64,000 nt of DNA from an uncultured delta proteobacterium (GTDB lineage Bacteria > Desulfobacterota > Binatia > UBA9968), in NCBI GenBank assembly GCA_963771465.1, contig CAVYTU010000015.1, positions 672,001 through 736,000 of the forward strand, in the 5' to 3' direction. The notes beneath the pieces are model-generated. The model was not told the DNA's origin. It did not search any database and saw only the letters and a list, made by a program, of their open reading frames with translations. Made by a program: the position numbers and the translations under genes. Positions 1-64,000 of this stretch are shown here, in pieces; the stretch's first letter is position 1, and each line of letters starts with the position of its first letter.

Positions 1-122
1 CGCAAATCATCGGCCGCAAGGACGCCGCGGTGGCGGCAAAATTGGTCCAGTTTAAAAAAGACCTGGCCGCCGGTGTGGAAGAGCGCGACCGCAAACTCCA
101 GAGTGAACGAAGGAAGAGTTGA
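1..122 (+). CDS. purE: C-terminal end of N5-CAIR mutase PurE (partial, window edge)
   Basis: Frame from base 3 reads QIIGRKDAAVAAKLVQFKKDLAAGVEERDRKLQ...*, which resembles the PurE C-terminal helix. It lies directly upstream of tsaC. Confidence 0.6.
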   Translation, partial: QIIGRKDAAVAAKLVQFKKDLAAGVEERDRKLQSERRKS

Positions 123-136
123 GCGTTAATCAATTT

Positions 137-228
137 CAAAATCTCCCCTAACCCCTCTTTTGCAAAGAGGGGAAACTATCCTCATCATCAATTTCCCCCT
201 TTGAAAAAGGGGGACCAAGGGGGATTTT
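137..228. repeat. REP/MITE-like double-hairpin palindromic element
   Basis: Terminal inverted repeats AAAATCTCCCCT...AGGGGGATTTT enclose two hairpins, CCCCTCTTT-TGC-AAAGAGGGG and CCCCCTTT-GAA-AAAGGGGG. Confidence 0.75.
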
Positions 229-275
229 CTTCGAAGATTTTCCAGTTATTGATTTAACACCTAACTTAAAGCGCA

Positions 276-890
276 ATGGCTGATAATTTATCAGACGCCG
301 TCAGCGCGCTTAACCGCGGCGAGGTTATCGTTTTTCCAACCGAGACGCTTTACGGTCTCGGCGCCGACGCGCTCAATTTCGACGCCGTCGAAAAAGTTTT
401 TCAACTCAAAGGCCGCGATCCCACCAATCCCTTTCCTGTGATCGTCTCCGACCGCGCCATGTTGGATCGGGTGGTCGCGGCGACTTCTCCGCTCGCGGAA
501 AAATTAATGGCCCATTTTTGGCCCGGTCCGCTCACCTTGGTGCTACCGGCGCGCGCCGATATCCCGCCGCGGCTTGTAAATGCTACGGGGGGCATCGGCC
601 TGCGCATTTCCAGCCAGCCGATCGCGACGGAACTGGTCAGAACACTCGGCCGGCCGCTGACGGCGACGAGCGCGAATCCGTCGGGCCAAGCCGGCGCGCG
701 AACCATAGCGCAGGCGAAACACTATTTTTCCGGCAAGATCAACATATTCGTCGACGGCGGCGAGTTACCCTCGATCACTGGCTCGACAGTCGCCCAAGTG
801 ACGACAAGCAAAATCAAAATCATTCGCGCCGGCGAGATCGCCAAACGCGAACTGGAGAAAGTAGTTGGGAAAGGAAGCATCGTAACGTGA
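276..890 (+). CDS. tsaC: Threonylcarbamoyl-AMP synthase (TsaC/Sua5 family)
   Basis: Motifs FPTETLYGLGADA, KGR, WPGPLTL and TSANPSG. Confidence 0.93.
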   Translation: MADNLSDAVSALNRGEVIVFPTETLYGLGADALNFDAVEKVFQLKGRDPTNPFPVIVSDRAMLDRVVAATSPLAEKLMAHFWPGPLTLVLPARADIPPRLVNATGGIGLRISSQPIATELVRTLGRPLTATSANPSGQAGARTIAQAKHYFSGKINIFVDGGELPSITGSTVAQVTTSKIKIIRAGEIAKRELEKVVGKGSIVT

Positions 891-1105
891 AACATTTTAA
901 TCACTCAGCGGCGCTGCTCTTGGTCTTCACATTATTAGTTATGGGTTGTGAAGGCAAAAATGAAACCGTCGGCCAAGGCCGGGAAGCCGTTAAGGAAGTG
1001 GTTACTCAGCCGTTCAACACTCTCAACAGCGCCAAGGACTCGCTGCAAAAAAACGAAGACAAACAGAAGGCCGCGTTCGAAGAAGCCGACAAAGAAAATA
1101 AGTAA
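887..1105 (+). CDS. Small putative lipoprotein
   Basis: GTG start overlaps the tsaC stop (GTGA). Hydrophobic signal with lipobox VMGC, then a charged helical tail. Confidence 0.7.
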   Translation: MKHFNHSAALLLVFTLLVMGCEGKNETVGQGREAVKEVVTQPFNTLNSAKDSLQKNEDKQKAAFEEADKENK

Positions 1106-1173
1106 ACCCAGCCGAGCGACGGCCATTTGGTCCGTTGACGCTTGTGCACCACTTGCACGGTCATTCACGCCCG

Positions 1174-1713
1174 CTACGGTTTTCTACGCTGGGTCAGGAT
1201 ACGCTCAACTTCTTTGCCATCTTCGCCGTCATAGTAATTCACGTTGGTGTCGCGCACGTAGAGCGCGCGGAATCCCACCTGCGAGCCGCCGGCCGTATTG
1301 GCGTAGGCGCCGATCTTGTTCGAGTCGGGATACTGCGAGATGTCCGGGTACTCCATCGTGCTAACGACGAAATACGTCAAAATTGTTTCACCCGTGTTGA
1401 TCAGCTGGTGCGGAAAATCCGCACCCGGCGGACAGGCGATCACGTCGCCGGCGCGGATTTGTATCTCGTCTTTACCTAACCGCAAGGTCGCCGTCCCATC
1501 GATGATGTACATCATTTCTTCGTTACCGGTGTGAGTATGATACGGAAACGAAGTTTTGCTGGGCTGTACGCTAAAGAAGCTGTAGCCGAGTTTCTCGGCG
1601 CCGATTTTCATGCCGACCCGTTTGCGCTCGCCGCCGAATCGAGTGCCCTCGGGCCCGTTGATCTTGTCCCACGCCATCTCGGCGAGATTGATCACATGCG
1701 GATGTCTGGACAT
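1174..1713 (-). CDS. Cupin domain protein
   Basis: Cupin motifs PYHTHTGNEEMMYIIDG and PHQLIN, plus YPDSNK. Confidence 0.88.
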   Translation of the reverse strand: MSRHPHVINLAEMAWDKINGPEGTRFGGERKRVGMKIGAEKLGYSFFSVQPSKTSFPYHTHTGNEEMMYIIDGTATLRLGKDEIQIRAGDVIACPPGADFPHQLINTGETILTYFVVSTMEYPDISQYPDSNKIGAYANTAGGSQVGFRALYVRDTNVNYYDGEDGKEVERILTQRRKP

Positions 1714-1785
1714 AACGCCTCCTAGTTTAATACTCGATCGCGAACCCTACCACTGCGCGCGCTCTTTATGCTATCAAACTGACTG

Positions 1786-2763
1786 ATGCTGGTGCTATCA
1801 GAAAAACAAGTTCAAAGTCTGCTCGAGAGCGACGAACTCATCGCCGCATTATCACAAGCCCATATTCAATACTCCACCGGCAAAGCCGTCATGCCGGTGC
1901 GTTTGGTCGTGCCGCTGCCCGACATCCAAGGGCGGATCACCAGCATGCCGGGGTATTTGAATGAAGACCAAGCCCTGGGCATGAAAGTCGTCACTTATTT
2001 CCAGAATAATCCGCAACGAAATTTACCGGCGATCCTCGCCACAATCATGCTGTTCAGCGCTAAGACCGGCCAAACGATTGCCGTCATGGACGGCGCCTAC
2101 ATTACCGCGATCAGAACCGCATGCGCGTCGGCGCTGGCGACCAAAGCGCTGGCAAACCCCGAAACACCGATACTGGGCATCCTTGGCGCAGGCGTCCAAG
2201 CGCGCGCCCATATTCAAGCGCTCACCCGAGTTCGGAAAATAAGTCAGATCAAAATCTATAGTCCATCGGCAACCAGCGCGGCGAGCTTAAAGCGCGCGAT
2301 GGAGAATGAAGTTGGCGTCGCCATCGAAGTTGCTAAGGGCGCGGAAGCAGTTGTCCGTGGCAGCGATCTGCTCGTAACCGTCACCACCGCCAAAGAGCCG
2401 ATCATAAAACCTGAGTGGCTAAAGCCCGGTGTCCATATCAACGCCGTCGGCTCCCATCGTCCCGAATCGCGAGAGATCGACGGGGCGACTTTGGCGCAAG
2501 CCAAAGTCGTGGTTGATTCGCGCGCGGCGATCCTGGCGGAGTGCGGCGATATCCTGCTGGCATTGAAAGAAAAAAGCGTCAGTGACAACGTAATTCACGC
2601 CGAGATCGGCGAAGTTCTCGCCGGCGCCAAACCGGGACGACGCAGCACGGACGAAATAACGCTTTACAAATCCGTCGGCATCGCGATCCAAGACGTCGCC
2701 GCCGCCCATCTCGTCTATCGCAAAGCGTTGGAGCGCAACGTCGGCAGCCACGTTGAAATCTAA
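1786..2763 (+). CDS. Ornithine cyclodeaminase/mu-crystallin family protein
   Basis: Motifs MDGAYITAIRTA, GAGVQA, HINAVGS and YKSVGIAIQD. Confidence 0.92.
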   Translation: MLVLSEKQVQSLLESDELIAALSQAHIQYSTGKAVMPVRLVVPLPDIQGRITSMPGYLNEDQALGMKVVTYFQNNPQRNLPAILATIMLFSAKTGQTIAVMDGAYITAIRTACASALATKALANPETPILGILGAGVQARAHIQALTRVRKISQIKIYSPSATSAASLKRAMENEVGVAIEVAKGAEAVVRGSDLLVTVTTAKEPIIKPEWLKPGVHINAVGSHRPESREIDGATLAQAKVVVDSRAAILAECGDILLALKEKSVSDNVIHAEIGEVLAGAKPGRRSTDEITLYKSVGIAIQDVAAAHLVYRKALERNVGSHVEI

Positions 2764-2860
2764 CTACGACCATAAATCGCTGTGTTTAGCCTGTCCGAAA
2801 AGCGTTTTCGTCTTAACTCGAAACACGGAACTCATAACTTAAAAAGAGCGCGGAGGCGCG

Positions 2861-4669
2861 ATGACTTGGGATCTCACCAGTTACTTCTCTGAATTCCACG
2901 GTCCAGAGATGCTTCGCTTCAAGGAAGCCATCGGCACCGATGTGGCTGCATTGCAAAGCGCCGCGGCGAGTCTGCCGCAACTCACTGTGGAATCGGCGAG
3001 CGCTTGGGAAGATATATTGCTGCGCAATGAGGATCTCTCGCGCCGCATGTCCCATTTCGGATCCTATATCGGCTGTCTGGCATCCTCCGACGCGCGCAAC
3101 GAAGCGTACATGAAAGAAGAAGGCGAGCTGACCCGCATCCGCGCCGAGCTTGCCAAGGTGCGAATCGAGTTGCTGCGCGGGTTGAAACACAGCAGCGACG
3201 CTGAATTCGCCGCCTTGTGCGGCAAACCCACCCTCGCCGGCGCTGAAAATTATCTAAACCGACTGCGCGAAGAAGCCCGCCGCGCCATGTCGGTGGAAAA
3301 AGAAATACTCGCCACCGATCTCGGCGTCGACGGCATTCAGTCTTGGGGACGACTTTACGACACCGCATCCGCCAAGCTGGAATTCGATATGCTCTATCCT
3401 GACGGCCGGCGCGAGCGTGTGCCCATGTCGCAACGCCGTTCGTTGATGGATCATCCCGACCGGCGCGTGCGCCAAGCTGCTTTTGAAGGCGGCAATGCGG
3501 CGTGGCAGACGGTCGAAGACACCGCCGCCGCTGCGCTCAACGCCATCGCCGGGACCAGGCTGACGCTCAATCGCCACCGCGGCGTCGATCATTTTCTCGA
3601 CATCGCCCTGTTTCAAGCCGCCATCGGTCGCAAGACACTCGACGCTATGTTCGAAGCCTTGTTCGCCAATCTAGAAATTCCACGGAAAATTTTGCGCTTG
3701 AAAGCGCAGGTGATGGGGCGCGAGCGTGTCGCGTGGTTCGATCTCGGCGCGCCGCTCGACTTGCCGCACCAAGAAAAGCTGTCCTGGGTCAAAGCCTGCT
3801 CGATGATCGGCGCGTCGTTTAACCAAGCCTATCCCGCCCTGGGAAACTATTTCGCGCAGCAAGTCATCGCCAAGAACTGGGTCGATTGGGAGCCTCGAAG
3901 AGGCAAGCGGCCGGGCGGATTTTGCACCAGCTCGATGCTCAGCAAGGAATCGCGCATCTTCATGACCTACAACGAAGCGCTCGGCGACGTGCTCACCCTC
4001 GCCCATGAATCAGGCCATGCCTATCACGGCTATCTCATGGGCGATGTGCGTCCCTATGCGCGCGGTTATCCGATGACGCTGGCGGAAACCGCTTCGACCT
4101 TCGGCGAAAATGTCCTGATCAACGGCATTCTCGACGATGTCAAAGTCAGCGAGGAGCAAAAAGCGTTGATCCTCGACATCGAACTCGGCCATGGCGCGGT
4201 TTATCTCTTGGACATTCCCGTCCGCTACGAGTTTGAGAAGGTATTCTATGAAGAGCGTGCCAAAGGATCTCTCAGCGTTTCGCGGCTCAAAGAATTAATG
4301 TCCCAGACACAGCGCCAAGTGCTCGGCGATGTCCTCGAGCCTGGCGGCGAAGATCCTTACTTTTGGGCATCGAAGCTGCACTTCTATATCACCGGCATCA
4401 CTTTCTACAATTTTCCTTACACCTTCGGCTACCTGCTGAGCCGCGGCTTGTACGCCATGTTTAGAAAAGAAGGCAACCCTTTCTTACCGAAGTACGAAGA
4501 ATTCCTCCGCCGCGCCGGCAGCGACACGGCTGAGAACGTCGTCAAGCAAACCGTCGGTAGAGATATCGAGAAAACTGAATTCTGGAGCGAAGCGATTCGA
4601 AGCTTGGAAGAACCGCTCAAACAATTGCAGGCCATGCTGCCAAAAGTAATGACTCGAAACTCTGCTTAA
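2861..4669 (+). CDS. pepF: Oligoendopeptidase F (M3B family)
   Basis: Zinc motif HESGH, plus LAETASTFGE, KRPGGFC and FYNFPYTFG. Confidence 0.9.
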   Translation: MTWDLTSYFSEFHGPEMLRFKEAIGTDVAALQSAAASLPQLTVESASAWEDILLRNEDLSRRMSHFGSYIGCLASSDARNEAYMKEEGELTRIRAELAKVRIELLRGLKHSSDAEFAALCGKPTLAGAENYLNRLREEARRAMSVEKEILATDLGVDGIQSWGRLYDTASAKLEFDMLYPDGRRERVPMSQRRSLMDHPDRRVRQAAFEGGNAAWQTVEDTAAAALNAIAGTRLTLNRHRGVDHFLDIALFQAAIGRKTLDAMFEALFANLEIPRKILRLKAQVMGRERVAWFDLGAPLDLPHQEKLSWVKACSMIGASFNQAYPALGNYFAQQVIAKNWVDWEPRRGKRPGGFCTSSMLSKESRIFMTYNEALGDVLTLAHESGHAYHGYLMGDVRPYARGYPMTLAETASTFGENVLINGILDDVKVSEEQKALILDIELGHGAVYLLDIPVRYEFEKVFYEERAKGSLSVSRLKELMSQTQRQVLGDVLEPGGEDPYFWASKLHFYITGITFYNFPYTFGYLLSRGLYAMFRKEGNPFLPKYEEFLRRAGSDTAENVVKQTVGRDIEKTEFWSEAIRSLEEPLKQLQAMLPKVMTRNSA

Positions 4670-5917
4670 CTCATCCCTTCCAGCAGCGCCGTCCTCAACA
4701 AATCGATGGCGTTGAGCGTCATGCGCGAGCGATCATAAGCGCCGCGGCCGGCGCTGGTGCTTTCGCGGCGCAGAAACTTCGCGCCATCGGTGAGCGAAAC
4801 ATAAGTCTGGCCGCGGGCGAGATTCTGAATCTTACTGTTGGGGTCGGCGACGGCATGCAACGCCAGGCCGAAATCGCAGTGCGACAGTTCGCGGGCGGCA
4901 TTGGCCATCGCGTCGGTGAGCGCGATCGGGTCTTTCAGTGCTTCGTCAATCTTCCCGCCGTTCTGCGATCTTTTCAGTAGAACCCGCAGCGACCGCTTCG
5001 TTGTTACAGATAAAGCCTGCGCCAAAATTTTCGTTGCTCGCCGTCTGCATCCGCTCCGCTAACTGGCCGCAAGTCAGATCTTCGCACACCGCCACGGTCT
5101 GGTTTTTCTGCCGCAGCAATTTGCCCGTGACATGTTCCATCGTGTCTTCGTCGGCGGCAAAGATCGCGTTGCCTAACAAGCCGCGCACTTCCTCCTCCAC
5201 GGGCGCGATCATCTGCATCGCCGCAGCGCGATTGGCTGCCTTGGCGGCGATGCGCACGTCGACTTGGCCCGGCAATGCCAGCACGCCGACCGTTGGATTG
5301 CTGGAATTGGCGATCAGATGACCGACTTTGTCATCGACAGCGCTCTCGCCGATGCCGACGATTTTAAGCACGCGGTAATGAATCACTTCGGCGAGATTGA
5401 ACTTCTTTCTGAGATAAGGTTCGACTTCGTTCTCGAACAGCCACTTCATTTCCACCGGCACGCCAGGGAGCGAGAAGATAACCGCGCGCGGATCTTCGAC
5501 GATAAACGACGGCGCCGTGCCGTTGGGATTTTTCACCGGGATCGCTCCTTCGGGCATGTAGGATTGGCGAATATTGTTGGGAGTCATCGGCCGGCCGCGC
5601 CGGCGAAAATGTTCTTCCACCTGCTCCAGCATGCCGGCGTCTTGAATGAGTTTGCGCCCCACTACTTCGGCGACAATTTCACGGGTCAAATCGTCCTGAG
5701 TCGGACCGATGCCGCCGCTGGTGATGACGATATCGGCGCGTTCCAGGGCGCGTGCAATGACTTCTTTCATCCGCGCCGGATTGTCGCCGACGACCGATTT
5801 GAAATACAAATTCACGCCCAGCGCGGTCAATCGCTGCGCCATCCACGCCGAGTTGGTATCGACGATTTGACCGAGCAATAACTCTGAACCGATCGCGACG
5901 ATTTCCGCGTTTGCCAT
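4666..5917 (-). CDS. cinA: CinA family protein (MoCF-biosynthesis-like + PncC-like domains), one frameshift near 4994
   Basis: N-terminus AEIVAIGSELLLGQIVDTNS, GGIGPTQDD and LPGVP. ORFs 4946..5917 and 4666..5025 join if one extra G in GAAGCGGTCG is removed. Confidence 0.85.
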
Positions 5918-6092
5918 GGAAACTTTCTCCTTAAAACGAGTAAAATTTATATCCCAGGCGGTGTGGCTGGCACAAGATCGCCCTTTCTACGTCCGCGCTC
6001 AATCAGCAAACTTTCCTCCACTCGCATGTTCCCGCTTTTCGTCACAACCAGCGCCCCTCGCGCCAGCGCGCCAACCGATGATACGGTGAGAC

Positions 6093-8156
6093 GTGATGAT
6101 GAATTCACCGCGCGATAACCCTCGATTGAACTTTAATTTGGAGGCCGAGTCGAGCGGTTCCAGAGCGCGCGCCGCGACATTTCAAACTTTGCACGGCGAA
6201 ATCAAGACGCCGATCTTCATGCCGGTCGGTACCCAGGCGACGGTCAAAGCGCAAACGGTGGAAACTTTGAAAATGACCGGCGCGCAACTGTTACTGGCCA
6301 ACACCTATCATCTGCTGCTTCGTCCCGGAGCTGAAGTTTTCAAGAAATTCGGCGGCATTCACCATTTCATGAATTGGCACTGGCCAGTGCTGACCGATTC
6401 AGGCGGATTTCAGATTTTTTCTCTGCGCCACTCGAGATCGATGGACGAAGCGGGCGCGCGATTTAAAAGCTATGTGGATGGCAAGTCGTATTTACTTTCA
6501 CCTGAATCGAGCCTCGAAATGCAGCGAACCATCGGCAGCGATATCATGATGGTGCTCGATCAGTGCATCCCTGCCACAGCCTCTTACGCCCAAGCGCAGG
6601 CGGCCATGGAGCTTACGCACCGTTGGGCTCGACGCGCGCTACACGCCCGCGGCGATTCTCCAGCGGCGCTTTTTGGCATCGTCCAAGGCGGCGCCCATCA
6701 GGAGCTGCGAAAAGTGAGCGCCGAATGCTTAGGTGAGCTGCCCTTCGATGGCTTGGCCATCGGCGGCCTCGCCGTCGGCGAAACTCGCACCGAGCGTTAC
6801 GACCTGACTGAATGGGTAACCGCGCTTTTGCCGGCCCACCGGCCGCGATATCTCATGGGCGTGGGCACGCCCATCGATATTCTCGAAGCGGTGCATCGCG
6901 GCGTCGATATGTTCGACTGCATTATCCCGACTCAACTGGCGCAACGCGGCGTTGCGTTCACCTCTCAAGGCAAATTACAGTTGCGCCGCACCGTGTATAA
7001 GCTCGCCGACAAGCCCGTCGACGCCGGCTGCGATTGTCCCTGTTGCCGGCAATATTCCCGCGCCTACATTCATCATCTGATCAAATCAGGCGAGGTATTG
7101 GGGTGGCATCTTTTAGGCATGCACAATCTGTCGTTCTACCATCGTCTAATGCGGCAAATGCGCGAGCGGATCTTAACCGGCACCTTCGCCGTTTACTATA
7201 AGCAAAAACGACTCGATCTAGCGCGCATTGACGAAGACAATCCAACTCGCGCACCAAAAAAAGCCAAGGCCGTCAATTCCGTACGGTTGGGCGATTATGA
7301 ACTGCACCAGTCGGCGCAGGGGAGGTTTTACAGTATTCGTCAGATCAGCTCCGGGGAAATCATGCACTCGGTGACCGCGCCAAGTGAAGAGGCCAACAAA
7401 CTATATGTCGAACAGTCAGCGCTGGCGGCGCGGCTCGTCAAAACTGACGACCACGCCGATGAGCTGGTGCTCTGGGACGTCGGCCTCGGCGCCGCCGCCA
7501 ATGCCATGGCGGCGATTCGCTGCTTCGAGAAATGCTACGATCAGGTTAGCGGCAAGGATTTGCGGTCGATGCGCTTGCTCAGCTTCGAACGCAATCTCGA
7601 TCCGCTCGTGCTCGCGGCCAAGCATCCTGACTGTTTGCCGCACATGCGCCACGGCGCGCCGGCGAAAATTCTCACCCACGGCAGCTGGCAGCACGCTTCG
7701 GGGCAGCTCCAGTGGAAGCTTCTTAAAGGAGATTTTCGCGATTACATTGAATCTGCGAAGCACCCCGGGCTGATTTTCTACGATCCCTTCTCATACAAAA
7801 CCGACGCTGAACTTTGGACCGGCGAAATCTTTGCGCGGATTTTCGCCCGCTGCTCGGAAAAACCGGCGGAGCTTTACACTTACTCGGCTTCAACCGCAGT
7901 GCGCGTGGCGCTACTGAGCGCCGGTTTTTTCGTCGCCCAAGGCGTCGCCATCGGATCGAAGACCGAAACCACCATCGCTTTCACCCGCGCCGATGGCGCC
8001 ACTCAGCATCCGATGAAGCCGCCACCGCTCGACCAGAAGTGGCTCGCGCGCTGGCGCCGCAGCGAAGCAAAGTTTCCCGCAACCCTTGCAGCAGACGAGC
8101 AAGCGCGCTTTGCCACACTGATTGAAAGCCACCGGCAATTTTCCAACGCTGGCTAA
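6093..8156 (+). CDS. tgt: tRNA-guanine transglycosylase fused to a C-terminal MnmC-like SAM-dependent methyltransferase
   Basis: Tgt motifs FMPVGT, NTYHL, DSGGFQ, YLMGVG, DMFDC and CDCPCC...H. C-terminal GEIMHS, DVGLGAAAN, YDPFS...ELWT and TYSAS. Confidence 0.9.
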   Translation: MMMNSPRDNPRLNFNLEAESSGSRARAATFQTLHGEIKTPIFMPVGTQATVKAQTVETLKMTGAQLLLANTYHLLLRPGAEVFKKFGGIHHFMNWHWPVLTDSGGFQIFSLRHSRSMDEAGARFKSYVDGKSYLLSPESSLEMQRTIGSDIMMVLDQCIPATASYAQAQAAMELTHRWARRALHARGDSPAALFGIVQGGAHQELRKVSAECLGELPFDGLAIGGLAVGETRTERYDLTEWVTALLPAHRPRYLMGVGTPIDILEAVHRGVDMFDCIIPTQLAQRGVAFTSQGKLQLRRTVYKLADKPVDAGCDCPCCRQYSRAYIHHLIKSGEVLGWHLLGMHNLSFYHRLMRQMRERILTGTFAVYYKQKRLDLARIDEDNPTRAPKKAKAVNSVRLGDYELHQSAQGRFYSIRQISSGEIMHSVTAPSEEANKLYVEQSALAARLVKTDDHADELVLWDVGLGAAANAMAAIRCFEKCYDQVSGKDLRSMRLLSFERNLDPLVLAAKHPDCLPHMRHGAPAKILTHGSWQHASGQLQWKLLKGDFRDYIESAKHPGLIFYDPFSYKTDAELWTGEIFARIFARCSEKPAELYTYSASTAVRVALLSAGFFVAQGVAIGSKTETTIAFTRADGATQHPMKPPPLDQKWLARWRRSEAKFPATLAADEQARFATLIESHRQFSNAG

Positions 8157-8233
8157 GCACGACTGAATCTAAATGAACGGACTGTTCGCGTGTCACCCTT
8201 GTCCGCTCACAGCTTCTTTGCGACAATGTCCGC

Positions 8234-8983
8234 ATGATCATTCTGCTCTCCAATGATGATGGTATCCAATCCGAAGGCCTCACCGCTCTGGAAAAAAGCC
8301 TCGCGAAACTCGGCGAAATTTACACAGTGGCGCCCGACCGCGCGCAAAGTTCAATGAGCCACGCCTTAACGCTGCACCGGCCGCTGCGCGTCCACGAACT
8401 GAGCCCACGGCGAATGTCCGTCGATGGCACTCCCGTGGATTGCGTCAAACTCGCGCTCACCGGTCTCCTGCCGGTTAAGCCGGATCTGGTCGTCTCGGGC
8501 ATAAACAAAGGACCGAATCTCGGCGACGACATCATTTACTCGGGCACGGTTTCCGCGGCCATCGAGGGGACGCTTTTGGGAATTCCCGCCATCGCCGTAT
8601 CGCTAGTGACTTTTGAAAAGTTCGATTTTGACGCCGCGGCGGATTTCACCGCGACGTTGATCGAAAGTATACAGCGGCCGGGCATACCGCCGGGAACCTT
8701 GCTCAACATCAACGTCCCACATTTACCCAAGGAACAACTTCGGGGTTGGAAGTTGACTCGTATGGGCAAGCGCCACTACAGCGAAAACATCGTCGAAAGA
8801 ATCGACCCGCGCGGCGTCAAATATTATTGGATCGGCGGCGACGATCTGGGCTTCGCCCATGACGACGGCACCGATTGCATCGCCGTGCACGAGGGTTTTG
8901 TCTCGGTCACACCATTGCAAGTCGACCTTACCGACCACAAGCTTTTGCATGAAGCGCCGCTAGAGCAATTTACTTGGCCGTAA
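8234..8983 (+). CDS. surE: 5'/3'-nucleotidase SurE
   Basis: Motifs LLSNDDG, DGTPVDCV and SGINKGPNLGDDIIYSGTVSAA. Confidence 0.96.
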   Translation: MIILLSNDDGIQSEGLTALEKSLAKLGEIYTVAPDRAQSSMSHALTLHRPLRVHELSPRRMSVDGTPVDCVKLALTGLLPVKPDLVVSGINKGPNLGDDIIYSGTVSAAIEGTLLGIPAIAVSLVTFEKFDFDAAADFTATLIESIQRPGIPPGTLLNINVPHLPKEQLRGWKLTRMGKRHYSENIVERIDPRGVKYYWIGGDDLGFAHDDGTDCIAVHEGFVSVTPLQVDLTDHKLLHEAPLEQFTWP

Positions 8984-8996
8984 CAACGGGCAAATC

Positions 8997-9398
8997 ATGC
9001 ACGACGACACAGAAAACCAAGAGATCAGACTCGACAAGTGGCTTTGGGCCGCGCGCTTCTTCAAGACCCGGTCGCTGGCGGTGCAAGCGATTGCCGGCGG
9101 TAAAGTTGAGATTAATGACGACCGTGCAAGACCGAGCCGCCTCGTCCGCCTTGGCGACAGACTGAAAATCCGCCGCGGCCCGTACGAATGGACCCTTGTC
9201 GTCAAGGCAATCTCCCGCCTGCGCGGGACCGCGCAGAAAGCTCAACTTCTCTATAACGAGTCCGAAGAGAGTGTGCGCAAACGCGAAGTGATGATTGCTC
9301 AGATGAAGCTCGAACGTCCGCCGGACTTCGACAGCCCCGGTCGTCCATCGAAACGAGACCGGCGCGAGATCGCCAAGTTCACCAAGCGCAGCTGGTAG
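8997..9398 (+). CDS. hslR: Ribosome-associated heat shock protein Hsp15 (S4 domain)
   Basis: Motifs RLDKWLWAARFFKTRSLA and GRPSKRDRR. Confidence 0.93.
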   Translation: MHDDTENQEIRLDKWLWAARFFKTRSLAVQAIAGGKVEINDDRARPSRLVRLGDRLKIRRGPYEWTLVVKAISRLRGTAQKAQLLYNESEESVRKREVMIAQMKLERPPDFDSPGRPSKRDRREIAKFTKRSW

Positions 9399-9500
9399 CT
9401 TGCGGCCCGCTGGCAGCATGCTACCGTGACTAAACTGTTGGCAATGTTATGGGACTCGCTTGGATTATTCATGCTACGAGGGAAACGCATGGCAATGCGT

Positions 9501-9677
9501 CGATCGAGGTGTGACCCTGGAGGAGCGAAGGCACCCCGGGCAAATGCGTCATCGTCCTGTTGGCGCTTGGCAGGAGGTTGGACCTTTTCACAGCTAATCG
9601 CATAAGCAACTCGCTAGGTTTGCATCTCAAAGGCACAGGCCCATTGCCTTCGCTCCGGAAGGGTTGCAGCTCGATCG
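9501..9677 (+). ncRNA. Candidate structured RNA (long closing stem, multibranch interior), family unidentified
   Basis: The ends pair over about 33 bp (CGATCGAG/CTCGATCG, TGTGACCCT/AGGGTTGCA with 2 G-U, GGAGCGAAGGCA/TGCCTTCGCTCC, GGGC/GCCC), with internal hairpins. Confidence 0.45.
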
Positions 9678-9727
9678 CTGTTTCAGCACCGATAACCCAG
9701 GCTAGCAGTCGAAATCACGGAGGACCT

Positions 9728-10786
9728 ATGCGCGCAAAATTGACACTAATCGGTATTACAGCCTTCATCGCGATGGCGATTAATTCACCGCTCTTCGCCC
9801 AATCAACACCGTACTTCCAAGGCAAGACCATCCTGCTGATTCAGGGCCGCGAACCTGGCGGCACCGGCGCTCTACGCGTCCAAGCGGCGCTGCCGTATCT
9901 AAAAAAATATTTGCCTGGCGAGCCGATCATCGTCACCCAGTTCATGCCCGGCGGCGGCGGCCGCAAGGCGACAAACTACGTCGCGCGCAACGCCAAGCCT
10001 GACGGCTTGACCCTTGGCAACGTCGGCTCCGGTCTAGTCGCCAACGCGGTGCTCGGCTCCACAGGCGTCGAATACGATATCGACAAGCTCATCTATCTCG
10101 GCACGTCCAATAGCTCGGCACAGTATGTTTTTGGGTCGGTAGCGAAACTGGGCTTGGACAATTTAGAGAAATTGCGCGCCCGCCCCGGCATTCGCGTCGG
10201 CGCGCAGACAGTCGGACACGACATTTACATCAACGGCCGGCTGTTTTCCTGGATACTGGGTTTGAAAGATCCGAAATTCGTCACCGGTTATTCTGGACCC
10301 GAGCTCGATGTGGCGATGGACCGCGGCGAGTTAGACGCTCGCGCCAATATTCCCGACACCGTATTGCAACGCAATACAGACTTCGTCGATAAAAAACTGC
10401 ACAATTTCCACGCGATCATCCAGATTCCCAAAGACGATCGTCATCCCCATCCCGCATTCAACAAGTTGCCAGAGCTTGAGACTTTCGCCAAGAGTGATCG
10501 CGAGCGAAAAATTCTGACCATGTTCCGCACCTTCCGGCTGGTCGGCTCGCCTTACATTCTGCCGCCCGGCACGCCGGCGGAAGCGGTGAATCACTGGCGC
10601 GAGGCGATGCGCAAAACTTTTAGAGACCCAGCGTTTATCAAAGATTTCAAAAAGCTCTCGGCCGACGACGCCACGCCGCTGACCCCGGAGGCACAGGATA
10701 AAGCGATCAAAGATATTCCGCGCGACGCTGAAGTCATCGCGCTTTTCAACAAAATCGCCGGCGGCGATCCGCTGCCACCGCGGTAA
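9728..10786 (+). CDS. TctC/Bug-like tripartite tricarboxylate transporter substrate-binding protein
   Basis: RBS GGAGG before ATG 9728, a signal peptide, and motifs YFQGKTI, PGG, MPGGGG, KPDGLT and LPPGTP. Confidence 0.85.
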   Translation: MRAKLTLIGITAFIAMAINSPLFAQSTPYFQGKTILLIQGREPGGTGALRVQAALPYLKKYLPGEPIIVTQFMPGGGGRKATNYVARNAKPDGLTLGNVGSGLVANAVLGSTGVEYDIDKLIYLGTSNSSAQYVFGSVAKLGLDNLEKLRARPGIRVGAQTVGHDIYINGRLFSWILGLKDPKFVTGYSGPELDVAMDRGELDARANIPDTVLQRNTDFVDKKLHNFHAIIQIPKDDRHPHPAFNKLPELETFAKSDRERKILTMFRTFRLVGSPYILPPGTPAEAVNHWREAMRKTFRDPAFIKDFKKLSADDATPLTPEAQDKAIKDIPRDAEVIALFNKIAGGDPLPPR

Positions 10787-10810
10787 TTGAAACTCCGTCG
10801 AAGGACGCAA

Positions 10811-10965
10811 GCGAAGCTTACCTTGGCGCAGGAACTTCCCGGCTACCGGATCACGCGAAACCTAGGCGTGGTGCGCGGCATGACCGCGCGCTCGCGCAGC
10901 ATCGTCGGAAATATCGGCGCGGGCTTGCAAACGCTCTTCGGCGGCAACATCACGATCTACGGTGT
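10811..10965 (+). pseudogene. Truncated YbjQ/UPF0145 family fragment
   Basis: QELPGYRITRNLGVVRGMTARSRSIVGNIGAGLQTLFGGNITIY matches the N-terminal half of YbjQ. There is no clear start and the C-terminal half is absent. Confidence 0.75.
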
Positions 10966-11006
10966 ATGCAGAGGTTGCGCGCGGTTAGTCCGGCGAACCT
11001 GTTGGA

Positions 11007-11690
11007 TTACGAACTAAACACGATGCCGCGGTCGGCGACGATGGTGAACGGATACTGCGCCGGCTCCAGAGCGGTGCCGCGCATTTTTTCTACGGTCAGT
11101 CGGCGCACGAAACGGCCGTTGACCGGCTCCATGCTCAGGGCGATTGTTCCAGCGACCAAATATTCTTCAACCCCACGCAGCTGCTTGTCCGACGAATAAG
11201 TGGTAAGCAAATGAGTCGTGTTGGTGTTGGCTTGCAAGGCGTAAATCAATTGACGCGCCTGGTCCGGGTTGCGCGATCCCACTAACGGCCCCACCGGGTC
11301 GATCACGACCCGCGCCGCGCCCATGCGCGTGATATAGGTGTTGAGATCCGTCGCTACCCGTTGCACGTCGACACTTTTACTGGTGTCGCCCGCCCGGGCG
11401 ACAAAATAGGCTGAGGCATCGAGAATCAAGAATTCTTTGGACTCGATAAACGGCGCCAAGTCCCAACCGAGCGAAGCGGCTTGTTCGATCACATCGGCGG
11501 GCTTCTCGTCGATGGCGACGTACAATCCCTTTTCTTTATCCATCAGACCGCGGACGAGATACTGCAAGCTCAGAACTGACTTGCCGGTACCCGGATCGCC
11601 GACGACGAGATAGCTTTTGCCTTGCCTTAGCCCGCCTTCGATCAACGCGTCGAGTTCCGGGACTCCGGTTGGTATGCGTTTCCCACTCAT
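11007..11690 (-). CDS. Single-domain KaiC/RAD55-like ATPase
   Basis: RIPTGVPELD, Walker A GDPGTGKS, Walker B VVIDP and RRLTVEKMRG. Confidence 0.88.
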   Translation of the reverse strand: MSGKRIPTGVPELDALIEGGLRQGKSYLVVGDPGTGKSVLSLQYLVRGLMDKEKGLYVAIDEKPADVIEQAASLGWDLAPFIESKEFLILDASAYFVARAGDTSKSVDVQRVATDLNTYITRMGAARVVIDPVGPLVGSRNPDQARQLIYALQANTNTTHLLTTYSSDKQLRGVEEYLVAGTIALSMEPVNGRFVRRLTVEKMRGTALEPAQYPFTIVADRGIVFSS

Positions 11691-11762
11691 AATTGATTAA
11701 CTCATCCGGTCGTAGACGTATCGACAACGGTCATCGATCCGCACTGACGTTTGCTTTTGAGG

Positions 11763-13682
11763 TTATCGTCCGACGCCGACTCGTTTGCGTAGTTCGGCGC
11801 GCGCTCGTTCGATATCAGCGGAGAGACGTTGCTGCAGTTGTTTGCTCTCATCTTTCGGCCCGCTGGCGGGCGTCTGCTGGCCAGGCGCGACAGCGCTAGA
11901 CTCGCCTACCGATGACATCGGTGTCAATACCGGTATCGCTTCCGCTGGCGGCTTCATACCGCCCAGTCCAGCGTTAACGCCAATGGGGCTTGGCGGCCGG
12001 CTCGCCACGGCCGCTGTCGCCGCGCTTTTTTGTGCGTTCAACTGAGTAAGATGCTGCACCTGATTCTTGAGTTCGGCGATCTCCGCGCCGCGGGCATCGA
12101 GCATGGCCAATTTATGACTCAACTGATTCTGCACTTCAGAGATTTGCCCGCGCAGTTCGGCGCCCAAGCCTTCGATCATCGAGTCCCGTTCTTGCCTTTG
12201 GCTTACCTGGTCTTGCAGCACGCTAAGCTCGCCCATCATGTGCTCGCGTAGCTGCCCGGCCTGCGCCGCCTCATTGACCATTAGCGCGTGACTTTGCTGG
12301 GCATCGGCCTCGGCCTGAACCAGGCGTTGGACGACCATCTGCATTTCGCCGCGCAATCCGTCCAACAGCGCGTCGCGACCATGGCGATCCTGTCGCTCAC
12401 TAGCGAGATATTCGCGCAGCTCCTCGATTTTTCCACCGAGCGACGTCTCGATTTCTTGGACCCACTGCGTCGCTGGCTGTTGTTGGGTCAATTCCATCTG
12501 CGCTACGCGGTTTAGCAACGTGTTGAGTTCGAGTTGTACCTGGCCGAGGCCGCCGTCAGTTTTTTCCATTTGGGCCAGCTTTAGGCTGAGGCGATTTTCG
12601 CCGTCACGGAGATGAGCCGAGATGAGCGCTTCAATCTTTTCGACCCACGCTGACTGATCCCATTGCCGCGCCACTGCGTCTTCGGCGCGGCTCGAAAGCG
12701 CTGCCAGGTTCGCGCTGAGCGCGGTGAGTCGCTGGGTGAGCGCGCCGACCTCGCCGTCGCGCCGCTCGACCGCGCCGAGCGCCCCGTGCAGTTGCTCTTG
12801 CAGCGCCGCGATTTGTTCACAGAGCGCGGCTTCAACTCGTTTAACCGCCGATTCATCCGCCTGTGGCGGAGTTGCTGGCGAGTCGAGCCGGGTCTTGAGC
12901 CCACTGATTTCCGCTTTTAGATCCGCCGCGGCTTGTAGCGTGGTTTGCTCTAGCCGCGCATAGCGGCCGGCCAACTCCGTCAGCTCCTTGCCGGAGTTTG
13001 CGCTCCGTCTAATCTCACCGCGCAATTCGTCGATCTTGCTTTGTAGTTTTTCCTCGTCCACGTAGGAGAAATTTTCCGCCGGCCGTGAATTCGCCAGCTC
13101 ATCGAGAAGCTCTGCTTTGAGCTTGGCCAATTCATTTTGCATCGACCGTTGGACAAGTTCTTCCACGGGTTGACGCTCGATCGCGGCCTGCGCCTGGTGA
13201 GTCGAGAACTCCGCGCGCGCAACCCGGTCCGCCAGCAAATTGAGGTCCAGTTTGAGATCGCCAAGCGCGCCGCTGGCAGCGTTTTGCGACTGCTTTTGAA
13301 TCTGCTCTTCGAATTCACCGAGCTTGACGCTGATCGCGGCGGCGAGCTGTTCGACGTTGACTTGGTCCACGCTAAACCGTTGTTGCCGCTCTCGGACTCG
13401 CTCGATTTCAGCCTTCAGAGCATCGACTTCCGCAGGATTCACCGCCGCGCCGCTGTTGCTGGTTTGCGTCAACTGGAGCTCGCGCATTTGACCGAGCAGG
13501 TTATCTTCAAGCCGTTTGATCTGCTCTTTGCGCTGGGACTCGCTCGCCGCCAGCGCCTGCGCCAGGCCGAGATCCGCCGCGGCTCGGCCAACCAGCCAGC
13601 CATATAAAACATCCGTTCCGCCACCCGAGTTGCTTCCCTGACTGCCCAAAGGCTGGTCGTTCGATTCGTCAAACAGTCCCAC
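11763..13682 (-). CDS. Long coiled-coil protein of unknown function (639 aa)
   Basis: AAGGAG RBS before GTG. Q/E/L/A-rich heptad character throughout, a Pro-rich linker and a basic C-terminal helix. No obvious TM segment or signal peptide. Confidence 0.8.
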   Translation of the reverse strand: MGLFDESNDQPLGSQGSNSGGGTDVLYGWLVGRAAADLGLAQALAASESQRKEQIKRLEDNLLGQMRELQLTQTSNSGAAVNPAEVDALKAEIERVRERQQRFSVDQVNVEQLAAAISVKLGEFEEQIQKQSQNAASGALGDLKLDLNLLADRVARAEFSTHQAQAAIERQPVEELVQRSMQNELAKLKAELLDELANSRPAENFSYVDEEKLQSKIDELRGEIRRSANSGKELTELAGRYARLEQTTLQAAADLKAEISGLKTRLDSPATPPQADESAVKRVEAALCEQIAALQEQLHGALGAVERRDGEVGALTQRLTALSANLAALSSRAEDAVARQWDQSAWVEKIEALISAHLRDGENRLSLKLAQMEKTDGGLGQVQLELNTLLNRVAQMELTQQQPATQWVQEIETSLGGKIEELREYLASERQDRHGRDALLDGLRGEMQMVVQRLVQAEADAQQSHALMVNEAAQAGQLREHMMGELSVLQDQVSQRQERDSMIEGLGAELRGQISEVQNQLSHKLAMLDARGAEIAELKNQVQHLTQLNAQKSAATAAVASRPPSPIGVNAGLGGMKPPAEAIPVLTPMSSVGESSAVAPGQQTPASGPKDESKQLQQRLSADIERARAELRKRVGVGR

Positions 13683-13755
13683 GGTTGTCGCTCCTTAGAT
13701 TGCGCAAAGTTATTACGCCACCGTACCCGCCGAGAGGATTCACCGGGCAAGCACA

Positions 13756-13771
13756 AGCCAAATATATGCCA
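13756..13771 (-). promoter_or_regulatory. Candidate sigma54 promoter for the coiled-coil/KaiC genes
   Basis: Minus strand TGGCATATATTTGGCT has GG-N10-GC spacing, but the -12 element is imperfect (TGGC rather than TTGC). Confidence 0.4.
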
Positions 13772-14168
13772 CCTTCGCCGGAGATAAATTACCAACGAAA
13801 ATCAACCTCCATCAATCCTGCCTGAGTGCCGGGTAGCAAGGTCTGAGCGCAAATGGACAATTTGGCACCGATATGCGCGAGCGGGCGGAATCGGTGGGCA
13901 ATCCGCGACCGGTGCAATGGGAAATTGCGCGCGCTAATTTTCTAATTCGGACAACTTGGCGTCGCAATTCGGAGGATCGCCAGCCATTTTCCTGGCGATT
14001 GAATACCGTCAAAGGAGCATTGCTTCGATAACATCGCCGCTGTTTTTGGAAATTCGCCGTCATCTTTGGCACAGAAATTTGCGCAGCCTTGTACAGCTTT
14101 GTGATGCTTCGGCCGACCGAGTCAGCTATCGGGCGCACAAATAGCTGCAATTTCGCAGATTGCCTTAA

Positions 14169-14184
14169 TGGCAGTCATCTTGCT
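14169..14184 (+). promoter_or_regulatory. Sigma54 (-24/-12) promoter of the chemosensory operon
   Basis: TGGCAGTCATCTTGCT has GG-N10-GC with TGGCA and TTGCT, about 110 bp upstream of the first gene. Confidence 0.65.
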
Positions 14185-14292
14185 TTCTGCTTACCGGTTG
14201 AAGCGCAGCTTTAGCCCGAGTCCTATCACCGTGTTCTTGATCGGCTCCTGCACACGGCTTGGCAAAATTTCGCAAGAAAGGAGGTCGCAACG

Positions 14293-14664
14293 ATGCCATC
14301 AAGAAGGATACTGCTAGTCGATGATTCTGAAACCATCCTCATGATGGAACAAATGATTCTCAAAAAAGATCACTACGAGATCGTCACCGCGAAGAACGGC
14401 AAGGACGGTGTCGCCAAAGCGCTCGCGACCAAGCCCGATCTCATTCTGATGGACGTCATGATGCCGGAGATGAACGGCTTCGAGGCGGTCAAGCAACTGC
14501 GCCAGCAAGCGGCTACGCGTTCGATTCCCATCGTCATGGTCACCACCCAGGCGGAAGCCGAAAGCATGGAAGCGGGCTACGAAAGCGGCTGCAATGATTA
14601 CGTCATAAAACCGATCGATCACCTCGAACTCGTGACCAAAGTTAGGAGCCTACTTGGCGACTAG
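14293..14664 (+). CDS. Single-domain response regulator (CheY-like)
   Basis: Receiver motifs LLVDD, DLILMDVMMPEMNG, VTT and KP. Confidence 0.92.
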   Translation: MPSRRILLVDDSETILMMEQMILKKDHYEIVTAKNGKDGVAKALATKPDLILMDVMMPEMNGFEAVKQLRQQAATRSIPIVMVTTQAEAESMEAGYESGCNDYVIKPIDHLELVTKVRSLLGD

Positions 14665-14676
14665 ACCGGATAGCAG

Positions 14677-15222
14677 TTGGCCGGGTATTTGAACCACGCG
14701 GCAACCATGCATTCAAGCTCAAATAGTAACACGTTCGATGTAACCGTCGCCGCCGATACCGAGCTTCAGCGCCGCGCCAAGTATTATCTCCATCCAGGGC
14801 AGCTTTTCGTTTCCAAAGAAAACCACGAGGTGACGACGATTCTGGGTTCATGTGTCGCGGTATGCTTATGGGACGCCGGCGCCAAGATCGGCGGCATCAA
14901 CCACTATCTCCTGCCGAGCTTTGCTGGCGACGGAGTCGCGTCAGCGCGCTTCGGGGATACTTCCATCAGAGAATTGCTCTCCACGCTCATCGCCATGGGC
15001 TGCGACCGGCGCCGCTTTCAGGCAAAGCTTTTTGGCGGCGCCTGCGTTCTGGAAGCATTCCGGGTGCGAAAAAATCATCTCGGCGCGCAGAACGTGCGGA
15101 CCGCGCGTGAGTTACTCGCAGCCGAAGCTATTCCTGTGGTCGGCGAAAATGTCGGCGGCGACCGAGGCCGCAAATTGATTTTTGCTACCGGCGACGGTTC
15201 GGCGTGGGTTAAAGAGCTTTAA
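14677..15222 (+). CDS. cheD: Chemoreceptor glutamine deamidase CheD
   Basis: Motifs TILGSCVAVC, GGINHYLLP, KLFGGA and GGDRGRK. The start may be ATG 14707. Confidence 0.93.
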   Translation: MAGYLNHAATMHSSSNSNTFDVTVAADTELQRRAKYYLHPGQLFVSKENHEVTTILGSCVAVCLWDAGAKIGGINHYLLPSFAGDGVASARFGDTSIRELLSTLIAMGCDRRRFQAKLFGGACVLEAFRVRKNHLGAQNVRTARELLAAEAIPVVGENVGGDRGRKLIFATGDGSAWVKEL

Positions 15223-15233
15223 GGAAGCCGGGC

Positions 15234-16913
15234 ATGGAAATCGATATCGATCTTGAAGCGATCTTAAGAACCTTCTTAGCTGAGTCTGAAGAAGACCTCG
15301 GCAAGATGGAAGAGGCGCTGCTCGCCCTCGAAGCTGACCCGGAAAATCAAAAACTTCTCGACGCAATCTTTCGCGGCGCGCATACGCTCAAAGGCAACGC
15401 CGGCAGCTTGGGGTATCCGAAAGTCGGCGGGTTTGCCCACGTTTTTGAAGAAATGCTGCAGCGTTTTCGCAATCGCACACTGCCGGTCACCCAAGGGCGG
15501 ATTACGCTTTTGCTGCACGCCGTGGACGCGCTTCGGCAAATGATCCCCGAGGCCATTGGCGGTTCCGAAGAATTGCAAGCGGAACATGTCGAGCTACTGC
15601 ATCAACTCGCCAATGGCAATCCCACCGCGAAGGATTCCGACGGGAAATCGGCTTCGGTAGCGAGCAGCGAACGCAAAAGGCCGTACGGACGGCGTCAAGA
15701 AGACGTCCAAGCCTGGTCCGAGCGCGCCGACACGGTGCGCGTCGATATCGGCAAACTAAACCACATGCTCAATCTCGCCGGCGAGATCGCCGTCGCCCAC
15801 GGTAGATTGCACCAAGTGTTGGAAACCAACCAGCAACCATCAGCGCCAGCGCTCGAAGCGCATGAGCAACTGGAGCGTCTTTCCCTGGATCTTCAAGAAC
15901 AAATCATGAGAGTGCGCATGGTGCCGGTGGGACCGATTTTTCGCCAGTATTTGCGCATCGTCCGTGACACGGCGCAGGCCAATGGCAAAACCGCCCGCTT
16001 GCTGCTCGAAGGCGAAGACGTCGAAATCGATCTGAGCATGGTCGAGCACTTGAAAGATCCGCTCACCCATATGATTCGTAACGCCTTGGATCACGGCATC
16101 GAAGCTCCGGAAAGTCGCCGCGCCAAGGGCAAGGATCTCTGCGGCGTGATCACGATCAGAGCGCGTCATGACGGCGCCAATATCCTCATCGAAGTCAGTG
16201 ACGACGGCAACGGATTGAACCGTCAGCGCATTGCCGAACGGGTGCGAGCGAGCGGCGCTGCCAGCGATCCCGACTCGCTCTCCAATCACGAGCTTTTCAA
16301 ATTTGTTTTCGAACCGGGCTTTTCGACGGCTGAGAAAGTGACCGACCTTTCCGGCCGGGGCGTCGGCATGGACGTGGTCAAACGAAACATCGAAGCGCTG
16401 CGCGGCGCCGTCACCATCGACAGCCGCCAAGGTCAGGGAACGACGATCACGGTCCGCTTGCCTCTCACTCTCGCCATTATCGAAGGATTTGGCGTCGGAG
16501 TCGGCAACGACACCTACATTCTGCCACTTCATTCGGTGCGGGAGTGCTTAACTCTATCGCCGGCGGAACAGCACAATCGCGATGGTTGCGGCGTGATCAA
16601 TTTGCGCGGTCTGCCGGTACCTTACTTACGACTGCGCGACTGGTACGGCTTGGCCGGGGAACGCCCAACGCGCGAAAGCGTGGTCATCGTCGAAGAAAAT
16701 GGCATGCAGGCTGGCATCGCCGTTGACCGTCTCTTCGGCGCGCACCAGACCGTGATAAAGCCTCTCGGTGCGCAATTCAAGGAAATCCCCGGCATCGCCG
16801 GCTCGGCGATCCTCGGCAGCGGCCGCGTCGCGCTGATCGTCGACGTCGCCTCGCTCATGCGCGACGCGGTGTACGCGCGGACGGCGGAATTAAACGGCGT
16901 CAAGGAACTTTAG
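15234..16913 (+). CDS. cheA: Chemotaxis histidine kinase CheA (short, no evident P2 domain)
   Basis: HPt FRGAHTLKG, HMIRNALDHGIE, GFST, SGRGVGMDVV, and a CheW-like C-terminus. Confidence 0.96.
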   Translation: MEIDIDLEAILRTFLAESEEDLGKMEEALLALEADPENQKLLDAIFRGAHTLKGNAGSLGYPKVGGFAHVFEEMLQRFRNRTLPVTQGRITLLLHAVDALRQMIPEAIGGSEELQAEHVELLHQLANGNPTAKDSDGKSASVASSERKRPYGRRQEDVQAWSERADTVRVDIGKLNHMLNLAGEIAVAHGRLHQVLETNQQPSAPALEAHEQLERLSLDLQEQIMRVRMVPVGPIFRQYLRIVRDTAQANGKTARLLLEGEDVEIDLSMVEHLKDPLTHMIRNALDHGIEAPESRRAKGKDLCGVITIRARHDGANILIEVSDDGNGLNRQRIAERVRASGAASDPDSLSNHELFKFVFEPGFSTAEKVTDLSGRGVGMDVVKRNIEALRGAVTIDSRQGQGTTITVRLPLTLAIIEGFGVGVGNDTYILPLHSVRECLTLSPAEQHNRDGCGVINLRGLPVPYLRLRDWYGLAGERPTRESVVIVEENGMQAGIAVDRLFGAHQTVIKPLGAQFKEIPGIAGSAILGSGRVALIVDVASLMRDAVYARTAELNGVKEL

Positions 16914-17121
16914 CAACGGCACCCAAAGTAAGCGACCGACTCGAGTCTCGATCAAATGAACACACACACTTCGCTCTCAAAGAATCCTGGGAATAGCCGT
17001 CAGATGGATCAAGTCACCCAGAGTAACGCTTCACGAGGCTCGCGATTTTTTTCCCTTCGTCGCAGAACTGCGGCGGGCCTGGACCATGAGTTCAAAAAAC
17101 ATTTCGCTTAAGGAGGCTGCC

Positions 17122-17646
17122 GTGACCAATACTCAGAGCAGCGATCAAACTCAATATCTAACCTTTCACATGGCCGGCGAGGAGTACGCCGTCGGCATTC
17201 TCAAAGTCAAAGAAATCATCGAGTACGGCCCGCTCACGCGGGTGCCGCAGACTCCGGATTCGGTCAGGGGCGTCATCAACTTGCGCGGCAACGTCGTGCC
17301 GGTCGTCGATCTGGCGACTAAATTTGGCATGCCCCAGTCGCCGCTCACCAACCGTACGTGCATCGTCATCGTCGAAGTCGATCTCGACGGCGAGCACAGC
17401 GTCATGGGCGTGATTGCCGACTCCGTGAGTCAGGTCATCGATTTGCCGCCATCGGAGATACTACCGGCGCCGGCCTTCGGCACCAAGCTCAAAGTCGATT
17501 TCCTCAACGGCATGGGTAAGTCGGGAAACAAATTCGTGCTCATTCTGGATATCGAAAAAGTCCTGTCCGGCGAGCAATTGAAGAGCACCCCTGCACTCAA
17601 TTATGGCGAGCCGGCAATGGTTTCGGCAGAGGAGTTAGCCCAATAG
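17122..17646 (+). CDS. cheW: Chemotaxis coupling protein CheW
   Basis: QYLTF, GVINLRGNVVPVVDL. AAGGAGG RBS precedes GTG 17122. Confidence 0.95.
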   Translation: MTNTQSSDQTQYLTFHMAGEEYAVGILKVKEIIEYGPLTRVPQTPDSVRGVINLRGNVVPVVDLATKFGMPQSPLTNRTCIVIVEVDLDGEHSVMGVIADSVSQVIDLPPSEILPAPAFGTKLKVDFLNGMGKSGNKFVLILDIEKVLSGEQLKSTPALNYGEPAMVSAEELAQ

Positions 17647-17741
17647 GAATCTTTCCGAATCAAGGGTCGGACCAACGCAGGTGAGCGCGTTGGTCTTTAG
17701 CGGAATCGAGCATGCGTGTCTCGGAAACGTGAGGTGAAACT

Positions 17742-19049
17742 ATGTTGCGAACACTCTCTAGAGCGATAACGTCAAAAGCAAAATTCTATTTGCTCGCAGG
17801 CTTCTTCCTGACCGGCTACATCCTAACCGCGCTGTTCGCGTATCTCGCACTCGGTCCGGCGGGATTTGCGGCGCTTTCCTCGGCCTTCACTATAGGTGTT
17901 GTGTTCGCCGCGATTGGCAGTTTTTTTTCTTGGTATTTCGCCGACGGCCTCAGCCGGCCATTGATCAATTTCGCCAACCGCCTTGAAAGCCTCAACCACG
18001 GTGACGCCGGCCTTTTGAAGTGGGTCAAAGCGACCGACCGGAATGATGAGCTCGGCGCGGTGGCGCGGGCATTTAACGGCTTCGCCGACCGGCTTTCGCT
18101 GATCGTCGGCGAGGTTCTGGAATCCGCCCGTAACTTATCGACGGCCGCTGCGCAGATTTCCGTCTCAGCACAAACCTTGAGCCTCGGTACGGGTGAGCAG
18201 GCCGCATGTCTTCAAGAAACCAGTTCGAGTCTGGAAGAAATCAACTCATCGATTGGCCAAAACGCGGAAAACTCCAAACACATGGAGCGCATGGCGCTTG
18301 CGGGTAGTCATGGCGCTGACGAGAGCGGCCAGGCGGTAGCTCAATCCGTCGCCGCCATGAGACTGATTGCGGAAAAAAACACCATCATCGAAGAGATCGC
18401 CTACCAGACCAACTTACTGGCGCTTAATGCCGCGATCGAAGCTGCGCGCGCGGGCGAACATGGGAAAGGCTTTGCTGTCGTCGCCAACGAAGTCAGAAAG
18501 TTAGCGGAACGTAGCCAGGCTGCCGCCAAAGAGATCGGCACCATAACTTCCACTAGCGTGAAAGTCACAGAGCGATCCGGGGAATTGCTTAAAGAATTAT
18601 TACCGGCGATTAAGAAAACCGCCGAGTTGGTTCAGGAAGTATCGGTCGCCTCACGACAACAAGCGCAGAGTGTTTCCCAGGTGAATCGCGCCATGGCGCA
18701 GGTCGATCACGTGGCGCAGAGCAATTCTGCGGCAGCAGAAGAATTAAGCGCCACTGCGGATCAAATGGCCCATCAAGCCCAGCAGCTTGAGTGGCTTATG
18801 GACTTTTTCAAGGGCAAGGACGGCGCGGCGCGCGATCAAGGTCAAAAGTCGCAGCCATTCCAAGCCATGAATTTTTCGACACCCAAGGGGGATACGGCGG
18901 CGTCAACGGCACGCTCGATGCGAAAAACGAGTTCCTCACTTGCAGCTGGACCGAATTCCGCGGTGCGAAATGGCCGTGCCGACACCTCTGTGCCGCGCCG
19001 GGACGGGTTCGTGCGATTTGACGAAGACAGTCATCGGCGCGAGCGGTAG
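17742..19049 (+). CDS. Methyl-accepting chemotaxis protein with almost no periplasmic domain
   Basis: Two closely spaced TM segments, HAMP (NDELG) and the signalling tip [30 protein letters not shown]. Confidence 0.93.
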
Positions 19050-19116
19050 ATCCATAGTGATCAAATGGAGGCGCTTCGTTGTCACGAGAATCATTTTGCC
19101 ACCAAAGGAGCGGGTC

Positions 19117-20757
19117 ATGAAGTTATGGCGAGAAAGTCTCAAATTTAAAGTTGCCGCAGCCATCGCCGCAATGCTGGTTTTGGTTTTGGGCGTCGGCACC
19201 TGGATCAATCTTTCACTATTCAGCGACGAGTACCTCGCTTGGTCGCAAGCGCGCGCCGAGGTGGTGGCAAAACCGCTGATTCAACGCATTCACGACTTAC
19301 TCTCCCAGGTCGGCGACAACCCGTCAGCGTTCATCGTGCTCAGCGGCGATATCCACTTACTGATGAAGGAAAACCCAGAAGTCTCCCGGGTGGCGATCTT
19401 CGATCGCAGCGGCAAGTTAGCAACCGACAGCGACAAAGACGCAAACAAAAACCTCGACGCTAACGCGCGTATTCAACGAATCATCGAAACTAAACCGCAC
19501 GGCAGCGTGACGCTGGCCGTCGGCGGCAATTACTACGCGCTGATACCGATCAAACATGACAAAACGACGCTCTATGCGGCGCTGCTGTCGCGTGGCGAGA
19601 TCGTCAAGGCCGCCAGTGCGCGAGTGGGCCGAACTTTTTTCCTGCTCGCCGTCGCTTCCATCGTCCTTTCCGGCATCGGCGTGTATTTGGTCATTCAACA
19701 TTGGGTTTCCAATCCCCTGCAAAATCTTCGCGCGCTCGCCGCCGCCGTGGCCCAAGGGGATTTAACCCAAGCGCCTGGGAACGCCAATGACGACGAAATC
19801 GGCGAGCTTGCCAAAGCCTTCACCAAAATGGTCGAAGGGTTGCGCGGCCTTACCTATCAAGTTAAGCGCGCCGCAGAAAATATGGTTGCGGCGTCCAGCC
19901 AGGTTTCTGCCTCGGCGCAGACCTTGTCGCGCGGCACCAGTGAGCAAGCCGCATCGGTCGAAGAAACCACATCCAGCCTAGAGCAGATGAACGCGTCGAT
20001 AGCACAGAACGCGGAGAACTCCAGACAGATGGAAAACATGGCGAACCAAGGCGCCCATGAAATGACCCAGTGTAGCCAGGTCGTTGGCGAGTCGGTGGAC
20101 GCCATGAAATCCATCGCCGAGAAAATCTCGATCGTCGAAGAGATCGCCTATCAGACCAACCTTCTCGCCTTGAATGCCGCCATCGAAGCCGCCCGCGCCG
20201 GCGAGCATGGCAAGGGTTTCGCCGTGGTCGCCACGGAGGTGAGAAAGCTCGCCGAGCGCAGCCAAGTAGCGGCACAAGAAATCGGCTCTTTGGCGGCGAC
20301 GAGCGTCACCACCGCCCAACGCTCCGGCGACGCTCTCAAAGCGCTCGTGCCAACGATTAGAAAAACCGCCGAGTTGGTTCAGGAAGTCGCCACCGCTTCC
20401 AGAGAACAGTCCACCGGCGTGTCTCAGGTCAATCGTGCCATGAGCCAAGTGGATCAGGTGACCCAAGCCAATGCCGCAGCGGCCGAAGAGCTGTCGGCCA
20501 CTGCCGAGCATATGGACGGACAAGCGACGGATCTCCAGGAGATCGTCAACCGCTTCCACCTGGACGGAATGAAACTTGCTCAAAGTGACGACGGGGCTTA
20601 CGCGCCTGCGGGCCGGCGCAATGAAGATGCACGTAACGGCGCAGAATTACCTCGATCGACCAAGGACGGCTTCATGTCCAGAGCCGAGCCCGGTAGGTCA
20701 GTCGTACCATTCGGCGCACATAAGGTAACAAGCTTGGACGAAGTGGAGGAATTATGA
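19117..20757 (+). CDS. Methyl-accepting chemotaxis protein with periplasmic sensor domain
   Basis: AAGGAG RBS then ATG 19117. TM-sensor-TM-HAMP-MA architecture. Confidence 0.93.
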
Positions 20758-21584
20758 ACCGATTAGAAAAAACCTGTGCGGTGGCGATTACCACCGCTAT
20801 TTTGGCGCTGATTTTGAGCGTCGCCTTGACCTCGGCTGAGGAGAAAATCGTCGTCGGCGGCTCGGGCTCGCTGACCGATGAGATCATCGACGCCGCCAAA
20901 GCGTACATGGCGAAAAATCCTGGCGACAATGTCGAAGTGCGGCCGGAGAGCATGAGCACCACCGGCGGCATTGAGGGAGTCCAAAACGGCCGCTTCGCCA
21001 TCGGTCTGATCTCGCGCCGCCTCAACGACGGTGAAAAAAGCAAGCTCGTGTACCGCGCCATTGCCCGCTCCATGGCCGGAGTAGTGATCCATAAAACGAT
21101 GCCGATCAACGCTCTTAGCGACGTCCATATCTGCGAAACTTTCAGCGGTAAAATCAAATCGTGGAAAGAAATCGGTGGCAGCGACGGCAAAATCACCGTG
21201 CTCACACGCACACGCGACGATAACAACACGGACACCTTCCGCAAAAGTATGGAGTGCTTCAAAGAGCTGAAACTCACCCCCGAGGCGTTGGGCCTGGCGC
21301 GCGGCAACGAGCTCTTGGACGCTCTCGACAATCGCCCGGGAACGATCGGCATCACCAATCTGGGTTCAAACTTCAGGGACCACAAAAACATTAAAGCTGT
21401 CGCGGTGAACGGTGTGTCGCCGTCCGGCGAAAACGTCAAGAGCGAGAAATACAAATTTTACCACGAGCATGGCGCCATCACGCTGGGCGAGCCGCAGGGT
21501 TTGGTCAAACGATTTCTTGAATTCATCAACACACCGGAAGGACAAAAGGTCATCGCCTCGCGAGGAGCATTCGGACTGCGATAG
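20754..21584 (+). CDS. PstS-like (phosphate-binding family) periplasmic substrate-binding protein
   Basis: Signal peptide, VGGSGS, STTGGI...[17 protein letters not shown] and VNGVSPS. ATGA overlap with the upstream MCP. Confidence 0.8.
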
Positions 21585-21624
21585 CTAACGGCCGAAAAAT
21601 TACTTTGACCATGAGAATTCATTG

Positions 21625-23202
21625 ATGAAACTCCCCATCAGCAGCAATAGGATTGGACTCGCGCAGGGTTCAAGCAGCTTGATCATGCGCTTCAGCGCGG
21701 TCACCGGCATCGCCCTGCTCGCGGTGGCGATGGTTTCCATGTTCGTTAGCCATTCCTTGGAACGTAGCGCCCTGCTCGCTGAGCTGGAAAAACAAACGAC
21801 GCGTGCCGCCGACCTGCTGGCGCAAAACGTCGCCTCCTCCATGTTCACATTCAATAAAGACAATATCAGCGCCACGGTCACCGCGTTCGCCAGTGACCCG
21901 GCGATCCGCTTCATCGAGCTCAAAGATACTTCCGGCAAAGTGAGCGCGAGCAGCGGTCAACCCCAGCCGAACTCGACGATCACCGTGACCCGGCCGATTA
22001 AGTTCGACAAGAAGGAAGTGGTCGGTTCCGTCACGTTAGCCATGTCGACCGCGTCGGTGGATGAAGCACTCAGCCGCGATTGGTGGAACGTCGTCATACG
22101 TGAAATTGCCGGCTTGGTGTTATTGGCCTTGGTACTGACGGCACTCTTGCGCCGAGAAATTGTCCGGCCCATTTCATTGGTGGCTGACCGATTGAAGGAT
22201 ATCGCTCAAGGCGACGGCGATTTGACCAAACGAATCGACTATGACGCGGGAAATGAAATCGGCGAAGTCGCACGTGGGTTCAATCAATTCGTCGATAAAC
22301 TCGCCCCCGTGATTGCCCGGGTGCACACCACGGCCAACTCCTTATCGAACGCATCGGATCAAGTCTCCGCCTCAGCGCAATCTTTGTCGCGCGGCACCAG
22401 CGAGCAAGCCGCCTCCGTGCAGGAAACAACCGCCAGTTTAGAACAAATGAACGCGTCGATTTCACAGAACGCCGATAATTCAAGACAGATGGAAAAAATG
22501 GCCACCGAGGGCGCCTTAGAAATGGCCCAATGCAGCCAGATCGTGGCCGAAGCCGTCAACGCCATGAAATCGATCACCGATAAAATTTCCATCGTCGAGG
22601 AAATCGCTTATCAAACTAACTTACTCGCGCTCAATGCTGCCATCGAAGCCGCCCGGGCCGGCGAGCATGGCAAAGGCTTCGCGGTGGTCGCCAGCGAAGT
22701 ACGCAAGCTCGCCGAGCGTAGCCAAGCCGCCGCGCAAGAAATCAGCGCGCTTACTTCCAACAGTGTCAACACGGCCGAGCGCGCCGGCCAAGCGCTCAAT
22801 GCGCTGGTACCGGTGATTCGAAAAACCGCTGAATTGGTCCAAGAAGTCGCCACGGCGTCAAGAGAACAGGCCACCGGCGTAGCCCAGGTCAATCGCGCCA
22901 TGACTCAGGTCGATCAGGTCACGCAACTCAACGCCGCCGCCGCCGAAGAATTGTCCGCGACAGCGGAAACAATGAATTCACAAGCGAACGAACTCAAGCA
23001 ACTGATGGCTCGTTTCAAAGTAAGCGAGATGGAATCGAGTCATGAACGTTACCCGGCAGCTCTTGATCGAGACGCTGTAGCCGAGCAGCCGCACCCGGCA
23101 CGCGCGCGGGTAGACATAAGAAATACGGCACCGAGAAAGTTGGCGCCGCACGTAAGGATTTCGCCGGCGCCAAGCGAAAAGGACGACTACCGGCCGTTCT
23201 AA
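21625..23202 (+). CDS. Methyl-accepting chemotaxis protein with C-terminal pentapeptide
   Basis: TM-sensor-TM-HAMP ([12 protein letters not shown])-MA architecture, ending DYRPF. Confidence 0.93.
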
Positions 23203-23215
23203 TCGGCAAGCCACA

Positions 23216-24124
23216 ATGAGCAACGACGCTAGCGATAGCCTGATAACGGTGCAGCCGATCTCGGATCGAGAGTTCGGTCTGTTTCAACGTTTGATCTACG
23301 GCGCGGCCGGCATCCATCTCGCGCCCCATAAGAAAGCTCTGCTTGAAGCGCGCTTAAGCAAACATATTCGCGAGTTGGGACTCCATTCATTCGGCGCGTA
23401 CTACGATCATGTGGTCAAAGAGAATCGCAGTGATGAGCTGGTCCGCATGCTCGATCGGGTCTCGACCAACGAAACCCATTTTTTTCGTGAGCCGCGTCAA
23501 TTTGAATTTCTCGAAAACCGACTCTGCACCGAGTGGAGTCAGCAAGCCGATGCCGGACAAAGGCGTAAGCAAATCACGGTCTGGAGCGCCGGTTGTTCCA
23601 CCGGCGAAGAGGCTTATAGCATCGCCATGCTGCTGCTCGATCGCTTTTCACTGGAGCGCGGCTGGCAGATCGATATCCTTGCCACCGACCTCTCGACCCG
23701 AGCGCTGAGCACAGCCCGCGCGGGGATTTGGCCCATCGCCAAAGCCCAAGAGATCCCGGATAAATATCTCAAACGTTTCATGTTGCGGGGCACCGGCGCG
23801 CAGCAGAGCAACATGAAAGCCGGCCAGGAAATCGCATCGTTAATCAGATTCGATCGGCTCAATCTCAATGACGAAAGCTATCCCATCACCGGGCAGTTCG
23901 ACGCCATCTTTTGCCGCAATGTCTTGATCTATTTCGATGCTCAGTCCCGGGCAAAGGTCATCGATCGCCTGCTCGATCGGCTGGCTCCGTTCGGCTACCT
24001 ATTTGTCGGCCACGCTGAGAGTCTCAGCTGCGTCACCGAGCGCGCGCGGCATATTATACCAACCGTTTACACCCGCACGGCGGACGTTGCACGGCATTGG
24101 GTGACGCAGGCTGCGGCCCAATAG
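23216..24124 (+). CDS. cheR: Chemotaxis methyltransferase CheR
   Basis: Motifs TNETHFFRE, WSAGCSTGEE and FCRNVLIYF. Confidence 0.96.
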   Translation: MSNDASDSLITVQPISDREFGLFQRLIYGAAGIHLAPHKKALLEARLSKHIRELGLHSFGAYYDHVVKENRSDELVRMLDRVSTNETHFFREPRQFEFLENRLCTEWSQQADAGQRRKQITVWSAGCSTGEEAYSIAMLLLDRFSLERGWQIDILATDLSTRALSTARAGIWPIAKAQEIPDKYLKRFMLRGTGAQQSNMKAGQEIASLIRFDRLNLNDESYPITGQFDAIFCRNVLIYFDAQSRAKVIDRLLDRLAPFGYLFVGHAESLSCVTERARHIIPTVYTRTADVARHWVTQAAAQ

Positions 24125-25246
<1,122 letters not shown>

Positions 25247-25270
25247 CCGTATTGAAGGGAAGGGACACAC

Positions 25271-25666
25271 ATGGAAACGAATGGAAAAAAGGTCCGAGTT
25301 TTAGCCGTCGACGATTCGAAAACGATGCTGGCGATGATGTCGGCATACTTGAAGAACAGCAGTTTCGAACTGGTGGCCACGGCCAGCAGCGGCTCGGAGG
25401 CGATCCAGAAATACAAGGACCTCAAGCCACAACTCGTGCTGCTCGACGTGGTCATGCCCGAAGTGACGGGAATCACGACGCTGGAGAAAATCCTCGACGA
25501 TGATCACGAAGCCTGTATCGTCATGGTGAGTTCACTCGGCACGGAGGCGACTGTGCAAGACTGTTTGAAAAAGGGCGCCAAGAGCTTCGTGCAGAAACCG
25601 ATTCAGAAAGACGGCATGCTGGCAACTCTCAAGTCCGTGTGCCAGGAGGCCGGGGTGTCTCTATGA
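25271..25666 (+). CDS. cheY: CheY-like response regulator
   Basis: Motifs AVDD, LLDVVMP, VSSLG and FVQKP. Confidence 0.88.
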   Translation: METNGKKVRVLAVDDSKTMLAMMSAYLKNSSFELVATASSGSEAIQKYKDLKPQLVLLDVVMPEVTGITTLEKILDDDHEACIVMVSSLGTEATVQDCLKKGAKSFVQKPIQKDGMLATLKSVCQEAGVSL

Positions 25667-26517
25667 GCGCAAAGTTCTTCGGCCAATACTTACTTGAAAA
25701 AGGGCGGATTACCTCCCAGCAGCTGGTCGATGCGCTGGAATATCAGAAATCGATCACTGCGCCGATCGGCGCGTTGGCCCTCGATCAAGGCTTGCTGACG
25801 GTTGACCAAATCAAACTGATACTGGGACGGCAATTGAAAAGCGAAAAACGCTTCGGTGAGCTCGCGGTGTCCTTGGGACTTCTCACTCAAGCTCGAGTCG
25901 ACGAGTTAATTCAAACGCAATCCAGCCACAAACTCTTGCTCGGCGAAGCGTTGATGGTCAAAGGCTATATCAGCGTCGAGACGCTTGAGCGGGAGCTCAA
26001 AGAGTACAAGAAGGAAGAAGACAAGCTTTCCACCCAGCTCAACGCCACTTTCAATACCATCGGCAACAAACAGATCGTCAAGACATTTACCGATCTCATG
26101 GTGATGATGTTTAACAACTTCGGCCAACAAGATATCAAGGTGGAGCAGTGCGAAATGGGCAAAGAAAACATTCGGCTGTTTCGCTGGGTTATCTCGCAGA
26201 AAATTGCCGGCGAAAACGTCGAGTTCAATTGTCTCTTATCGGTGCCGCCCAAACTGCTGCTGCAAATGGCCTCGACGATGCTGGACGAAAACATCAGCAC
26301 TGCCGATGAGCTGGCGCTCGATGCAACGAAAGAATTCGTCAACATCGCCAACGGCAACGCCTGCGCCAAGCTATCGGAAAACGGCGTCGCGCTGACAATG
26401 TTGCCGCCGGAAGTCTACGAGACCACCACCAAGCCGTACACCGTCCAAGCCCAAAATGTGGTTTGCGTCCATCTGGCTTGCCCCGACTCAAAGCTCGAAG
26501 TTGCCTTCGAGTTTTAG
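25663..26517 (+). CDS. MshEN/GSPII_N-like repeats fused to a CheX-like phosphatase domain
   Basis: Four xxG-xx-L-xxx-G-(L/I)(T/S) motifs at the N-terminus. C-terminal EFVNIANGN carries the E-x-x-N motif. ATGA overlap with cheY. Confidence 0.75.
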   Translation: MSAKFFGQYLLEKGRITSQQLVDALEYQKSITAPIGALALDQGLLTVDQIKLILGRQLKSEKRFGELAVSLGLLTQARVDELIQTQSSHKLLLGEALMVKGYISVETLERELKEYKKEEDKLSTQLNATFNTIGNKQIVKTFTDLMVMMFNNFGQQDIKVEQCEMGKENIRLFRWVISQKIAGENVEFNCLLSVPPKLLLQMASTMLDENISTADELALDATKEFVNIANGNACAKLSENGVALTMLPPEVYETTTKPYTVQAQNVVCVHLACPDSKLEVAFEF

Positions 26518-26589
26518 ATGAGTAATGCTCGGAGGGCCGATCGAGAACCTGCAAGCTTGACCGCAACGGAATTCTAAAGCGAGGGTTGG

Positions 26590-27129
26590 ATGACGAACGA
26601 AACTCTTAATTGCTCACAAATGCTTCGGGCAATCGGGCAGTTATTGGAGGCACTTAACATCGATTCTTTTACCTTGAGAGTTGACGATAACGACGTCCTC
26701 GTCCGCGACCGGTTTCCGCGCCGTAATCGAGAAATTAAAATTAGAGAAAGCCTGGTCTCCGCTTGGAATAACATCCGCTCTCGGGATTCTCGATTTGAAA
26801 ATTCTTTCCACGAAACGGGTGTGCTGCAGTTCCGTGTCGCGCAAGAAGATGCTGCCCTATTGGAACACGACGGGCAGGAGCGGCGCCAAAATCCTGACAA
26901 GGTACCGGAATTAGGCGCCCCGTCCCAAATTCTTCGCGACGTCGGTGGTATTGTCGACCACAAACGCGGACGACTGCTCGAAGTCTCGAAACATGATCAA
27001 GATATCCACTTTGAATTCGAGCTGCCTTCTCGCGAAATTGTTACTGAGCGGTTCACGGTTTCTTCGCTGTATGACTACTGGGTGACGATGTACCTGAAAA
27101 GAAGTGACCGAAGCCCCACCAAACGCTAA
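26590..27129 (+). CDS. Hypothetical protein with an internal duplicated motif
   Basis: GAGG RBS. SQMLRAIGQLLE and SQILRDVGGIVD are related segments. Confidence 0.7.
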   Translation: MTNETLNCSQMLRAIGQLLEALNIDSFTLRVDDNDVLVRDRFPRRNREIKIRESLVSAWNNIRSRDSRFENSFHETGVLQFRVAQEDAALLEHDGQERRQNPDKVPELGAPSQILRDVGGIVDHKRGRLLEVSKHDQDIHFEFELPSREIVTERFTVSSLYDYWVTMYLKRSDRSPTKR

Positions 27130-27159
27130 CGATCTCGTGCCGTACCGCCTTGCCTATTC

Positions 27160-27834
27160 CTAATCATTCTGAGCTGCGCTCGACGGACAAAGATCGCTTA
27201 ATGCGCAACGCGCGCAGGCCGGCTTGCGGGCAGCGCACACGCGCCGGCCATGGATAATCAACCGGTGCGAGAACCCAGTCCATTCGGCCGGCGGAAGCAG
27301 CCGCGCCAAATCCTTTTCAACCTTCACGGGATCTTGCTGCCGAGATAGTCCCAGCCGGCGCGACAGCCGGCCGCAGTGAGTATCCACCGCGATGCCGGGA
27401 AAGTTGAAAGCGTGACCGCGGATCACATTGGCGGTCTTGCGCCCGACGCCGGCCAGGCGAGTCAGGTCATTCATCGCCGACGGCACGGCGCCGTTGAACT
27501 CAGTGACCAATTGCTGCGCGCAGCGTTTGAGCGATTTTGCCTTGGCGTGAAACAGCCCGAGAGTACGAATCAGAATTTCGATATCGCGAATAGCGGCATC
27601 GGCGAGCGCCGTAGGCTTAGGATAGCGCTCGAATAACGCCGGCGTGACCTTATTTACCGCGGCATCGGTGCATTGTGCGGACAAGATCACCGCGATCAGC
27701 AGCTCGAAAGTGTTTCGATGGCTAAGCGGACATTCGACATCGCCGTATAACGTAGCCAAGCGCGACGCCAGCCTATTGGCGCGCCGGGATTTCTCTTCCA
27801 GCGTCTCGCGTTTGCGTGCCGTCTGGCTTGGCAT
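27160..27834 (-). CDS. nth: Endonuclease III
   Basis: ILSAQCTD, HhH GVGRKTAN, VDTH and the Fe-S motif C-x6-C-x2-C-x5-C. Confidence 0.96.
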   Translation of the reverse strand: MPSQTARKRETLEEKSRRANRLASRLATLYGDVECPLSHRNTFELLIAVILSAQCTDAAVNKVTPALFERYPKPTALADAAIRDIEILIRTLGLFHAKAKSLKRCAQQLVTEFNGAVPSAMNDLTRLAGVGRKTANVIRGHAFNFPGIAVDTHCGRLSRRLGLSRQQDPVKVEKDLARLLPPAEWTGFSHRLIIHGRRVCAARKPACARCALSDLCPSSAAQND

Positions 27835-27860
27835 TTCTGCTCGAATCGACGCGCAGCAAG

Positions 27861-29202
<1,342 letters not shown>

Positions 29203-29216
29203 TTAGTTTTATTCCT

Positions 29217-29795
29217 ATGCCAATTCGTTTGCGCTTACCTGCCGCGTGGCCGCTTTATCTCGTCGGTTCGCTGATCTTGATGCTCGCCTTGGTGACCCTT
29301 ATCGGCGAGCGCGGCGCATTGCATCTATGGCGCCTACGCGGCGAAAAAACTCAACTGGATGAACAAAATTATCGGCTACAGATGGAGAACCGGACCTTGC
29401 GCGAGCGCGTGAGCCGCATCCGCAATGACAACTCATATCTGGAAAAGTTAGCTCGCGAGGAGTTGAACCTGGTGCGCCCCGGCGAAGTCGTCTACCGCTT
29501 TCCCAAAGCAGAGCCGCGCCGCAACGTCGTCAGTGAGAGCGCTCGAATCGCTCCCGTCAAAGGGACAAAAACCACCTCGCTGAGGAATTCAACAATCTCC
29601 TTGTCGGCGCGCTTGCGGATACGCACCAGCCTTTGGGTTTGGCGCGGGTCGCCAAGCGGCATGATGATCTGCCCGCCTTCGCGTAGTTGGCGCCACAGCG
29701 GCTCGGGAACTTTTGGCGCGGCAGCGGTCAGCAATATCGCGTCGAAAGGCGCGTTTTCCTGCCAGCCAAAAAATCCATCGCCAACTTTGAATTGA
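29217..29795 (+). CDS. ftsB: Cell division protein FtsB/DivIC (true end probably near 29540)
   Basis: TM, coiled coil and YLEKLAREELNLVRPGEVVYRF. The ORF then runs antisense into pcm. Confidence 0.8.
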   Translation: MPIRLRLPAAWPLYLVGSLILMLALVTLIGERGALHLWRLRGEKTQLDEQNYRLQMENRTLRERVSRIRNDNSYLEKLAREELNLVRPGEVVYRFPKAEPRRNVVSESARIAPVKGTKTTSLRNSTISLSARLRIRTSLWVWRGSPSGMMICPPSRSWRHSGSGTFGAAAVSNIASKGAFSCQPKNPSPTLN

Positions 29796-30307
29796 ACGTT
29801 GGTGGCGCCAAGTTCGGCCAACGGCGGTTTGGCGCGCTCGCTTAAGGCGGCGATGATTTCGATCGAATAGACCGCTCCGGCCAAGCGCGCCAACACGGCG
29901 GTTTGATAACCCGAGCCGGTCCCGATTTCCAAAACCTTCTCGCTGCCTTTGAGTTCCAACAGCTCACTCATGTAGGCGACGATATAGGGCTGCGAAATCG
30001 TTTGGCCTGCGCCGATGGGCAGCGGCCGGTCATCGTATGCCGATGAACGAAATTTTTCCGGGACGAATAGATGGCGTGGCACGAACTCCATCGCGGCGAG
30101 CACCCGCGGGTCTTTGATGCCGCGTGATTTCAAGTCGCGCTCGATCATCGTGCGCCGCGCGGTTAGAAATGGGTCGAGAGTTTCGCCTGAGCGTGAATCG
30201 GGTTGAGCCGCCGGCAACGCAAGCGGAAAATGAAGCAGAAGCAGAATCGCGCAGAAAAGCCGGGAACGGCTATTTTTTGTCCTTAAAGACAAAGTGATAA
30301 TACTCAT
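29492..30307 (-). CDS. pcm: Protein-L-isoaspartate O-methyltransferase
   Basis: Motifs VPRHLFVP, GQTISQPYIVA, LEIGTGSGYQ and APFDAI. Confidence 0.93.
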   Translation of the reverse strand: MSIITLSLRTKNSRSRLFCAILLLLHFPLALPAAQPDSRSGETLDPFLTARRTMIERDLKSRGIKDPRVLAAMEFVPRHLFVPEKFRSSAYDDRPLPIGAGQTISQPYIVAYMSELLELKGSEKVLEIGTGSGYQTAVLARLAGAVYSIEIIAALSERAKPPLAELGATNVQFKVGDGFFGWQENAPFDAILLTAAAPKVPEPLWRQLREGGQIIMPLGDPRQTQRLVRIRKRADKEIVEFLSEVVFVPLTGAIRALSLTTLRRGSALGKR

Positions 30308-30671
30308 CCATGTCCATCAAAGTGTCGAGATCGGAATCGTCTTTCAAGCGCACTTCGATCAGCCAGCCGTCGCTGTAGGGATCTTCATTGATGATCGAGG
30401 GATGATCTTCCAGATGCGGATTGACCGCCAGCACGGTTCCGCTCACCGGAGAAATAAGTTCATGGACGGTGGACACCGATTCGATCTCGGCGAACGCTTC
30501 ACCCTCTTCGATCTTATCGCCGATGTCGGGCAGGTCGACGGAAATCACCGTGCCGAGCGCGCCTTGAATATAGTTGGTGATACCGAGCTGAACATCCTGG
30601 TCCGCGACCCCGACCCAGATATGTTTCTCACTCACTTTGACGTCTTTTTCCATCGTAATCTTTCGGTTCAC
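30270..30671 (-). CDS. Glycine cleavage H-protein-like paralog lacking the lipoyl-lysine
   Basis: GITNY, LP, IESVSTVHELISPVSG and INEDPYSDGWL give the GcvH fold. The canonical ESVK reads ESVS. Confidence 0.85.
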   Translation of the reverse strand: MNRKITMEKDVKVSEKHIWVGVADQDVQLGITNYIQGALGTVISVDLPDIGDKIEEGEAFAEIESVSTVHELISPVSGTVLAVNPHLEDHPSIINEDPYSDGWLIEVRLKDDSDLDTLMDMDEYYHFVFKDKK

Positions 30672-30732
30672 TCACTATAGACTTGTCCTCAGAGTGTCAA
30701 GAGCGGAATCGCGCCGCGCGGCGCGCTAACCG

Positions 30733-30850
30733 TGTCGAGCGAAACTTTCACAAGAGCAACCAAACGCGCCGCCCTGTTCTGACTGCGGCGCAATCATGAT
30801 CCGCAGCGGCGCCTGTTTACAAATGCATGAATAGCGGCAGTAACGAATGC
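30733..30850 (+). pseudogene. Decayed C-terminal zinc-ribbon fragment resembling class II ribonucleotide reductase NrdJ
   Basis: Reads QEQPNAPPCSDCGAIMIRSGAC/(frameshift)YKCMNSGSNEC, with no upstream gene body. Confidence 0.6.
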
Positions 30851-31084
30851 CGGCTCTTTTTGCGCTCACTATGATTATCTCAAAAAATACGAAAGCCCGG
30901 GTTCAGTGGTCGTCGCCCAACATCGTCGATGATCCTAAATATGCGGAAGTAGCTTTCCGCCTTTGTCGAATCGCGTCATCGCAAAAGGTTTTACAATCCA
31001 TTGTTCCCAATGTAAAAGCGGTCGCATTACACGGTTGTGAGCGGTAATATACCGAAGTTGTATCGTTCTATACGGAACTAGATA

Positions 31085-31097
31085 ATCATAGTTAGGC
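31085..31097 (+). mobile_element. Integron-like core site (attI-like), copy 1
   Basis: ATCATA-GTTAGGC (GTTRRRY) after an AT-rich tract, 17 bp upstream of a cassette-like ORF. Confidence 0.5.
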
Positions 31098-31114
31098 TGC
31101 CTACGGATATCGAT

Positions 31115-31715
31115 ATGACAACTCAATCACCAGTACTGCGGGAGTTCACCGACGCTACGCGTCGACATTTCAGTTTCCTGATTAGCGATTTTGGTTTCTC
31201 TGAGGCGGAATTGCCAAACGACAAGGACATCAATGAGTTCCAAGTCCGTTACCTGAGCGCTCGAGTGCTGGTCACCATCGAAGGCATGAATTGGGGCTAC
31301 GGGGACCAGGTTCTTCTTTCGGTGCGCGAGCCCAGTGCGAACAAGGTCCGACCCGAGATTCCACTTTGGCCGATCGTTAAGTTGCGACAGCCCGATCTGT
31401 ATAAGTCTCTAATGGTCGCCGATGGTCAGTTGGCACAGTTGGAGGTTTACGCGACAGCATTACGTTTGTGCGCCAGCGACATTGGGTGGCGATTTCACGA
31501 TTAGCGCAGCCGCAGAGAAACTCATCTCGGAAGAGGCAAGTATTGCGCTCGGTCTAGAGGAACAGCGGAGGTATGACGCGGAGTCGGCGCGAGCGTCCGA
31601 CGCTTTTCACCGGAAGGACTATGCTGAATTCATCAGACTTATCGAGCCGTTTAATAACAGGCTCTCCCAAGGTCAGAAGAAGAATTTGGACTATGCAAGG
31701 AGACAGATCGCATGA
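31115..31715 (+). CDS. Hypothetical cassette-like gene, frameshifted near 31485
   Basis: ORFs 31115..31504 and 31422..31715 join. Flanked by GTTAGGC upstream and an attC downstream. Confidence 0.6.
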
Positions 31716-31724
31716 TGGTCGGCG

Positions 31725-31796
31725 GCCTAACAAAAATAGCCGAGGCCGCCCCGCCGCTGCGCGGCGTGTCGGCGCGGCTGAACTCATGCGTTATGC
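31725..31796 (+). mobile_element. Degenerate integron attC site
   Basis: GCCTAAC (RYYYAAC), a GC-rich hairpin, then GCTGAAC-N6-GTTATGC; 72 bp. The L'' box is decayed. Confidence 0.7.
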
Positions 31797-31874
31797 GGCG
31801 TCGTTCTGAAGTCTTACATGACTAGCCTCCACTGTCTTGCAAATGAATATATCTGGAACTTCTAGGATGAGAAC

Positions 31875-32294
31875 ATGAAAAAGTCGGGCGCGAGCCAAGG
31901 CCAGTCGGCATCGGAGCTCATCTCCAAAAGAATCGCCGAGCTCGGGGACTGGCGCGGAAAAACCCTCAGCAGAATGCGCAAGCTCATCAAGGAAGCAGAC
32001 CCGGATGTCGTCGAGGAGTGGAAGTGGATGGGCACTCCGGTCTGGTCGCACGACGGGATCATCTGCACTGGCGAATCCTACAAGAATGTCGTGAAGCTTA
32101 CGTTTGCCAAGGGCGCGTCTCTGAAGGATCCGGCCCGTCTCTTCAACTCGAGTCTCGACGGAAACGTACGCCGCGCGATCGACATCCACGAAGGAGAAGA
32201 AGTTCACGAGTCCGCCTTCAAGGCGCTCGTTCGCCAAGCGGTCGCCTTTAACAGTACTGGCAAGTCGAAACCTTCGAAGAAAGCGAAGTCCTAA
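31875..32294 (+). CDS. DUF1801 (YdhG-like) protein
   Basis: LGDWRG...ADPDVVEEWKWMGTPVWSHDGIICTGESYK...FNSSLDGNVRRAIDI. Confidence 0.85.
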   Translation: MKKSGASQGQSASELISKRIAELGDWRGKTLSRMRKLIKEADPDVVEEWKWMGTPVWSHDGIICTGESYKNVVKLTFAKGASLKDPARLFNSSLDGNVRRAIDIHEGEEVHESAFKALVRQAVAFNSTGKSKPSKKAKS

Positions 32295-32481
32295 GGGATT
32301 CCGCCCCTGAACAGGTCCGACATCGGGCGAGTTCTGTGAAACTCAGGCAATTGCCGTATAATTCAGGCGCTAGGCAGACGCCAGATGCTCCTCATATCGC
32401 GCGAGATCACAGCAGAAATTGAGTCACTTCTCGGAATGAAAAAATTTGTCGATATTAATATCGCAAAAGGCAGATCGGTAT

Positions 32482-32494
32482 ATCATAGTTAGGC
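32482..32494 (+). mobile_element. Integron-like core site (attI-like), copy 2
   Basis: Identical ATCATAGTTAGGC after an AT-rich tract, preceding the next cassette-like gene. Confidence 0.5.
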
Positions 32495-32528
32495 GAGCCC
32501 ATTGGGCTTGGTCTGAAGGAGGCTACAA

Positions 32529-32911
32529 ATGGCTGATTTGACGCGTCGCTCCCTGCTGATTCAGTTGGGTGCAGCAGCAGTAGTGGTTGGCACGACCTCC
32601 CGCGTATTGGCGCAACAGCAAGATGGCTTGATTCGCGGGGCGGTCAGGAAGTTCCACTCGATGATCCCGGGTTCGCGAATATCACTGTAAACGAGGTGAC
32701 ATATCAACCTGGCGCGAAGACGAGCAGAGCTATGCCGAACTCGATGATATGTGAGTGTACGACAGGCGCGCTCGAGGTGTCACAGGACGCCATGACCACA
32801 ACGATGAACAAAGGCGACATGTGGACCTGCCACAAGGGAATGGTGGAGACGGTAGTAAACAAGGGAACGATGCCCGCCATCATGCGGTTGATCCAGTTGC
32901 TGCCTGCCTAA
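32529..32911 (+). CDS. Tat-exported cupin-like protein, frameshifted near 32670
   Basis: AAGGAGG RBS, Tat motif MADLTRRSLL, second frame VTYQPGAK...NKGDMWTC...NKG. The stop lies within GCCTAAC, a left attC core. Confidence 0.65.
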
Positions 32912-32940
32912 CAGCGCGGTCGAGAGGGACCATCGTGTCG

Positions 32941-33010
32941 ATCCCCGAGCCCGCAAGTGCTCTACTTCTACTTTTCGGCTTGACGTTCGTCCGTGGAGTT
33001 CGGAGTCGTG
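32941..33010 (+). pseudogene. Orphan PEP-CTERM-like sorting-signal fragment
   Basis: IPEPASALLLLFGLTFVRGVRSR, with no credible upstream coding body. Confidence 0.5.
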
Positions 33011-33080
33011 GCCAAGATGAACCGAAAGAACTCAGCGCGCGGCGACTAACAAACTTTTGAATTAGTTAGAAGTAAGAAAC

Positions 33081-33112
33081 GGCAGCCCCTCATGGGGCCG
33101 CTGTTTTTGTTT
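33081..33112 (+). terminator. Rho-independent terminator
   Basis: GC-rich hairpin GGCAGCCCC-TCAT-GGGGCCGCT followed by GTTTTTGTTT. Confidence 0.6.
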
Positions 33113-33932
33113 CCGCGCACTTGCAGACAGTCCTTGTCCCGATATCCATCAATTCTCCCTACCACTGGTAAATTAATCGGCTGTCACAAATTTAAATAGT
33201 CATGTTATCAAAGTCAGACCCCGGGCGCCGTCCCTGACGATCTCGAAAATTCTTTCGTAAGCATGACGAGATTAGCGGGGACTAACAGGCATCTCAAGTG
33301 GAACGGCTGGCTAAACACGGCAACGCAAGCGATTAAAGTCGCTGATTGAGCTCGACGGAATTCCTGATCCTGTCGCCCAATTGGGACGAATGAAATTCCC
33401 AAAAGTCTGCAAGACTTTCTCTTCCATAATTCAGTTTTTGCACGTGCGAAAGTTAGAGTTATCTAGCATTTACATTTTGGTACGGTGATTGCGTTTAATA
33501 GAAACGGCGGGACGACGACCAGCCCGACGAAAGCAATAGCATAGCATAGCATGGACTTTCTAAACCGGAAATTTTGATGAAACTCGCTGCCTCCACCTTT
33601 CTCCTTTCCCTCGGCGCAGGCTTGCTGCTCATGGCAGTGCAAGACCCGCTGATGGGGCTAGGGTTGCTGGCTTGGACGGTGGGTGTCAATCATTTAGGGA
33701 AACGCATCTTGGAGGAATATCGCTAAACGGTGCCTGATGACCATGCCATTCCGTCAAATACTTCGCTGGCTCATCATAGCGATCATTGCCGTCGTTCTCT
33801 GGGCCGCCTACATATATCTCTAACAGCAGCCATTGATAGTTGACTATTCGGTAAAGCATGGCTTGTAACGTGGCAATCCAACGCACTGATCCCCTTGAAA
33901 ACTACCCTGCGTAATGGATTTTTACACAAGGA

Positions 33933-34220
33933 ATGCCAGGTGATATGAATCTACAAATCGTTGGTCTCCAGACTCACGCGGACGAGAGCCCTCTAGCTTT
34001 TACGGTCATGTTCGATGACTTGGACCGCGGCCGTCGCATGGTCGCAACAGTCTCAGAAGCCGCTCTTCGCGACTCCGTCGCGCATCCGGATTGTGAAGCA
34101 ATTGATGTCGAGCCTATGGCCCGCGGGACGGTTAACTATGAGAAATACGAGACTGAGGCTGTAGTTCGGGTCATCAAGAAATTTATCCGGGACAAAGCGA
34201 ACCGGGAAAACCCAGAGTAG
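33933..34220 (+). CDS. Hypothetical protein
   Basis: 95-aa ORF with protein-like composition and no recognised motif. Confidence 0.5.
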   Translation: MPGDMNLQIVGLQTHADESPLAFTVMFDDLDRGRRMVATVSEAALRDSVAHPDCEAIDVEPMARGTVNYEKYETEAVVRVIKKFIRDKANRENPE

Positions 34221-34332
34221 TTCATAACTTTACTCATTTGATTCGCGGAATTCCCACCGCTCTGGTAGCCTTTCAAGCTCGCCTGTGAGACGGGCACATA
34301 GAGCTCGACGGGATGGTTAGCGCGGCGATACG

Positions 34333-34826
34333 GCGGGTCGATATTCCGGCCGCGGCGGCCAATCCTGGTCGCGGGTATTCCCAATTCGCTATAAACGTTG
34401 TGTCTGTCCAGTGGGCGCGGTCGGGCTGCGGCGCCCCCGTTGATGATCTCAGCGAGGCGAAAGTGTTTTGTGACGATAAACCGTAAATACTTGTTTATTG
34501 GTTTTATAGATATGTTGTAATTTAAATTGTCATTGTCGAGCGAAACTTGGCGATTTACAGTAGCAATAATGACGATAGCACGACGCGCGTCGACACAAAT
34601 TTCCGATGCGCAACTACCCTGCGGAATAGGAAACTAGATGGCTAATGAAGACCCAATTGCGGCGGCGGCGCTGATCGTCGCCGGGCTGAAGAAGGCAGGC
34701 ATCGATTTTGTCGCGACTCTGCCGGATGAAAAAATGCTCGAAGTGATTCGTGAGGTGGAGAAAAACCGAGAACTCAAACATGTGCCGCTTTGCCGCGAAG
34801 TAGAAGGCCTCGGCATCTGTGCCGGC
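34333..34826. repeat. Diverged direct repeat, copy A (M20-peptidase 3' remnant + spacer + 5' of comD-like gene)
   Basis: Aligns by eye with 36329..36809. Near-identical over the comD-like part and diverged in the AT-rich spacer. Confidence 0.9.
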
Positions 34827-34853
34827 ATCAGAAAATTGGCAATCCGGTACTAA
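34638..34853 (+). pseudogene. Truncated duplicate of the sulfopyruvate decarboxylase alpha-like gene
   Basis: MANEDPIAAA...GICAG is nearly identical to the 36621 gene, followed by an unrelated tail and stop. Confidence 0.88.
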
Positions 34854-35068
34854 TCGCAGCTCTGGATCGGGAGCGGCCTCACAATCTCAACACATAGCAG
34901 GAACAAATCGCGCGCTTTTGCATCCGAACCAGGTGATCAAAATCGCGACTGCGAAAAACTCGCGCGATTGACAGTTCGCCGGTGCGGCGATATGGGTCGC
35001 CCAGCAAAAAAGAGTGTCTAAATTTCCGAGTTGAACCCAAAGCAGAACTATCTCTGGAGAGATCATGT

Positions 35069-36151
35069 ATGAGTTCGTCGAAGGGTGAACGACGGAGTCT
35101 TCAACAAACTCTGAGAGCTTGGTTATTTCTGTCCGTGCTCGCCATAGTCTGTGTTTCCCTCACGACCTCGGTGGTAGCTCAGACCCCATTCTACCATGGC
35201 AAGACGATCACGATGGTTTTTGGCTTTGCTCCCGGCGGAACCGGAGACATGCGCGGTCGCGCGGTCACGGCCGGACTCAAAAAACACATTCCAGGTAGCC
35301 CGGATGTTGTCGTCGACTACCGCCAAGGAGCAGGTGCGCGAGCGGCGGCGAATCAAGTTTACACCAGAGCCCAACCTGATGGACTTACGATCGGGGTCAT
35401 GGGCAGCAACCTCATTCCGGCGGCCATTCTCGGGGAAAGTGGCGTGCTCTACGATATTGATAAGTTTATTTATCTAGGAACCCCTTACAGCGGCCATGCT
35501 CATATCTTCCTGACACGCAAGGGCGCCGGGCTCCGTAATTTGGAAAATCTCCGGGCCGCGAAGGGCGTCCGCGTCGGCGCCCAGGCAGTCGGCCACACGA
35601 TATACTACACCGGTCGGATGTTTGCCTTCCTCATGGGTATGAATGAGCCCAAATTCGTTGTGGGTTATACGGGACAGGAGCTCGACGTCGCTATTCGTAA
35701 CGGCGAAATCGATGCCCGAACCAATCACTGGGAAACGCCAATACGGCAGAAGATGTTCGACGAAAATCTTCTCGACGTCCATGCTCTTACCGAGATACCC
35801 AAAGGAACCAAGCCTCATTCCATTTACAGTCATGTGCCTGATCTCGAGACCTTTGCCCGGTCGGAGAGAGAGCGCAAACTCGTTTCTCTTCACCGAGCGT
35901 TCCAGGCTGGCGGAAGTCCTTACGTGCTTCCGCCCGGCGTGCCTAAGGAGCGCGTGCAGATTCTGCGCGAGGCGATGCGAAAGACGTTTTCTGATCCGGA
36001 ATTTATCGCGGAGTACAAGAAGACGGGCGACGATTCCAGTTCTTTACCTGGGGAGGCGCTTGAAAAAATTATCAAGGATCTGCCGCGGGAGCGTGAGGTC
36101 ATCGATCTCTTCAAAAAGCTGTTCGGTCCCGATCCATTGCCGCCGCGGTAA
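35069..36151 (+). CDS. TctC/Bug-like substrate-binding protein (paralog of 9728..10786)
   Basis: Signal peptide, FYHGKTI, APGG, QPDGLT, LPPGVP and the shared C-terminus DPLPPR. Confidence 0.85.
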   Translation: MSSSKGERRSLQQTLRAWLFLSVLAIVCVSLTTSVVAQTPFYHGKTITMVFGFAPGGTGDMRGRAVTAGLKKHIPGSPDVVVDYRQGAGARAAANQVYTRAQPDGLTIGVMGSNLIPAAILGESGVLYDIDKFIYLGTPYSGHAHIFLTRKGAGLRNLENLRAAKGVRVGAQAVGHTIYYTGRMFAFLMGMNEPKFVVGYTGQELDVAIRNGEIDARTNHWETPIRQKMFDENLLDVHALTEIPKGTKPHSIYSHVPDLETFARSERERKLVSLHRAFQAGGSPYVLPPGVPKERVQILREAMRKTFSDPEFIAEYKKTGDDSSSLPGEALEKIIKDLPREREVIDLFKKLFGPDPLPPR

Positions 36152-36229
36152 AGAATTTGAGTCGGCGAACCGGAACGGCAATAAAGTTTCGGTGATATTG
36201 CATCGATAAATTACTGGCGCAAAAACCGC

Positions 36230-36435
36230 TGCTGTAATCTAACTTCTCCCCCGTGCAGATAGCCAACACGATCAGCGCGTAGAGCTTCGCCGCGCTGACC
36301 ATCACGTCGATACGTGTCTCCTGATGACGCGGGTCCATACTCCGGTCGCGGCGGCCGATCTTGATCGCGGGTATTCCCAATTCATTATCAGCGTTGGTGT
36401 CTGTCTAGATGTGGGCACGGTCGGGCTGCGGCGCG
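36230..36435 (-). pseudogene. C-terminal remnant resembling an M20 family peptidase/deacylase
   Basis: Minus strand TDTNADNELGIPAIKIG...IDVMVSAAKLYALIVLAIC, with no N-terminal body. Confidence 0.5.
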
Positions 36436-36809
36436 CTTTTGTGATGCAAAACCTCAAAAGCAGTGTTGTTCGTTTTATAAATATGAGCGCAATCTAATTC
36501 TTTATTGTCGAACGAAACTTGACAAGCTTGGGCGATTCACAGTAGCGATAATGACGATAGCACGACGTGCGTCGACACGAATTTCCGGATGCGAAACTTC
36601 CCTGCGGAATAGGAAACCAGATGGCTAATGAAGACCCAATTGCGGCGGCGGCGCTAATCGTCGCCGGGCTGAAGAAGGCAGGCATCGATTTTGTCGCGAC
36701 TCTGCCGGATGAAAAAATGCTCGAAGTGATTCGTGCGGTGGAGAAAGACCGAGAACTCAAACATGTGCCGCTTTGCCGCGAAGAAGAAGGCATCGGCATC
36801 TGTGCCGGC
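36329..36809. repeat. Diverged direct repeat, copy B
   Basis: Aligns with 34333..34826. Confidence 0.9.
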
Positions 36810-37133
36810 GCGTATCTCGCCGGCAAGAAGACTGCGATCTTCATGCAAAATGCCGGCTTTTTGAATAGCTGCAACGCCCTCACCACGACGTCGTTACAGT
36901 TGCAGATTCCGATCCTCATGCTGATCTACTACGCCGGCGACATCGGCGACCGCGGTTTTACCACCCTCGGGGCGGTGACCGAACCGGTGCTGCATGCGCT
37001 GGGGTTTCGGAGTTACGTCCTGCGCAAGCAAGAGGAGATCGATGAAACTTTGCGCGGCGCACAGATATTGGCCGACGATTCGAAAAAGCCAGTGGCCGTG
37101 TTGCTCACTAAGAGCGTGCTGGGAGTCAACTAA
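36621..37133 (+). CDS. Sulfopyruvate/phosphonopyruvate decarboxylase alpha subunit-like (ComD-like, TPP pyrimidine-binding)
   Basis: Motifs REEEGIGICAGAYLAGK, MQNAG and IPILMLI. Confidence 0.85.
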   Translation: MANEDPIAAAALIVAGLKKAGIDFVATLPDEKMLEVIRAVEKDRELKHVPLCREEEGIGICAGAYLAGKKTAIFMQNAGFLNSCNALTTTSLQLQIPILMLIYYAGDIGDRGFTTLGAVTEPVLHALGFRSYVLRKQEEIDETLRGAQILADDSKKPVAVLLTKSVLGVN

Positions 37134-37732
37134 TGCAGCGCTATGATTATCTGAAACGGATCGCCGCGGACGCCAAGGACGCGCTGTGCGTTTCCACCGG
37201 ATGGGGCTCGCGAGAATGGTGGGCTGTGCGGCCAAGCGATGGCAATTTGAAAACCCGCACCTTGGGATTAGTCTCATCGATCGCCGCCGGACTGGCGATC
37301 GCGTTACCGCGCCGCAAAGTGATTGCCATAGACGGCGACGGGGCGTTTTTGATGAATCTTTGCGGCCTGCCAACCATCGCGCAGCAAAATCCGGGAAATC
37401 TTATTCACCTACTTTTCGATAATGAAATCTACGAAGCTTCCGGCGGCACGGCGACGGCGTCGCGCAACTCCGACGCCGTCGCCATCGCTAAAGGCGCCGG
37501 CTACAAGCGCGCGCTGTGGGTCAGGTCGCCGGAAGAATTTCGCGGCGCTTTTGTCAAAGCTTGGGAAGAGAACGAACTCACGTTGATTGCGGTCAAAGTC
37601 GATCCCGGCCAACCGGAAGATTTGCCACCGCTCAAGCTCGACGAGATCGAGAATAAATATCGCTTTATGCGCTATCTTGAAGCGACCGAGAAAAAGGGCA
37701 TCTTGAATCCGGGATTCGATTCGAAGCTGTGA
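37133..37732 (+). CDS. Sulfopyruvate/phosphonopyruvate decarboxylase beta subunit-like (ComE-like)
   Basis: TPP motif DGDGAFLMN...DNEIYEASGG. TAATG overlap with the alpha gene. Confidence 0.85.
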   Translation: MQRYDYLKRIAADAKDALCVSTGWGSREWWAVRPSDGNLKTRTLGLVSSIAAGLAIALPRRKVIAIDGDGAFLMNLCGLPTIAQQNPGNLIHLLFDNEIYEASGGTATASRNSDAVAIAKGAGYKRALWVRSPEEFRGAFVKAWEENELTLIAVKVDPGQPEDLPPLKLDEIENKYRFMRYLEATEKKGILNPGFDSKL

Positions 37733-37754
37733 CGCACGGCTACTGGCCGCCAGA

Positions 37755-38780
37755 CTAGGTGCCAGTCTTCTTTGCCGCCGCATTCGCTTCTGCGGCGCGG
37801 GCTTTTTTCGACGCTCGCGAGATCCGCGCCAATTCGGCGCGCGACATCGTGCCATTGCGGTTGGGCAGCCCGAGCCAATTCCACTGATCTGGATAACGGC
37901 GAATTGCCGCTTCGAGACAGGCGGTGTACAACGCGGTGGTCGCGACCACGCTGTCTTCCAGTTCGTCCCGTTCAACCGCCGGGATCGGCGCGCCCACCGA
38001 CAACAGTATGGAGTCGTCGGGTTGCACGGTCGCAAACATTGGCAAGGTCACCGCGCCTGTGCGTATCGCCATGGTGGCCGGTCCACGCGGCGCCGGTAAC
38101 TTCATACCGAAAAAATCAACCATCACGTCCCCGGACTTAAACTCATCGGCGACGATCAAGACGATGCGATTTTCGCGCAGCGCCTTTAGGATACCGCGCA
38201 CGGCTTCGCGCCGCGGCTTGGCGGGAATGGTATGGAGCCCCAACCGGCTGCGAAAATCGTCGGTTAAGCGCGCGAAGCGTTCATCGCCAGGATGCTTGAC
38301 CACGACGCTGAAAGGATACCCCGACGCCACCAAACGCGCGCCGATCATGGTAAACCGGCCCAGGTGCGCGCTTATTCCCACCACTCCCTTGCCCAAAGCT
38401 AATGCCCGGCGCAGATGTTCTTCGCCTTCGAATTTGACTCTATCGATGATGTCCCGTTTGGAATAGTGCATCACTGCCGCGGTATCGAGCACGCCAAGAG
38501 CAAAGTTGAGCCAGGCACGCTTCACGAGAGCTTTTCGGTCCTCGGCGCGAGGAATTTCCTTGCCTAAGGCGGCCGCTAAATTATCTTCCATCCGCTGCCG
38601 ATAGCCGCGCGAGACGGCGTAGGTCGCCCAAGCAATAAACGGAGCAAATAGCCCGACCAGACGAAATGGGAGATAGGGCAGTAACGCGATAACGCCGCGC
38701 AGGGAGTATTCGCCGATGCGATAACGCAGAACGTACAGCTGGGAGCGAGTTTTAACTCGACTGGGCGACCTTGCCATCAT
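37755..38780 (-). CDS. Lipid A lauroyl/lysophospholipid acyltransferase family (LpxL/HtrB-like)
   Basis: Motifs GEEHL...GKGV...AHLG, VDFFG, GPA and IRRYPDQWNW. Confidence 0.85.
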   Translation of the reverse strand: MMARSPSRVKTRSQLYVLRYRIGEYSLRGVIALLPYLPFRLVGLFAPFIAWATYAVSRGYRQRMEDNLAAALGKEIPRAEDRKALVKRAWLNFALGVLDTAAVMHYSKRDIIDRVKFEGEEHLRRALALGKGVVGISAHLGRFTMIGARLVASGYPFSVVVKHPGDERFARLTDDFRSRLGLHTIPAKPRREAVRGILKALRENRIVLIVADEFKSGDVMVDFFGMKLPAPRGPATMAIRTGAVTLPMFATVQPDDSILLSVGAPIPAVERDELEDSVVATTALYTACLEAAIRRYPDQWNWLGLPNRNGTMSRAELARISRASKKARAAEANAAAKKTGT

Positions 38781-38898
38781 TTATTATGGAGTCGTTTGGC
38801 GCGATTTTCAAGCAAAGACTATGGCACGGCAAATAAAGCGGCGGTAACGAGTCGAACTCATCAGCGCGCCGAGCGACGGGTAGAACGTCGTGATTGAC

Positions 38899-39354
38899 CT
38901 AGCGGCTAGCGGCTCGCTTTAACCGTTGCGCCGAGCGACGGGACATCGAGACGCCTCGCCGCTGCTTCTTCGGCCGTGGAGTCAGTTGGTAAACCTTGGC
39001 TTTGACGTGTGCCTCCAAAGCGCTCTGCTTCCATTCGGCTAAACCGCGGCGCAGATAATTGGGATCGAATGCTAAGATTTCGCACACGCTATTGAAGGAA
39101 AAAATGCCGTCGCTTTCGTCCAATACCCAAGTTTCGGCTTCACGGAAAAACGTTTTCCCTTTGCCGTCGCGGGCGAATAAGTATTTCTGAAAGCAGGCGA
39201 TACCGTCTTCCAAGATCGCCAGCATTAGCTTCTTCTCAGGCTCGAGATGCTGCTTGCGCCGAAACGTGTCCAGATACTGCTCCGGCAGCAGCGTGTCGGG
39301 CTGGAACAGCGATGTCACGCGTTCTTCCATATTCAGTCCACTATCGTAACTCAT
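38899..39354 (-). CDS. Conserved-looking hypothetical protein
   Basis: GGAGG RBS. PEKKLMLAILEDGI...EAETW...FSFNSVCEILAFDPNYLR with a basic tail. Confidence 0.75.
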   Translation of the reverse strand: MSYDSGLNMEERVTSLFQPDTLLPEQYLDTFRRKQHLEPEKKLMLAILEDGIACFQKYLFARDGKGKTFFREAETWVLDESDGIFSFNSVCEILAFDPNYLRRGLAEWKQSALEAHVKAKVYQLTPRPKKQRRGVSMSRRSAQRLKRAASR

Positions 39355-39416
39355 TTACCACCTCCCGTTGGGTTGCGGCTTGAGACCGGGGACCCGCTCG
39401 ATGCTGATCAACCCAG

Positions 39417-39872
39417 TTAAGCCGCACTCGAAAGAGAAGAGGAGCTTATCAGCTCGTGGCACGGCGTTCGCTGCAACGCAGCGATGGTCGTGCGGCTCAA
39501 TACCTCCGTAATATTACGCTGCACTTCGCTCCAAACACCGATCATGGTGCAACGCGGCATCTGATCGCAGCCCAATTCATGATCCAAGCACGCGTTGACT
39601 GCGATCGGTCCTTCGATCGCCTCAATAACGTCGCAAAAGGATATCGCCTCGGCGGAACGCGCCAAAGTATAACCGCCGGTAGAACCGCGCTTCGATTTTA
39701 CTAGCCCGGCGCGGATCAAGTCTTGAATAATTTTTTCCAAAAACTTTTTCGGCACGCCTTGCTGCTTGGCAATTTGCGCACTCGAGCAGCATTTGTCAGG
39801 CTCTTGAGCGGCGAGATAAATAACTGCTCGTAAACCATAATCGACTCGCCGCGGTATCTGCATGAGCCCCAT
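39417..39872 (-). CDS. Rrf2 family transcriptional regulator (IscR/NsrR-like, three Cys)
   Basis: YGLRA, SKRGSTGGYTLA, IEAIEG and C-x6-C-x5-C. Confidence 0.92.
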   Translation of the reverse strand: MGLMQIPRRVDYGLRAVIYLAAQEPDKCCSSAQIAKQQGVPKKFLEKIIQDLIRAGLVKSKRGSTGGYTLARSAEAISFCDVIEAIEGPIAVNACLDHELGCDQMPRCTMIGVWSEVQRNITEVLSRTTIAALQRTPCHELISSSSLSSAA

Positions 39873-39875
39873 GCG

Positions 39876-41096
39876 CTACCCCCTAATTCCCGTCGGACCG
39901 CCGGCACCCCTCGCTTGGGCTGGGGGCCGCTGCGGGCTGCCTAACTGACCCAAAGCCGAAAGTCCCTGCAACCGTTGGACGATCGACGGCATGATTTCGT
40001 TGACATAGGTAATTTCAGCGTCGGTGTTGAATCGGCTCAAACTGAATCGCACCGCGCCTTGCAGCCAATCGGCGGGCACACCCATGGCGCGCAGCACGTG
40101 CGACGGTTCGGAAGATCCCGCCGTGCAGGCTGAGCCGGTGGACGCGCAGATACCGTGCTGATCTAAGAGCACGAGGATCGACTCGCCTTCCAGGTAACGA
40201 AAGCTGATATTCAAAGTATTCGACAGGCGATTTTCGCCGCCGCCGTTCACCCGGCTCTCCGGACATGACCGGAGGAGCAACGATTCGAGCCGATCGCGCA
40301 ATTGCTTGACGTAAGTGCCGTCCACGGCAACACGCGGCATTGCGATCTCCGCCGCCTTGCCCATGCCGATGATACTGGCGACGTTTTCCGTGCCGGCGCG
40401 CCGGTTACGCTCCTGATGGCCACCGATCATAAACGGCGGGAAGGTAATGCCGCGGCGCACGTACAAAGCCCCGACTCCCTTGGGCGCGTGAAATTTATGG
40501 CCAGAGATCGTCAATAGATCGACCGGCAGCTCGCTGACCTGGAGCGGAATCTTGCCCGCCGCTTGCACCGCGTCGACGTGAAAAGGAATCTTTTTAGCGC
40601 GCGTCATGGCGCCGATCTTTTCAATCGGAAAAATCACCCCGGTCTCGTTGTTGGCCCAGAGGATCGACACCACGGCGGTATCATCGGTCAAGGCGCTACG
40701 AAGCTCGTCCAGATCGAGCGCGCCGTCTCGGTTAACGTTGAGCCAAGTGACCCGGTAGCCTTTTTTTTCTAAATGCTGGCACAAACCGAGCACGGCGGAA
40801 TGCTCTACTTTGGTCGTGACGATATGGCGTTTGTCCGGGCGCGCTTCGAGCATGCCGCGGATCGCCGCGTTGTCGCCTTCCGTGCCGCAGCTCGTAAAGA
40901 TCACTTCGATCGGATCGGCCGCGCCGATCAACGCCGCCACTTGAGCGCGGGCATCAGCAACCTTCTGCCCCACGGCGCTGCCGAAACGATGAATGCTCGA
41001 CGGATTGCCGTAGTGCTCGGTGTAAAACGGCAGCATCGCTGCGGCCACCTCCGGCAACACCTTCGTGGTCGCGTTATTATCGAAGTAAACGTCCAT
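39876..41096 (-). CDS. nifS: Group I cysteine desulfurase (NifS-like)
   Basis: Motifs YFDNNATT, ANNETG, HVDAVQ, SGHKFH and STGSAC. Confidence 0.88.
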   Translation of the reverse strand: MDVYFDNNATTKVLPEVAAAMLPFYTEHYGNPSSIHRFGSAVGQKVADARAQVAALIGAADPIEVIFTSCGTEGDNAAIRGMLEARPDKRHIVTTKVEHSAVLGLCQHLEKKGYRVTWLNVNRDGALDLDELRSALTDDTAVVSILWANNETGVIFPIEKIGAMTRAKKIPFHVDAVQAAGKIPLQVSELPVDLLTISGHKFHAPKGVGALYVRRGITFPPFMIGGHQERNRRAGTENVASIIGMGKAAEIAMPRVAVDGTYVKQLRDRLESLLLRSCPESRVNGGGENRLSNTLNISFRYLEGESILVLLDQHGICASTGSACTAGSSEPSHVLRAMGVPADWLQGAVRFSLSRFNTDAEITYVNEIMPSIVQRLQGLSALGQLGSPQRPPAQARGAGGPTGIRG

Positions 41097-41125
41097 GCGA
41101 TTCACCCAAGCTTTCGGCAAACCTA

Positions 41126-42580
<1,455 letters not shown>

Positions 42581-42600
42581 ATAGTTAATCCTTCACTCGT

Positions 42601-42930
42601 TCAAACCGTGAACGACGCGCCGCAGCCGCAGGCTTTCTTGACGTTGGGATTCTGAAAGACAAAGCCGGACTGCATCAGTTCGTCTTTGTAATCGAGCTCA
42701 GTGCCGGTCAGATAGAGTAAACTTTTCATATCGACCAAAACCTTGGCGCCGTCCTTCTCGAACACCTTATCGGTACCCTTGGGCATATCGAAATCGACTT
42801 TGTATTGTAGCCCCGAACAGCCGCCGCCGACCACCTTCACGCGCAATCCCTGGCCGTCGCGATTCTCCGTATTGACCAACTCTTTAATCCGCGCCGCCGC
42901 CCGCTCGGTGACGCTCACTCCCATCGCCAT
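42601..42930 (-). CDS. iscA: A-type Fe-S carrier (IscA/HesB family)
   Basis: Motifs GGCSGLQY and NPN...CGCGASF. Confidence 0.9.
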   Translation of the reverse strand: MAMGVSVTERAAARIKELVNTENRDGQGLRVKVVGGGCSGLQYKVDFDMPKGTDKVFEKDGAKVLVDMKSLLYLTGTELDYKDELMQSGFVFQNPNVKKACGCGASFTV

Positions 42931-42957
42931 GATACTTCTCCTCTTGCCCTCATTGAC

Positions 42958-44163
42958 TCAGCCAACGCGTTTTTGCAGCCGCGCTTTCTTAGCTTTGTAA
43001 ACCGGCGAAATCTCTCTCAGCCGGCGCACTTCTTCAACGACGCGATGAATCGTGAAGTCGATCTCTTCCTCGGTATTGAAACGGCCCAAACCGAAACGAA
43101 TCGCGCTGTAAGCCAGCTCGTCGGCCAGACCGATCGCCTTTAATACGTAGGACGGCTCCAAGCTTGCCGACGTGCACGCGGAACCGGTCGATACAGCGAT
43201 CTCTTTCAAGCCCATGAGCAGCGACTCGCCTTCGATATCGGCGAAGCTCATGTTTAAGTTGCCCGCCAGCCGCTCGACCGCATGGCCATTGAGGTAAACC
43301 TCATCGAGCTCGGCGACAATGCCGTCTTTCAGCCGTTCCCGAAGCGCGATCAGCCGCTCGCCTTCCGCGCTCATTTCTCTTTGGGCAATCTCGCAGGCCT
43401 TGCCCAAACCGACGATGCCGGGGACGTTTAACGTGCCGGAGCGCATGCCGCGCTCATGACCGCCGCCGTCGATGAGCGGCGTGAGCTTGACTCGCGGCTT
43501 GGTCGAGCGCACGTAGAGCGCGCCGACGCCCTTGGGCCCGTACATTTTGTGCGCGGTCAGCGACAACAGATCGATGCCCATGGTCTCGACGTTGAGCGGA
43601 ATCTTACCGACGCCTTGGGTAGCGTCAGTGTGAAACAAAATATTTTTCTCTTCCGCCAGCCGGCCGATCTCTTTAACCGGGTTGATCGTGCCGATCTCGT
43701 TGTTCGCCGCCATGAGAGAAATAAGAATCGTCCTGTCGGTCAGCGCTTCTTTGAGCTGCTGCACATCGATCAGACCGTCCGAGCGAACCGGCAGATAGGT
43801 TACGTCAAAGCCATGCTTCTGCAAAACTTTGCAGCTGTCCAAGACCGCTTTATGCTCGGTCACACAGGTGACGATGTGATTACCTTTCTCCCGGTAAGCA
43901 TCGGCAACGCCTTTGATCGCCAGATTGTCCGACTCCGTCGCACCGCTGGTAATGACGATCTCTTTTGCCGCCGCGCCGATCAGTTTGGCGATCTGCTCGC
44001 GCGCCGTATCGACAGCTGACTCCGCTTCCCAGCCGAACGGGTGGCTTTTGCTCGCCGCATTGCCAAAGCGCTCGGTGAAATAGGGCAACATCGCTTCCAA
44101 CACCCGTGGATCGACGGGTGTGGTAGCGTGATTGTCCAAATATATCGGTGTCTGAACGGTCAT
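42958..44163 (-). CDS. iscS: Cysteine desulfurase IscS
   Basis: Motifs [43 protein letters not shown] and [16 protein letters not shown]. Confidence 0.93.
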
Positions 44164-44180
44164 GGGAGCCTACGCTTTAG

Positions 44181-44205
44181 ATTACAGACCTTATTGGTCT
44201 GATAT
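44181..44205. promoter_or_regulatory. IscR type-1-like Rrf2 operator
   Basis: 25-bp imperfect palindrome ATTACAGACCTTATTGGTCTGATAT. GAC-N7-GTC and the terminal TAT are placed as in the IscR type-1 motif. Confidence 0.7.
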
Positions 44206-44206
44206 C

Positions 44207-44235
44207 AAAGTAACCAAGACCCAGGCGGGAGTCAA
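44207..44235 (-). promoter_or_regulatory. Sigma70-type promoter of the Fe-S operon
   Basis: Minus strand TTGACT-N17-TACTTT, immediately upstream of the operator. Confidence 0.6.
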
Positions 44236-44279
44236 TAGCTAATTTAATCGGCGTAACAGACTGGAATATAAAAAGAATT

Positions 44280-46811
44280 CTAAACGGCGACCTTGCTCAA
44301 TGCCGCTTTCAAATAGGCTCCGGTCGCTGACCGGCTTACCCCTGCGACCTCGGTCGGCGTCCCCCAAGCGATCAACTCGCCGCCTTTTGCTCCGCCTTCA
44401 GGGCCGAGATCGATGACATGGTCGGCGCATTTAATTACGTCGAGATTGTGCTCGACGATGATCATGGTGTTGCCTAAATCGGTTAGACGGTTGAGCAGCT
44501 CGAGAAGTTGCTTGACGTCATCGAAGTGGAGTCCGGTCGTCGGCTCATCGAGAATGTAGAGCGATCTGCCGCTTGAGCGGCGCGCTAGCTCGCGGGCGAG
44601 CTTGACCCGTTGGGCTTCGCCGCCGGAAAGCGTCGTCGCCGATTGGCCCAGGCATAAATAACCCAAGCCGACATCGCGCAGGGTGCGCAGCCGATCGTGT
44701 ATCGGCGGCACCGCATTGAGCAGCTCCAACGCTTGATTGACGGTCAAATCCAAAACATCGGCGATGCTCAATCCCTTGTACTTAACTGCGAGTGTCTCGC
44801 GGTTATAGCGCCGGCCACGGCACGCTTCGCAAGTGACAAACATCTCGGGCAGAAAATGCATCTCCACGCGAGTCACACCGTCGCCGCCGCAGGCCTCGCA
44901 GCGCCCGCCATTGAGGTTGAATGAAAAGCGCTCCGCCTTGTAACCACGCACGCGGGCTTCCGGCAATTCGGCAAAAAGCGCGCGCAAGTGATCGTAAAGG
45001 CCGACATAGGTCGCGGCATTGGAACGCGGCGTGCGGCCAATGGACGACTGGTCGACGGCGATCAGTCGATCGAAGTTTTTCCAGCCGGTGATCTGCGCGG
45101 CGGCGGAATTTTTCGTCCCCGCGCGCTGCAGCCGCTGGTTAATGCCGTGGTAAAGCACTTCCATCACTAACGTGCTTTTGCCCGCTCCCGACACGCCGGT
45201 GACGCAGGTCATGGCGCCGATGGGGAATTCAACCGTGAGATTTTTTAAATTGCGCTGTCTGGCATTGGTAACGCGCAAAAATTCGCCGGTACCGCTGCGC
45301 CTCGACAACGCCGGCGAAATTTTCACAGCTCCGGATAGATAGCGTCCAGTGAGGGATACCGGATCGCGCGACAATTCTGCCGGGGTACCTTGGGCGATCA
45401 CTTCACCGCCGAGCACACCGGCAGCGGGCCCCATGTCGATGACGTAGTCCGCGGCGAGAATAGTTTCGGGATCATGCTCAATCACGAGCACGGAATTGCC
45501 ACCGTCGCGCAGGCGCTGGAGTAGCAAAATCAGCCGCGCATTATCCTTCTGATGGAGTCCGATGCTCGGCTCGTCGAGAATATAGAGCACGCCTGCCAAG
45601 CTGGAGCCAATTTGGGTTGCCAAACGCACGCGTTGCGCCTCGCCGCCAGAAAGCGTTGTCGAGGCGCGGTCCAAACTCAGATAGTCGAGCCCCAATTGCG
45701 CTAGACAAGTGAGCCGGCTGGTAATTTCCCCGGCGATCTTATGACCGACGGTCTTGCGCTGCTCGGCGAGTTCGAGCCCATCGAAGAACACCAAAAGCTC
45801 GGCGATCGATAGCGCAGCTAACCCGGCGATATTTTCGCCGCCGACACGAACCGAGAGACTTTCCCTTTTAAGCCGGCTGCCGTGGCAATCCGGGCAGGGC
45901 GTACTATTATTCGACCGATCGGCGCGCTTGGATTCCGCCGATTTAAAGCCCAAGCCGTTACACGTCGGGCACGCGCCCTGCGGGCTGTTGAAGGAAAACA
46001 AGTTAGGTGTCAATTCCGCCGCCACACTCCCGCACTGAATACAAACAAACTTCTGGGTAAAAATCATTTGGCGCGGCGCGGCAACTTCGTTCTCACCGAG
46101 AACTTCAATCTTGACCATCGCCTGGCCCGCGCGTGACGCGGTTTCCAAGGAATCCGCCAAGCGCCGCGAAATTCCTTCCCGCAAGACTAATCGATCAACC
46201 ACCAGATCGAGTTCCCGGGCGGCGCGCACGGCTGCGGGAATGTCGCCCCCGAGTTCGTGCATTTGACCGTCGACGATGACGCGCGCGAATCCCTGGCGCG
46301 TCAGCTCCTGGAGAACTTTGCCGGCATCTTCGCTCTGGGGAAATCGCAGCGGCGCCAAGACGAGGATGCGGCTTTGCATGGGCAGCGCCATCAGCTGATC
46401 GACGATTTGTTCGATGCTGTGAGCCGTGATCGCATGGCCGCAGTCGGAACAGAATAGTTCGCCGACGCGGGCAAACAACAGCCGCAAATAATCGTAGATG
46501 TCGGTCATCGTGCCGACGGTGGAACGAGGATTGGCAAGCCCAGTTTTTTGCTGAATCGCGATGGCCGGCGAAAGTCCATCGATCAAATCGACGTCGGGTT
46601 TAGCCATTTGCTTGAGCAATTGGCGCGCATCGGCGCCGAGGGATTCGAGATAGCGCCGCTGCCCTTCGGCGTAAAGTAAATCGAAGGCGAGTGAGGATTT
46701 ACCCGAACCGGAGACGCCGGTGATGACGACTAGTTGATCGCGGGGAATCTCCAGATCGATGTTCTTGAGATTGTGAACCCGCGCGCCCTTGATGACGATC
46801 TTGCCCGCCAT
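44280..46811 (-). CDS. uvrA: Excinuclease ABC subunit A-like protein (843 aa, no insertion domain)
   Basis: GARVHNLKN, two Walker A motifs (GVSGSGKS, GVSGAGKS), two LSGGEAQR signatures and Zn-finger Cys pairs. Confidence 0.92.
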   Translation of the reverse strand: MAGKIVIKGARVHNLKNIDLEIPRDQLVVITGVSGSGKSSLAFDLLYAEGQRRYLESLGADARQLLKQMAKPDVDLIDGLSPAIAIQQKTGLANPRSTVGTMTDIYDYLRLLFARVGELFCSDCGHAITAHSIEQIVDQLMALPMQSRILVLAPLRFPQSEDAGKVLQELTRQGFARVIVDGQMHELGGDIPAAVRAARELDLVVDRLVLREGISRRLADSLETASRAGQAMVKIEVLGENEVAAPRQMIFTQKFVCIQCGSVAAELTPNLFSFNSPQGACPTCNGLGFKSAESKRADRSNNSTPCPDCHGSRLKRESLSVRVGGENIAGLAALSIAELLVFFDGLELAEQRKTVGHKIAGEITSRLTCLAQLGLDYLSLDRASTTLSGGEAQRVRLATQIGSSLAGVLYILDEPSIGLHQKDNARLILLLQRLRDGGNSVLVIEHDPETILAADYVIDMGPAAGVLGGEVIAQGTPAELSRDPVSLTGRYLSGAVKISPALSRRSGTGEFLRVTNARQRNLKNLTVEFPIGAMTCVTGVSGAGKSTLVMEVLYHGINQRLQRAGTKNSAAAQITGWKNFDRLIAVDQSSIGRTPRSNAATYVGLYDHLRALFAELPEARVRGYKAERFSFNLNGGRCEACGGDGVTRVEMHFLPEMFVTCEACRGRRYNRETLAVKYKGLSIADVLDLTVNQALELLNAVPPIHDRLRTLRDVGLGYLCLGQSATTLSGGEAQRVKLARELARRSSGRSLYILDEPTTGLHFDDVKQLLELLNRLTDLGNTMIIVEHNLDVIKCADHVIDLGPEGGAKGGELIAWGTPTEVAGVSRSATGAYLKAALSKVAV

Positions 46812-46899
46812 CGCGAAAGCTATTCTGAATTCTTCATGAGGAAAACTGATGACACTCTGTCGATCGAGGGGTGATCCTGTATCCTCGCTGACGCTCGGA

Positions 46900-46962
46900 A
46901 TTTCAAATCGCAAATTTCAGATTTCATATTTGGAATTCTAAATTTGCCATTTGCAATCCCGA
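46900..46962. repeat. Degenerate 7-bp tandem repeat array (9 units)
   Basis: ATTTCAA ATCGCAA ATTTCAG ATTTCAT ATTTGGA ATTCTAA ATTTGCC ATTTGCA ATCCCGA. Confidence 0.75.
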
Positions 46963-47025
46963 AGGGCTTGCCTTCGTTACGGAAGGGTTGCACCTCGATC
47001 TCGGTTTTACTGCGAATAATCCAGG

Positions 47026-48381
47026 CTATTGCGGTTCGAAATCTTTGAGCTTGTTCTCGATCAGCGCGCGATACTCTTTGAGCTTGGCGTCGGATTGCGC
47101 TTCGAAGCGCAGCACCAGCGCCGGTTGCGTGTTGGAGGCGCGAATCAGTCCCCACCCTTCGGCAAACTGCACGCGCACGCCGTCGACGTCAATGACATCG
47201 TAATGCCGGCGAAAATATTCAGTGGCGCGTGCTGCGATAATAAATTTTTTGTCGTCGGGACAATCGACGCGAATTTCCGGCGTCGACACGCTCTTTGGCA
47301 GGTCAGAAAGCAACGATGAAAGCGGCTTACCGGAGTTGGCGAGAATCTCCAGCAGTCGCAGCGAAGCATATATCGCGTCGTCGTAGCCGAAATAGCGCTC
47401 CTTAAAAAACATATGGCCGCTCATCTCGCCGGCCAAGAGCGCGTCGGTCTCTTTCATTTTAGCTTTCAGTAACGAATGGCCGGCTTTCCACATGATCGGC
47501 TTGCCACCGTGCTTGCGAATGTCATCGTATAAGCGCTGCGAACACTTAACTTCGGAGATAATCGTCGCGCCGGGATTGCGTTTGAGCACGTCGCGGGCAA
47601 ACAATACCAACAGCTCATCGCCCCAGAGAATCGTGCCCTTTTCGTCCACCGCGCCGATGCGGTCCGCGTCGCCGTCGTAGGCGATGCCGAGATCGGCTTT
47701 TTCTTTTTTCACCTTGTCGATTAGCATGGTCAAATTTTCCGGCACCGTCGGGTCGGGATGATGATACGGAAAGTTGCCGTCCGGCGTGCACGCAATCTCC
47801 CACACCTGACATCCCAGTTGGCGAAACATCGGCGGCGCCACAGGTCCGCCGACGCCGCTCCCGCCATCGACGACGACTTTCAGCGGGCGTGAAAGCTGCG
47901 GCACATCCGCGAGCAAGTGCTTGTGATAAGGCGGAATGATTTCGTAGCGTTCCACGGTGCCGCCGGATCTTTCCGTGAACACTTTGTGCTCCATCCGGGC
48001 GCGGATATCTTGGATCTGTTCGCCGTAGAGCGTATCTTTGCCCAGACAAATTTTAAATCCATTATATTCCGACGGATTGTGGCTCGCGGTGATTTCAATG
48101 CCGCCATCGACGTCGAGATGAAACAACGAAAAATAGAGCAGCGGCGTTGGGCAAATCCCGATATCGTAGACATGCAGGCCCGCGGCGACCATGCCCGCGA
48201 TCACCGCTTCGGCATAGGCATCTGACGTGGCACGCACATCCCGACCGACAGTGACCCGTTTGCCGCCCCGCGCCGCGATCGCCGTGCCGTGCACTTTGCC
48301 CAGCAGCAACGCGAAATCTTTGTCGAAATCGATTTCCGCCAAACCGCGGATGTCGTATTCGCGAAACACCGATGGGTTCAT
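47026..48381 (-). CDS. Phosphomannomutase/phosphoglucomutase (AlgC-like)
   Basis: Motifs FREYDIRG, TASHNP, DGDADR, GEMSGH and RASNT. Confidence 0.95.
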   Translation of the reverse strand: MNPSVFREYDIRGLAEIDFDKDFALLLGKVHGTAIAARGGKRVTVGRDVRATSDAYAEAVIAGMVAAGLHVYDIGICPTPLLYFSLFHLDVDGGIEITASHNPSEYNGFKICLGKDTLYGEQIQDIRARMEHKVFTERSGGTVERYEIIPPYHKHLLADVPQLSRPLKVVVDGGSGVGGPVAPPMFRQLGCQVWEIACTPDGNFPYHHPDPTVPENLTMLIDKVKKEKADLGIAYDGDADRIGAVDEKGTILWGDELLVLFARDVLKRNPGATIISEVKCSQRLYDDIRKHGGKPIMWKAGHSLLKAKMKETDALLAGEMSGHMFFKERYFGYDDAIYASLRLLEILANSGKPLSSLLSDLPKSVSTPEIRVDCPDDKKFIIAARATEYFRRHYDVIDVDGVRVQFAEGWGLIRASNTQPALVLRFEAQSDAKLKEYRALIENKLKDFEPQ

Positions 48382-48384
48382 AAC

Positions 48385-49407
48385 TTAGTTGCCCCGCCGC
48401 CGACTCTGCCGCGCCAAGCGCGCCGCTAAAAGAATCGCTTCTTTCATGCTGGTTTCATCCGCTTTGCCTTTGCCGGCGATGTCATACGCGGTGCCGTGAT
48501 CCACGGAGGTACGGATGAAGGGCGGCCCAAGAGTGAGCGCCACGCCGCCGTAAAAATGATGCAGCTTGAGCGGAATCAAACCTTGGTCGTGATACATGCA
48601 CACCACGGCGTCGTAATCGCCGCGCGCCGCATGATGAAACAAACTATCGGCTGGAAACGGACCGAATACACCGACGCCTTTTTTGCGCGCCGCTTTTACC
48701 GCCGGCGCGATGATCTCGATTTCCTCAGCGCCAAAGATGCCTTGCTCACCGCCGTGGGGATTGAGCGCGGCGACCGCGATGCGCGGCCGGGGGATGGCAA
48801 AATACTGTTTCAGACAGCGCTCGGCCAGCACCAGCGTGATTTGAATATTTTCGCGGGTCAAACTGCGCGGAACTTTTGACAGAGCGATGTGACCGGTCAC
48901 CGGCACGACCCTAAGTTTAGCGCCGATGAGCATCATGCGGGACTCCGGCGCGCGGCTCAGTTCGGCGAGCAATTCGGTATGACCGGGATAATCGTGCCCC
49001 GCGTCGATGAGGCTGTGCTTGCTGATCGGCGCCGTAGCGATGGCATCGGCGACCCGCGATAAAGCCAACTTGGCCGCCACGCGAATATAGCTAAACGCGC
49101 CATGGCCGGCGGCCTTGGAAGCGATCGCCGGTCGAGACTCCTTAACGCTCAACGTCGACAGGGAACACACGGTAAACGCGCGCGACTGATCGAGCATGGG
49201 TAACAACCGCTGCCCCGGTTGCCAACAGATGAGCTCGGGCGATTTTTTCAAGCGGCCGCGCGTTCGCTGTAGCACACCCCAATCGCCCAAGATCAGCGGT
49301 CGAGCCGCTTTCCTGATCGCCGGATCCGTCAATGCTTTGAGAATGATTTCCGGGCCGATGCCAACCGGATCGCCCATGGTAACCGCAATGATGGGTTCGC
49401 GAGACAT
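48385..49407 (-). CDS. pdxA: 4-hydroxythreonine-4-phosphate dehydrogenase
   Basis: Motifs TMGDPVGIGPE, GHTELLA, LNPH, MYHDQGL and RTSVDHGTA. Confidence 0.95.
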   Translation of the reverse strand: MSREPIIAVTMGDPVGIGPEIILKALTDPAIRKAARPLILGDWGVLQRTRGRLKKSPELICWQPGQRLLPMLDQSRAFTVCSLSTLSVKESRPAIASKAAGHGAFSYIRVAAKLALSRVADAIATAPISKHSLIDAGHDYPGHTELLAELSRAPESRMMLIGAKLRVVPVTGHIALSKVPRSLTRENIQITLVLAERCLKQYFAIPRPRIAVAALNPHGGEQGIFGAEEIEIIAPAVKAARKKGVGVFGPFPADSLFHHAARGDYDAVVCMYHDQGLIPLKLHHFYGGVALTLGPPFIRTSVDHGTAYDIAGKGKADETSMKEAILLAARLARQSRRRGN

Positions 49408-49474
49408 GACTATGAGAAAGCTTTATCAAAAGAGCTTGCTCATGATTGCTGCTGACAGTTTATCGAGCAAGCGA

Positions 49475-50842
49475 TCAGGGTTTTGTTGACGAGAACGGAT
49501 TGATCGAGTCGACGATCTTGGAAAAGACACCTTTTTCCGCCGGGGGAGCGGGCGGCGCGAAGATGTCGGGAGCATCTTGCACCGTATCGGTGGTAAAGAG
49601 CGGCATGCCGAAAACACTGACGACGCTCTTCCCGGTCATTGGCCCTTTCTGATCGTCCTCATCGAACGGAGTTTCTTTGACGATGTAAGAAAATGGATTG
49701 AGATAACTGAGCACACTGCGATCTTCCGACCGAATTGGCCGATTGGTCTTGGCCATTAGATTATTGAGCGTGCCGTCTTTGGAGGTTTCCGGCTTGAAAA
49801 CCACGCCTGCCACCTTGATATCGACCCGATGCTTTCGTCGCAAATCGCTTTTGAGCCAACTGGCGAAACGCTCTTCCAAGGACTTTTTGGTCAACTCATC
49901 TTTGATGCGGGGCGCCACGCTGGAGAGTGACAGCGTTGTGCCGGTGTCGCGCGCTTCGAGCTTGACGATATGCACTCCCATACTGGTGCGAAACGGTTCG
50001 CTCACCTGGCCAACGGACAGTTTTTGGAACGCGACATCTTCGAGGCCGGAAATTAACGAGCCGCGATTGACCCAGCCGATGTCACCACCCTGTGCGCGCC
50101 CGGCGCCTTCCGAATACTCACGCGCCAAACCGGCGAAGTCCTCGCCCCCGGCGATGATTTTTTGATACAGCTCTTTGCTTTTATCCATGGCGCCCTGCAC
50201 CTGCGCGGGGGGCGCGCTTTCCGGCACGGCCAAAAGAATGTGGCGGATGCGTGCCCGCTCGGGGCTGCGGTAGTTTTTGCTATTGAGTTTGTAGTAGCGT
50301 TCAACGTCTTCGTCGGTGATGTTGACCTTGCGGCGCACTTGCCGCTCGATGATCTCGGATTTTTCCATTTCCGCTTTAACGTTGGCCCGGTAGCTGGCCA
50401 TGGTCTGCCCTTCGCGGGTGAGCGCGGCATTGAGATCTTCATCGGACAGGCGGTTGGATTTTTTCACCTGTTCGATGTAGCGGCTGACTTCGTCTTCGCT
50501 GACGCCCAAACCGGCTTCGCGCACTTCGACTTCGAGCAACTTGTCAGTGATAAATTGTTCTAACACTTCGCGGTCGGCGCTATTGATCTGCTCCAAGCTG
50601 CCGCTTGGAAACCCGCGCGACATCTTTTCCTTGGCGTAACGGTTCAAGTTGGAGAGCGTGTAGGGTTCCCCGTTGATCACCACGAGAACCTGCTCGATCA
50701 CTCCGGCCGGAGTCAGGTTAGGCGCCGCCACCTGGAGCAACAACGATAGAAAACACGTGTGGAGGGTCTGCCAAATCCTAGATATTTCTCGCCCGTCACC
50801 AACGATCTGCATTGCCAAAATACTTACCACACCCAACACCAA
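49475..50842 (-). CDS. surA: SurA-like peptidylprolyl isomerase/chaperone (start uncertain)
   Basis: SurA N-domain and a parvulin domain (RHIL, FAGLAREYSE, GGDIGW, SEPFRT..GVHIVK). Sits in the mfd-surA-pdxA order. Confidence 0.85.
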   Translation of the reverse strand: MVLGVVSILAMQIVGDGREISRIWQTLHTCFLSLLLQVAAPNLTPAGVIEQVLVVINGEPYTLSNLNRYAKEKMSRGFPSGSLEQINSADREVLEQFITDKLLEVEVREAGLGVSEDEVSRYIEQVKKSNRLSDEDLNAALTREGQTMASYRANVKAEMEKSEIIERQVRRKVNITDEDVERYYKLNSKNYRSPERARIRHILLAVPESAPPAQVQGAMDKSKELYQKIIAGGEDFAGLAREYSEGAGRAQGGDIGWVNRGSLISGLEDVAFQKLSVGQVSEPFRTSMGVHIVKLEARDTGTTLSLSSVAPRIKDELTKKSLEERFASWLKSDLRRKHRVDIKVAGVVFKPETSKDGTLNNLMAKTNRPIRSEDRSVLSYLNPFSYIVKETPFDEDDQKGPMTGKSVVSVFGMPLFTTDTVQDAPDIFAPPAPPAEKGVFSKIVDSINPFSSTKP

Positions 50843-50940
50843 AATCCAACCCGATTCGCTGTCGTTTTACCGCATCGTTAAGCGTTCTCGGGTTGTGGTC
50901 TGATAGCCGTTCTCGGGCTGACGGCCATCGGTGGGGCTAC

Positions 50941-54488
<3,548 letters not shown>

Positions 54489-54492
<4 letters not shown>

Positions 54493-54857
54493 GAAAAAAA
54501 GCTGAAGTGCTGCAACTGAATTTTGGGGATCGTTGCCGTCGATGCCGCAGCATTGGCCGCTTCCGTGGCTTTGGCCCAAGCTTCGGCGCTTTGGCAAAGC
54601 TCTGCGACGCGGACTTGCAAGAACGCCGGCTGAAAATTTTCAAAGCGGATCAGCGCCTGGTAAATCATCCGCACCGACCCCTTCACTTCGCCAAAGTCGC
54701 TGTACATGCGAAACGCCGCGGCGAGCTGAATCAAACCTTCGAGAAACGGCTTATTCTCAGCTTCGGTATCCTGATAGAAATGTTCCAAGACTTCGTGGCT
54801 GGCAAAGAATTGCCGGTCGTTAAATAGACGTATACCCTCTCGCAGCCGAGCATCCAT
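54489..54857 (-). CDS. DUF309 domain protein
   Basis: Motifs GIRLFNDRQFFASHEVLE and GLIQLAAA. Confidence 0.88.
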
Positions 54858-54902
54858 AAGTTTACTTCAACGCTTTAACTTACCAACTTCCCGTCAGAGC
54901 CT

Positions 54903-54947
54903 CAACGGTTTGAACGATTTGAACTGCTTGAATGGATTGGATGGAAT
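54903..54947. repeat. Degenerate 9-bp tandem repeat (5 units)
   Basis: CAACGGTTT GAACGATTT GAACTGCTT GAATGGATT GGATGGAAT. Confidence 0.6.
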
Positions 54948-56185
54948 TAGTTTTCGTGCGGCCACAGCCGTTTATCGTAGTCGGCAACCCTCGGCACCGA
55001 CGCGAGCCAGATACAAATGTCGGAGAGCGCCAAAAGCAAAGTCGAGAGCGTGAATGAAACCGTATAGCTGCCGGTCCAATCATGAAACGCGCCGCCAAAA
55101 TACGAACCGAGCGCGCCGCCGACGCCCACCGCGACGGTCGAATAGCCGAGGATCGAGCCGAAGCCTTTGCCGGAAAAAATATCCGCCGTCAGCGCCGAGA
55201 AAATCACCGCGCGCGAGCCAAAGCCGATGCCGAAAAAGATTACGTACACGTAGAGCAGCCAAATCTGGCTGGGATCGCTGAGAATCATCAGCGCACCGAC
55301 GCCGACAACGGTCATGGCGACGTTCAGCGTGTAGGCCGCCGGCTTGGACAAACGATCGGCGATGAAACCGAAGATCACCCGGCCGAAACTGCTGGTGATC
55401 CCGGCCAGGCCGAAGATCGACGCCGACAGCAGTTTGCTGAACCCGATATCGACCACGTGGGCGACCTGATGCGTGACGATCACGGTGGTCCCGGACGCCG
55501 CGCCGATACGGGCGATGAAGAGCAGCCAAAATTGCAAGCTTTGCAGCGCTAGCTTGGCGGTCCATTGGTTGGCGTGGTCGACCTTCTGCGCGTGCTGACG
55601 CGGCTGATGTCCGTGCGGTCCATGGGAATAGGTAAACCAAACCACCGGCAACATGGCGATCAAAACAATCGCCGAATAAATCTCAAAGGTGCGCGACCAG
55701 CCGTAACTTGAAATCAGCCACTCGCTCAACGGCGCCAAGAGCATGATACCGACACCGCTGCCGGCGTAAACAATGCCGATGGCGGACGCGCGGTTGGACG
55801 AAAACCACTCCGAGATCAAAAAAATATGCGGCACCATGCCGGTGAAGGTAAATCCGGCGGCGAGCACGAGTCCAAAACAGATGTAGAGCTGCCACAGCGC
55901 GCTCACCCGGCTGCTTAAGAAAAGTCCTAACACCATCGCGGCGCAGCCGGCGGCGCAAATTTTTTTCGTGCCGTAGCGGTCGAGCAAATAGCCGGCGGCA
56001 GGCGACAGCAGTGCGTCCATCGTTAGCACGACGGAAAAGATTCCCGCGGTCGCGCCGCGGCTCCAACCGAAAGTGTCGAGCAGCGCGACATTGAACACGC
56101 CGAAGGAAGTATGCAGTCCGCGGGAAAAGCCGAGAACCCCGAAAGCGATACCTGCGATCAACCAAGGTGTCGGAGAAAAACGCAT
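54947..56185 (-). CDS. MFS transporter (OFA/MCT-like)
   Basis: About 12 TM segments, motif A GYLLDRYG and FGFIADRLS. Confidence 0.9.
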   Translation of the reverse strand: MRFSPTPWLIAGIAFGVLGFSRGLHTSFGVFNVALLDTFGWSRGATAGIFSVVLTMDALLSPAAGYLLDRYGTKKICAAGCAAMVLGLFLSSRVSALWQLYICFGLVLAAGFTFTGMVPHIFLISEWFSSNRASAIGIVYAGSGVGIMLLAPLSEWLISSYGWSRTFEIYSAIVLIAMLPVVWFTYSHGPHGHQPRQHAQKVDHANQWTAKLALQSLQFWLLFIARIGAASGTTVIVTHQVAHVVDIGFSKLLSASIFGLAGITSSFGRVIFGFIADRLSKPAAYTLNVAMTVVGVGALMILSDPSQIWLLYVYVIFFGIGFGSRAVIFSALTADIFSGKGFGSILGYSTVAVGVGGALGSYFGGAFHDWTGSYTVSFTLSTLLLALSDICIWLASVPRVADYDKRLWPHEN

Positions 56186-56319
56186 GAATAAAACCAGCTA
56201 CCGTGTTTAGCAGAGCGAGATGACGTCCACAATCACGCAGCTCGCCTTTACCGAAAAAACTGATTGATATATATAAAGTGTCGCCAACTGTAATAGCGTT
56301 CTCACCCAAGCGAGATGTC

Positions 56320-57999
56320 ATGGCCAAAAAAAAATTAACCGCAGCGAAAAATTCGGCGGCGGTTGCGGTCCGTCAATATCCCGACCTGCACGATCACCTG
56401 GAGCGACTCGAAAGCGAAGGCTTGCTGATTCGCGTCAAAGAGCCGGTCTGTAAAGATCAGGAAATGCATCCGCTGGTGCGCTGGCAGTTCCGTGGCGGCA
56501 TTAAAGAAAAAGACCGCAAGGCATTTCTCTTCGAAAAACCGGTCGATGCGCGCGGCAAATCATACGATATCCCGGTCGCCATCGGCATTCTCGCGGCTAA
56601 TCGACAGATCTACGGCATCGGCCTAGGCGCCGATCCTGCAAAGGTGAATGAACTCTGGGCCGAAGCGAAGGCGAATCCCATCGCGCCCGTGGAAATCCCA
56701 TCCGAGGCCGCCCCGGTGCATGAAGTCGTTTACCAGGGCGCGCAATTGCAACGGCCAGGTCAAGGTTTGGACGGCATTCCGGTGCCCATTTCCACGCCGG
56801 GTTGGGACAACGCACCCTATATCAGCGCCGCGCATTTCATCACCCAAGATCCCGACAACGGTATCCAGAACATCGGCACCTATCGCGCGATGATCAAAGC
56901 GCCCGATAGGGTCGGCTGCAATCCGTCATTGGAATTGGGCCAAGGCATCTACATTCACTGGGAAAAATACCGCGCCCGCAAAGAGAAGATGCCCGCGGCA
57001 CTCTGTATCGGCGGCGTGCCGGCGATCTCCTATGTGGCGGCGCAAAAACTCAACTACGACGTCGATGAATTTGCCGTCGCCGGAGGATTGGTCAATGCGC
57101 CGATTCGCGTCGTCAAAGCCAAGACGGTGCCGCTGATGGTGCCGGCCGACGCCGAGATCATCATCGAAGGCTATGTGTCCACGGAGTTTCTCGAACCCGA
57201 AGCGCCGTTCGGCGAGTCGCACGGCCATGTGAATCCGAAAGAATACAATCCCTACATGGAAGTCACGGCCATCACCCGGCGCCATAAAGCGATTCTCTGC
57301 TCGATCATCAGCCAGGTGACACCGTCGGAATCGAGCGTGATCAAAAAGATGGCCTACGAGCCGCTCTATCTCGATCATTTGAGAAATGTTTTGGGCATCA
57401 AGTCCGTCCTGCGCGTCATGTTGCACGAGCCGCTGACCGCGACGCAGAAATTGACCATTATTCAAATGCGCAAACCGAGCCCAGCCGAGGTTTGGCGCGC
57501 GCTGATGGGCGCGGTGACGTTTCGCCCGTCGATGTCGAAGATCGTCATCGCCGTCGACGATGATATCGACCCGGACAATCTCGACGCTGTCTTTTGGGCG
57601 CTCGGGTACCGTTCGCAACCGCATCGCGACGTGCAGATTATTCGCGGCACCGACGTCGGCCACGCGCCGCGCCACGACGCGCGCGGCGGCGCCGACGACT
57701 CCTGTCTGCTATGGGATGCAACGTTGAAAGAAACCTTCCCGCCCATCTCGCTGCCGAAGAAAGAATATATGGAGCGCGCGCGCAAACTCTGGGAGCGACT
57801 GGAACTACCCAAGCTCGAACCTGAATCGCCTTGGTACGGCTACTCGTTGGGTGACTGGAATCCCGAGCTCGACGAGGAAGCCAAACTCGCCATCGCCGGT
57901 GAGTTCTGGCGCACCGGCGAGAAAATCGCGCGCCAGCGCAAACGCACCGACGAAGTCGCGGTCAACACTTCTTACTACGGCCAGCAAAAAGAGAAATGA
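56320..57999 (+). CDS. UbiD family (prFMN-dependent) decarboxylase
   Basis: Motifs NIGTYR, VPADAEIIIEG, EAPFGESHG and IAVDDDID. Confidence 0.92.
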   Translation: MAKKKLTAAKNSAAVAVRQYPDLHDHLERLESEGLLIRVKEPVCKDQEMHPLVRWQFRGGIKEKDRKAFLFEKPVDARGKSYDIPVAIGILAANRQIYGIGLGADPAKVNELWAEAKANPIAPVEIPSEAAPVHEVVYQGAQLQRPGQGLDGIPVPISTPGWDNAPYISAAHFITQDPDNGIQNIGTYRAMIKAPDRVGCNPSLELGQGIYIHWEKYRARKEKMPAALCIGGVPAISYVAAQKLNYDVDEFAVAGGLVNAPIRVVKAKTVPLMVPADAEIIIEGYVSTEFLEPEAPFGESHGHVNPKEYNPYMEVTAITRRHKAILCSIISQVTPSESSVIKKMAYEPLYLDHLRNVLGIKSVLRVMLHEPLTATQKLTIIQMRKPSPAEVWRALMGAVTFRPSMSKIVIAVDDDIDPDNLDAVFWALGYRSQPHRDVQIIRGTDVGHAPRHDARGGADDSCLLWDATLKETFPPISLPKKEYMERARKLWERLELPKLEPESPWYGYSLGDWNPELDEEAKLAIAGEFWRTGEKIARQRKRTDEVAVNTSYYGQQKEK

Positions 58000-58051
58000 C
58001 CGATTCGCCGCCGTGGCACGGTTCGAAGGAACACGTCCCCGAGGAGCTTCG

Positions 58052-58969
58052 ATGGAATACAAAGCGCTAAAATGGTCCGTACACGATTATCCCCAAAATC
58101 CCGGCGAGCCGTGCATCGGCGTCGTCACGCTCAATCGTCCCGAGCGGCTCAATGCCGTCGACCCGCTCATGCGTCTTGAGCTCGACGCGCTGTGCAACGA
58201 GATCGCGCGCAACTCGATTGTCAAAGTCGTGATTCTCACCGGCGCGGGACGCGGCTTTTGCGCCGGCGGCGATCTAAAATCCGAGGGCGATGTGCTTGGC
58301 GCATTCGACGGCTCCATGGGCATCACCGGTCCCTACAAAGAAATCGCCGAGTATTTTTTCAACGACTTACGTCACAAAGTATTGCAGAGCGCGATGAAAA
58401 AGCTGGAGGACTTGCCGCAAGTCACCATCGCCGCCATCAACGGACCGGCGGTCGGCGTCGGCTTGGAGATGGCGACCCTGTGCGATATGCGCATCGCTTC
58501 GGCCAACGCCCGTTTCGGTGAAGTGGCGGTGCCCGCCGGATTTGTTCCCGAAAGCGGCGGCGCGCGCAACCTACCGAAGCTGGTCGGTATCGGACGTGCT
58601 ATGCGTCTGATTCTCACCGGCGAAATCATCGACGCCAAAGAGGCATTGCGCATCGGTTTGGTTGAAGAAGTCGTAAAGCATGGCGAGCTGATGAATGCAG
58701 CATTCGCGCTCGCTGGCAAGATCGCCGCCAACCCTTATCTCTCCGTGCGTCAAGCCAAGCGCTTGGTAAAAATGTATTGGAATTGGAACCGCACCGATGA
58801 AGGCTATCAACAGGAGCTCGACGCGGTGCTCGAAATCACCCGCACCCGAGATTGCCAAGAAGGCATGCGCGCTTTCGTCGAAAAGCGCCCGCCCCACTAT
58901 ACCGACCCCTACGGCGCGTACTGGCCGTTTCCATCCAAGAGTGACGCCAAGAAAAAGCAGAAAAAATAA
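58052..58969 (+). CDS. Enoyl-CoA hydratase/isomerase (crotonase) family protein
   Basis: GAGGAG RBS and motifs LNRPERLNA, FCAGGDL, AINGPAVGVGLE and CDMRIAS. Confidence 0.92.
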   Translation: MEYKALKWSVHDYPQNPGEPCIGVVTLNRPERLNAVDPLMRLELDALCNEIARNSIVKVVILTGAGRGFCAGGDLKSEGDVLGAFDGSMGITGPYKEIAEYFFNDLRHKVLQSAMKKLEDLPQVTIAAINGPAVGVGLEMATLCDMRIASANARFGEVAVPAGFVPESGGARNLPKLVGIGRAMRLILTGEIIDAKEALRIGLVEEVVKHGELMNAAFALAGKIAANPYLSVRQAKRLVKMYWNWNRTDEGYQQELDAVLEITRTRDCQEGMRAFVEKRPPHYTDPYGAYWPFPSKSDAKKKQKK

Positions 58970-58975
58970 AGCGCC

Positions 58976-60541
58976 ATGAGCGACGCATCAATCCCCTGGC
59001 CCAGCTATCGAAGCGCGCCTGAGCGACTCAATCTTGCTGCCGAAGTGCTCGACTCCTCGGTCGCTCGTGGTTGCGGGCCACGCGCCGCGCTCGTCGGCGA
59101 GCATGGAGCGATAACCTACCCATCGCTCTTGCAGCAGGTGAACGCCGTAGCCGCCGGTCTCAGCGAGCGCGGCTTACGGCGAGGCGATCAGGTACTGATC
59201 AAGATGGGCAACTCGCCCGAGTTCGCTATGGCGTTTCTCGCCGCGGTGAAACTCGGCGTCGTTCCGGTGCTGGTGAATTCATTACTATCCGCGGGCGAAC
59301 TGCGTCCCGTCCTGGAACAATCGCAGCCCAAGTTGATTTTTACCGAAGCGGCGTGCGCCGACGCGGTGCGAGAATTGCGCGCCAGCGGCTTGATCGATCA
59401 AGTGGTCTGTCGCGATGGCGCCGGCAAGAATGAGATTGCGTTCGAGTCGCTAACCGCGAATCGCGGCGCAACGATCGCTAACGCCGATACTCGGGCAAAC
59501 GAACCGGCCTTCATCGTCTACACCTCCGGCACCACGGGCCAACCGAAAGGCATCGTTCATGCGCACCGCTGGATCATCGCCCTGGGCGATTTGAACCGCT
59601 ACCGCTTACCGCCGCAAGACAACGACGTCGTCCTGGCCACCGGCGAATGGAGCTTCATCAGCGCGCTTGGCCACAATTTGCTTTTTCCGCTGCGCAACGG
59701 CGTCACGGGCGCCGTCTTATCCAGCCGCGCCACGCCGGAAAATATCCTCGCCGCCATCGAGAAATACCGCGTGACCGTGCTTCATTCCGTCGCCACGGTC
59801 TATCGCCGCTTGCTGGCGACGCCGGCCTTCGAAAAGCAGCATGACCTTTCGACGCTGCGCTGCGCTCATTCCACTGGTGAAGCGTTGGGCGCCGCGATTT
59901 ACGAGGAATGGAAACAGCGCGTCGGCTCCGAGCTCTACGAGCATTACGGTGTATCCGAATACCAGCTCGTCATCGGCCATGGCGTGCGCCATGCGGTCAA
60001 ACCTGGGTCGGTGGGAAAACTACTTCCGGGAGTTGGCGTGGCGATTCTCGACGATGAATTCCAGCCCGTGCCGACCGGCGCGCTCGGCCAGTTCGCTATC
60101 TCAACCGAAGATCCGGGTCTGTTTCTCGGCTATTACAAGGATCAAGAACGAACTCAGACCGTCGTCCGACTCGGCTGGTATTTCACCGGCGATCTCGCCT
60201 ATCAAGATAGCGACGGCTACTTCTTCATCGCCGGCCGGCGCGACGACTGCTTCAAAAGCCGCGGCATCTTCATCTCGCCGACAGAAATTGAAGACGCGCT
60301 GCAGAAACATCCCGCCATCGTCGAGGCTGTGGTGGTCGCTCAACCTGACACTGAAATCGGCAACAAAATCCGCGCTGTGGTCGTTTTGGCTGAAGGCTTC
60401 CGACCGTCAGACGATCTCACCCGAACGATCCGCGCTAGCCTGCGTTCGCAAATCGCCCCGTACAAGATGCCGCACAAAATCGAATTCGCCGACAGTTTGC
60501 CCAAGAGCGCGGTCGGAAAAATTGTGCGCACCGCGTTGTAA
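58976..60541 (+). CDS. Acyl/aryl-CoA ligase (benzoate-CoA ligase-like)
   Basis: Motifs YTSGTTGQPKG, YGVSE, TGD, GRRDD and LPKSAVGK. Confidence 0.9.
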   Translation: MSDASIPWPSYRSAPERLNLAAEVLDSSVARGCGPRAALVGEHGAITYPSLLQQVNAVAAGLSERGLRRGDQVLIKMGNSPEFAMAFLAAVKLGVVPVLVNSLLSAGELRPVLEQSQPKLIFTEAACADAVRELRASGLIDQVVCRDGAGKNEIAFESLTANRGATIANADTRANEPAFIVYTSGTTGQPKGIVHAHRWIIALGDLNRYRLPPQDNDVVLATGEWSFISALGHNLLFPLRNGVTGAVLSSRATPENILAAIEKYRVTVLHSVATVYRRLLATPAFEKQHDLSTLRCAHSTGEALGAAIYEEWKQRVGSELYEHYGVSEYQLVIGHGVRHAVKPGSVGKLLPGVGVAILDDEFQPVPTGALGQFAISTEDPGLFLGYYKDQERTQTVVRLGWYFTGDLAYQDSDGYFFIAGRRDDCFKSRGIFISPTEIEDALQKHPAIVEAVVVAQPDTEIGNKIRAVVVLAEGFRPSDDLTRTIRASLRSQIAPYKMPHKIEFADSLPKSAVGKIVRTAL

Positions 60542-60627
60542 CCTCTCATCGATTCATAGTCACCGCGGATCAGCTTGACAATTCCTACGGCCAAGTAATA
60601 CATCCAACCCAGCAAGGAGGAATTTTC

Positions 60628-61752
60628 ATGCGTGTCATCGATGCCGACGGTCACGTCGAAGAAAATTTAGAAACTTTTAGCGACAAATATCTCGATCCGG
60701 CGTTTCGCTCATCGCGGCCACGCGTCACCGGCGTCGATGGCCTGGCCTACTGGGTGATCGAAGAGCAGCTCTATCCGCGCCGCGTCGGCCCCGGTTGCCA
60801 CAATCTCGGCACGCCGACGAATGTGAATGGCCAGATCGCCGCGCATTCGCAAGGTAAATCCGACAGCATCGGCAGCATGGAGCTCACCGATATCACGGCG
60901 CGCGTGAAAGCGATGGACGATGAAGACATCGCCGTGCAAGTTATTTACACGACGCTGTTTCTCGCCTACCCGCTGACAACCAACGTTCCACTGGCGACCG
61001 CACTCACGTCATCTTACAATCGCTGGATGGGCGACCGGCTTTCGGGCCACCCGAGAATCAAGTGGGCCGCCGTCGTCAATCTCGATGACGTTCAAAGCGC
61101 AGTGCAGCAAGTGCGCGAAGCGAAAAAACTCGGCGCGGTTTCCGTCATGGTTCTCGGCACTGCTGGCAACGACATGCTCGACCATCCGCGCCTCGAGCCA
61201 TTCTACGCCGCGCTCTGCGAAGAAAATCTGCCTCTCGGCGTCCACGTCGGCTGGTCCTGCCCGTCGGTGAATAACCTTTACTCCCATATCTACCCGTCCG
61301 GCGTGATCGCTTTTCACGTCCCGCTGCTCATGGCATTCACCGCGCTCGTCAGCGGCGGCGTGCTCGATCGCTTCCCCGACCTGAAAATCGTCTTCCTCGA
61401 AGCCGGCTGCCAGTGGGTGCCGTTTATACTGGAGCGAATGCACCACCGCTACAAAAACCAAGGCTCGTCCTTGAGAAAATTCTTGCCCCAGACCGCGCCA
61501 ATTCAGAAACAGCCGGTCATGGACTACATCAAGCGCGGCAACATCTATTTCAGCACCGAAGTCGAAGATGAAATCTTGCCGAACGTTTTGAATCTCGTCG
61601 GCGAAGGCCAAGTCATCTTCGGCAGCGACATGCCCCACGGCGATCGCGACCGTTGCGCCGCCGCGATCCTGCAGAAACGCAGCGATATCAGCGAGTCGGC
61701 GAAAGGAAGTATACTCGACAAAAATCCGGCGCGACTTTACGGCTTGCATTAG
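60628..61752 (+). CDS. Amidohydrolase_2 family metal-dependent hydrolase/decarboxylase
   Basis: Motifs IDADGHV, GVLDRFPDLKIVFLEAG, FGSDMPHGD and NPARLY. Confidence 0.9.
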   Translation: MRVIDADGHVEENLETFSDKYLDPAFRSSRPRVTGVDGLAYWVIEEQLYPRRVGPGCHNLGTPTNVNGQIAAHSQGKSDSIGSMELTDITARVKAMDDEDIAVQVIYTTLFLAYPLTTNVPLATALTSSYNRWMGDRLSGHPRIKWAAVVNLDDVQSAVQQVREAKKLGAVSVMVLGTAGNDMLDHPRLEPFYAALCEENLPLGVHVGWSCPSVNNLYSHIYPSGVIAFHVPLLMAFTALVSGGVLDRFPDLKIVFLEAGCQWVPFILERMHHRYKNQGSSLRKFLPQTAPIQKQPVMDYIKRGNIYFSTEVEDEILPNVLNLVGEGQVIFGSDMPHGDRDRCAAAILQKRSDISESAKGSILDKNPARLYGLH

Positions 61753-61831
61753 CAGTTACCAGTTGTCGAGTCTCCGTAGTGTAATCTAGTTGTGTTTAGC
61801 GTAATTGACGCTTATTCTATGCAAGAACTGC

Positions 61832-62686
61832 ATGAGACTCGAAAACTCGATAGTTGCTTGTATATTTCTCGCTCTTGTCGGTTGCGCCACATTCGGCACC
61901 GAAACTGAATTTAGTTTCGGGCGGCAAGCGCTCATGCGCGGCGAGCCGGATAACGCCCTGCGCTATTTTGAGCGGACCGCCGCCGCCGATCCGAATTACG
62001 TGTACAAGGTTGGAGCGCTGCACGAAAGCGTTTGGACCTACATCGGCCGAGCACACTACAATTCCGGTAAGTACGCTGAGGCCAAAGTGGCCTTCAACCG
62101 CGCGCTGCAGCAGTTTAACGACGAACATTTGGCGCGGCTGTACGGCGGATTAATATTGCTCCGACCGGCGCCCGCCAAATCCGCTATGCCGGCGAACCCT
62201 TTCACTTTACAGGAGGTGACCTATGCCTTGCGCGAAGGCGTCGAGCCGCGCCGAGTCGCCACACTCGCGCGCCAGCGAGGAGTCGGCTTCGATTTGTCCA
62301 AAGAGACCGAGAGCCAACTAGCCAACGCCGGCGCAGATACCGCGTTGCTCGGCGAAATCAGGAAGATCCGCGCAGAGCTTACCGGCCGAGGAAGCACCAA
62401 CGATGCGCAGATCGCCCAGGGAGCCAAAGAGATTCGCACCGCCTTGGCTGGTCTCGAAGAGTGGATGAATTACACAGTTTATAATACGCCGCAGGGAGCA
62501 TACTGGGATCCCGGCGGAGATATCCGCAAACAGATCAAGAATGGGTTGGCGCTGTTTTCGGCGCGTCAGCTGGATATCCCAACGATCATCGCCAACGGCG
62601 AGATGGTCGCGTATCTATTTATCGAAGAGCCCGACAGGGCACGTCGCGACGAATCGCAAGATATGCGGCGCCGGCAACAGCGCTAA
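61832..62686 (+). CDS. TPR-containing putative lipoprotein
   Basis: Lipobox LVGC and TPR-like helices (WTYIGRAHYNSGKYAEAKVAFNRAL). Confidence 0.75.
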   Translation: MRLENSIVACIFLALVGCATFGTETEFSFGRQALMRGEPDNALRYFERTAAADPNYVYKVGALHESVWTYIGRAHYNSGKYAEAKVAFNRALQQFNDEHLARLYGGLILLRPAPAKSAMPANPFTLQEVTYALREGVEPRRVATLARQRGVGFDLSKETESQLANAGADTALLGEIRKIRAELTGRGSTNDAQIAQGAKEIRTALAGLEEWMNYTVYNTPQGAYWDPGGDIRKQIKNGLALFSARQLDIPTIIANGEMVAYLFIEEPDRARRDESQDMRRRQQR

Positions 62687-62723
62687 CATCGAAACTCACC
62701 GCTCCACGCGATCAGAAATAATC

Positions 62724-64000
62724 TCAGCAGTTCACGGATTGGCCGAGATTCTTCTCGGCATTGCAGGCGCGCCGGGTTTGCTCGCTCTCTTGGCGAATCT
62801 CCGCGCTCGACGGGTCAATGGCGCGAGCCCGCTCAAGTTCTGCTAGTGCTGCTGCATAATTGCCGGTGGTCCGATATTCTCTCGCCCGGTTGAGAAAAGG
62901 CGCGATCCTTTGCCGTAATTGCTCCGCTGACGGCGGCGCAACTGGTCTCGGCTCTGGATACTGTTGAACCGCCGGCTCATCCGCTTTGACAGCCGAGGTA
63001 AGCAATTTTGATGGCTTAGTTTCCGGACGGGTTTTTACGGGTGGATCGGGTTTGACGACGGTAATGACCCAAGGGTTACTTATCAAATCGCCATGTCGCG
63101 CCGATATCTTGGCGACCCCGGGTTGGATAGCTCTGACCTGCCCGCCGCCATCCACTCTGGCAACTTTGGACTCCGTGGTATTCCACCCTACTGGAGCTTC
63201 GATCTGACTGCTGGTTCCGTCCGAGTATTCACCTTTCACGACGACCTTCAATGTTTCCCCTGGCTTAAGCTCTGATCTGTCCGCGTTTACGGCCAGCTTG
63301 AGTAAACTCGGTGTGGTCGGTGCGGTTGGTGCCGTCGGTGCGGTTGGTATTTCCACTTTCTCGATTGTTGTCTGCGTGATTTGCGGCACTTGGTGGGGCC
63401 AAAATAAATACACGCCGAACAAAATAATCAGCCCAGCGCCGCCGGCGGCAATTTTCCAGGTGACTTTCCTGGAATCAGCGACCGTTTCCGTCCTCTGCGG
63501 TTCGGTTACCTGAATGGTTGGCTGCGCCACAGGCTCAACCGCCAGCGAGTGGGATGCGCTGACCACTGGTATTTCGCTAGGGGGGTCAATGGCGTGGGGC
63601 TTTGACTCGGGCGATTCTGAACTTTTGTTCTTGACTGGTTTAACTGGTTTTCCTAGACGGGATTCGAGATCACTGATCAAACCGCGCGCGCCTGGAGCGT
63701 CGCTGGAACCGTCCCAATCGATCAGATCGGCGGCTTGGATCGCGCGAAATCCCACCGGCGGTTTCACCGGTTCGATCAGAACCGGCACGAGCTTTTGCAC
63801 CATCCGCGCTTCTTCGGCTTCTTCCTTTACCCAATCGCTGACGATCGAATTGGTCGACCACAACACGACCATACAACGCATCTCATTCAACGCGCCTTCA
63901 ATCACCGAACGCCAGGTGCGTCCGGCGGGGATACGCCGGTCCCACCACACGGTCCACCCGGCCGATTCGAGGAGCGCGGCAACTTGAAGAGCTGTTTCTC
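62724..64000 (-). CDS. TIR-domain membrane protein with Ig-like (Big_2) and TPR-like C-terminal regions (5' end beyond window)
   Basis: TIR segment WWDRRIPAG...VVLWSTNSIVSDWVKEEA, one TM, Ig-like W..T...VARVD..GQV.A..PG.A.I, and YAAALAELERARAIDP. Confidence 0.82.
   Translation of the reverse strand, partial: ETALQVAALLESAGWTVWWDRRIPAGRTWRSVIEGALNEMRCMVVLWSTNSIVSDWVKEEAEEARMVQKLVPVLIEPVKPPVGFRAIQAADLIDWDGSSDAPGARGLISDLESRLGKPVKPVKNKSSESPESKPHAIDPPSEIPVVSASHSLAVEPVAQPTIQVTEPQRTETVADSRKVTWKIAAGGAGLIILFGVYLFWPHQVPQITQTTIEKVEIPTAPTAPTAPTTPSLLKLAVNADRSELKPGETLKVVVKGEYSDGTSSQIEAPVGWNTTESKVARVDGGGQVRAIQPGVAKISARHGDLISNPWVITVVKPDPPVKTRPETKPSKLLTSAVKADEPAVQQYPEPRPVAPPSAEQLRQRIAPFLNRAREYRTTGNYAAALAELERARAIDPSSAEIRQESEQTRRACNAEKNLGQSVNC

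Follow-up and report, generated by a model that had tools for sequence, protein, structure and literature searches.

A second Tgt fused to an MnmC2-like methyltransferase: a candidate bifunctional RNA-modifying enzyme

Two major systems, queuosine and xnm5U, hypermodify the wobble position in bacteria, and their enzymes were taken to be well mapped. One gene in the window (the whole stretch of DNA analysed, 64,000 nucleotides) joins a Tgt to a methyltransferase that resembles MnmC2, and the question that it raises is whether the two halves act in turn on one nucleotide or simply share a polypeptide. The TGT-MnmC2 architecture is already listed, beside MnmC1 and YtqA fusions, in a 2023 preprint (bioRxiv 10.1101/2023.12.21.572861), in the accessible part of which no function is proposed for it. 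Where the protein carries a name in the databases searched, this is just "Tgt" or "queuine tRNA-ribosyltransferase". The features of the gene are as follows.

6093..8156, + strand: whole fusion gene, 687 aa plus stop, with both Pfam domains in one frame
6093..7211, + strand: Tgt domain, residues 1-373, TIM barrel plus Zn subdomain (Pfam, TIGR00430, Z. mobilis match)
6396..6398, + strand: Asp102, the catalytic acid/base of Tgt (same number in the aligned Z. mobilis Tgt; invariant in 29 fusions)
6558..6566, + strand: D156-Q157-C158, with the substrate-binding Asp and the bacterial-type Cys158 kept and Glu157 replaced by Gln (alignment)
6915..6917, + strand: Asp275, equivalent to the Z. mobilis nucleophile D280 and to E. 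coli D264 (alignment; invariant)
6927..6950, + strand: loop PTQLAQRG in place of the canonical PTRNARNG (alignment)
7029..7124, + strand: zinc site C313, C315, C318 and H344 (Z. mobilis alignment; all four invariant)
7212..7298, + strand: flexible linker, Lys/Pro-rich, residues 374-402 (low AlphaFold2 pLDDT)
7299..7985, + strand: MnmC2-like class I SAM-dependent N-methyltransferase domain, residues 403-631 (NF033855, 3vyw, AlphaFold2/Foldseek)
7476..7490, + strand: SAM-binding loop D462-V-G-L-G466 (aligned with DVGFG of Aquifex MnmC2 and G66-G70 of E. coli MnmC)
7782..7793, + strand: D564-P-F-S567, matching the catalytic/SAM motif D178-G-F-A(-P182) of MnmC (alignment)
7986..8153, + strand: conserved basic C-terminal extension, residues 632-687, holding WLARWRRSEAKFP (conservation; modelled as helices)

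Integrity of the fusion gene

The gene starts with GTG, directly followed by two ATG codons, and ends with TAA (ORF list). The uninterrupted frame of 687 aa on which the original prediction was built is upheld, with a complete Tgt domain followed in one frame by an MnmC2-like SAM methyltransferase. The source genome is a 19-contig assembly with an estimated contamination of 6.3%. No evidence was found in favour of an artefact or a decaying gene, whether by mis-assembly, by read-through of two genes or as a pseudogene. Against such an origin, 42 of the 45 related, independent loci found in other public assemblies have both domains in a single ORF, and both Pfam domains are present in all of the best 120 matches listed for the fusion protein. 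As to a stop or indel between the domains, the junction (about nt 7210-7300) is bridged without a gap by contigs from three different studies, one RNA-library run and two DNA runs, none of which reports an indel inside the fusion ORF; the RNA-library contig spans positions 6893-7374. The catalytic residues of both domains are moreover invariant in the 29 diverse fusions (45-89% identical) that were used for conservation. It is concluded that the fusion is real and no assembly artefact. A spurious or decaying gene is so improbable that it can be set aside, and appears, as far as the sequence data go, to be refuted already.

The full-length AlphaFold model is confident for both domains (pLDDT mostly above 85 in Tgt). 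The linker is predicted with pLDDT below 50 at residues 388-393 and with means of 63-64 for blocks of 10 residues. The pTM is 0.58, and the full-length model is therefore uninformative on the inter-domain geometry.

Catalytic residues and altered motifs of the two domains

The expectation of a full Tgt, with its catalytic Asp motifs and Zn site, is borne out by the profile scores and by alignment with the Z. mobilis enzyme. Pfam TGT (PF01702) matches residues 24-372 (E 2e-143), the NCBIfam Tgt equivalog TIGR00430 scores 448.4 bits, above its cut-off of 306.75, and Z. mobilis Tgt matches the domain with E 7e-114. D102 and D156 are kept under the same numbers, while Q203, M260 and D280 of Z. mobilis are kept as Q198, M255 and D275, the GGLAVGE segment is kept at residues 224-230, and the Zn ligands C318/C320/C323/H349 correspond to C313/C315/C318/H344. 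D102, D156, C158, Q198, the GGLA.GE segment, M255, D275 and the four Zn ligands are all invariant in the 29 fusions. Asp156, Gln203, Gly230/Leu231 and Met260 (Z. mobilis numbering) bind the base in Tgt. The residue equivalent to D275 in E. coli Tgt, D264, is given as the nucleophile in the accessible text of PMC13416341. The preQ1-pocket residues C158, A232 and V233 are unchanged. Judged by this conservation, the fused Tgt domain appears active.

The domain is also divergent, as had been noticed, with VLDQC at residues 154-158 and PTQLAQRG at 279-286. LDQC is present in most of the 42 fused rows of the alignment, and LDEC in most of the 27 canonical rows. The loop changes are R286Q, N287L, R289Q and N290R in Z. 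mobilis numbering; P(T/S/A)QLAQRG is found in nearly all fused rows, both Arg being consistently absent from the fused clade, and both are kept in all of the 12 commonest canonical variants listed. The fused Tgt thus lacks the PTRxxRNG loop with both Arg that serves as a criterion of bacterial Tgt, and its clade is altered beside the Zn ligands as well, compared with canonical Tgt. Arg286 and Arg289 are presumably RNA contacts in Tgt. The available portions of PMC6165067 and PMC13416341 carry no mention of these two residues. The PTQLAQRG loop lies beside the nucleophile and may shift which RNA the fused enzyme prefers.

For the methyltransferase, the domain call, the fold and the motifs of the MnmC type hold, and equivalence to MnmC2 does not. 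Pfam Methyltransf_30 (PF05430) matches residues 531-629 (E 3.8e-15). The NCBIfam MnmC2 domain NF033855 matches residues 421-630 with 65.4 and 68.1 bits, under its cut-off of 136, compared with 229 and 216 bits for the genuine MnmC2 domains of two fusion genomes, G002 and G099. MnmC2 is the best-scoring named family and also the best fold match: Aquifex MnmC2 (3vyw) matches with E 1.8e-9, the AlphaFold2 model of the domain alone has a pLDDT of 93.6, and its top Foldseek matches are 3vyw, 2qy6 and 3ps9. The SAM/catalytic residues of E. coli MnmC are the G66-G70 loop, Glu101, Asp178, Phe180 and Lys236 (PMC3648344), and counterparts of all of them align in the fused domain. In the 29 fusions the SAM-loop residues D462, G464 and G466 do not vary, nor does D564, and conservation reaches at least 90% for P565, F566 and S567; Pro182 of MnmC is not retained. 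The C-terminal extension has the consensus WLxRWRRSxAKFP, with W650, R656 and S657 at least 90% conserved and Q682 invariant.

Second Tgt copies, spread and partner genes

A search for a stand-alone canonical tgt, proposed with the original prediction, found one in the source genome: a 369-aa Tgt with LDEC and PTRNARNG, on contig C2, adjoining queA. The fused Tgt is therefore an extra paralogue, an outcome that favours a new function for the fusion. At least two Tgt matches occur in 43 of the 44 fusion-bearing genomes, 38 of these 43 having a complete second frame. QueA was detected in 43 of the 44 as well. In at least 18 genomes it is no more than 1 kb away from the canonical Tgt, and in none does it adjoin the fusion. 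The fused Tgt, forming a separate clade and not being QueA-linked, is not an orthologue of the housekeeping, queA-linked Tgt. All fusion-carrying contig records are MAGs or bins of uncultured bacteria. Long Tgt-holding open frames in three genomes (G040, G023 and G001) were considered as further fusions and discarded, Pfam finding TGT only.

Quick tree searches place the fused Tgt domains in one clade (SH-aLRT 100) with a stem of 1.18 changes per column and short internal branches. Across phyla, fused Tgts are 56-84% identical to the Tgt domain of the window, and canonical Tgts 42-51%. The fused methyltransferases also form their own clade, with a long stem, far from the MnmC-type genes of G002 and G099. 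By profile score and tree position, the fused methyltransferase is a distinct subfamily and no MnmC2 orthologue or equivalog. The Tgt and methyltransferase trees have similar internal groupings, as is expected from a single fusion event inherited as a unit.

The carriers are soil and freshwater bacteria from at least six phyla. In the window the fusion is flanked by housekeeping genes, which encode CinA, SurE, an S4-domain protein and an M3 peptidase; synteny with CinA, M3 peptidase and SurE is restricted to 5-7 closely related loci, and all-against-all clustering of the fusion loci found no neighbour gene recurring across phyla. One stand-alone paralogue, L088, has a convergent QueF-like gene 7 bp away. 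This is a single case, five other stand-alone paralogues having unrelated neighbours, and was not taken as a clue. PADLOC gave no defence-system match for the fusion and the phage search no phage match, while the plasmid collection gave one weak match, to an Aeromonas record of chromosomal size.

The source genome encodes MnmE and MnmG, and neither MnmM nor a second PF05430 gene was found in it, so that the fused domain could simply be its MnmC2. A single PF05430 match is present in 34 of the 44 fusion genomes and is the fusion frame itself in 32 of these 34, the lone match in the other two (G102 and G104) being a stand-alone or contig-cut copy. In G002 the fusion is accompanied by a bona fide MnmC2 plus MnmC1 pair, and in G099 by an MnmC-like protein of 622 aa with both domains over their domain cut-offs; other fusion genomes have further PF05430 matches. 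In a sample of 61 genomes from the window's phylum, 56 have no PF05430 at all, so that life without MnmC2 is normal there, and, according to the accessible part of the preprint, MnmC is absent from over half of MnmAGE-encoding bacteria (bioRxiv 10.1101/2023.12.21.572861). Scores over the respective cut-off were obtained for MnmG in 41 of the 44 fusion genomes and for QueF in only 33. Neither QueC nor QueF was matched in five fusion genomes, so de novo preQ1 is not always at hand; the canonical Tgt in genomes that lack QueC and QueF faces the same limit. The phyletic patterns of QueF, QueC and MnmG were accordingly rejected as a discriminator, being too widespread or equally limiting for canonical Tgt.

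Possible product, alternatives and known systems

Our tentative preference is for a bifunctional RNA-modifying enzyme that would insert preQ1 and then N-methylate its aminomethyl group on the same nucleotide, and we give this somewhat less than an even chance. What is observed is the architecture, the paralogy, the conserved catalytic motifs and the fact that each domain forms a subfamily of its own; from this we infer which base is inserted and into which RNA, what accepts the methyl group and which step comes first. A neofunctionalised second Tgt with a bacterial preQ1-type pocket would exchange guanine, most likely G34 of the anticodon loop, for preQ1. The tethered MnmC2-like domain, whose family carries out N-methylation of exocyclic aminomethyl groups on wobble bases, would then methylate the 7-aminomethyl group of preQ1 with SAM as donor. 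The product would be 7-(methylaminomethyl)-7-deazaguanosine, while the canonical queA-tgt pair of the same genome would go on making ordinary queuosine. The extra paralogy, the distinct methyltransferase subfamily, the co-occurrence with MnmC and the long stems raise the odds of such coupled chemistry on one nucleotide, and N-methyl-preQ1 has a natural chemical precedent in the DNA of phages, where an unrelated enzyme makes it (PMC10516641). The known MnmC2 fusions, with MnmC1 and YtqA, also speak for it, since they unite successive steps on a single nucleotide. Against it stand the possibility that the fused domain is the source genome's own MnmC2, the commoner occurrence of MnmG than of QueF among fusion genomes, the lack of a fixed domain arrangement in the AlphaFold prediction, the unconserved neighbourhood across phyla, and the want of an evident reason to divert preQ1-tRNA from QueA. 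In its fuller form, which we hold still more tentatively, bacteria of soil and freshwater would make a previously unreported RNA nucleoside, N-methyl-preQ1, through a dedicated Tgt2-methyltransferase fusion in parallel to queuosine, most likely at tRNA position 34 and possibly in a tRNA subset or a non-canonical context chosen by the PTQLAQRG loop.

The main alternative is that the two activities are independent. Tgt would put preQ1 into GUN tRNAs, and the methyltransferase would act as MnmC2 on other tRNAs, where it would form mnm5(s2)U34 from the nm5(s2)U34 that MnmEG supplies by the ammonium route, so that the fusion would just co-locate or co-regulate the two. We regard this as rather doubtful. 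It agrees with the MnmE and MnmG of the source genome and its sole PF05430 domain, with the spread of MnmG, with MnmC2 as the nearest family and fold, and with the preprint, which in its accessible part files such proteins as MnmC2 fusions (bioRxiv 10.1101/2023.12.21.572861); in Aquifex, a stand-alone MnmC2 without MnmC1 methylates nm5(s2)U34 (PMC3648344; bioRxiv 10.1101/2023.12.21.572861). However, with canonical Tgt nearly everywhere the Tgt half would be superfluous, although its conservation is strong; genuine MnmC-type genes accompany the fusion in G002 and G099; the methyltransferase reaches about half of the equivalog cut-off and forms a separate clade; PF05430 and MnmC are often dispensed with, as the counts above indicate; and tethering enzymes for different tRNAs has no obvious kinetic logic.

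A different target or acceptor is, in our view, unlikely. The fused Tgt could read another G-containing loop, rRNA or some other RNA or position, or DNA like DpdA, or else the methyltransferase could act on the secondary amine of epoxyqueuosine/queuosine or on free preQ1 before insertion. The clade-wide replacement of both PTRxxRNG Arg, the changes at Glu157 and beside the Zn ligands, the long stem branch of the fused Tgts, the loss of Pro182, a mixed-phylum tree suggesting horizontal spread, and the existence of DNA-acting Tgt relatives (PMC10516641) all point this way. The other side is made up of the score over the tRNA Tgt equivalog cut-off and the strong Z. mobilis match, the intact Zn subdomain, the housekeeping neighbours, and the results of the PADLOC, phage and plasmid searches. 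Basic residues are also found close to where K285, K292 and R320, which bind the stem in the E. coli enzyme, would fall when mapped by numbering offset alone, and the unchanged C158, A232 and V233 argue against insertion of a bulkier, pre-methylated base.

The original interpretation, a coupled enzyme for preQ1, is thus supported in part, namely in its domains, divergent motifs, extra paralogue and distinct methyltransferase subfamily, and plain formation of mnm5(s2)U still stands beside it. A conserved, widespread second Tgt with an amine methyltransferase points to an uncharacterised 7-deazaguanine branch in RNA. If N-methyl-preQ1 is indeed the product, it would be a new natural RNA nucleoside, would show that this chemistry arose convergently in the DpdA/DpdM system of phage DNA, and would supply a Tgt of altered RNA preference that might find use in RNA-TAG-style labelling. 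If the enzyme is just MnmC2 tethered to Tgt, an annotation is still corrected, and the completion of mnm5s2U in these lineages would be explained.

Compared with bacterial Tgt (EC 2.4.2.29; Z. mobilis, E. coli), the fusion shares the TIM barrel and Zn subdomain, the catalytic and base-binding residues, the preQ1-type pocket and a TIGR00430 score over the cut-off. It differs as a second paralogue beside the queA-linked Tgt, in a separate clade with a long stem, with PTQLAQRG for PTRNARNG, LDQC for LDEC, changes beside the Zn ligands and an added C-terminal methyltransferase of 310 aa. Phage DpdA and DpdM likewise pair a Tgt-family transglycosylase with a methyltransferase, giving N-methyl-preQ1 (mdPreQ1) in nucleic acid (PMC10516641). 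Their target is DNA, whereas the fusion is a close relative of tRNA Tgt without the defence-model match, dpd-type neighbours or phage/mobile context that mark the DpdA type. DpdM is an unfused DUF3109 metal-binding protein of unrelated fold with a CxxxCxxCC motif (PMC10516641); DUF3109 is absent from the fusion, whose Pfam domains are TGT and Methyltransf_30 alone.

With MnmC2/MnmD, the nm5(s2)U34 methyltransferase (Aquifex 3vyw; N-terminal domain of E. coli MnmC), the fused methyltransferase shares the fold (Foldseek E 5e-15) and the SAM loop, SFE, GD, D-x-F and G-x-K-x-E motifs, at 18-22% identity to the solved structures, and by analogy a like chemistry would be expected, N-methylation of the aminomethyl group of a wobble base. 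It differs in its score below the cut-off, its separate clade, its co-occurrence with genuine MnmC-type genes in two genomes, the missing Pro182, the basic C-terminal tail, and a Tgt in place of MnmC1 as partner. The known fusions MnmC1-MnmC2 (MnmC) and YtqA-MnmC2, in the accessible part of the preprint, join the methyltransferase to the maker of its substrate, for consecutive steps on the same nucleotide (bioRxiv 10.1101/2023.12.21.572861). Their partners belong to the xnm5U pathway, whereas Tgt is an enzyme of queuosine synthesis, so that the substrate, if the steps are coupled, would have to be a 7-deazapurine and no uridine.

The fusion gene and its surroundings

The gene lies in the window at:

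6093–8156, + strand: fusion gene, a single open frame of 687 codons, with a GTG start followed by two ATG codons, and a TAA stop

The original prediction of one uninterrupted 687-aa ORF joining a Tgt to a methyltransferase holds, in that Pfam places a complete TGT domain (residues 24–372, E = 2e-143) and Methyltransf_30 (PF05430; residues 531–629, E = 3.8e-15) in one open frame, and the motifs it quoted, VLDQC and PTQLAQRG, are exact in the translation. Using NCBIfam, the N-terminal part scores 448 bits against a curated cut-off of 307 for the bacterial Tgt equivalog, and residues 421–630 score 65 bits on the MnmC2 domain model, well under its cut-off of 136. Near-identical sequences occur in soil and rhizosphere metagenomes from many studies. 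The domain junction is crossed without gaps by a contig from an RNA library (6893–7374) and by two contigs from DNA runs in other studies (6918–7436 and 7182–8216), and no indels within the ORF were reported in this metagenome comparison; the possible objection that a stop or indel separates the two domains is therefore not borne out. Transcription of the gene would fit the RNA-library contig but is not proved by it, because such libraries can hold DNA.

Relatives of the C-terminal 310 residues were sought in one genome per species, giving 45 loci. The domain shares its ORF with a Tgt domain in 42 of these, counting one (L036) truncated at a contig end, where just the end of the Tgt domain is visible. 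The remaining three are a genuine stand-alone gene (L052), a contig-cut locus (L054) and a weak partial match (L056). Both Pfam domains are present in all 120 of the best database matches listed, and database names for the fusion, where given at all, are Tgt or queuine tRNA-ribosyltransferase. It is concluded that the fusion is a real and conserved gene, which is predicted to be bifunctional.

In some Opitutae-type loci (L025:3691–6939, + strand, L028, L032 and L038) the stop-to-stop frame is 70–400 codons longer upstream of the Tgt domain, the longest being 1083 aa (L025), and the N-terminal extension is only putative. Close to the fusion in the window are two ORFs lacking a Pfam match at 1e-5, one of 408 aa with a signal-peptide-like start (9560–10786, +) and one of 119 aa (4666–5025, −), both of which are kept next to the fusion in seven closely related loci. 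A 227-aa P-loop protein with a GTGKS motif (11007–11690, −) adjoins a 639-aa Gln/Glu/Ala-rich, probably coiled-coil protein (11763–13682, −), and this pair is kept in three related loci.

The Tgt half

Assembled in 19 contigs (6.9 Mb, 99.4% complete), the window's genome does contain the canonical stand-alone tgt that it had been proposed to look for. It is on another contig, encodes 369 aa with the usual LDEC and PTRNARNG motifs, and directly adjoins QueA. Among the 44 survey genomes, which all have a relative of the fusion's C-terminal domain, two or more Tgt matches occur in 43, and QueA also in 43; by our reading of the table, the second Tgt frame is complete in 38, present as fragments only in five, and missing from one (G093). 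QueA and the canonical Tgt lie no more than 1 kb apart in at least 18 genomes, and in none does QueA adjoin the fusion.

Fused Tgts are 56–84% identical to the window's Tgt domain across phyla, and canonical Tgts, including the genome's own, 42–51%. In a quick tree by maximum likelihood, with 69 rows (omitting the duplicates L003 and L063–L067 and the partial L036), the 42 fused rows group as a single clade (SH-aLRT 100) whose stem measures 1.18 changes per column and whose internal branches are short. Here "fused" denotes more than 55% identity and coincides exactly with the rows whose ORF also holds the C-terminal domain. Phyla are mixed within this clade (the labels being Binatia or delta-proteobacterial, Opitutae/Verrucomicrobiota, Riflebacteria, Oligoflexia, Leptospira and Myxococcota), which suggests horizontal spread. 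The window's genome is the only one of 61 sampled from its phylum in which the fusion was found.

Residue conservation was judged by alignment to Z. mobilis Tgt and by alignment of 29 fusions (45–89% identical). The nucleophile Asp280 (D275 here) and all four zinc ligands are invariant across the 29, as are Asp102, Asp156, Cys158, Gln203 (Q198 here), the GGLA.GE segment and Met260 (M255 here). Compared with 27 canonical Tgts, however, the fused clade consistently has Gln for Glu157, and differs next to the zinc cysteines and ahead of His349. In the loop that follows the nucleophile, PTRNARNG is replaced by P(T/S/A)QLAQRG, with loss of both arginines and gain of one a position later; the two lost arginines presumably lie on the side of the Z. 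mobilis complex that binds RNA. The tRNA stem is described as bound in E. coli Tgt by basic residues K285, K292 and R320, which by numbering offset alone fall near R298/R299, K303 and K331 of the fusion. The fused Tgt is thus read as an extra, distinct paralogue that is apparently active: in our reading of its residues it would still replace a guanine of an RNA hairpin by a 7-deazaguanine the size of preQ1, possibly with an altered RNA preference.

In two close relatives the canonical queA-tgt pair has internal stops or split matches (G074:C11:415385–417561 and G072:C19:138701–139730), and could represent pseudogenes or assembly indel errors. Some canonical-type Tgts are C-terminal in very long frames (L068:2007–4286, −, 760 aa; L069:3–3197, +, 1065 aa; L060:1471–3345, −, 625 aa), in which no second Pfam domain was found, so these are probably merely open upstream sequence.

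The methyltransferase half

The METHYLTRANSFERASE half of the fusion is classed as MnmC2-like, yet not as an MnmC2 orthologue. Of the solved structures, Aquifex MnmC2 is closest to it in sequence (E = 1.8e-9), and the best fold matches of the domain model, a confident one (pLDDT 93.6, pTM 0.90), are Aquifex MnmC2 and the N-terminal domains of E. coli and Yersinia MnmC, followed by an m4,2C synthase and then spermidine synthases, all of them amine-directed alkyltransferases. The residues described as critical in MnmC (the G66–G70 loop, Glu101, Asp178, Phe180 and Lys236; PMC3648344) align with DVGLG, SFER, DPF and GSKTE in the fusion, and these are invariant or almost so across the 29 fusions; Pro182, described as 98% conserved in MnmC, is however absent.

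The methyltransferase domain of the window's fusion scores only 65–68 bits on the MnmC2 model. Genuine MnmC-type genes accompany the fusion in a Leptospira MAG (G002), with an MnmC2 of 229 bits and an MnmC1 of 213 bits immediately after it, and in a Leptospirales MAG (G099), whose MnmC-like 622-aa protein has domains of 216 and 258 bits, both over the domain cut-offs, and a full-length score of 513, slightly below the bifunctional model's 540. In a quick tree (omitting L003, L036, L048, L054 and L063–L067), 41 fused domains and the stand-alone L052 form a single clade with support 99. Five Oligoflexia stand-alone paralogues (68–75 bits) branch next to it and genuine MnmC proteins are distant, although several branches are long and placements outside the fused clade are thus unsure. 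Stand-alone members of the subfamily, about 270–340 aa long, are also numerous among the 1.8 billion representatives searched.

The 285-aa L052 gene (5986–6843, +) is nested inside the fused clade and so seems to have separated from a fusion secondarily; besides a Tgt frame of 409 aa, its genome contains part of a Tgt where a contig ends. A Riflebacteria fusion (L048:4876–7152, +) is a 759-aa frame whose best methyltransferase segment aligns just to query residue 213, which points to some 70 inserted residues. An Oligoflexia MAG that also has the fusion (G097) carries a stand-alone paralogue of the subfamily (L088:3441–4391, +) convergent with a QueF-like gene of 280 aa (L088:4398–5240, −), the two being 7 bp apart; this is a single case.

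Possible activities of the fusion

The Tgt-MnmC2 architecture has already been noticed, in a one-line mention in a preprint on mnm5s2U synthesis that analysed COG4121 domains in 968 genomes (bioRxiv 10.1101/2023.12.21.572861). Literature searches for such a fusion under other names, in part at the level of listings, and for methylated preQ1 added nothing more. What the present analysis contributes is the paralogy with canonical Tgt, the finding that each half belongs to a subfamily of its own, the signature of the clade, and how widely it is distributed. The fusion is a promising starting point for finding what may be a new RNA nucleoside.

Our first-ranked reading, held tentatively, is that the fused Tgt domain would insert preQ1 in place of guanine and the tethered methyltransferase would then N-methylate it. 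A more ordinary reading, which we rank as somewhat less likely, is that the two activities are independent, the methyltransferase doing no more than completing mnm5(s2)U. MnmE, MnmG, QueC, QueF and QueA are all present in the window's genome, and neither a further PF05430 gene nor MnmM was found in it, so that for this organism the ordinary reading is a plausible one. However, independence makes the Tgt half redundant nearly everywhere, though it is strongly constrained, and leaves two genomes with genuine MnmC-type genes besides. Also against it, a PF05430 gene is absent from 56 of the 61 sampled genomes of the phylum, and according to the same preprint MnmC is missing in over half of MnmAGE-encoding bacteria, and in the MnmC2 fusions it describes the partners carry out successive steps at the same nucleotide. 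A last point against independence is that in each domain a long stem is followed by slow change, with groupings common to the two trees.

Several observations count against sequential insertion and methylation: QueF is over cut-off in only 33 of the 44 survey genomes, and five have neither QueC nor QueF, although their canonical Tgt equally needs a salvaged base; the full-length AlphaFold model (pTM 0.58) has no fixed inter-domain arrangement; and no neighbour gene was conserved across phyla in the fusion loci compared. Weighing these points together with the chemistry of preQ1 gives the ranking adopted, in which action of the pair on another target or acceptor comes lower still, as improbable. 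A DNA-modification role is unlikely, since the neighbours are housekeeping genes, there was neither a PADLOC match nor a phage match, and the plasmid collection gave one weak match, to an Aeromonas record of chromosomal size.

For sequential insertion and methylation, the chemistry of the original prediction is sound: the exocyclic aminomethyl group of preQ1 occupies the major-groove position that the corresponding group has in nm5U, and N-methyl-preQ1 is described as a natural product in phage DNA (PMC10516641). The phage enzyme that makes it, DpdM, is however a DUF3109 protein and is unrelated to the methyltransferase of the fusion.
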